Assembly (NCBI GenBank): GCA_964247055.1
Contig: OZ176053.1
Coordinates: 6,200,001 to 6,264,000 of the forward strand
Source of the DNA: Paragordius varius
Taxonomy: Eukaryota > Animalia > Nematomorpha
DNA: 64,000 nt
Direction: 5' to 3'
Part shown: piece by piece, positions 1-64,000 of the stretch
Position numbering within the stretch: the first letter of the stretch is position 1
Layout: each line of letters opens with the position of its first letter
Notes under the pieces: model-generated
The model's database searches: none
Told to the model about the DNA's origin: nothing
The model's input: the letters and a program-made list of their open reading frames with translations, nothing else
Translations under genes and position numbers: made by a program

Positions 1-1859
1 GGTATAAATATCTTGATTATATATACATGAATATAAATATATGTTCTGATAAGAAAATGTAAAGGATTATTATGGTCCTTTTGGTTCTGGTCCTAAGTGA
101 TATAAAAAAGAATCATTACTTTTATAGTAACTACTACATATCTAATGGAAAAATTTGCTCACAATTTTTTATAAAACTTTTTGGGGAAAGCTAAAGGCTT
201 CATTCCAAAAAATATTATTAAATTATATCAAAAACTACAAATAAAAGAACAATATTTTTAAAATTTTTTAGATGAGTCTTATTTTCGGTCTTCTAAAATG
301 GGTTAGTTGGCTTAAAATAAATGTAAATAGAAGGATTGCGCGTAAAAATTTTTAAAATATATGTTTAATAAAGTAAGCAACTAAAATATTTTTAAAATGC
401 ATACTTTTTTCAAAAATTTAATTTTTAACAAAATATTGTTGAAGTGTATTTCATATTAATTTGAGGCATGGGAACAAACGCTTTAAGACATTATAAAAAC
501 ACTTTTTCTCTATAATTCAAAGATGCTGACATTTCTAACACCTTATAATTTTTAATATCGTTCGTCTTCAATATTATGTAAAATATTATTTGTGTTTTTA
601 CAAAAGAATTATACCAAATAAAAGCAAACTAACCTTTAATTAACATTCTGTAGCAATAGAATTGTTTAGCATCGTCGAATTATATAAAAAAAACTGTTTT
701 TGTAGAAAACATTTTTTAACGGTTTGCATCACTGAAAAAAGTATAGTTACGCTTCAACAAAATTTCGTAAAAATTAAAGTGTTGAAAAAAGTAAGCATAT
801 TTTTTAAAATATTTTTTTTGAAAAGATAGCATATATTAAAATTTGTTATCGAGCTATCCCGCCATTTTTGATTTTATTTTGAGTAGACTAGCCGATTTTA
901 AAAAAAAATTTAATTGAAAATTAAAAAATTAAATTTTTTAGAAAATATTGTTTTACTATTTATATGTAGTATATGTTATATTTTAATGATTTTTATAGAA
1001 TGAAGCCTCTAGCTTTCTTCAAAAAATATTGTTTAAAAAAATGTGGGCAAATTTTACCATTTTCTGATAAGGAGCTCCTAGGCCAAAATCAATAGCGCCA
1101 CGATAATCCTGATATTCTATCAGAAAATATATATTTCATCGGGTTATTTTGTGGACACTGTGTAAGTGTAAACTTTTGAAATTTTAATTTGTTGCAAAAT
1201 TGCATATTTGATATTAAAGAGGCGTAGGGTCCCAAAGACCCCATTTTCAATCAGAGGACTGAAATGTGTTGTATCCAAGTAACATAAATTTGAAAACGAA
1301 AAAATACTTTAATAACTTTGAGATGATAGAATGTTCATATTTAGAGCGTTTTATACCGTTTGCATCATCACTCACAATAGTATTAAATACAATTCTCCAA
1401 TTGTCAAATTAAATTTTGAAAAAAGTATACATGTACAAATAATATTTTTAGATTATGTTAAAATTTAGCATATATTTAAAATTTTTATCTGGCGATCGAC
1501 ATTCTTATACCTTATTCTAACCGAACTAGCGCACTTTAAAAGAGCCAAAAATTTGGGACTTTTGGAGCCACATTTGAAAATTAAGTATTTTTAAAAATAT
1601 TGATTTGCTTATATATGAGGTTTGATATATTTTAAAAATTTGAATAAAGTTCAGCTTTCGCCAAAAATTTAATTTAATAAATTGTGCACACTAAAGTGGT
1701 AGTAACTTTTTATCACTGATAAATGTCAAAACTAAAAGCACCATGATAATCCTGATATATTTTTTCAATATATGTATTTTTCAGGATATTTTTTACACCC
1801 CCGATTAGGCAGTGTTGAAGTTTTCTCTGGGTTAGAAAACTACCCACCGTAGTTTTAAA

Positions 1860-3337
1860 AAAGTTTCTATCAAACTATTTCGACGCTATTTTCACAACAT
1901 TTTTGCAAAATAATGTATGTATTTGATTTAAACGCTAATTAAAGCTAATTTTTTATTTGGATCACATCTAACAAGGATAGAAACAGAAGAAGTGGTTTAT
2001 TTTGTATTATTATTAAATTAAGCTATTTCACATACATGCTGACTAAATTTACCTTAACATTTCGATTTAAATTAGGGTATCTAAATATTATAGACTATAT
2101 TTAAGTTGAGATTTTTTAAAAACTGAAAGAAACGGTCCCAATAAAATTAAATATATGCCTACCTAAAAAATTGTATAAATAGCTGAAATAACTAAATAAA
2201 ACTTTACTTTGAAAAAAAGTCTCATATCAAACTACTGGACGCCATTTTAAGTTTACATTTTTCAAAATATCCTATTAACACTTGGATACAACACACTCAT
2301 TTTAGTCCTTCTAAGGGTAGTTGGATACCCCAGGCCTGTTTAAGATCAAATATTTTAAAAAGTATGGAAGCAATCGGACCCATGGCAAAATTTTGCACTT
2401 ATATAACATTAATAAACCGAAATATATAAAAAATTCTATTCAAAAATACTTGATATTACATATTTTAGGCTAAAACCGAAAGGTAAAAATTTCGTCAACG
2501 TGACATGTGTGAAATAGCAAAATTTAAAAATAATACAATATAAACCGCTTTTTCTATTTCTATCAATGTTAGATGTAACTTAAATAAAAAATTAGTTTAA
2601 TTTTGTCTTTAAAATTACATGAAGACGATATTTTGCAAAAAAATTTTAAAATAAAAATGGCGTCGAAATAGTTTGACATGGAACTTTTTTTTCAAAACAA
2701 TTTTATTAAGATCTTTTGACATATTTATACAATTTTTATTAGGATAGAAGCATAAATTTAAATTGCGACCGTTTCCTTCACTAGTTTTTTAAAAATCCTA
2801 ATTAAAATTTGGTCTGGGGTATTTAGATACCCCAATTTGAATCGGAGTGTTAATTTAATTTTAAAGCTAAAATGAAAGTTAAATTTTCATTTAAATCACA
2901 TCTAACATTGATAGAAACAGAAACGTGGTATATTTTGTATTACTTTTAAATTTAGATAATGCACATATGTCATGATGACTAAGAGGGTATCCAGAAAATA
3001 AGTAATTTCAAGTGTTTTTGAATGAAATTTTTTATATATTTCGGTTTATTAATGTTATAAATGTGCAGATTTTTGCCATGATGTCACATTACATTTTTTT
3101 AAATTATTTAATTTTAAACAAGCCTAGGGTATCAAATTATCCGAATTTGAATCGAACTGAAATGAGTGTGTTGTAACCAAGTGTTAAAATGAGTAATATC
3201 AAGTATTTTTAAATGATTTTTATTTTTCTGTTCATTAATGTTATATAAAAGAAAACTTTTACCATAGTTTTACTATATATCATTTTTAAAATATTTTTAA
3301 ACAGTCTGGGGTATCTAACTACCCGACTTTGAATCGA
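1860..3337. repeat. Cluster of nested/inverted fragments of the TTAA MITE family around one intact copy
   Basis: Minus-strand pieces of the family (e.g. AAACGGTCCC, GACGCCATTTT, GGGGTATCTAACTACCC) at ~1860-2270 and ~2870-3337 flank the intact copy at 2279-2849. Confidence 0.8.
2279..2849 (+). mobile_element. piggyBac-type non-autonomous element (MITE), ~570 bp
   Basis: TTAA|CACTTGGATAC... to ...AATCGGAGTG|TTAA. TTAA lies on both sides (2275-78, 2850-53), there are subterminal inverted repeats, and at least 6 other copies occur in the window. Confidence 0.85.
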
Positions 3338-3609
3338 ATGACGGAAACGAATTCCTACTTAGTATTATCGCTTGATACCCATATAGACGACGAATGAGAT
3401 TGCTTATGATGTGAAACCAGGTTGGTTTAATAATTATGTTTAATAATCAAAATATTTGTATTTTGATATAAAAACACAAACTCTACATGTTTAATTGATG
3501 GAATTGGATCTGTATTGGATTAATTAAATATCAACAATTTTCCGATCATCAATAGATTTTTGAAGTTAATTTTATGTTCATTCGCAAATTAGTATGATTG
3601 TTTCATTTG

Positions 3610-3804
3610 ATGTTCAAATTTTTGGTAAATTAAATTATCTAATTTTAGATAACATTTACACTGGGATTTTATAGTGGAGTTTATGTAGCTCAAAATTATA
3701 ACGTATAATTGATTTATATTTTTTAGATACCATCAGTATCGGATCCAAAAGAATTATATAAAAAATTAAAAGATTATTTAGATAGACACAAAAAAGACAA
3801 ATAA
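3610..3804 (+). CDS. STMP1: Short transmembrane mitochondrial protein 1 (STMP1/C7orf73-like); exons 3610-3624, 3649-3702, 3727-3804; 48 aa
   Basis: Removing two 24-nt GT-AG introns (3625-3648, which holds an in-frame TAA, and 3703-3726) gives MFKFLITFTLGFYSGVYVAQNYNIPSVSDPKELYKKLKDYLDRHKKDK*. The G-x-Y-x-AQNY-x-IP motif followed by a charged helix matches human STMP1 (GMYLAQNYDIP). Absent from the ORF track. Confidence 0.85.
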
Positions 3805-3809
3805 TTAAA

Positions 3810-4055
3810 ATGGGTGGATGGAAACTGGAAGCTTTTAGAGCTGCTCTTTATATATTTTTCCCTATAACTGTATTTTATTGTGCGAATCATCCCTACTTTT
3901 CCGATGAATGGGAAAATTTTTTTCGGAATGAGATCGAAAAAGATAAAGATAAGCAAGGCGCAAAAAATATTCACCAATTAATTTCTAATCTGGAAAAAAA
4001 GGATATGGAAAAATGGGAAGTTTTAGTACATGAACACATTAAAGCTAAAAAATAA
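3810..4055 (+). CDS. PET100: Cytochrome c oxidase assembly factor PET100 homolog, single exon, 81 aa
   Basis: The N-terminus MGGWKLEAFRAALYIFFPITVFYCAN aligns to the PET100 signature (human MGVKLEIFRMIIYLTFPVAMFWVSN), followed by a charged helical tail. Confidence 0.88.
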   Translation: MGGWKLEAFRAALYIFFPITVFYCANHPYFSDEWENFFRNEIEKDKDKQGAKNIHQLISNLEKKDMEKWEVLVHEHIKAKK

Positions 4056-5472
4056 ATTTTTTTTTACATATATTTTATTAAATAAATATCCATTAATATA
4101 TTTGGTAAAATTTCTATTATTGCTTCTAATTTTTTGCCATACCACCTTTGGTTGGGCTAAAGGCGATTTTTGTTCATTTCCCCTTTCTTTAAAAAAAGTT
4201 ATCTACATTTTTAACAATATATATCAAATTCTTTGACCAGTTTTACTGTATTATCAGTTGTTTTAATCATATAAATATAGATTTGTTATTCTTTTCATGT
4301 TCACAATTTAATTATTTTCATCTAAACTCTTTAAATGTTATTTAAATTCAAATGGCAATGTTTGGGAGCTGAACATCATTGTTGTGCAAAATCATTGTAA
4401 ATTAATTGTACATTACTTATAAAATATTTTTGCCACATAACCATTAGAATTTTTATAATTTACCAACTATTATAAAATAACATGTGCATTACAACTCTAA
4501 AAGATGCTGAATTACCTCTTAATATTGACATTTATCTTAATCATACCTACTTCTCTTTCTTCACGACCAATTTTTTTATTTATTCACCCGCATAGTGTTT
4601 CGTACCATCGCTCATATTTTTTAACCAGTCAGAATATATAATTATTCTACATAAAGAAGAGAAACTTATTTATTGTACGACATTTTAAGCAATTTTCTTT
4701 TAACAATACCTGGTTCATTATGACTGACAATCCTGAAGAATTTTACATTGGGTAAACGGTGATTGTTTTACATTATTTTCCCCAATTTTATGTACAAATA
4801 TTCCCCATATCTCGCCCATGGTATTTCATCACCACTTTTATATTGATTGAAATGGCATGTAATTTCACTATGATCCATAGCCTAACTGCAGAGATTGGAG
4901 AGATAGTGAATTGTCCAGGCAAAGATCTCAATTCGATTCTTTTTCCATTATTTTTGCATCATTGTGGTAAACTAGCTAAATTTTATAGCTCAAACCCTCT
5001 TATGTGTTTTATGCACCATTATCTTAAAAATATCTATAAATAAATTGCCCTTTTATTATAAATATTATCATCCGTACCCGCAGCTTTATCATGGACTCTT
5101 TGAAAACAATCGAGTTTTTAATGATATTTTAACTTCTGCAGAATAAGAAATTATTGGTAATATATCATTTCTCAGTCAAAAAAACGTTTTTTTAGCATTT
5201 TCCCAGTCAACCAAAACGTTTTTCAATCGATACGTTTCCCCAGTCAATAAAAACGGTTTTATTTTTAATGATAAATATCGAACAAGATGCAAAAATAACT
5301 TTTAACCATTACAGCGTAATATAAGCATATTATATTTTATTTATAAAAACACAATTATTGAATGACAATTTTTCTAATACCATTAAAGCGTTATATTTTA
5401 CAGTATTTTATATAGATATTTTTAAGAAAATATTATATAAAATTATTCAAATCCTAATTTATATAATACATA

Positions 5473-6380
5473 CCATTTCCCAGTCAAAAAAACGTTTTAT
5501 TAGTCAAGTAAGTGAAACATTTTCCCAGTATCGAAACGTTATACCAGTCAATCGAAACGTTTTCCCAGTCAATAAAAACGGTTTTATTTTTGATGAACAT
5601 CAAAACAACATATAAAAATGATTTTTACTCATTAAGAACAACACTAATAAGAATATTATTTTTTAGAAAAACAGAATTATTGAATGACAATTTTTTATAT
5701 ATATTCCAATACACAATCATAAATGTCTTTAAAAGTTATATTTTATTAACTGGATCAACATTTTATGGTTTTCGAGATATTTTAAAATGTTTAGTAATTT
5801 ATTTTATCGATGGTTCGCATTAATAATCGAGGCTATTCTATAAAATCTATAGTTTCGGATCAAATAATAATTTTAATCTCGGATCGGTCATTTAAAACTT
5901 CACATCGGATTTTTAACATTTGCATCTTTACCCTAATTTATATAATTTATTTATTTAGTCAAATATTCTTTTCATTTTTTATCCAAAAAATATTTTTTGT
6001 TTCGATATTCTTTTCCAACAGTACATTTATTGACAAACTTTACACATCCGAAACTATATTTAAATTTAGTCCTGAATATTGATGCACACCATGGATAAAA
6101 TAAAAAATTATTAAATATTTTCTTAAAAATGCTCAAATTTTATAAAATATGACTTTTAAAAAATAAGACATTAATGATCGTGCACTGGAATATAATTGGA
6201 AAAATTTCATTCAATAATTGTTTTTTAAGAAAATAATGTCATAATATTACACTAATAATGATTAAAAGTATTTTTATATCTTGTTTTGATATTTATCATC
6301 AAAAATACCGTTTTTATTGACCGGGAAAACGTTTTGATTGATTGGGAAAAGTGGGAAACTTTTTTTTGACTGGGAAATGG
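5473..6380. mobile_element. Foldback-like non-autonomous DNA element with long TIRs built of ~21-bp subrepeats; partial copies at ~5165-5470 and ~7490-8030
   Basis: The left end CCATTTCCCAGTCAAAAAAA (5473) is the reverse complement of TTTTTTTGACTGGGAAATGG (..6380). Arms contain tandem TTCCCAGTCAATCGAAACGTTT-type units, and ~6 such units lie in reverse orientation at 7905-8030. Confidence 0.7.
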
Positions 6381-6716
6381 ATTAATCATTTACTCTTGGG
6401 GTATCCAACACGCATCCCTCCGAGATTCTTTGTGCGGCCCGGAAAAAAATTGGAAATCCATAATAGGCACAAATTTGCCCACAAAATCTGAGTAAAATTG
6501 ATATTCTTACGCAGTTATTTCTGAATGAGTCTATTCAATTGGCAGCGAACTAGAAAAAAATGTTATATTGTGTTTGCATTTTACAGTCTTATGTCCAAAA
6601 TCTAAAAATTTATCAATTCCCATATATACCATTTACAATTCGAATTCACCCTTGTACAATTCAATTTATCCTAAAAATCAATTATGTGTTTTCAAGCTAA
6701 TATAACTCATCATTAA

Positions 6717-7292
6717 CACTTGGATACAACACATTCATAGTCCTTCGATTCAAATTGGGGTAGTTGGATACTCCAGGCCTGTTTAAAATAAATAATTTAA
6801 AAATTATGGAATGAAAAGAAACCATAGCAAAATTTTGCACTTATATAACATTAATAAACCGGAATATATAACAAACTTTTTTCAAAAATACTTGATACTA
6901 CTTATTTTAAGATAAAACCCAAAGGTAAAAATTTAGTCAACGTGACATGTGAGCATTGGCTAAATTAAAAAATGATACAAAATTAACCACTTTTTCTATT
7001 TATATGAATGTATGTGATTTAAATAAAAAAATTAGCTTTAATTATACCTTGAAAAATAAATGAACACGATATTTTGCAAAAATTTTGCAAAATAAAAATG
7101 GCGTCCAAGTAGTTTGAGATGGAATTTTTTTTTCAAAACGAAAATATATTAAGATATTTTGACTTATTTATATAATTTTTATTAGGATAGAAGCATAAAT
7201 TTAAATTATGACCGTTTCCTTCAGTAGTTTTTTTAAAATTCCAACTTTAATTTGGTCCGGGGTATTTAGATACCCCAAATTGAATCGAAGTG
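6717..7292 (+). mobile_element. piggyBac-type MITE copy
   Basis: TTAA|CACTTGGATACAAC ... GAATCGAAGTG|TTAA; colinear with 2279-2849. Confidence 0.85.
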
Positions 7293-8672
7293 TTAATATG
7301 AAATCAATTTTTCAGACATAGATTATTACTTTTTCAGCATCATATGAATTTGAACAGAATTTCTATTTTAAAAATATTATAAAATAAAGGTAATTTTGAA
7401 TCTTAAAATAGTCATAATTTATTTTACGGTGAATTTGAATTGTAAATGGTATATATTTCCAATGCGGCTTGCGACCTTTACGTTAGACACCCCTGTTTTA
7501 GTCAAATATTTTCTTAAATATTTTTGAATCAAAAACATTTTTATCTAAAAAATATTTTATGTTTTTTTCCAACACTAATTTTATCGACAAACTTGACAGT
7601 TTTATAAACAATTTGAAGTGGTAAATGAGCAATATGAGAAAAATGGTGTATTTTTATGAATTTTATTATTTATCTTTAACTATAGATTAACTTAGCCCCG
7701 AATATTAATGCGATCCATCGATAAAATAATTTTTAAATATTTTCTTAAAAATATCTCCAATTCCATAAAATACCGATCCGTTATAAAATATAACCTATAC
7801 AGAATAATTGTGTATTAAAAAAATGTCATTCAATGATTTTGTTTTTATAAATAATAATATCCTAATATTACGCTGATAATGGTTAAAAGTCTATCTGTTA
7901 CCGTTTGTATTGACTGGGAAAATGTTTCGATCTGGGAAAACGTTTCGATTAACTGGGAAAACGTTTCGGTTGGTTAGGAAAAAGTTGGGATTGACTGGGA
8001 AAGGTTTCGATTGAATGGGAAAATGTTTTGATTATAATAGGAACGGTATACAAAGATTTGAGACAGTATAACACCTTCTATATAATTCTATAATGCTCAA
8101 CGTTTCTATCATCTTAGAATTTCAATATGACACTTTAGGACCTTTTCACTTTCTTTTTTGTCCACGACATATTTTTTAGTTTTATATCCTAGAGCTTAAT
8201 AAACCACTATTTTGAAAGTTATTTTAGTTTATTTAATTATCAACCATTGTTCTAATATATTAAATAGGAGGTTTATATTTCTTACAGTTTTTTGACTTCT
8301 TGAGGTCTTAAATTGTGACAGATCCAAATGATCAGGTGATATAAAAATCAATATATATCAGGTTATGCTTGTTTAGACCGAAAGCTTTATAAAATTAATT
8401 TATATTTTCTAATTATAGCATAAATTTAAATTTAGCCTAATACCGTTATACACTTTAAGATGTTTAAATATCAAATCGTTCTGAAATATATATAAACTTA
8501 AAAAGGTCATAGTGAGTTAAACAAATAGAAAATTGTAAAAAAATTATCTTTATAAAATATTTTAATTCTATAGTTAGTTTCAGAAATAAAATATTTTATG
8601 TAACAAGTAAAAATATAATATGTGAACAACAGTAGATTTTAGTTCATTCATATTTAATTTTAAATTTTACAC

Positions 8673-8910
8673 ATGAGCTCTCAAGACACTTTGAAGAAAC
8701 CATTTAAAACACCGCTTAAAGAAAATAAAAACGCTAAAAGCCATAAATAACCCAAAAAACTCCCACTCAACCAGTCAATACATGGAATTATTGCATAAAT
8801 ATAATGATTTAAAAGATATAGGAACATTACTTTTTGGAGAATTGGCAAAACTAAGAGGTGTATCGATTAAAGATATTTATGAAGAATATGATATGAATTT
8901 ATCTGATTAA
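8673..8910 (+). CDS. SWI5: DNA repair protein SWI5/Sae3 homolog; N-terminal ORF 8673-8750 and Swi5-domain ORF 8782-8910 are offset by +1
   Basis: 8782-8910 encodes MELLHKYNDLKDIGTLLFGELAKLRGVSIKDIYEEYDMNLSD*, matching human SWI5 LHEYNDIKDVGQMLMGKLAVIRGVTTKELYPEFGLDMND. The upstream ORF MSSQDTLKKPFKTPLKENKNAKSHK* ends at TAA 8748-50. No GT-AG intron can bridge the two ORFs. Confidence 0.85.
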
Positions 8911-10236
8911 TCATTGTATCTTAAACAACCAAGCAAAATTTCTAATTAAATTAGCTTCAAATAAATTTAGTTATAAGAAGAGATTTTAGTTACGGCATAT
9001 ATTAAAAATAAATAATTAAGCTTTATTATTATCCATCAAAAACTACACAATTTAACTAGACTCATCAACCCCTTATCTACTCTAAAGGATGACAATCAGC
9101 ATAGAAGTCTGAGTGTTAGGTTTGACTAGATCAGTGGATAAAAATATTTATCTTCTCTTGAGGGCCGTACACCTTATAATACTGATAAAAATATACTAGC
9201 TTAACACATTTGCAGATATTTATACTCGAAATAAGTAAATAATCAATTCAGGTCATAAACAAGCAGTTTTAGGGCCGCTGTCTGAGTCTCACCGGACTCG
9301 ATGATGAAAGATATCGCTTTATAATCAGTCAATTTTCTGTACATATGAAAATATTTTGTAAAGAAAATTATACAATGGTACAATATTTAAATTTAATATA
9401 AAATAATTGCAAATCTTGATGATTTCAAAATTAAATATATAGTTTGGGCCAATTCAAAATTATAGATTCTATGGCCTTTAAAGCACAACCAAAAAATTAG
9501 AATATAAAAATATTCTCCTCTCAATCATTACAACGCCAAACTTTTTTTAAACTGCAAACAACTAGTATATATATTTGCAAACCTATTAACTTATATTTTA
9601 ACGCCATCCTTCAAAAATCAGGTTTTTTGTAGCAGGTTAAAACTAAAAAGACCATGATAATCCTAATATTTTCCTATCAGATATATATTTCATCAGGATA
9701 TTTTTTTGTGGAAACTGTGTAATATACCACACCGATGGGGTAAAAACAGGCAAATTTTAATTTTGTAGTGCGTTTAAGTTCAAATTATCTGGTCACATTA
9801 ATATATGGAATGTTTGATTATTATTTAACCAAAATAATATATAGCTGAGGCAAAAGTGCAATGCAGTTTAAAATGAATTCGATTGTGAGAAAATTAACAA
9901 GGGTCAGAATCAGCATCGTGTTAATTATATTAAATATAATTTAAACAAATATTTGAAAACAAATAATAAAAATGGTTATAATAATTTTTTTAGCTGTTCG
10001 AACGATTACATTTTAAATTAGGGCTTTATCAGAAAGGTGGAAGATTAGCAGTGGGAGCTAATTAATTACTCCGTGTTTTTTATAAAGCTCATTATAAGGG
10101 GCATATTTATTTTACAGAATTATATATCATAGTTTAAATTTATTGAAATAAAATATTAAAAAATTTATCGTAATCAATTAAGTTTTAAAGATAGTTTTAA
10201 ACACAGTTTCAACAATCTTATCCACCAACCCCACCT

Positions 10237-10422
10237 TTAGGCGTTTTCTGTGGCATCAGTTGTTGATGTTGCCGAATGTTGAAGCCAAAACGTATGACAA
10301 CTTTGGCAATCTGCATTGTAATATGTGGTTTCATTACACACTGCTGTACAATTATATCTTCCATCAGCGTACGTTCCCAAAATTATCGCTATAAGACACA
10401 AAATATGTAAAATATAAATCAA
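10237..10422 (-). CDS. Possible small Cys-containing secreted/membrane peptide (5' end unresolved)
   Basis: A hydrophobic stretch (IYILHILCLIAIILG) is followed by CxxxC...CxxC and N-glycosylation sequons (NCT, NET). The ORF start is TTG, not ATG, so an upstream exon would be required. Confidence 0.3.
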   Translation of the reverse strand: MIYILHILCLIAIILGTYADGRYNCTAVCNETTYYNADCQSCHTFWLQHSATSTTDATENA

Positions 10423-10846
10423 TTTCCAATAAGCTTAAGTTTATTGACCGGGTAAAAGTTACACCAATTCTAATTGCTTGGAATTCTTTCTGATTAGTAT
10501 AATTGGTGATATTTGTTGCCGCAGAATAGAAAAAAATAACCGCTAAACTATGAAAAATGTCAATAACATTTGTAATTACAAACAGATAAAAAATAATTAT
10601 TAAATTTTACTTTTTTATTTTATTTGATTAACAAATTCTTTTATAATCTTGTTCTCATAAGTCACGTCTTAATGATACGTCATAAATAGTCAGAACCGCG
10701 TGAAAAAGAAATGGAAAGATTCAAATAAAAAAATTTTAATTATTATTTTTAAATGCCAATATAGGCAGTGTTAAACTACATGTATTACGGAAAACATCAA
10801 TAGTTGTATAACATAGTAAAGTTTGAAATAATCTATATACTAGTAA

Positions 10847-13106
10847 TCTATATATTTATAAAAACGGAAAATGCTGGCTTTGTGATCTGTTTCCGGAAAA
10901 CCGGTAGACCCATTCAAATCCAAATTTCAAAAAAATATAATCATTAATGAATGCACCGAAAATAGCTTCGCCCTTTTTTGAATTAGGCCCCCACTTCGGG
11001 TCCACCCCGTGAAAAAAACGGTTTTTTTAAAAAATAGAAGTCCACAAAAATTGTGTCTTTGAGACAATTTTCCGGAAAACGTGTTGGACCATTCGATTTC
11101 AGATATGATTTTTTTACTTATATTCGATTGCGCCAAACATAGTCGGCTCGATTTTTTAATTTAGGTCGTCTTATTACCGGCTCCCCCCGTAAAATGCCAT
11201 TTTTTCAAAAAAATAAGTACACAAAAATAATTTTTCAAATTTATTTTTCACCCAAAGTATAAGACCATTAAAATTTTAATAAGGATTCCAGCTATTACCT
11301 GTTAAAAGGCCAAAATTTTAGCTAAGTGTTTCTTTGATGATAGCTGGTGGATAAGGAGATACCCGCTAAAAACTGACCCGTTTTATCGAAACACCGTGAC
11401 TTTGGGGCTAAATTTAAGAAAACCTATCAGGCCATATGAGTTCAATAACTGCTTAAAATATTACCCGTAAAAAGTCAAAAATTTAAGTCAAGCGGATTTT
11501 CTATAATAGCGGTTAAATAGGCCCTTTATGCCCTAAAAAATGCGCTATCATTGAACTATTTAGTTTTGAAGTCATTCTTTTATAAACTATTAAGAACATA
11601 TGGAATGTATGATGATTCCAGGTATTCCCGTATAAAGGCATTTTTTTAACTACATTTTTATATTGGCCTCTGGGTAGGGGGCTACCCGCACTGCGCCATC
11701 ATATTACAGCATGCCTTTGGAGCCAAATTTCAAAAAACCTCTCAGGCCATGTAAGTTCAATAACTGCTTAAAATATCACCCGTAACAAGGCAAAAATTTG
11801 ATTTGAGCGGTTTTTTTAAATTAGCAGTTAAATAGGCCCTTTACGCCCTAAAAATGCGCTATCATCAAACTATTATTTAGTTTTGAAACCATTCTTCCAA
11901 TATTAAGAGGATATGGAATGAATGATGATTCCAGGTATTTTTATATTGGCCTCTAAGTAGAGAGCTACCCGCTTTAAACTGGGCCACCATATCAAAATTG
12001 CGTTATTTAGGAGTTAATTTTCAGAAATCAGGCCATATATGTTTTATAAGGGCCTGAAATATTACCTTAAAAAGCCAAAAATATACGCGGAGCGGATTTT
12101 TTAAATTAGCGGTCAAATAGGCTCTGGGTAGGGGACTACCCGCGTAAAAGTACATCACTATATCGATACAGCATGCCTTTGGAGCCAAATTTCAGAAAAC
12201 TTATAAGACTATGTGAGTTCAATAAGGGCCAAAAATATTTATTACCCCTTAAAAAACAAATATTTTAGTATAGGGGATTATTTCAATGAGTCGCTAAGAA
12301 AAGTTTTACGCCCTGGAAAATTCGCCGCCCTAGAACAATTTTTTGGTTTTAAGCAATATTTCCAAGAACATATAGGAACATATGGACATTATAATTCCAG
12401 ATATTCCTCATATAAAGACAAAAAATTTGCCCAACGCTTTTTTATACCTGCCTCTTGGTAAGAAGCTACCCGCCAAAAACTGTGCCACTATATAGAAATT
12501 GCGTTGTTTTGGGACTAATATAAAACACATGCCATATGAGCTCATTTAAAGTTCGAAATATTACCCGTAAGGTAAAAATTAAGTTCGGGCCTTTTTTATT
12601 AGCCGTTAATTTGGGGCCTTTATGCCCAAATACGCCATCATATAACGATTATTTAGTGTTAAGACATTTTTTCGAATAACCCATGAGACGATGATCTTAA
12701 AGATGATTCCAAATATTTTCCTTATAAAGGCAAAAAATTTAATTTAGTGCTTTTTTCATATAGGCCTATGGGTAGGAGTCTACCGGTTAAAACTGAGACT
12801 CCATACAAAAATGGCGTGGTTTTGGAGTTAATTTTTAAAATTAAGAAGCCATACGAGTTCAATAAAGGCTTTAAATATTATCCATAAAAAGGTAAAAATT
12901 ATAGTATAGCCGTCAATTTGAAGCCTTTACACCAGTAAACAATATATTAGTATGAATGCACCGTTTTGAAAATCCTATGACATCATAGCTATTAAATAAT
13001 GTCGAAATAATCTACATATATGGATTATTTTATTGTTCCGTTTCTCAAATATCCCCCAAAAGTCCGAAGTTCCTCGGGCTGCGTAGCAGCACGAGATTTA
13101 CGCTAG
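10847..13106 (+). mobile_element. Non-autonomous Helitron with internal ~300-bp tandem array
   Basis: 5' A|TCTATATATTTATAAA. The 3' end has a GC hairpin CTCG-G-GCTGC-GTA-GCAGC-A-CGAG (13073-95), then 7 nt, then CTAG|T. It is inserted between A and T with no TSD. The landmark (G)CTACCCGC recurs at ~11379, 11682, 11965, 12137, 12466 and 12780. Confidence 0.85.
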
Positions 13107-14032
13107 TAATAATATAAATTATTTTAAAAAATACCGATATGAATTTAATTTAAATAATTTTTTAAAATTTTTGCCTGAAAAAGAGAGTGGCGGTTCCCTC
13201 CTATTTGATTTATAATTGTTAGATTAAAGGAATGCAGGTTTTAGTTAATTAAGGAAAAACTTATCAATGTGAACGGCGCTTGATTTTCCGGGGGAGGGTG
13301 GGAAAGTGTGCAATTTTAAACATTAATTTTGGGAAATTGAATTCTACGCATTGCTCATTTTAATGATTCAATAATTTTTTGACATATTGTTAATACTAAA
13401 AATAAAATACTAGGATGAATCATAAAAATAGTTTAACCCTTTGACCGATCCGTGCCCATAACTCGCCGATGGCGTTCCGATGTTATGTTAGGCGGGTTTT
13501 AGGTTTTTAGATTATTAGGTTTTGCTCGGTTTGCCACAACAAATAAATGCTATACGCATAAAATACAGTCCTAATTCATTAATATGATCATCCGATAATT
13601 TTTTAAAACAGCAAATTGTACAGAAGGAAACCATTAATTTACTTACTTGCATAAAAAACTGTTCTATTATTTTGAACTCATTTGTTGTATAAATTATTTT
13701 TTATAGATATTCATTTAGTACTTTAACTTAACTTGTATAGTAATCAATAGATTTAGTATTTGCCTCATTTCCAATTTTAATAATTTTGACTCGCAATAAA
13801 ATTTATAGAAAATATTTGCCTCCAAAGAAGACGAATTCATTAAATAAGTGCCCATGCGCGTTAAGGTTCAGACCTTTCAATGCGGTTCTTCTAAGTTGTG
13901 TATCTGAACAAATGTAACTCAACATAATATAGATCAGTTTTGACATTTATTTTTATATGTTAACAAATCATATAAAAAAATAATTTTTTTTTATTTAATT
14001 ATTTCATAAGTTAATAATAGTGACTGTGGTAA

Positions 14033-15989
14033 TCTATGTATTTATAAAAATGCTGGCTTTGTGATCTGTTTCCGGAAAACCGGTAGACCCATTTAAATTC
14101 AAATGTGGAAAAAAATAATCATTAATGAATGCTCCGACAATAGCTTCGCCCTTTTTTGAATTTGGCCCCTAGTTCAGACCCTCCCCGTGTCAAAAACGTT
14201 TTTTCAAAAAACAGTAAGTCCATAAAAATCGTGTCTTTGATATAATTTTCCGGAAAACATGTTGAACCATTCAATTTCATTATGATCCGTTTTTACTTTT
14301 TTTCGATTGCGCCGAACATCGGCTCGCTTTTTTAATTTACCCTCTTTTTACCCGCTCCCCCCGTAAAATGCCATTTTTTTCAGTCCACAAAAATAATTTT
14401 TGGATCTATTTTTCGCCCAAGGTATGAGACCGTAAAATTCAATGAGGATACCAGATATTCCCTGTTAAAAGAAAAAATTTTAGCCGTGCGTTTTTTTATA
14501 TTGACTGCTGGGTAAGGAGATATCCGCTAAAAACTACCCCGTCATATCGAAATAGCGTGCCTTTGGGGCTAAATTTCAGAAACCTATCGGGTCATATGAG
14601 TTTAATAGGTGCTTAAATATTACCCGTAACAAGGCAAAAATAGGTCGTGCGGATTTTTATAATTAGCCGTTAATTATCCCTTCACGCCCTGAAAAATGCG
14701 CCACCATAGAATGATTTTTTGGTTTTGAGGCAATTTTTCCAAAAACTCATGAGAGCATATGGAATCAATCCTGATTTCAGGAATTCTCCGTAAAAAGGCA
14801 AAAATTTTAATCAAGCGCTTTTTTGTATCAGTCTCTGGGTAGGGAGCTACCCGCCTAAAACTGCGCCACCATATCGAAATTGCGTTGTTTAGTTAATTTT
14901 CAGAAAACTTATCGGGCCATATTTGTAAGGGTCTTAAATATTACCCGTAAAAAAGGCAAAAATTTAAGTCGAACGGTTTTAATAAATTCGTTAATTAGGC
15001 CCTTTACGCCCTAAAAATGCGCTATCATTAGGCTATTATTTTTGAAACCATTCTTCCATATTAAGAACATATGGAACGAATGATGATTCCAGGTATTTCC
15101 CTATAAAGGCAAAAAATTTTATCGAACGTATTTTATATTTTGGGTAGGGGCAACCCGCTTACAACTGCGCCACCATATCGATACCGCATGACTTTGGACG
15201 CTAATTTTATAAAACTTATCTGGCCATATGAGTTCATATGGTCTTGAAATATTACCCGTAAAAAGGCAAAAATTTAAGTAGAACGGTTTTATTTAATTAC
15301 CCCTTAATTAGTGCCCTGAAAATGCGGCACCATAGAATTGCGACAATTTTTCGAATATCACACGAGAGCATATGGAATCCATGATTCCAAGTATTACCCG
15401 AATTAAGGTAAAAAATTTAATCGAGCGTTTTTTTGTTTCGCCCCCGAGGCTACTCACACAACATGCCTTTGCAGCCAAATTTTAGAAAACCTATGAGACT
15501 ATGTGAGTTCAATAAGGGCCAAAAATATTTATTACCCCTTAAAAACAAATATTTTAGTATAGGGGGTTATTTTAATGAGTCGCTAAGTAAAGTTTTACCC
15601 TGAAAAATGCGCCGCCATCGAACAATTTTTTAGTTTTGAAGCAATATTTCCAAAATCTTATACGAACATATGGAATTTATGAAATTCCAGATATTCCCCA
15701 TATAAAGACAAAAATTTTGCCCAACGCTTCCTTTATACCTGCCCCTGGGTAAGGAGCTACCTGCCAAAAACTGCGCCACTATATAGAAGCGTTGTTTTGG
15801 AGACAATTTTCAAAAATCTTAAGAAGCCATACCAGTCTAATAAAGTGAGCCCTTTTATTCAAATAGCGGCTTGGCAGGCTCCAACTTAAATTATCATGTT
15901 TAACACGGTAAAAAACTTAATACACAAAAATTTATTAGCAATTTTAATTTAATTAAATCAACTGCTGGCTTTCTGATCTGTTACGCTAG
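14033..15989 (+). mobile_element. Second copy of the same Helitron family, 3' end rearranged
   Basis: It has the same 5' end (A|TCTATGTATTTATAAAAATGCTGGCTTTGTGATCTG) and a colinear array to ~15830. TTACGCTAG|T occurs at 15981-15990 without the hairpin. Confidence 0.75.
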
Positions 15990-17441
15990 TTGTGCATAAA
16001 AATGAATGAAGTGTCTGATTAATATTTATACATATTTATATTCCTCGGGCGCCTTGTTACATAATACAAACTGTATATAAGGGCATTGATCAGAATTTAA
16101 GGCATTCTACTGTTCTTTAAATATTTTAGGGACTAAATTGTAAATTTTAAAGGGAAATCGTTTTTATAGCTTATTCGATGTGTACCATATAAATATTCTA
16201 TTACTCGAATTCTTTAGTATATAATATGAAGTTGTATAATTTTTTATTTTCTTCTCCCTTTATCAAATACACCCATAAAAAAGTTTTTAGTTATGAAACA
16301 TGATAGTATTAAAAACTTAAATACAAATTTTAAATTGATCACCAATCCTAGTAAATATTAATCATCACAATTGAAAAAAATAAATTATCAATCCTGTTTG
16401 ACTTATTTCCCTTTATGGTTAACAACAAAATTTGCAAATAAAACAAAATAAAAATCAAAAAAATACCACAAAAGAATATAAGAAAGATTGAAAATTTCAT
16501 TGTTTTGAAAGGCAAAAAAATAAAATGATGATTATCCTCAACTTAAATAGTTTGAGGTTATATTATTTTCGTCTCATAAGTGGACTAGGATATGATAAAT
16601 TACCAAAAAAGCATTAAAAATATAATTGTGACAGTAATTATAAATTTTAACAAAATACATAAGCCATTACACACATTTATCTTTTACACCTAATAATAGG
16701 AATTTAAATTAGGACGATAATTATATAAATAAATAATTCTATAGAGTTTTTATTTGATCGTATTGACTATGTATATGACTGTAAAAGGGTAGTCAGAAAA
16801 TAAAAAAATATACTAATTTTTTTAGTATTACTAATTTAAATTTTAAATAGGCCTGGCTAGATTAAAAGAAAAAAAACGTTATTTACATTTTTTTATCAAA
16901 AATAATCGAATAGTTTTCCAAATTAGGTAATAAAATAATAATGAAAAGGGAACACGCGTCAACTAATATTATATTCAAATATTATATAAACCTCATCTTA
17001 AAACAATATAATTTAAGGCGTAAAATTAAAAAAAGATATGAATCCAATTTTATTTATATTTAATGATGCATAATAAACATCCTCATATTTTGCTTTTAAT
17101 AAATAAATATATTTTTAATATAGGGTGACCAGACGTCCCACTTTTTCAGGATTATATTAAAAAAATTTTTATATGCATTTTAATTTTTTATAAAAAATTT
17201 ATTTTTTTATCTGTTTAAATTTTTTATCATTAGTTTTCTTTAAAATCAATATCAATTTTAAATTAAATTAAATTAAAAATATTTATTTTTTTCGAATTTA
17301 TATCCTATGATTATACACTTTGCTTCCTACTCTGCCAACTTTACCAAAAAGACAAATTAATACCACAAATCGGTAGCTTATACGTTTACACCAGATAATT
17401 AAGGTAATAAAATATTTTTTTACTAATATTAGTTTAAAAAT

Positions 17442-19620
17442 ATGAGTGCAAAAAGAGGTTGTAAATTTAAGGATGAATTAATGAAAGAATATCTTTTTAT
17501 CAAAAAAAACGAAGAATAGATCATTTGTTAAATGTTCTTTATGCGAGGGGGGAATTCACCCTAGCACATGGCGGCAAGCATGATATTAAAAAGCATATGG
17601 AAACACATAAACATAAAAAATGTTTGGATATGGCGGCATCGTCTTACAAAATGAGCGATTTTTATCGAAAAACCGCTTTTGAATAGGAAGAAAAGAATTT
17701 GGCATTAGCCGAAAGCGTTTTGACTTTTCATTCACAATCATTTCTTTAAATCTATGATTGTTCCTCACATGTTATTCGTACCTTATTCAATAAAAAATTT
17801 ACATGTGCCCGTACAAAGGCTGAAGGAATTGTATGCAATGTCCTTTCGCCACATGCCTTTTCTGAAATACAAAAAGATTTGCTGAAAATTAATTATCGCT
17901 ATACTCTGATGTATCAAATCACAAGGAAACAAAATTATTACAGTGGCGTACCGAGCATTTGCGGCGCCCGGGGCATAAAACTTTTATGGCGCCCCCCCTC
18001 CCCCTTATATTTAAAAGCCAATAAAACAATTCAGTAAAAAAATACAAACGTTGTAACCTAAACACCATAGATAAGACAGCACAGTCATATATAAATCTAT
18101 TAAATATATATATTTATATGATACTAAATTTATTCAATGGTACTAATTAGGTGAATGATAGAGTATATATTATATGGATTATTACCTAAATTGCTGAAAA
18201 ATCTCATTTGAAAGTTCTTATTATTTTTGCATAATTACAATGTAATTATAAAAAATCATTTAGGCGCCCCTAAATAACGGCGCCCGGGGCATGATGCACC
18301 CCCTTGCCCCCCCATCGGTACGCCCCTGAATTATTACTAAGATATTTTGATCCGGAAACCGGAGTAAAAATTAAAATTGATTTTATTTCCTACCTGGTGA
18401 AAATTCCGACATAATTTTTGATTCAATAATGAATATTCTAGAAAAAAATAATTTAAAAGACAAAATCATCGCATATTGTTCTGAACACCAATATGAACTT
18501 CGGTGGAAAAGCAAGGACGGGAACAAAAAATATTTTTCATAAATTAGCAGATAATCCTAATCAAAACATGATTGGCGTTGGGTGTGCAGCGTATATTATA
18601 CACAAAGCTATTCAAACAGGTCTGATTTACCCCTAGTGATAAATTTAGTTGTTAAATATATTCCTATTTTTATATATACACAGTACGCGTTGAAACGCTT
18701 AAGGAATTCTGTGAAAATGCAGAAGTTCAATATCAAAAAATGCTTGGATATTGTAAAACTCGTTTGTTAGCTCTTCTGCCAGCCATCGAAAGAATTTTAA
18801 AAATGTATGATTCTCTAAAACCTATTATAGGACAAATGTCCTACAACTTTGGAAAAGTTTTTTGAAAGTGATTCTTTTAAAAATATGGTTAGAGTTCCTA
18901 CATAATCAAGCATCTCTCTTTCAAAATGTTATTAAATTGATAGAAGGTGATAAAATTTCGGCAATCGTAGCCAATGAAGTTAGTAACCTTCCAATGAAGA
19001 AAGGTTAGTAAATAATTTTATACCATAAACCATCCGCAATATTATAAATAATTTAGAAAAAAAGGCTTAATAAATCGCCAAGATATCCTGTACCATATAA
19101 TAATGTTTTATACAAACTTTAAAGATTATTTGGAAGACTGGACGGGGCAATTCAATGAAACTGACCATTTTCATTGAATAACATTAAAACCAGAATTTAT
19201 TGGCGCGATGTTCAAAAATCATTTGATAACATCTGCATCTCCCAAAAATTCCCAAAAAGTAATCTTTCACAAAATGATTTTTTCTAAAGTATAAAAAATA
19301 TATTAATAATGAAAAACTTAATTGATGGACAATAGAAAAATACATTAGAAAAGAAATGGTTGGAAATATTTCATCATTTTGAAACAAATGTTCCATACAA
19401 TAATATTTTAAAAATTGTGGAATTCGCACTATCTTTACCAGGAACCAACGCTGCTACTGATCCCGTTTTTTCCACAGTAAATCAGGTGTGGACATCGGAA
19501 AAATCAAATTTTAATGTTGAAACTTTAAAGGCCATTTTATCTGTCAAATATAATTTGACAAATTCTTGGGAAAACGATGACAATCTGCTAAAACGCATTC
19601 ACTCAATAAAAAATATACCA
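17442..19620 (+). pseudogene. hAT transposase pseudogene (stops, frameshifts, nested MITE)
   Basis: The N-terminal Zn-finger-like segment reads, across frameshifts, MSAKRGCKFKDEL...VKCSLC...FTLAHGGKHDIKKHMETHKH. The C-terminal hAT dimerisation-like motif is IVEFALSLPGTNAAT(ER)VFS.VNQVWT.EKS.FNVETLKAIL. Confidence 0.85.
17941..18328. mobile_element. hAT-type MITE nested in the transposase
   Basis: TIRs CAGTGGCGTACCGA / TCGGTACGCCCCTG and a perfect 8-bp TSD AATTATTA (17933-40, 18329-36). The paralogous transposase copy at ~27880-27900 lacks the insert. Confidence 0.92.
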
Positions 19621-20794
19621 AAGAATAAAATATTTTCTTATATTTATAGAGTTTTTGTGTTAAAAAAAATTATTTGAAATATTGTATAAGTCTTTATAAT
19701 AATTTGTCAAATTTTTGAACACCTAAAATGGCATTTAAAGTTTCAAATTTGTTTTTTCCATGTCCACACTTGATTTACTGTGGAAACACGCGTTCAATAG
19801 CAGTGGTTCCAGATAAAGATAATGCAAATTCTACCATTTTCGAAATATTATTGTGAGGATATAGTTCGTTTAAAAATGATTATTTCAAACCATTTCTATT
19901 CTATTGTATTTTTTTCTGTTGTCCATAATTTAAGTTTTCAATATCAATATATTTATTTAATAATGATACTTCAGAAAAACGAGTCATTGAATTGCACCGT
20001 CTTGTCTTCCAAATAATCTTTTCAGTTTGTATTAAACATTTTTATATCCTGGCTATTCATTAAGCCTTGTTTTTCTGGATGATTTATAATATTGCGATTA
20101 GGTAATAGTATAAACTTATTTTCTAACCTTTATTGACTGGAATTTTAGACATTTGTCCTGTAAAAATAGGATTCTAGGCAATCACACATATTTAAAAAAT
20201 TTTCAATAGCTGGCAAAAGAGCTAACCAACGAGTTCTACAATATCCAAGCATTATACCAACTACATTTTCCACATCCAGGGGTAACAAATCAGCAGCCCT
20301 CTTGAATAACATGTGTATCCGCCAATAATGTTTTGATTAAGATTATTCGCAAAATATTATAAAAATGTGCCGCTCCTTGAGCGCACTTTGCGATGATTTA
20401 TTTTTTAAATTATTTTTTCCCAGAATATTCGTTATTGAAGTAAAATTTAAGTTGGAATTTTCACTGGGTAGAGAATGAGAGTGGGAAATAATTTTGTGCG
20501 TCAGAATATAGCGATATAAAATTTCTGCAAATCTTTTTCTATTTCAGAAAATGCATGTGGTGAAAGGACATTGCATACAATCGCTTCACTCTTTGTATTT
20601 GTGTTAAAAGTAAAATAAATATTACAATAAATTTTTTTGTATAAAAATTTTTGGTTGTACCCCCCCCCCCTATGTCCCCCTTTTCTCAGATTTGTCCCGC
20701 TTTTTCCTTCAAAAAATCTGGTCACCCTAAGTATTAATATCAAGTTTTTTATAGAATTTTATTATCTTTTTAGGCAGTTATAATTTCCACACAT

Positions 20795-21350
20795 AATTAA
20801 AGGTTGTGATCACTGTAGCAGTCAAAGCTTGGATAACACTTAATAACGTTTAGAAATAAGCTTTTACATTTATTCTTATCAATTATGTAATCTTACGGTA
20901 TTTTTTGGAGGAAAACATGTGTAGAGACGTCCTTTGGGTCGCTAGTTAAAGGTGTTGGCTTTGAAAAATATTTTTTTCAGGCAAAATTTCTTTAATCCAT
21001 CGCTTCTGTCATTTTCTGTTCCCAATTCTTTGCTCTGGGTATCTATCGTCCTCCCCTTATAAAATCTTTTTTGGTACTTGCTTTATTGCTGTTTCCAGCT
21101 CATTGTATAACGTTTCACATCGCTGAAATTGGAGCGTAAATATTTTTATAGTTGAGGTAGTTTTGATGCTTGCCTTAAATTAAAATTTTCCAATTTCTTT
21201 CTCATTAATACCTGTTCTATTGTATTTAAACGTGCTGTGGCCAGAATAAAATAATAGGTGATTTTCAAAAGCTAAGCTACCAAAAAAGGAATGTGTGTAT
21301 CGGAGACATTCAATATGTCGATATTATGTTTTATCATTTCCTTTGTTACA
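20795..21350 (-). pseudogene. Decayed LINE (RTE-like) apurinic endonuclease domain
   Basis: Minus-strand translation across frameshifts gives EMIKHNIDILNVSDTH (cf. ELxRYxIDILGISETRW), HLLFYSG, IYAP, KKFCLKKIFFKANTF and a terminal SDHNL motif. Confidence 0.7.
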
Positions 21351-22402
21351 ATGGCGTGAATCAAAATTTTTAATAATTAAAATAGTTTTTTAAATTTTTT
21401 GGCAATATTTTTTAGTATCCGCGGTGCAGGACAGCCCCTGTCTAAATTCATTATTATAATCTTGGCAAAATCTGTTTAAGCGACTATTTTAATGTGTATA
21501 ATTAATTGTTGCAATCTCATCCTATTACGGCTATTATTGGTATATATTTTAATGTAATCACATGTGGCAATGATTTTTGTATTATCTTTCACAGTTGTAA
21601 CCGCTAGATTTAAAAATTAAAAAAATTTCATCACTATTCACCGGAAATATAAAGAAAATTTCAAAATATTTCTCGGTGATATATTTATAAGGCCTTTTTT
21701 AATAATAATTACACCAAGAGGTCTATATATATTTAATTACACACTTAGAACAAGAAAATTCAACCCTGATCTGAGTAAAAAATGTGGCTAAGGAGTTTTT
21801 ATTTAAGTATCCACCCATTCTGTAATTTTCATTACAATTTAGACAAAATTATATATGTTTGTTATTTATATTATTTTCATGATTTCGGCAGGACGGATCT
21901 ACAAAGTGTAGGTTAAATATAAAAAAGAATTTAAAAAGTTTTTTGGCATTACAGTTAAAATCATTTTTCCTCTTTGTGGATTAACTTTTAAATATGAAAA
22001 CAATTTTTTTGGAGTGGGGGGGGGGGGGGGGGGGTGATTCGTATAAAGTCTCAAATATACAATCAACACATTTCATTATTAAAAATGAGCTCATTGCTAA
22101 TAAAAAAAATATATAATTCTATATGAATTAATCTACAGGCATTATAACATAGCTTCAGGCTTAAGGGATATTTAGCAAAAACATAAGACAAACCTGTATT
22201 ATATGTAAAAATGGTTTAAACGGGGTCATATAAAAACAAACAGTTATATCCAAAACTGGTTGTCTGAGGTCTAATCTGCTCTAAACCAGTAACCTTTGCT
22301 ATATATAATGCAATGTTAGAATATGTGATATCAAATAAAGATAAAAGGTAAAATTTAAAATTCACCAAATTTTATAGGTATTTAAATATATTGAAATATT
22401 AA

Positions 22403-22562
22403 CCCTTTTAACTGTAGCAAAATCAGTAATTATTTTATCATGCTTAATTAAATATTTGTTGTATTTAAATCATTGGGTGTTAATTAAATGCTTAAAATAA
22501 AATTGGCCCTAAAAGGAGCTGATGATGACACAATTTCGTAAGAACCGTTACAGTTTAAAGGG
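22403..22562. mobile_element. Short piggyBac-like MITE (~160 bp)
   Basis: TTAA|CCCTTTTAACTGTAGC ... GTTACAGTTTAAAGGG|CCAA. The inverted termini are imperfect and the right TSD is degenerate. Confidence 0.5.
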
Positions 22563-22687
22563 CCAAATTAAGAAATGAATTAAAGATTGCATAACATTTC
22601 AATAATACCAAATGTTTTCGAAAAACTATATAAGTCAGGTGTCCGTTGAATTATTATTATAAAATTTCTTTGATGAATTTTTTTGCA

Positions 22688-34900: not shown

Positions 34901-36293
34901 ACATATTAATATAAATTTTATAGAGTTTTTATTACTCCTTCAAATGATATATTACAAATGGGTTTGTTGTATATTTTCAAAGAAAAACATTTTTTAGTAA
35001 AATTTTGATAAAGAGGGCGCATATTCAAAAAAATCAAATTATACAAAATTCTTAGGTGGAGTTATAATTTTTATTTCAGATTTACTGTTAAATTGATGGT
35101 AAATATAAGAAAATGCAAACAACTCGAGTGGCAGAAAAATATGTTATTTTAATGTTATGACACATTGCTAAATTTTTTAAAAAAATATAATGTAATTATT
35201 CTTATTGATTAACCATATCAATCAACGGATACATTTAGGCAATTTGTTAAACCATTTTTAAATAAAAATATTATGGTAATGTAATACTAGTCTATATCAA
35301 AACACATATCTATTTTTTACATTTATAGTCACTGATAAAAATTTAGACAAAATCCTTGCTTTGGCTTTGAAACATTCGCCGTCAAACGATCGGGGGAAAT
35401 ATGGGCTAATTAAAATGAAAACAACCCAAATAAAGTATTTTTTAATATATGAGATGTGTTCATTTGGTGGTATATATTTAAAAATTTGGGTTATGTGTCA
35501 CATATACCCTTTTATATTATGATAAAATTAGATTAGCTTAGTCGCCAAATGATAGATTTGCTTCTATATTATTTAATTTATACAGATCAGAAATTATGTC
35601 TAATCGCGGTGAATCAATTAACGAAAGTATTAACAATGGAAATAAAGAATGGCCTCAAACAAATTTGATCGTTCGAATTATAGATAAATCTTTCAAAGAT
35701 GGAAAATATTTTCGTAAAAAGGTTCATTTTATTGCAATATAATAAATTTTTGATTACCTGTTTACAAATATCAAAGCCAGTTTTATATTTTTATTACAGG
35801 TAATACTAGTGAAAAGAGTTACCTCAAATGATAATGAATCAGGACGAAAGACTTACACTTATCAGGGACTTCTACTCCCCACAGATTTTAAGGGGAGTGA
35901 CAACAGTGGTCAATTAATTAATAGACTTATTAGTCAAAAAGCCACTTTTCTCAAAGATCTCACTACAAATATGTTGGAAACGGTCGTTCCCAAATATGAT
36001 TCTGCAAGAGTTATGATACTTGATGGGAAATATAAAAACCATGTAAATAATTTATGCTTAATGATAAAAAAATTTGATTGAATTTTTATTATAACATAAA
36101 AAACTTTGACATAACTTTATTCAATAATTAATTTTAATTAATAAATATTTAAATTTAGATTGGTACCATTATTGACCGAAACAAAAATCGCCAAACGGCT
36201 AAAATTCGATTTTTTAAACATGGGAAAGAGCAGGATAAGTCTGTAGAGAAGGAAATTACATACGATTTAATTTGTGAATATATTGAACCATGA
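31905..36293 (+). CDS. GPKOW: G-patch and KOW-motif protein (GPKOW/Spp2/MOS2); exons 31905-32035, 32061-32161, 32187-32254, 32280-32410, 33327-33570, 33786-33921, 35329-35434, 35586-35721, 35800-36042, 36159-36293; 476 aa
   Basis: Ten phase-consistent exons. Motifs: KDFILSVENNKIKS and YVIPLI (N-terminus), DYNAVPIEEYGLAMLRGMGWKPG (G-patch), RPKGLGLGA, WPQTNLIVRIIDKSFKDGKYF, MLETVVPK...VMIL, and a terminal YDLICEY, all matching human GPKOW. Confidence 0.93.
33990..34830. repeat. Unclassified interspersed repeat in GPKOW intron 6; inverted copy at ~51720-52300
   Basis: 34400-34550 (…CCCTTAGATAAGTCAAAAAATTTCGCATAACTAATTTTAAAATCATATAAATT…) matches the reverse complement of 51960-52130. Confidence 0.65.
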
Positions 36294-36902
36294 ATGTAGC
36301 ATATTTAATTATATAAATTGGAAATTTAAAATTTATTGATATTTTATTTGTATGGAACAAAAAAAAGATTTATACAAACTAATTATATAAAAGAGAAGTA
36401 GTAGAAACATGACAAAATATTATATTTTTTAGTAATAAACTATTTTGTTAGATAGAATAACAAACATAAAAAAACGATAGATTATGTATTTGTTGTATAA
36501 ATTGCATTTGATTATTAAATTTATACATAAGAATGGTTTTATGGTCTGGTTGTGTTGTGAGGGGATGCGCAAAAAATTAACATGAATGCGGTGTAAATAT
36601 ATCATAATTGGAGAAACTTTTATCTATTTGGAATAAGAATTTAAATACAATTATTAAGCTATTATAAATGTAAAAAATCTCTACACCAGTAAGATTCTAA
36701 AATATTCATACCGTACTTTTTATTGCAACTCCATTTTTGTCGATTTCGACCTACCGTTTATAATTCCGAAAAATTGAAACCATCAAACAACTATAGTGTT
36801 GATATATGCTAATAAACACAAATCATAAAATATTTATGTCATATACAAAAATGATGGTTAATATATGAGTTTGAAACTAGGTGAAGATATTATTGTGTTC
36901 AA

Positions 36903-39385
36903 TTAAGCAGCAGCAAATTCGCAATTAGGGGCAATGTGTCCAAATTTATTACAGTTGTAACATTGTTTGCACGAATCAGCACTATGTCCAGTTCCGGAAC
37001 ATCTTTATAATATTAATACATAAATATAATAATCATCTCTACACTCCCACCCTAAGCTTGTTTAAAATCATATATTTTATAAAATGTAATAAAACCTTTC
37101 CAAAGGTTTGCACTTATATAACATAGTTGCAGCGAACTTTAAAAAAAGTATTTGTTAAAATAACTTTTAATATTTCTTTCATAAATAAACAGGCAATTTG
37201 ACGTGGCATGCATTAGCCAAATTTAAATGCAGATAAACCCTTCCTTCTGTCCGATAATTTGATAAAAAATGTGGTATGGTATATGGTTTTTAAAAACTGA
37301 AATCAAGGCAGAAGCGTAAATTTTACATATATCAAAATATATATTTCGTTTATCCAAAAATTTCATATATTGACTGCGAGGATGAGGTTTTTCTATATTT
37401 ATACATTTATGGTTTTAAAAAATTAGTTTAATATTTTTATATAGGGCTTCGGTCGCTTTATTCGATATATTTAAAACATTATGTATATTAGGTTTATTGG
37501 TTTTTGATAGACTCGAACTAAATTAAAAGGTTCGTTTAACAAACTTTGTACGCTAATAAAAGGGAGAAAATTGTTAATTTTACTGCATTTATAAATATTT
37601 ATACAAACATTTTCTATTTAACACCTTAAACAATGATAAATTAAATCCAATAAAAGAGGAAAAAATGCAATGGTATTATACTTTGTACAAATCATGTCAT
37701 CCACATTAGCTGTACAGTCACGAGCAAAATGTCCCCTCTCGTGACACTTGTAACATTCTACCGGGGCTCTGGGACTCGCCGCGCCCACATTGTTGGGACA
37801 ATTGCGATTAATGTGCCCAGTTTCTCCGCAACTGTAACACACGCGGTCAGCTCCCCCACCTCCACCAGGACTCATAGCGCTCTGAGGACATTCTCGACTT
37901 AAATGGCCCGGCTCATTACAGCGATAACAGACTCGTGTGTCTGGACCTCCGGATCTACCACCAGCACCACCTCGTCCTCCATATCTAGGAATGTTTACAA
38001 AAAGTTTGAGTGTTTATTGGATTAAAATTTAAAGCGTAAATTTTATTGCATTTAATGTATGAAAATCATGTTGAAATAATAGTTTGGATATAAAACCCAT
38101 TGGAAGCAGGTTTGTCCGGACAAGCTCTAGCAATGTGTCCCGTTTGGTGACAATAATAGCATTCGCGCGTGTCAAATCCATTTCCGCCTCCGGCATCATT
38201 GCCCGGGCCAGCGGAAGATGTGCAATCTCGGGCAAAATGGCCAGATTCACCACATTTAAAGCATTTATCATTGCCGCTGTTGTTGAATCGCCCTCCACCA
38301 CCACCGGCATTGTATCCACCACCGTTTTCAAAATCTTGACCACCTATGTAGAAATCAAATAAAATGGATTAGTACCTACGCATTTTTATGTGCGTTTTCG
38401 TTAAAAAAAAATTTTGATATCTGTTTGGCTTATTTATGGTATTTTTCAAGAGGCTGTAATATATTTTTATAATAGTAAACAATTTAAAAAATAGGGCTGA
38501 TATTATAAAAATTTTTTAAATATAATTCCTATAGGGATAATCAAAATAATGTTTTTTCAACAATTTACAAAATTCTAATACCATCTTCGTAATTCTTGTT
38601 GTAAGGTTGACGTCCCCGACCACCTTTTCGCTCCCACCTTGGTTCAGTACAGTTTCTACTTGTGTGATCAGTTTTCCCGCAATTACGACACTTATCCTCA
38701 ACAAAAGTTTCCTCGCAATCCCGGCTAAAATGTCCAGGTTTGTTACAATTGTAACACTAAAATAATAGATTATGCGTTATACGATTTGTTATTCGTATTA
38801 TTAAAATTTAAAAAATACTATTTTTTCTTTCGGTGCTCCGGCATCAGGACATTCTCTGGCCAAATGACCTGGCTTGTTGCAGTGATAACAGGGTCTTTGA
38901 GAACTTGGATTTCCACCACCTGCACGAGTATCTTTGCAATCACGTTGTACGTGACCAGTTTTTCCACATTTAAAGCAAGCTAAAACAAATAAAAATATTA
39001 AGAGATTTTATGCGTGCAATCAAAAAAAGATTTAAAATAATTTACTTGGAGGACTACGTTCACCGTTACCATTAGCTACATTAACTTCTGTACAATTCCT
39101 GGCTAAATGACCCATTTTGTTACATTTGTAACATTTATCTCCCTCTTTACAATCGCGTGCGAAATGACCACTTTTATTACATTTATAGCATTTATCTATA
39201 AATATTAAAAGTTTAATTCATGATCAAGAAGTAAAAAAACAAAATTAAAAAATACCTTGACTGCGATTATCAGATCCACCTTCAGGTCTCCTCCCACCCG
39301 TTCGCATTGGTGGCTTAGTATTAGTACTGGTGCAATTCCGGCTCATATGCCCAGATTTTCCACATTTAAAACAACTGCTACTCAT
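36903..39385 (-). CDS. CNBP: CNBP/GIS2-like CCHC zinc-knuckle RNA-binding protein with RGG tracts; exons 39385-39256, 39195-39046, 38979-38819, 38756-38582, 38343-38097, 37984-37682, 37002-36903; 421 aa, 14 knuckles
   Basis: It starts MSSSCFKCGKSGHMSRNC (human CNBP MSSNECFKCGRSGHWAREC). Seven exons are phase-consistent, with 14 C-x2-C-x4-H-x4-C motifs and GGRG linkers. Confidence 0.88.
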
Positions 39386-39729
39386 AATTCCTCGACTCGA
39401 TCAATGGCTTAGCAAATCACAACACACACAAAATGGCGACAAGATTAAAATGTGGTGTATGAATTGCCAATACGCATTTGAATTTCAAAAAATAAAATTT
39501 ATTATTTTGCTATTATTTAGCAAAAAATAATTAATTAAGGCTTTTCGGGGTAACAAGTGAGCCGAGATCATATCAATAATTAAAAAACAATTGAAAAAGA
39601 CGGTTTATTATTTGCTATCTTAACAAAAATTATATTAACGAGCCAAATTATCTAAAATGTAGTTTTGTAAAATCAAACTAAAGGCCATTTTATTTAAAAT
39701 TTTAATTTGATTTTAAGGCAGAAAATCTA

Positions 39730-41570
39730 TTTGCTTTATTGCTAAAATTACATTAACATTAATAAACAGAAAAAGTGATACATTTTGTATTATTTGTATA
39801 TTTAGCTTTATCCACGCATGTCATGTTGGCTAAATTTTTCTTTGGATTTTACCTCGAATAAGTAATATCAAGTTTTTTTGAAAAAAATTATATTTCGGCT
39901 CATTAACACTTCAATTAAAATTTATATAACCCAAGACTATCAAGCTGTTATTTTCAAAAAACAACGGTCCCAAATATTTATGCAATAAATATGAATTTTC
40001 AAAAATAGTTTAGTTTTAATAAAAGAAATTTATTGACTACTTCTAAGCCATTTTTATTTTACAACATTTTTTCAATACATCATGTTTATTTAATTTTAAA
40101 AAATTTTTAACACTTTAATACAACACATTTTTTTATTCCTTCGATAAATTGGGATAGTTTTTTAATTAAAGATATATTTAAGTTATGTCCGTTTCTTCAG
40201 TAGTTTTTTATAAATGTCAACTTAAATATTGTCTGGGTTAATTTTAAAAAACCCCAATTTGAATCAAAGTATTAAATAACATATAATATAAACATTTCAA
40301 ACCATTTATTTTCTTTCGATTCTAATTGGGGTAGTTGCATACCGCAGACCTGTTTATAAAATACTTTAAATAATATGGAATGAATACAAACCATGGCAAA
40401 TTGCGCTTATATACGCTTGGCACATTCATTTTAGTTTTTCGATTCAAATTGGGGTATTTGAAAACCCCAGACCTGTTTAAAATTAAATATTTTAAAAAAT
40501 ATGGAAGATATCTAAGCCATGGTAAATTTAGCACTATAACATTAATAAACCGAAATATATTTTAATCAAAAATACTTGATATTACTTATTTTAGGCTAAA
40601 ACCGAAATATATAAATTTAGTCAACGTGACATGTGTGCAATGGTAAAATTGAAAAATAATACAAAATAAACCGGTTTTTCTATTTCTATCAATGTTAGAT
40701 GCAATTTAATTAAAATTTAGCTTTAATTTTACCCTTAAAATTAAATAAATACTATATTTTGCAAAAATTTTGTGAAATAAAAATGGCGTCAAAGTAGTTT
40801 GACATGGAACTTATTTTTTCAAAACAAAATTTTATTCAAATGTTTTGGCATATTTATATGATTTTTATTGGGATCGAAGCATAAATTTAAATTGGGACCG
40901 TTTCCTTCGGTAGTTTTTTAAAAATCTTAACTCAAATTTAGTCTGGGGTATTAGATATCCCAATTTGAATCGAAGTGTTACAGAAAGATAAAAAATCATT
41001 TAAAAATTCGGTAAAACCCAAAGGTAAAAATTTAGTCAGCTATGACGTATGTGCATTAGCTAAATTTTGAATAAATACAAAATTAACCACTTTTCTGTTT
41101 CTAGCTTTGATTTTAGCTTTAGAATCAAATATACCGAAATTCTGCAAAAATGTTGTAAAGTAAAAATGGCGTTGAGGTAGTTTGATGTGGAACTTTTCTT
41201 TCAAAACTAAATATTTCATTATCGGCTTATTTTATAATTTTTATGAGGATGGCAGCATATATTTATATTAGGACAGTTTCTTTCACTAGTTTATTAAAAA
41301 TACAAGTTAAATATAGCCAGGGGTATTTCGATACCCCAATTTAAATTAAAGGGTTAATAGAAAAGTGGTTTTTTTGTATTGTTTTAAATTTAGTTAATGC
41401 ACACGTGTCATGTTGACTTAATTTTTATAGGTTGTTCCTTTAAATAAGTAATATCAAGAGTTTTTGAATTTTATTATTGACTTCATTAATATTAAGTGCA
41501 AACTTTTGCTATAGTTTCAATTTCTTCTACATTTTATAAATTAAATTTCTGGCCTGGGGTATCCAACTTC
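39730..41570. repeat. Cluster of piggyBac-type MITE fragments, including a near-full copy at ~40414-40977
   Basis: Family motifs recur (TCAACGTGACATG, AAAATGGCGTC, GGGACCGTTTCC, GGGGTATT..ATACCCC) in both orientations. The right end GAATCGAAGTG is at 40977. Confidence 0.8.
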
Positions 41571-43190
41571 CACAATAAGCAACGGGGTATTAAACGACCC
41601 ACAGTTTGACGAAGGACAGAAATAAATATGTTGTGTTAAATCGTGTGATCAAAAAAAATATTTTCAATTGTAAAAAATAAAGAGTATTTCAAACGCTAAT
41701 CACAAATCGTAACCCACGATATATAAAAAATCTCGTCTTTCTCAAAAAAATGTTTTTCACAAATCCTTATATCGTCCCTAAACCCTCTGTATTTGATGTT
41801 GGCTTTGAAGCGTCCGGAAAACGTATAAGGCCAAATTGATTTAATATTGAAAATTTTTCATTTATTAATACTCCGATAAAATCAATTCCTGTATTAAGCC
41901 ATTTTAGTTAAAAATTGTGCCATAATATTACATCATAAATTATTTCAGATACATTAAAGTATAAGCGCATTTGTATAGGGCATAAATTAATGTGACGAAT
42001 GGGGTACCCATAAGGATGGATAAGAAATTTTATTTTTTTTTATGTTCAAACTCATATATTCTTTTGCCCTATATATTATCCTCACTGCTCAGAATATTTG
42101 ATTGATTTTGATAAGTCACATTGAAACGAGGGCACAGCTAGTAGTATATTAAATTGTATAAACATTTTTAATAACTTTTTCTTTAGAATAATACAAAATA
42201 TAAAAAGATTTAAAAGATAGAATTATTTATACTGCATATATTCATTACTTGCTTCCTATTCAATCAACAATTTAATATATTTGACAATAGATAAAAAAAA
42301 CAAATGATAGCGTACTGGGCAGATCACAAAGTTTTCCTGCCTTTTAGTTATGAGGGTAGAAAGGAAAAAGAGACTACCTATATACAGAATGTTTTTACAT
42401 AAAGTAGATGGCGCAACTATTTTATTACTCTGTTAGATGTTGTTGACACTGGAGCTAATTGGAGTGGCTCAACTATGTTGCTCATTTCTAAATAACCATT
42501 TATTACTTTTATTAATTTTAAAACAATCTTTTTCCTGTTTGCTACATAGTCTCTTTTTGAGACTCAAAAACCCCAAATTATAGAGAGTAAGACAGAGATT
42601 AATTAAGTACCATAACCAAGCTTAGTAAAAAACATCCTTTATTTAATATCTATAGTTATATATTGCTAAAATTTTTCATAAATTGTCAATAAATATAAAT
42701 CACTTAAAAACAAATGATTTATTAACAGACAACAACATTTATATATATCAGTTGTATAACCGGTATCGCTTAATTGTATCGTGTGTATTGCATAATATAT
42801 ATATTCAAATTATAAAATGTTATATACAGCAGACCCATTGCATAATGACCCATTGTATAGCCTTCATAACTATCCAAAACCAATAAAAAAATTAAGTAAC
42901 CTTTTTAATTATGTTAGTACAATAATATTAAATATCTTTAAAAAGACCAATTATTAATTATAAAATGGAATTTAAAAATTATTTAAATTTTTTAAAGATA
43001 TGGCGAATATTGGGCCATGCCTTTTTCTAAATATCTGGGGTCGACTTATGCGTTGATTTTGAGGTGCAGAAATTAAAAAACTGTTTTATTAGGGAATGTT
43101 TTGTGACAGCAAGAAAATTATGGAAATTGTAAATTATATGGGAAAGAGGACTTTTGTAAAGGCACAAAAATTCTAATATTTTGCTATAAA

Positions 43191-45035
43191 TCATAAGGCG
43201 ATATCAAGTTTATAACCAAAATATAATCGTAATAAAGTAATCATGGGTGTTATAAATCGAAATCCCCAACGAGAATTCGATAATTTAGTAGTAGCTAACA
43301 AGGCATTATAGTATTCACGGGCCGTTAGACATTCTTGGGTATAATGACCCCTTTTATTACAAGTCAAACATTTTTTCTTTGGTTTTTTAATTTTGGACCC
43401 GCTCATTGCCACCTGGTTATCATCGGTATTTGCACTTTTAAATATAATCAAGGATTGCTCTTTCTCACTAACAAAATAGAACGAATAGAAATAAATCGGT
43501 ATTGCTAGATCCTAACCAGAATACTAGTTTTGGCAAGTATAATCTTGCAGTATATACTCATATTTTTAAATATAATTACATGTTGCGAAATATTTTATAT
43601 GTTATATACAAGTGTATTTAAATTTAATATTTACAGTGAAAAAATGGTTTTATTAACGTCAATAACTATATTACTAAAAATTATAAAAAAAATTCTATAT
43701 TTATAATAAAAAAATTAATTATTGTCATTTATAAACATTACATTTCTTAAAATTTAATTTAGTACTTTGTGTTAATGGAAGTTTTAGATGATTTTGACTT
43801 CGTCGAAATACTATTGCATTTGCATTCGATTTGAGATGAAGGCTTATGATTTGAAACGTATTGTCTTGCAACTTTATCATCCTCAGGATTAATGGTCGAG
43901 GGGTGACTAGTATTGACTTTTTATAATTGTATAAATAAAACGGTGAAATACGTAGAATTAAACAAAAATTAATTATCAATTAAAATAGTCGCAAATAAAT
44001 TTCTGGCGTTTTGCAAATTCATATTTTTTTATATAGATTATGTAGTTATCGATGCTAAAGATACTGTAAAATTATTTTTTTAATAATTAATGGTCATAAA
44101 TTGATTCGATTTTGAAGACCACTAATTTTATGGAATATATTGTTTTATATGAAAATAAAATTAGCATAGATAGTTAAAATGAATTGATTTTACAAATATT
44201 TTGTACTGCCTATCTGTTAAACGAAGCCGGTAAAAAGTCAACAACCTATTGACACAGATCCAAACCATATAATAAAAACAAAAAACAAACTTATATTGGA
44301 AGATTGGTCTATTGATACCGTTTTTGAAGTTTTTGCTCTTCTTCTACGTTTTCTATGTTTTGTAAGATTTTCAGAAGAATTTTGATTTATACGCATATCT
44401 CTAACGGGTTTATTTCTATATATGATTATTTTTTTTAATCTTATTAGTAATGCTACCCCATAATATTAATAAAATATAAATATTATATAGCTAAACACAA
44501 AACTAACAATAATTTATATATATATATATATATATATAAATATATTCATGATATTTGATTTCTATATATACGAGTAAAAACTATATTTATACATACTATT
44601 AGCGTTTTATCAACATTATAAATTTTTTTCGGAAACAAAAATAATTTTTTGAGTTAAAAACATGCTAAATCAAAATTTCGAAATATTGCTTAAAAAGTTA
44701 ATTTTATAATTACCTTTCTGATGATAAACTCCAAGCGGGGTTTTCGGATTTTAGTCCCTTCTCATGCAAAATATTTGCTAAATCTGCCCAAGAATTAATC
44801 GGTCGGCAAGGATTTTCTAGTTTATTTAGATTACAATCCAATGCTTTATGCCCAGGTTGTCCACAAACGACACATTGGCTTTGTAAGCTTGGATATATAG
44901 TCTCCAAACCATTCCCGTTTTTTATATTGTCTAAATATGTATGAAATGGATAATGTTTATTTAGCTACATTACACATTTTAGCATACAAAATACCTTAAT
45001 ATATGTTTCTTTATATATTACTTCGAATTTCAAAG

Positions 45036-45070
<35 letters not shown>

Positions 45071-46618
45071 TTTTTCCTAATTAATATATAGTAAATTAAA
45101 TTATACGGACATATAAAAATATAAAGATGGATATTATCAAACGAAGACTGTATTTAAAATTCAATTTTTTAACCATAAGAGAGATGTAAATTGGAAATAT
45201 AATCAAAATATTTTTTACAAAATTATGTATATGAAAAAATCAGGATTTAAAAAAGTATGGTTGTATTTTGAAAAAATATATTTGTCTTAACGTTTTTACG
45301 TCCTTTTTGTAAAATTTCATTTTCTTTAATATTAAAAATCTTTATAAAAAATCGAACATATTATTGTTTATCTCTAATATTTGGCGAACGCAATGGAGAT
45401 TTTACAAAAATTATTCTTTAAATCTTCCAAGTATTCACGATAACTATGATTATTTTTTGTATGAGTTAATCTTTATAAAATACATAGTAAAAAATAATTA
45501 GCTTACGCCATTTGTTTAATTTATTTATAAAACTTCCTGACCTTTTGACTAATTTGCTCGCGATAACATATTGGTGTATCCCAGAGCTAAACCTTCTTAA
45601 TAAACTACTGTTTTGGAAGTTATTTTTGTTAAAATATAATCATCAAATATTATTCTTCTTTATTAGATAAAAATCATACTTTTCACAGTGCTATAACTTC
45701 TAGATCTAGAGTGTAAAAGTGGACAGCTCTAAAACACGATTCAACTAAACATCTGATTTTAAATAATAAATATCAAGTTTTTTCTGGTAAAATATAACCT
45801 GAACGCTTCCTAAAATTATTTATTTACATTTTTTTGACCATAATATACATTTATTAGCCTATTGTATTAGCGATTTAAAAAAATTAAAGAACAATAATTG
45901 CGGCGAAAAAGTTTAAGATGAGAATATATATATTTAAAAAATTTTTGTATTATGCGCCTAAAAAGATAACAAAAGCATATTTTAAAATTCAGCCTGATAC
46001 CTTAAATATTTTTTAGGATATCCAATTTCCAATTTCTCTGGGATATAAAACTACGCCAAAAAGTCATGGAGTGTTAGAAGGTGCAAAATAATATTCTTTG
46101 AAGTTGGTAACAAAAAAATGAAGTTTTTTAAAGTTTTCACTGTTTTAATTATGTGTAGCCTGTTATATTAACTCGTCTAGACTTAAAATGGGTTGGTGAA
46201 ATTTAGAATTATATTATTTTTTGCCAAAAGAGCCTTTGTAAAAAAAATTAGTAAAATTTCATTCATTTAAAACTTGTTTTTAAAAGATTTAGGTATTTTA
46301 AAATATATTTTTATTTTATTACAAAAACTTAAAACATCATTTGCAAAAGCCATTTCGTGTAATTATATGTCGGTACAAATAAAAATCTCGTTTTAACGAT
46401 TAAATTATATGAAATTTTACAAAACCTAAGTTATGAATATTATTACCATGAATGCCGAAATCAACATTATTATATTGACCAGTTTTTTTGCATCCACGTG
46501 CAAGATGACCAAATTCATGACAAATATAACATTTTTTTTCTATTTTATATATTAAATAAAAACCTTTAATTTGTTTATTTTTTTGGCTACTTTCTTTTAT
46601 ATCCGTTTTCTTCGACAT
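43191..46618 (-). CDS. Unassigned three-knuckle CCHC protein; exons 46618-46564, 46539-46426, 44930-44714, 44415-44291, 43916-43766, 43467-43191; 312 aa
   Basis: Six GT-AG exons are phase-consistent. The knuckles CYICHEFGHLARGC, CVVCGQPGHKALDC and CLTCNKRGHYTQEC sit on separate exons, with a basic patch HRKRRRRAK. The first intron is 24 nt, in frame and stop-free, so retention cannot be excluded. Confidence 0.72.
45037..45066. repeat. (TA)n microsatellite; a second one lies at ~44517-44537
   Basis: Uninterrupted TA dinucleotide runs in introns of the three-knuckle gene. Confidence 0.9.
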
Positions 46619-47207
46619 ACGAATTTTAAAAATTTAAATTAAAATTATGTATGAATGACTTTATAATTTTTAAAACCTCATTATTTATTTTAATGAACAC
46701 ATAATGGTACAACAAATCTCAGAGCCCTATATAACAATATACATATTAGACGGTACTATAAAACATAACTTTAACTATAAATCATTGTTTGACAGTTTTG
46801 TATGTATTTCAACTAAATCAAGAGTGGCTAAAACGCCGCGAACCCCATGCAGCTCTCTGTGACATTGTATGAGGCCCGAAAATTTAGAAAATACCACATA
46901 ATTACGAAATGTTATAATTTGCTAAAAATGCTCACAAATTTTAGAATTAATATTTGGTAACAAATATCTAATGTTTTTTTCATTCGGCAACCTAGAAAAT
47001 AAAATTAATATTAATTATATTTGCATTTTTAAAATTTAAAAGAATATATATAGTATCAATATATTTTTTTAAAAAAAATGAGCCAAATTTTATTTGTGCT
47101 GCAGGCCCTTTAAAATAGAGTCTGAAATAATTCATACATAGCCCCCATTTATTTTTGAAAACATCAGATATTAAACTATAACTAGCATTAATTCAAATTG
47201 TATTTAA

Positions 47208-47771
47208 CACTTACAACACATTCATTTTATACTTTGATTCAAATTGGGGTTAAATACCCCAGGCCTGTTAATCAAATTCTGTAAAAAATATGGGAATTAA
47301 AACCATGGCAATATTTTGTACTTATATAACATCAATAAACCGAAATATTTAAAAAATTTTATAAATGCTTGATATAATTTATTTTAAGATAAAACCGAAA
47401 GGTAAAAATTTAGTCAACGTGACAGTTGTGTGCCATAGTAAAATTAAAAATAATACAAAATAAACCGCATTTTTTATTTCTATTAATGTTAGATGTAATA
47501 TAAATAAAAAATTAGCTTTTATTATACCCTTAAAATTAAATATAGACGATATTTTGCAAAAATTTTGCAAAATAAAAATGGCGTCGAAGTAGTTTGACAT
47601 GGAACTTTTTCTTCAAAATAAAATTTTATTTAGATATTTTGCCATATTTATATAATTTTTATTAGGATAGAAGCATATATTTAAATTGGGACCGTTTCCT
47701 TCAGTAGTTTTTAAAAATCCTAACTCAAATTTAGTCTGGAGTATTTAGATACCCCAAAATGAATCGAAGTG
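47208..47771 (+). mobile_element. piggyBac-type MITE copy
   Basis: TTAA|CACTTACAACAC ... GAATCGAAGTG|TTAA. Confidence 0.85.
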
Positions 47772-48089
47772 TTAATACTTTATTGCTTTTTTACTTTTTT
47801 ATGGGCGAATATATTATCGTTGCTTTTATCCCAAAGCCATATGAATTATTAACTGACATTTTGGGGAGGTTTTATATCTTAAAGCGATTCAATTGAATGT
47901 CTTTAAAATTATTTATATTTAGACGAAATTTATAGCCTTTTGGGAGCATATACAAAAGAATTTTTTTAAGGTTATAAATGGTAAAAATTTCCTCGAACTC
48001 TTTCGCCATCTATTTTCTTTTAATTATTATAAATCGCTTCTACAATAAGCAAATAAATTATATTATGGTTATTATATCAAAATAATTAA

Positions 48090-48480
48090 CTTTACTAAGC
48101 TTTCAGGTTGCATTTCACCAAAAACTTTATTTGTTTTGAAATCAGCTGTTTAGTTCAATCCTGTTTTAGTGCTGTCCTAATTTTAGACTATATAAGTTAA
48201 AAAATGTAAAAAATATAAGCTTTTTATCTATTACAGGAGAACTATCTTTGATATATAGGTTTAATAACTTCTACAAAAGAAGATTTCTAAAAGATTGAGC
48301 TCTGGGATATTAAACCCCCCAATATGTCATCACGTAAAAAAGTGAAAATGTCTAGTATTACTTACAACCTCTGTACACTGGGTCCACTATCGGAGGTATA
48401 TAAAATAAGCTGATGAAATATATATTTTCGGATAGGAAAATATATCAGAGTTATTATGGTGCTTTTGGTTTTGGTCCTTA
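48090..48480. repeat. Unclassified interspersed repeat; related segments at ~1-95, 1095-1160, 1710-1820, 9641-9745, 45520-45800, 58110-58300, 63690-63880
   Basis: Shared blocks ATCAGCTGTTTAGTTCAATCCTG...AAAAATATAAGCTTTTT and ACCATGATAATCCTGATATT...ATATATATTTCATC, in both orientations. Confidence 0.6.
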
Positions 48481-48664
48481 CCAGTGATTTATGAGAGTTA
48501 TTAAACTTTTGTTTTAAGTTGTGAATAAAACTTTGGTAAAAGCTAGAGGCTTTACCAAAATATCAAAATATATCATAAACTACATATGAAAAAAATTATC
48601 TTTTCAAAATTTTTTAATTTTCAGATGTGGGCACCCAAAGTCCCAATTTTTTTGCTCATCTTAA

Positions 48665-49546
48665 CACTTCGGTTCAATTTGGGGTATCTAAATACCCCAG
48701 ACTAAATTTGAGTTAGGATTTTTAAAAACTACTGAAGGAAACGGTCCCAATTTGAATTTATGATTCTATCCTAATAAAAATTATATAAATATTCCAAAAT
48801 ATCTAAATAAAATTTTGTTTGGAAAAGAAGTTCCATGTCAAAGTACTTCGACGCCATTTTTTTACAAAATTTGCGCAAAATATCGTCTTCATTTGATTTT
48901 AAGGGTAGATAAAGCTAAATTTTTATTTAAATTACATCTAACATTGATAGAAATAGAAAAAGCGGGTTGTTTTGTATTATTTTTCAATTTTACCATACAC
49001 ATTTCACGTTGACTAAATTTTTACCTTTCGGTTTTAGCTTAAAAAAAGTAATATCAGCAAAATTATGGGGTCGCGAGGGATAAAAACACATTTTAACAAA
49101 AAATATTTTTTAATTTGTAATTATTGTTATAAAAAAATAACAATCCATAGATAAGTATATAAAATCATGGTTAAAGATTTTTAGTAATATTTGCATCAAA
49201 ACTTTGGCGTGTGTCTGCCCAGGTTGGATAGTAATGAAAAAAAATGTAGAAATTTAGAGTTCGATCTCAAAATATGTCAAATAATATTTTATTTTTAACC
49301 TGTGCCAAATATCCGACCATCCGTTTACCAATAGCCAAAGAATAACTGCTATTTAATCCTTTAGTCGTGTATTTTTGAATAAAATATTTTATATTATCCG
49401 GTTTATTAATGATATATAAGTGCAAAATTTTGCCATGATTTCGATTCCTTCCATATTTTATGAAGAATTAAATTAGAACAGGCCTGGGGTAATTAACTAC
49501 CCCAATTTGAATCGAAGGACTAAAATGAATGTGTTATATCCAAGTG
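48665..49546 (-). mobile_element. piggyBac-type MITE copy in reverse orientation with a ~0.3-kb internal insert, itself inserted into another repeat
   Basis: TTAA (48661-64)|CACTTCGGTTC ... ATCCAAGTG|TTAA (49547-50). The flanks rejoin to match the uninterrupted host repeat at ~1520-1560 (reverse complement AGTCCCAAATTTTTGGCTCTTTTAAAGTGC), an empty TTAA site. Confidence 0.8.
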
Positions 49547-52500
49547 TTAAATAAGCTAGCCCTCTTAAAATAAATGCAAAATGCAGCGCGATAAAATTTT
49601 GAATAATTGCTAAATTTTTATATCAACTGAAAATATTTTTAAAAAAAATGCATATATGTTTCAAAATTCAATTTTTAGCAAAAATTTTTTGAAGCGTACT
49701 TTATACTATTTTTAGTCATTATGAGAACGGTGTAAACGTTTTGAAATATCATAAAAACATATATAATTCGATGATGCTGTGCCAAAACTTAATTTTATTT
49801 AGATATTTTAGTTTATTTATATAATTTTTATAGGATAAATGCATGAATTTAAATTGGAACCGTTTCTTTCAGTAATTTTTAAATATCAATTTAAATATTG
49901 TCTGAGGTACTAAATACCCAAATTTGAATCGAAGTGTTAAATTAAAACTCTGGGGCGATTGGGGTTTTGGACGTAACATGTTGTTAGACATCTGTGAGAG
50001 CTGATGAAGAGTTCTGTAATATTTTTATATAATTTATGTAGACAAGTAAGTCTTCTCGTTTCCTAGTTTCTTTCATTAGGGCTACCATAGTCGGTTTTTT
50101 CTATGTATCTGCTCTCGTCGCTATGTATTTGAGTAGATTTTATAAAGTTAGTTTTTAAGTTTTTTTTTATTTTTTGATCCTAATGTATATATATAGCGTA
50201 TATCTAAATCATAAATTGGCATTGTTTTTCTTGTATCCAGTTTTAGTATGGGTAAATTTGTTAATGTTACTAAAAAAATTTCATTCATTAAATTTACATC
50301 AACTTAACCACTATATTTTTATACCAGTTTTTTTGCATTTTTTAGGGACTTGGGGCCAAAAGTTTTTAGGATATATTTATAATTTACAATTTCATAAATA
50401 TTTTTGACTAATGCCTAAAACACTGGTACTCACCAAAAAAATTGACGGGCCGAACAAAATTATTTTTTTATCTCAAGGGCGACAATTATATAGTATCGAA
50501 AAAAATTGCATTATATATGCTAATGCTTATATAATAAATCAGTATATTAAGATTTTTTGCGGATTCTAAACGAATATTATTGACATCCTCCATAAAATGG
50601 ATACATTTTAATGGTAACCAATAATTTACCGTTGTATCCCTTTTTTAAGATATTTAATTTTTGAATATCGATGTAAGTTGAGAAACAATAAGGCTAACTT
50701 CAGCGCATTTTTTTGATAGCTATATAGCACATCTTGTCAAAACTTAATATAATCCTTTGCGGTTTCCTTTTGATATTCTTTTAAACTGGAATCTTATGAT
50801 AGATCACTTCTCCAACATGCGCATTATCTAGTCCAAGCATTATAATCAAAGAAAAATCCGGAAATTCTTTTCATATATTTTATGATTGAGTAATTGCCGA
50901 ATCAATAAATTTTTTTAATACTAAAAAATAAATAATTATTGATTACATTTTTTTGAAAAAATATTTCTAAGCAATCAAAAAAATTAATTTTAATTCAGGA
51001 CCATAAATAGCACTTTTAGAGCCGCCGTGGGCCGCTGTTTGAGCATCACTGGCCCAAAAGGTCATAGGATGCATATTTTAAAATTTGGACCAATATAATT
51101 ACATTTATTAATAATCATTTGAGTCGTATAAATTCATTACTGGCTACATGGTATTTGATCATATCAGTTTATTAAAATGTTATATACATTCTTAATCTTT
51201 TATATTGTGGAAACATTTACTTTTTATTCTTTGTAAAATATATTCGAACTTGTTTTTTGCTTTTGATTCTGTCGTAGCGAAGCGTTTTGCTACACAATAT
51301 AGCTCTTTCCTACCAGACTAACCATTACACTAGACAACAAATTCTTCTGCCACTCTAGTTTTTTGCATTTATAATTACTATCATTTTAACAGTAAATCTG
51401 AAATAAAAATAAAATTTGACCCAAGAATTTTTTATAATTTGGTATTTTGATTATACGCCCTCTTTATCATATTTTACTAAAAAATGTCCCCATTCGTAAT
51501 ATATCCTTCGAAAGAGCTATAAAAACTCTATAAAATGTATACTAATAGGTTTTACATCGATAGTTAATATTGAAATAGGAAGCGACAAACGCGCGAAGCG
51601 GGAGCGTTTTTCTATATATATTTTTAAAACTAATGGATGAAAATAGCTCAAACTTTCTCTAAATGGCAATGAATTTCCAAAAAAGATAACACAATAAGTT
51701 TTTTTCGATTTAAGCACTTATAAAATGCTTTTATGTCATCAAAAGAGCCATTTTAAGTTTTTCGTTTTTTAAAAAATTACCATCTCATCAATATTAATTT
51801 ATTTTCTTTAGGAGGCTTATAATTTCAAAATTTCAAAGACTAAAAACAAAGTTTTAGTTTTGATCTTTTTAACGATTATGTAATAAATTTATAGTTATAA
51901 CTATGCATTTTATTATCCACAAGGTAATATCATTTTCATAATAATACTTTTTATGAAAATAAGAAAACCAAAAAAGCTTTTTCAAAGATTTTTTTTATAA
52001 TTTTATATTAATGTAACCCTAATAATTATATTAAAATAATTTATATGATTTTTAAATTAGTTTGGTGAAAATTTTTGACTTATTTAAGGGTTGAAAGTTT
52101 CTACCATATAAACCCAAATAACTTTTACATTGATTTATTTAAATGACTATCATTCGAAAGATAGTTTTTCACACTCTTTCGAATGATATAAAATACACGG
52201 ATCTATATCGAAAATTTAATTTTGTAAATTTTGAGGTTAGTGTTGAATCAGCGCCAAAAATTATCGATAAACCCTAATAAAAAAATCCTATGTTAGACCA
52301 ATTTTTTTTCATATATACTATTTATGTATTTTAATGAAATAAATTTTAAATTTATGACACTTAGAAAAAGTCATAATTTGTCTAGTGTTATGCACTTTCA
52401 AACCATTGCTATGACCTAAATAATTTAGTTTAACTTATATGACTTAACCAGAATATTTAAAGCTTATTTCTAAATATACCGTCTTGTTTTTAGCCCAAAA

Positions 52501-52741
52501 CTATTTAAAAGAGTGTTTTCCAATAAAAATTTGCGAAAGGAATGGCTAGAAATTATAAAATATTTTTTAATCATTAATACACCTTAACATGTTACCCTAA
52601 TAATTGTAAATATACATTAAATCATATACATTATTTATTTTTGATTCAATTTTTAAATACATCAAAAATTATGACTGTATCTTTTAGTGTAACATTACTC
52701 TGATAATTATAATAATATAGTGACATAAATTTTACACATCA

Positions 52742-55700
52742 TCATCCGAATTTGGAACGAGCTAACGATAATTTTCGTACTTTAGGTTTTTTTGCTCGCT
52801 CTTTTGAGACGGCTGATCTTGTGAATATGTTACGGAAGGCATTTGTAAATTTGCTATTGCACATTGCATACAGGAAAGGATTCATGGTGGAATTGATGTA
52901 ACCAAGCCAGGTGAACGTTACTCGAACGTTATTGCTTACGCAATCCTCACAAAACGGTATTATCATAAACATAACAAAGTATGGCAGCCAACAAGCGATA
53001 AATGCACCCATGATTACGCCGAGTTGCTTGGCAGCCTTTTTCTCCTTGAAGAGTATGCGACTCTTTTCTTTTTGTTCATCGTTCATTTGTTGTAGCTTTC
53101 GTTTGTATGTGGCAGAAGCTTTATAGTATGGTAGGGGTAAGAGATGGTTGAATGAATTGGAAAATTTTTCACATTTCTTCATAGTTTTAATTTTTATGTT
53201 GGAATAACTTTGGGTAAATTTGTTACTTTTGATGCGTCTCCGTGCTTCCTCGACCCCGGGTGAGAATGTCATAGTTGTGGCATCGAACCCGGATAAACTC
53301 TCATCATCACTATCGTAACTCCTTTCAAATCTAGTCATGGTCGTATTAGTGTTTTCGAGCGGTCGCCTTTTATATGATGGCCATTTCATGTTTGTCCGCT
53401 CAGATTGTGGACTTGTGTTATGTTTTTCAGTTTCCCCTTTCATTGTTTTCAGGGAAAGGGTCGAAGGTGATTTGTTCATTTCTCTTTTTATTTTAGTTCC
53501 TTTTCGCCAAAACAATTTAAGCGCCAGTTTAGGGATTTGTTTTAAGGGAGATATTTTAGGTATATTTTTGCGTTGTTTCATTCTCTGTTCCAACATGACT
53601 TTCATAGCTGTAGACCGGTTCCATCTCTCATCATTTTTTATCGTATAATTTTTCCAGAGATTTGTAGTTGCAGCCTCTTTTTTGGCCAATCTTTTAGTTT
53701 TTCTTAAAGTTTTGCGAGAGAAATTGCTGTTATGACTAAAGTTGATATCTGAAGGGTATTGAGACGTGGTGGCTACATTTTGTTCATCATAATATGTAGG
53801 AGAATGGGCAAAACGCATATGACTAGATGTGGATTTGATTAATGAAATGGATGACTTTTGCGGGCATGGAATGTCTGCGATTTGTTTATATAAATTATCA
53901 TCCTTGTTGGTAATAATGTTTTTAGGTGAGATATTGTTATTATCCACATAATTTATATATATAATGACTGGACTAGCTTCTTCGATCGTTTTAGCATGTA
54001 TATTTTCACTGCTTATACTTTTCAAATCAACACCGTTGGATTCACTTGGATAATCCAAACTTAGCTCTTCAAATATAATTTTATCAAATATAGATACACA
54101 GGAATTAAACTTTTTAATTTGACTACCATTTCTTCTAGCTTGGAAAAAGGGTGTAAAAGTTAAGGTATTTTGTTCTTTTAATCTAGAACTAGTCTGAAAT
54201 AGAGATGGTTTATTTGAGCCTAAAGTCACCATATATGAATCATCTTGAAAGACGGATGTTTTTTTCACCAGTGATAAAGCATATATTTTGTTGATATCCG
54301 TTTGATGAGTCTCACATAATTGCGTCGAAGATACCCATGCTTTTTCACCATTGTTCACAGTTTTATTACCATATTGATCGAGAGATGGTTTGATCGCATT
54401 AACATTTAGAGAGGATGTCGTAGATGAAAATGAATTATGAACAGTCATAACATTTTTCCGTTTTTTAGTTGTGGTGCCACGTTTATGATTTTTGAGGGTG
54501 GATACATCAGTCGTAACCATTTTATAGGGACGATTAGGGACACTCAAATTACCATTTTTTGTAATCATTTGGCTACTTTTCAACATAAGTCCCGGGGAGG
54601 TTAAAGCAGATGCATTCGTTAATTTGGATTCGAGTTCTGTGCGCTGTTTAATGGCTAAGTAGATACGAAAGTATAGGGCAAGCATGAGAATGGCAGGAAT
54701 GTAAAAATTTATTAATGCAGTTATAATTTTCAAAGCCATAACATTCGCAAATTCCGTATCACATTCTATTGGTGCGGTGGGTGATGTGCTCATCCCAACC
54801 GACATTGGGGAACGTAATAAAGGGTTTGTAGGATCAGTCTCATTATTTTGCGTAAAAGTTGGTATAAATTCGGAAATATTAAGGTTGGATGCACCATATG
54901 TTATGTAAGTTGACTGATTTAGTATAGGTAATATATTAAATGTTTTACTAATGTTATTATAGTCATGATTGATATTAGTTATCTTACTATTATTTATTAT
55001 GCGATCGATTGACATACTTGACGAAAAGGTATAATTAAAAGTTTTATTTGTGTCCGAATTCGTTAGGTTTTTTATAAACGTTTGCTCCTCTTCACTATCA
55101 TTAAAATTATTGTTAGTTGACATTGATTTAGTGTTTGGGGTTAAAATGTCTATCTGTGACATATTTACAACGGTTATTTTTATCAATTCCTTTCTATCTG
55201 CTGTTTCTCGTTTATCCCGTATATGTCCCATTCCTGCCCCAAACAGATGTTCGCTAACTTTAGGAATTATAAATTTTATAATGTCCGAATTTTGAGCATT
55301 GATTGTGTTAGGCAACACTTCTATAGTTTTATATTTGTAATGATGTACGATTGGGGTATTGGGATATATTTTATCGTGAATAGCATTCCACCAAATTATG
55401 GGGATTATCCAAAAGGCTGATGTAATCCAAGCCGGAAATATCATAATTAAAGCTCTGCGTCGGGTCCTTTTCTTAAGATATTTCAATGGGGAAATAATTG
55501 ACCAGTATCGATCCAAACTCAAAATGAATAGGTTGAAAATGGATGCGGTACTTGCTGTGTAATCCATACTAAGCCATATTTTGCAAAAGACACTTCCAAA
55601 CATCCATTGATTTGATAAGAGGTAGATGACACTAACTGGCATTACAAATATGCCCAGAATGAGATCGGCTATTGCAAGGCTCATGATAAACAAATTGCTG

Positions 55701-58700
55701 ACCTATATATCAAAATATAAATAAATATTACAAGTTTTGCGATTTTCCGATATTCTTTTATGGCTAACAAATATAAAATTTTGGCCTGTTTATTTGTATA
55801 AAACATATATCATGGGAACCATATAGGCATCCATTTGAACATCGAATATATATAAATGGGTCTCTCCATTTCACAATGCCATTAGTTCAAAAAATGATAA
55901 ATATTTTTTTAAAGTTAAAAAATTCTCAAATAAATAATTAATTAAGCAAGTGCAAAACCTATGATTGTAAAACCCTTCTTACATTGGCACTACTTTCGAA
56001 TTTTGTATTTGCAATTCATTAAAATTTGGCTACTACCAATATATTAATAAAATAATTTTCAAAAAAAACTTTACAAAAATTGCTTTCTATACAAATCAAT
56101 CATATTTTATATATATATTTAATAAATGTGACAAATTAACAATGTGAATTTCCCCACACTTATATGTAAATGTACTTTAAATGCATGATGAATAAGAATT
56201 AATCTATTTTATCCATTATTTCTAGCATTTGCTTATTGTATATGTTGTATCCAAAATTTTTACATGTGTGTGATTTTCAAATCAATAAATTTTTCGACAG
56301 GATTATTATGTGTACAGCATACACAATAATTAAATCTCTATCAATCTTCTATTTTTCAACAACAGATAAATTAAAAAAATTGCCAAAAAAGGTTAATTTA
56401 ACGCATGACTGATTGCTTTTTACAAATTTGTCGTTGAAGGGAAACACTGAAAACCAATTTAAACCTCGTATAATATAGATAAATGGTTCCTTCGATTCTT
56501 TATATAATAATAAAATTTACTGTGAAAATGGGAATTATTATCTAAACTGTTTTTTTTCCTTTTTTTAAAATCTCTCTTTAATAAGGCCAATAATTTCAAA
56601 TTGTTGGGTTTTACTTATAAGTATACTGAGCATGATTAAAAATAAAATTATTAATGTGATAAGTTTATTTCTTTTATATTAAAAACATAATATGTCATGG
56701 TCAATAATGTTTTCAAGTTTTGATGTTGTAAGATAGAGAAGCACACACTAACTTTTAGGACCGGATGGGTAGCGTTAAGATATTGAAAAAACTAAGAAAT
56801 CTGTAATCATTATTTTGTTTGCGTTACTTTTTTATAGTATTAATTGTTTAAAAAATTTTATTTTAGCATATAAATGCATTTTAAGGCGTTTGTTATATTT
56901 AGCACAAAGAAATTAATAAAATATGCCAAAAATTTGGTAAGAATATTTGGGATGAAAATAAATGTCTTTTCCAGCAACACCATTGGATTCACGGGCCGCA
57001 TTGGCAAAATATATGGGCATCAACAAATATTTTATTAGAGATTTTAAATATAAGACTGTAAAACTACTATTTATTTTGACATTTTTTTGCTAGTTCATTG
57101 TCAAAATATGGAAAGATTAATTTAAAAATTTTGTTTAACAAAATCAATTTTACTTAAATTTCGTAAATTTTTATAAATGAAATTTCTCATAAGTCGCGTG
57201 CGGCTCGCACCGCGTTTTGAGATCATAGTTTTACACTGGCTCTCCATTTTTTTGCACAAATTGTGAAACTATTTGGTTATCAAAAAGCAAAATTATGAAA
57301 CATTACTGATATTTTGAAATTGTAACTACTGAACAAAATCACTCACTTTTTTTTTAAATTTTTGCAGTGTAATACAGCTTTATAAAAAATTATTTAATAT
57401 TGCACGCTCAATTTTTATATATTTAAAAATCTGGCTCTTGCAATTTTAATGTTTAATATTTAAAATATTAGTTAAAATACAAGAATATTATATTTTTTTG
57501 ATATATTATTTAGCAACTCAGTTATTCAAAACCAGCTGACTATTGGAATTGGGTAATGGGTTTATTTTGTAGTTTCACCTATAATTTTTATTTCTGAAAC
57601 CTGGTGTTTTTACCTTAAATACGAAAAAATAGTCAATTTTTAAACTTTATTTTTTTTAGCCAATATTTTGGGTTAGCCTAGACCCAAACTTGTAAAAAGC
57701 AATGTTTGACTGTCCTTATTAAAATTAAATTATCAAACATTCTTCTGGTTTAAATAAAAAGGTTAGTATTGAAACAAACAGCTGATTTTAAAAAATGAAT
57801 ATAAAAGCTGATAAAATTTAATTGGAAAGCTTTCAAGTTAAGTACAAACATTTATTAACCATATATACATTTGTTTTATTGCATTAGCCAATGACCATTT
57901 GGGGTAATTTTATATCCCACAGCAAATTAAATTTCAACTTAAAAAGTATTTAAGTTAATTTAATATGCTTTCTTCAGACTTTAGGTGCATAGTACAAAAA
58001 TGTAAGATTCTATAAAAAATCCTTATCTCAAACTTTTTCACTATTTTTTTCTATAAATTTCTATATCGCTAATACAATTATTAAAAAGATGTGTACTATG
58101 GTTAGAATATTTAAATTATTAACTTTACTAAGCTTTTGGATTGCATTTTACCAGAAAAACTTGAAATTATTATTTAAAACCAGATGTTTAGTTCAATCCT
58201 GTTTGGAGCTGTCCCAGTTTTAGACTCTAAAAGTTACAAAACTGTAAAAAATATATGCTTTTTATTAAGGCAGGAGAACAATGTTTGATAATTATATTTT
58301 CACCGCGGACACAAAAGAAAGGTCAAGTGTTAAAAAATATAAAGAAGAAAATGGCGGGGAAAAGGTGTGATATAAGAAGTTGATTTTTGCATTGTTAAAT
58401 TTTAAATGCGCCTAAAAGGTTAAAGTACAGTTTTTGGCCCAATAACATACATAATTCTTAAGTTAGATATGTTTTATATCGTCTGGGGTTTAAATCCACT
58501 CTAAAAGGTTCGCAAAATCAGAAAGGAAGGTGTAAATTGACAACCCAATCAATTATATACATATTCTAATAATAAATATAATGCGGAAAAAATTAACGTT
58601 TAAATTATGGCTGTCCCTAGAAAAAAATATTTGTCTTTTAGTTAGTTACGTTTTTTCTTATAATTTTAATTTTACTGTGGATATAATCAATTAAAGAAAA

Positions 58701-60698
58701 ACAGGTATGAAGGAAGGTTTAATGTTGTCTAACATTCAATGCCATAAATTATTTTTGAATATATATGACAAATTCTTTAATTTTTTAACTAAAGCTAAGA
58801 TAAGATTTGGAGAGTCATCTTAACAATCATTATCAGGGAAAAATGAGCATGTTTGTAAAAATTGTTGTCCTGTTTAACTTAATCTTAGCAAAAGATCTAT
58901 GTGTGCTTTTTTCATTTTTTCTTTAAAGGATTATTTTATCATTATTATATATTTAATAATCAACCAGCATATTATATTCTGAATTAAATCTTAGTCTATT
59001 AAAAATTATAAAAGAAGAGGGTGACCATTACGATTTAGCAGTTTTATGCAAACAAAAAAACTGATAAAACTTTTTTGACAACCAAAATACACATAGTAAA
59101 TAGGAAAAGGCAAAACAAATTTTGAATAGTTGCTACAATATATGGCAGCTTGGTATCATTACAGTCCTCTGCAAAAGTTTCGCTTAAGTTTTTTGTTTGT
59201 TATATAAATTAACTTTGGTATATATTATTAGGCTTTTTCTTCTATTAGCACGAAACTTTCCAAGTTTAACCATCAAAGATGTGTCCAATCCTCGTTTGCA
59301 ATTATACAAGGCACACAAAATAACTAAAGGTCACAATTATATTTACGCAAAAAATGGAACTTAAAAAACTGCGTGATCATCCCTTACAATAAAAAACATG
59401 GATAATAAAATCAAATTTATATTGTCTAATTATACTGAAATAGGTCTTAAAAAATCTAATCATTTTAAAATCAGAAAAAAATGCTAGTTTACTGTTAACC
59501 GATATATTTAAATAAATTCTACTAGTTCTTTTAAAAAGCAAATACTTATATTATTAACAGCATTTTACCACCAAGTTTGAATAAGTTTTAATACAATGTT
59601 TCATTAAAATACAAAAAATATAAAGCTTAGCTTAGCATATTTATATTGGAAGTGTGCGACATTCGTAAGGTAGACATGCATCTCTTCATTATTTCAATAT
59701 TTTCAAAAGAGAAAAAAGAATATATATAATATTTTACCGTTTGTAGTTTGCGGTCTTTTTTAATGACATATATGACAAGGAAGTTCCCTAAAGCTGTAAG
59801 GACACACAGTATGAAAAGAAATATTCCAAGAGGGATTACCACTAACCAATCTATGGTGTTTCCACTTTGAGCAGTGATGCCTGACAAAATTTTTGGTGTA
59901 TTACTTTCTTCATTACTTTGATTTTGAAGAAAATGTGTTGGTTTTGCCAATGTAAAATTGTTTGAGGCATTCGAAACATTTTTATCTTTCAATAAAAGCG
60001 AATCATCCGGTAGTAAGAAATCTGTAAACGAAGTTGATGTTTGTAAGAATTGGTGAACCAATTTACGACGAATAACGGTATTTAGGGATTGGAAAAAATC
60101 TACTAGCAACATAATTGTTATTAAGATTAGATAAAGGTATACGGCTGTTTACGCACAAATTGTTTAATCCCTTGGATATGAGATCACGAATAATTTTTAT
60201 CCATTCCTCGGAATATTGCTTCGAGCAATTTGATGTAGTTATCTCCTTTATCAATAAATTTACATTGCATTTCAAATTCAACCAATGTTGATTATGTATA
60301 ATAATATACTTTGCTAATAACTGTTTAACTGGTAATGAAAATTTTCTTTCGTGGTATGGTATTTGAGATCCATAAATTATTATTTTCACATCAAAAATTA
60401 AGAAGCACAAGTGTATTATCACAACTGTAAAAAAATGACATATTTTGGTGTCATTGTTAACATGATCATAATAACTGATACTCTTTCTGGTTACTACATC
60501 CAAACTAAAATCATATATATCGAAATCTAAAACTTTATAAGAATATACAGATTTGATACCAAAATAGTTTTTGGATGTGTTAATAATTATTTTAACATTA
60601 TAATCGGATATTATCAATAATATTTTTTGATGATGCGTTGGTTTGTGATATGGAAGATTGATGATATTGATGCACAATAATAGGAAAGGAGAAATCAT
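52742..60698 (-). CDS. Class A aminergic GPCR, histamine H1 receptor-like; core exons 60112-59738 and 55702-52742 (1111 aa), probable extension 60698-60143 via a 40-nt intron (1293 aa)
   Basis: TM1 LGNFLVIYVI splices (ACG|GT...AG|GTC) to VSNLFIMSLAIADL. TM3 WLSMDYTASTASIFNLFILSLDRY, TM5 KIITALINFYIP, TM6 KAAKQLGVIMGAFIACWLPYF and TM7 WLGYINSTMNPFLY match human HRH1 (WLSMDYVASTASIFS, KVMTAIINFYLP, KAAKQLGFIM, WLGYINSTLNP). Orthology is not tested, so no symbol is given. Confidence 0.9.
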
Positions 60699-63110
60699 CG
60701 CCGAATCATAAATTTAGATTTATTGGGAGTGTGGTTTAGAGTTGGCCCTTATATGACTTCTTCTTTTTATGAGTCAAACAATATAATTTATTATTATTAT
60801 AGTGTAATGCGACATTTATAAATTTTGGGATATTCGCATTGTCGATAATATCTATTTTTTCCCCTCAGTTTGGAAAAGTGCAGAAAGAAAGTTTCGTGTA
60901 TAAAAATAAATTATTGTGTTTAGATCATTGGGAACGGAGAAATGAATCAGTTGTTTCGTACCGCTAAAACATATTAAAATATAATGATTAACAACTAATC
61001 CATTATTAATTATTATCCTTAATCTTATTAATATGAAAATAATTAACAAAAAACTACGATATTATCATTAAAATTTATATATATATTTATATTCATAAAC
61101 TTAATTATCAATATGACAATGCGGGTGCTGACACATAAATATTTTTTAGTTATGATGAAAAATAAAAGAATAGATATTCAAAAAAGATACATATATTGGA
61201 AAAATTGTAACTTCTTCAATAAATTATTGCTTCGTTTCGTGTGTTTGTGCTCTCAATAATATGTATTTAGATTAACTTTAAGATATTTACCAAAGATGAA
61301 AAAAATTCTACCAAGAAAATCAAGATTAATGACAAAAACAATTATATCGATGTAACTGGTTTTTCATTATTACTTTATTAGCCTTCGATAAAAAAGAAGT
61401 TTGGATATAATTGTTTTGAACCAACCAGTTAAATCTAAATCAGATATCACTTACAATCAGAGTTATATGCCATTTTTTTATAAAACAGTCTAATTTTCAG
61501 GATTTTTAACACAAAACAAGGGAAATAGGTTTCTCTTAGGTTAGTATCAAGATATACCATATAATTTTAATTATTTTTACTGGTTTATCAAATATCTCAT
61601 TGATGAGACACTTGGTATTTATATTATCTTCTATATACTTTTAAAATTGAAAATTAAATGGGAATATCCGATGTTATAAATTATTTGTCTTATTGTATTT
61701 TTTAGGTTTGTGAAATTGGAAAGGCCATCAAGCAGCATTGAAATATAAATTTTACAGAATGGCATTTCAGATTTCATTTTTTATGTCGTGCAAAAACTGA
61801 TTAAAAATAAATTATCAACGAAAATATAGAAACAATTATTATTACATATAGGATTATATGTATGAGACGAACGTCATTTTTAATTAAAATAAATATATAA
61901 ATTATTTCTTAATATAAGTAGTAAGTTAGTTTTATGCATAATTATTATAATATATAATAAATAATTTATATAAACTATATGTTTGCACAAGCACTATTCA
62001 GTTTTTTATATAATTAACTTGGACGCATGTAAAATGTTATGTTTGAAATAAATTTCTAGGAGGGTATGGACCCATTTAACCACAAAATACCTATAAATGT
62101 GCCCAAAGACCTATTTTTTCAATTATCACCTATGTTCGCTAAACCCTATGAAATTGGTTTCGTATACGTGCCCCTTAAAATTGTATCTTTGAAACATTTT
62201 TGAAAAAATTGATGGTGATTATTAAAATTAATGCCAGCATAATAGAGCCATTTTTAGTTAGCCCCTTCCTGTGTTCAGACCCCTTGTAAAATTTACGTTT
62301 TCGAAGGCCAACTGATTTTTTCGGTAAACTTATACCTCTATTCAATGATGACCCCATATTCCATTATCTGTAGGTCAATCATAACGAAATAACATAGTTG
62401 AATTTGCCCTTGTTATTACAACCCCCTTAAAATTCTTTGCAAAAGTCTTAAAATATGTTCAACTTATCGTCGAAAAAGCGTAAAAATCCTAGATATTTCC
62501 AATTATCATCCTTTTCAAGAAACAAATCTTTTGTTGAAATGTAGTATTTCCTCAATACATTCATCTATTTATATATTTATGAAAATGAGAAAGTGGGCAA
62601 TTTTGGGGAACTATGGGCTTATCATATAAAATAATGCGTAGTCGAGGGATTTTTCGGACCCCATTTTAGATAGCAGTTAGACGATATTATTAAACCTATT
62701 AACAATATTTGTCTGTGCTTTGATATTAAGAATATATCATTTGCATAATGGCACCAAATTTGGACTATAGGGATAGTAGTTACTATTTTGTTTAGGGTCA
62801 AATTGTTTTATTACTCCGTTTTATCTTTTGTTTATTGTTTAAAACTCCATGACCCTTTGGGGAAGTTTTATATACCAGAGCGATTTAAATGCGAATATCT
62901 TAAAAAGTATATAAGATATTAAGCCGAAATCAAAAATATGCTTTCTTTTGACTTTTAGGCGCATAATACATGAAAATCGTTTTAAAAAATGTAAAATTTC
63001 CTCCGCCATTTTTTGATCGCTAATGCAACAGGCAAATAAATGTATATTATGGAAAGAAAATTTAAATAATTAACTTAAAGCTTTCAAGCCACATTTTACC
63101 AGCCACTTAA

Positions 63111-63671
63111 CACTTTACAACACATTTATTTTAATCCTTCGATTCAAATTGGGGTAGTTAAATACCCCAGGCGTGTTTAAAATTAAATTCTTTAAAAAAT
63201 ATGGAAGGAATCGAAGCTATGGCAAAATTTTGCATATATAACATTAATAAACCGAAAGATATAAAAAAATTTATTCAAAAATACTTGATATTTATTTTAA
63301 GATAAAACCGAAAGGTAAAAATTTAGTCAACGTGACATGTTTGTAATGGTAAATTCATAAATAATACAAAATAAACCGCTTTTTCTATTTCTATCAATGT
63401 TAGTGTAATTTAAATAAAAAATTAGTTAAATTTACCCTTAAAATTAAATAAAGACGATGTTTTGAAAAATTTTATAAAATAAAAATGGCGTCGAAGTAGT
63501 TTTATATGGAACTTTTTTTCAAAACAAAATTTTATATAGATATTTTTGCATATTTATATAATATTAGGATAGAAGCATAAAATTAAATTGGGACCATTCC
63601 CTTCAGTAGTTTTTTAATAATCCTAACTCAAATTTAGTTTGGGGTATTTAGACACCCAATGAATCGAAGTG
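63111..63671 (+). mobile_element. piggyBac-type MITE copy
   Basis: TTAA|CACTTTACAACAC ... GAATCGAAGTG|TTAA. Confidence 0.85.
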
Positions 63672-64000
63672 TTAATATATAATTTTAATATCAGCTGTTT
63701 GATTCGATCGTTTTTAAACTTTAAAAGTCACAAAACTGTAAAAATATAAGCTTTTTTTATCTAATACATGACAATGTTTGTTTGATAATTTAATTTTACC
63801 TGAATAACTTTAAAAAATTTATTAATTTACATGATTGAGCTTTGGGATAATAAAATCCCAATATGTCAGCCGAGAAAAAAATGAACGAGTCATCAAATGT
63901 AAATAAATTCACATCGATTAAGTTACACCGCGTGACAAAGAACGCTGTAGCAATATCATAAAAAATTACCTTTTAGAACCCATAAGATATAAATTGTAAA

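Follow-up and report, generated by a model that had tools for sequence, protein, structure and literature searches.

Can two very small genes that nearly abut on one strand be expressed from one mRNA? This question is raised by a locus of the horsehair worm Paragordius varius, which lies in a 64,000-nt stretch of its genome (hereafter the window, to which all positions refer). Here, a gene of the STMP1 family ends five nucleotides upstream of a gene of the PET100 family. The first-pass annotation, made from the sequence by itself, had proposed that both proteins are produced from a single mRNA by leaky scanning or reinitiation, and had described the pair as a mini-operon for cytochrome c oxidase biogenesis. 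The features of the locus, in order of position, are as follows.

3594–3596, forward strand: upstream ATG, out of frame with STMP1, A at −3
3610–3624, forward strand: STMP1 exon 1 (MFKFL) with the start ATG at 3610, from sequence reading and scripted splicing
3625–3648, forward strand: putative STMP1 intron 1, 24 nt, GTAAAT..TTTTAG, from scripted splicing
3649–3702, forward strand: STMP1 exon 2, 54 nt, transmembrane part, ending in YVAQNYN
3703–3726, forward strand: putative STMP1 intron 2, 24 nt, GTATAA..TTTTAG
3727–3804, forward strand: STMP1 exon 3, 78 nt, with the TAA stop at 3802–3804
3805–3809, forward strand: spacer TTAAA between the cistrons, 5 nt, free of AG; together with A3804 it makes ATTAAA
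3810–4055, forward strand: PET100 coding sequence, 81 aa, intronless, with the TAA stop at 4053–4055
4051–4056 and 4081–4086, forward strand: two AATAAA hexamers, the first canonical ones after the STMP1 stop; the former overlaps the PET100 stop

The 48-aa product encoded by the three STMP1 exons matches the Pfam family PF15054 (DUF4535, the STMP1 family) with 52.5 bits at a cut-off of 28.3. After removal of the introns, residues 5–47 align in one unbroken stretch with positions 2–45 of the 45 positions of the profile. Since the match extends to the very last profile position, the TAA at 3802 is the true stop codon. Intron 1 must be removed in order to connect the sole in-frame ATG with the STMP1 domain, and both introns end in TTTTAG acceptors with pyrimidine-rich tracts (9 and 11 pyrimidines in 15 positions). 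Furthermore, intron 2 differs in another haplotype by a 2-nt insertion and a SNP. The insertion is located exactly where the model places intron 2, and only non-coding sequence would tolerate such a change. We infer that both 24-nt segments are spliced out. Elsewhere in the window, a G-patch-type gene (32036–32279) is interrupted by three GT..AG segments of 20–25 nt, which fall into one micro-intron class together with both STMP1 introns. An ORF finder applied to the locus returned PET100 only and missed the spliced STMP1, in agreement with the earlier remark that the two 24-nt introns hide this gene from such programs.

The downstream gene is read without interruption. Its 81-aa ORF scores 52.1 bits against the Pfam family PF09803 (Pet100; cut-off 24), residues 1–68 aligning with profile positions 1–68 of 73. 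In an alignment with 12 other animal PET100 proteins, M1 and the N-terminus MGGWKLE coincide with the initial residues of these proteins; consequently, 3810 is the true start and an upstream coding exon is not needed. Six residues are invariant in this alignment, namely M1, E7, Y14, F17, P18 and N26. The conserved features of the family, i.e., the MGxWKLE N-terminus and a membrane segment with Y14, F17, P18 and N26, are all present. PET100 is an assembly factor of cytochrome c oxidase (complex IV), and the protein encoded in the window is predicted to act in complex IV assembly, based on its family membership.

Re-reading of the sequence and scripted splicing reproduced the junction as first reported, with the STMP1 TAA at 3802–3804, TTAAA and the PET100 ATG at 3810 following each other on one strand. 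Two matches above curated family cut-offs that are located 5 nt apart on the same strand are not explicable by chance. The claim that the genes leave no space for a 3′ UTR or a promoter between them was likewise upheld, as the spacer comprises 5 nt, contains no AG, and the first AATAAA is found at 4051. No canonical AATAAA is present in 3400–4050, and the hexamers at 4051 and 4081 are the likely common 3′-end signal of both genes. A splice acceptor at the junction was searched for as well: AG is absent from 3797–3809, and the nearest one (3795–3796) is located within the STMP1 coding sequence after a purine run. Exon 3 of STMP1 contains six AGs in total, with purine-rich upstream tracts; the five closest to PET100 have 3–7 pyrimidines in 15 positions. 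Since TTAAA offers neither an acceptor nor space for a 3′ UTR or a promoter, every complete STMP1 mRNA must extend into PET100. A fusion of both proteins by readthrough was considered and rejected: PET100 is in frame +2 relative to STMP1, and the tail following the TAA consists of 20 unrelated residues and a further stop codon.

Support for the locus and its variants was taken from contigs of public DNA runs (X1, X3 and X4), in which the introns are present and spliced joints do not occur; run X5, presumed to be RNA, contained nothing of the locus. One contig of run X1 spans 3543–3935 with zero differences from the window, and one of run X4, from another individual, bridges the junction (3772–3961). 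The stop-to-start junction, therefore, does not stem from an assembly error. In a second haplotype, STMP1 and PET100 together show seven coding SNPs, all of them (7/7) in third codon positions and 6/7 synonymous. The single SNP in STMP1 (position 3735, exon 3) is synonymous; PET100 has six, again exclusively in third positions, five of which are synonymous, and the sole amino acid change is N36 to K. By simple arithmetic, random hits would all fall on third positions about 5 times in 10,000. The non-coding DNA directly following PET100 shows 7–9% divergence between haplotypes as well as indels, which amounts to a very high heterozygosity: in one individual, the two haplotypes are about 15 substitutions and 3 indels apart within the 200 nt that follow the PET100 stop. 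In run X1, the haplotypes are identical over 3543–3935 and are 18 letters and 3 indels apart over 3962–4259 (298 nt). As the SNPs of the coding sequences are confined to third positions while the non-coding flank has diverged, we conclude that STMP1 and PET100 are both under purifying selection.

How ribosomes could reach both cistrons was assessed from the start codons and the RNA between them. STMP1 starts in the context TTTGATGT and PET100 in TAAAATGG. The former is weak (T at both −3 and +4) and the latter strong (A in position −3, G in position +4), both ratings being such that they may not reflect the consensus of the species itself. Between the two starts, the sole ATG is an ATG-TAG at 3683–3688 in exon 2 of STMP1. 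This is not a significant depletion, given that one ATG is the commonest outcome of synonymous resampling (57% of samples). A weak AUG followed by a strong one, with a single AUG-UAG in between, would fit leaky scanning. If transcription starts before 3594, the good-context ATG at this position would open an ORF of 18 codons in the spliced RNA, overlapping the STMP1 start, and would complicate this scheme. Among 200 shuffled versions, 197 are more structured and fold better than the junction RNA itself, and an Rfam search of the junction matched no family. Accordingly, an IRES-like element is unlikely and nothing is present which would obstruct a scanning 40S subunit. In viral termination-reinitiation, a UGGGA complementary to the 18S rRNA is found shortly upstream of the restart site, nearer than 124 nt. 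With regard to such a TURBS-like element, the stop and start of the pair are within a few nucleotides of each other, and the only UGGGA precedes the PET100 AUG by 124 nt, counted on the spliced RNA.

The reading that we favor, at a probability of roughly 0.55, is that STMP1 and PET100 belong to a single transcription unit giving rise to a dicistronic mRNA from which both proteins are made. It is the most economical, best supported and most likely of the explanations considered. A promoter upstream of 3610 would drive a pre-mRNA through STMP1 and PET100, which would lose both 24-nt introns and be polyadenylated downstream of one of the AATAAA hexamers (4051 or 4081), resulting in a dicistronic mRNA of about 450–500 nt. 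Ribosomes recognizing the weak STMP1 AUG would synthesize the 48-aa inner-membrane microprotein, and those scanning past it would start at the strong AUG of PET100. By a second, non-exclusive route, ribosomes which have terminated on the 48-codon STMP1 ORF might resume 5 nt further on and initiate PET100. In this respect, the anatomy of the junction supports the original proposal of one mRNA, and the AUG contexts would fit its translation by leaky scanning. Its gloss as a mini-operon for cytochrome c oxidase biogenesis had to be dropped as an overreach. STMP1, also named mitolamban, is tied in the literature to complex III and not to complex IV (PMC8833175; PMC13303939), so that a label naming cytochrome c oxidase is too specific. 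The pairing looks like a means of expressing a very small gene rather than like a functional operon.

Several rival explanations were weighed against this reading. Both proteins might originate from separate, overlapping mRNAs, with a PET100 transcription start inside STMP1 (in intron 2 or exon 3) and with STMP1 mRNAs that either terminate inside PET100 at a weak signal or share its 3′ end and leave PET100 untranslated. The DNA is compatible with an internal PET100 start, and being AT-rich, it offers many initiator-like sites. The ATTAAA at 3804–3809 could direct cleavage about 15–25 nt into PET100 and, in this way, might terminate some STMP1 transcripts there, on whichever explanation. However, a promoter would have to fit into 200 nt made up of exons and introns, the STMP1 mRNA cannot end before PET100 begins, so that the two units would overlap anyway, and neither the weak-then-strong order of the AUGs nor the exact spacing of 5 nt would be explained. 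We regard separate mRNAs as unlikely, albeit as a possibility to be taken seriously. Alternative splicing from one promoter appears improbable. In this case, the donor at 3624/3625 or 3702/3703 would be joined to an AG of exon 3, for instance at 3780–3781, which would destroy STMP1, leave a very short uORF before PET100 and provide one protein per mRNA. The TATTTAG at 3775–3781 is similar to the TTTTAG acceptors of the STMP1 introns, but the poor pyrimidine tracts of the candidate acceptors (3–7 of 15) speak against their use and the scheme is purely conjectural.

A nematode-type operon must be discussed since the species is a horsehair worm and, thus, belongs to the sister group of nematodes. 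In nematode operons of the SL2 type, genes on the same strand are co-transcribed, mitochondrial genes being frequent among them. Such operons need an intercistronic 3′-end signal as well as a trans-splice acceptor, and their mRNAs end up monocistronic. If the locus in the window worked like this, a polycistronic precursor would be cut and the PET100 mRNA would receive a trans-spliced leader. However, the 5-nt spacer holds neither signal: TTAAA has no AG, and there is no space for an upstream 3′ UTR. Trans-splicing at the nearest AG, which lies inside the STMP1 coding sequence, would delete the STMP1 stop codon. A spliced leader has not been reported for Nematomorpha in the searchable literature, which weighs little against the idea. 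Taken together, we consider processing of this type very improbable, and the dicistronic mRNA is preferred.

Known two-protein genes were compared with the locus. The Drosophila gene sloth1/sloth2 is bicistronic and encodes orthologs of human SMIM4 and of C12orf73/UQCC6-like peptides; its cistrons are separated by a 5-nt spacer, a weak Kozak sequence is followed by a strong one, and leaky scanning was demonstrated by reporters (PMC9681215). The first-pass annotation had named this gene as a precedent for dicistronic mRNAs in animals. The comparison proved apt, since spacer length and the order of weak and strong starts are the same (PMC9681215). In both pairs, two small mitochondrial inner-membrane peptides share a strand but not a reading frame, the stop of one cistron and the start of the next being exactly 5 nt apart; by its Kozak context, the upstream start codon is rated poor and the downstream one good, and a link exists to the assembly of respiratory complexes. 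In contrast, sloth1 and sloth2 are paralogs which both act on complex III, whereas STMP1 and PET100 are members of two families that are not related, one linked to complex III and the other to complex IV. Further, mRNA and leaky scanning are experimentally established in the fly, whereas the worm pair is known from its DNA sequence. With somewhat better than even odds, we assign the pair to the bicistronic smORF genes of animals of the sloth1/sloth2 type, based on two conserved ORFs on one strand and the 5-nt spacer.

Bicistronic loci which are translated by leaky scanning have also been described in green algae (PMC7896298; PMC11291117), and a PET100 ortholog is part of such a locus in Auxenochlorella (PMC11291117). 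The algal loci resemble ours in that the upstream ORF is short, with a weak start, and the spacer is tight, and they are enriched for small mitochondrial proteins. They belong to another kingdom, however, and STMP1 is not named as the partner of algal PET100 in the text consulted. The algal cases are based on long-read RNA and mutational tests, whereas for the worm pair the DNA is the source. Finally, a polycistronic transcript of vertebrates carries an upstream ORF for STREMI, a paralog of STMP1 (PMC13303939). As predicted here for STMP1, STREMI represents a microprotein of this family as the upstream cistron of an mRNA for two proteins. In contrast to the pair in the window, STREMI is restricted to vertebrates, has another downstream partner and originated by retroposition (PMC13303939). 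Hence, both the PET100 and the STMP1 family recur in bicistronic or upstream-ORF arrangements. The pairing of STMP1 with PET100 is not known to have been described; in the searchable literature, we found no report of it, and a single paper mentions the two proteins, without connecting them.

Sequence collections were searched for homologs and for conserved adjacency of the two genes. Word-index homolog searches for PET100 and STMP1 both came back blank, and an exact look-up of the PET100 protein of the window yielded no identical record. An exhaustive phmmer search with PET100 produced 25 matches, the best being 40% identical and the named ones all belonging to arthropods, which is in keeping with an ecdysozoan but is no more specific than that. 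A profile search gave 208 matches, the named ones including arthropods and molluscs. By none of these four approaches (exact look-up, word-index, phmmer and profile search) was a horsehair-worm PET100 found in the protein collections. In total, 26 PET100 loci of other organisms, none of them horsehair worms, were inspected, which correspond to 27 locus records, as the louse Menopon gallinae was included with flanks of 3 kb and of 10 kb. Seven loci, among them that of Menopon gallinae, were obtained via exact look-ups of phmmer matches, and eighteen originate from metagenome contigs. An STMP1-like sequence beside PET100 was present at 0 of these 26 loci, and in the louse STMP1 is absent within 10 kb of PET100. 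Conserved adjacency of the two genes, which had been suggested as a check, is absent from these loci and, thus, conservation lends no support to the pairing. The N-terminal extension of P0009 was examined as an STMP1-like candidate and discarded, being merely an extension of the ORF from a GTG. Synteny with the louse locus was rejected as well, as the sole additional match is a zinc knuckle of a retrotransposon. The reverse strand of the window carries a CNBP-like gene (37600–39400), whose roughly ten CCHC zinc knuckles are distributed among several exons; it is a cellular gene, unlike the retrotransposon Gag knuckle matched in the louse locus (L027).

The window has a G+C content of 25% and also holds a gene for an aminergic-type receptor; the DNA flanking STMP1 and PET100 is repeat-rich and gene-poor. 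Two adjoining copies of a short high-copy repeat occupy 3012–3375, ending 235 nt before the STMP1 ATG. The summed contig depth over this repeat is 20,000–74,000, compared with 600–1,000 in the unique flank, and a relative is located at 31123–31386; the repeat looks like a family of the MITE/SINE type. Run X3, which is labelled as a different organism and belongs to another study, matches the locus over 3200–4500 letter for letter at a depth of only about 5x. A parasite present in the sampled host would be in keeping with this, as would an error in labelling. At 8675–8910, a SWI5-like small gene is found, whose first ORF ends with AAATAA and which continues in another frame. From 10000 to 16000, the G+C content rises to 31–36% due to repeated units with recurring pseudo-peptide motifs, which are not genes.

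If confirmed by RNA, the locus would be a new animal case in which two conserved microproteins of respiratory-chain assembly are made from one mRNA, and it would join unrelated families in the 5-nt architecture of sloth1/sloth2. STMP1 is invisible to standard annotation because of its first exon of 15 nt and its introns of 24 nt, and its stop lies 5 nt ahead of the next start codon. Consequently, gene sets of this lineage will miss genes of this kind, and tiny genes missed in this way may be reported as false gene losses. The pair might even be one example of a genome-wide habit of horsehair worms. In this tentative view, which we hold to be rather doubtful at present, dozens of very small genes would be placed stop-to-start before unrelated genes and be coupled to them by termination-dependent reinitiation, with spacings from overlapping to 10 nt; introns of 21–26 nt would have masked the upstream genes from gene finders, so that the habit went unnoticed. 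If true, this would parallel, at the level of translation, the operons known from nematodes, to which horsehair worms are the sister group. The locus poses a testable question, namely how genes are co-expressed in the sister group of nematodes in a layout without obvious trans-splicing.
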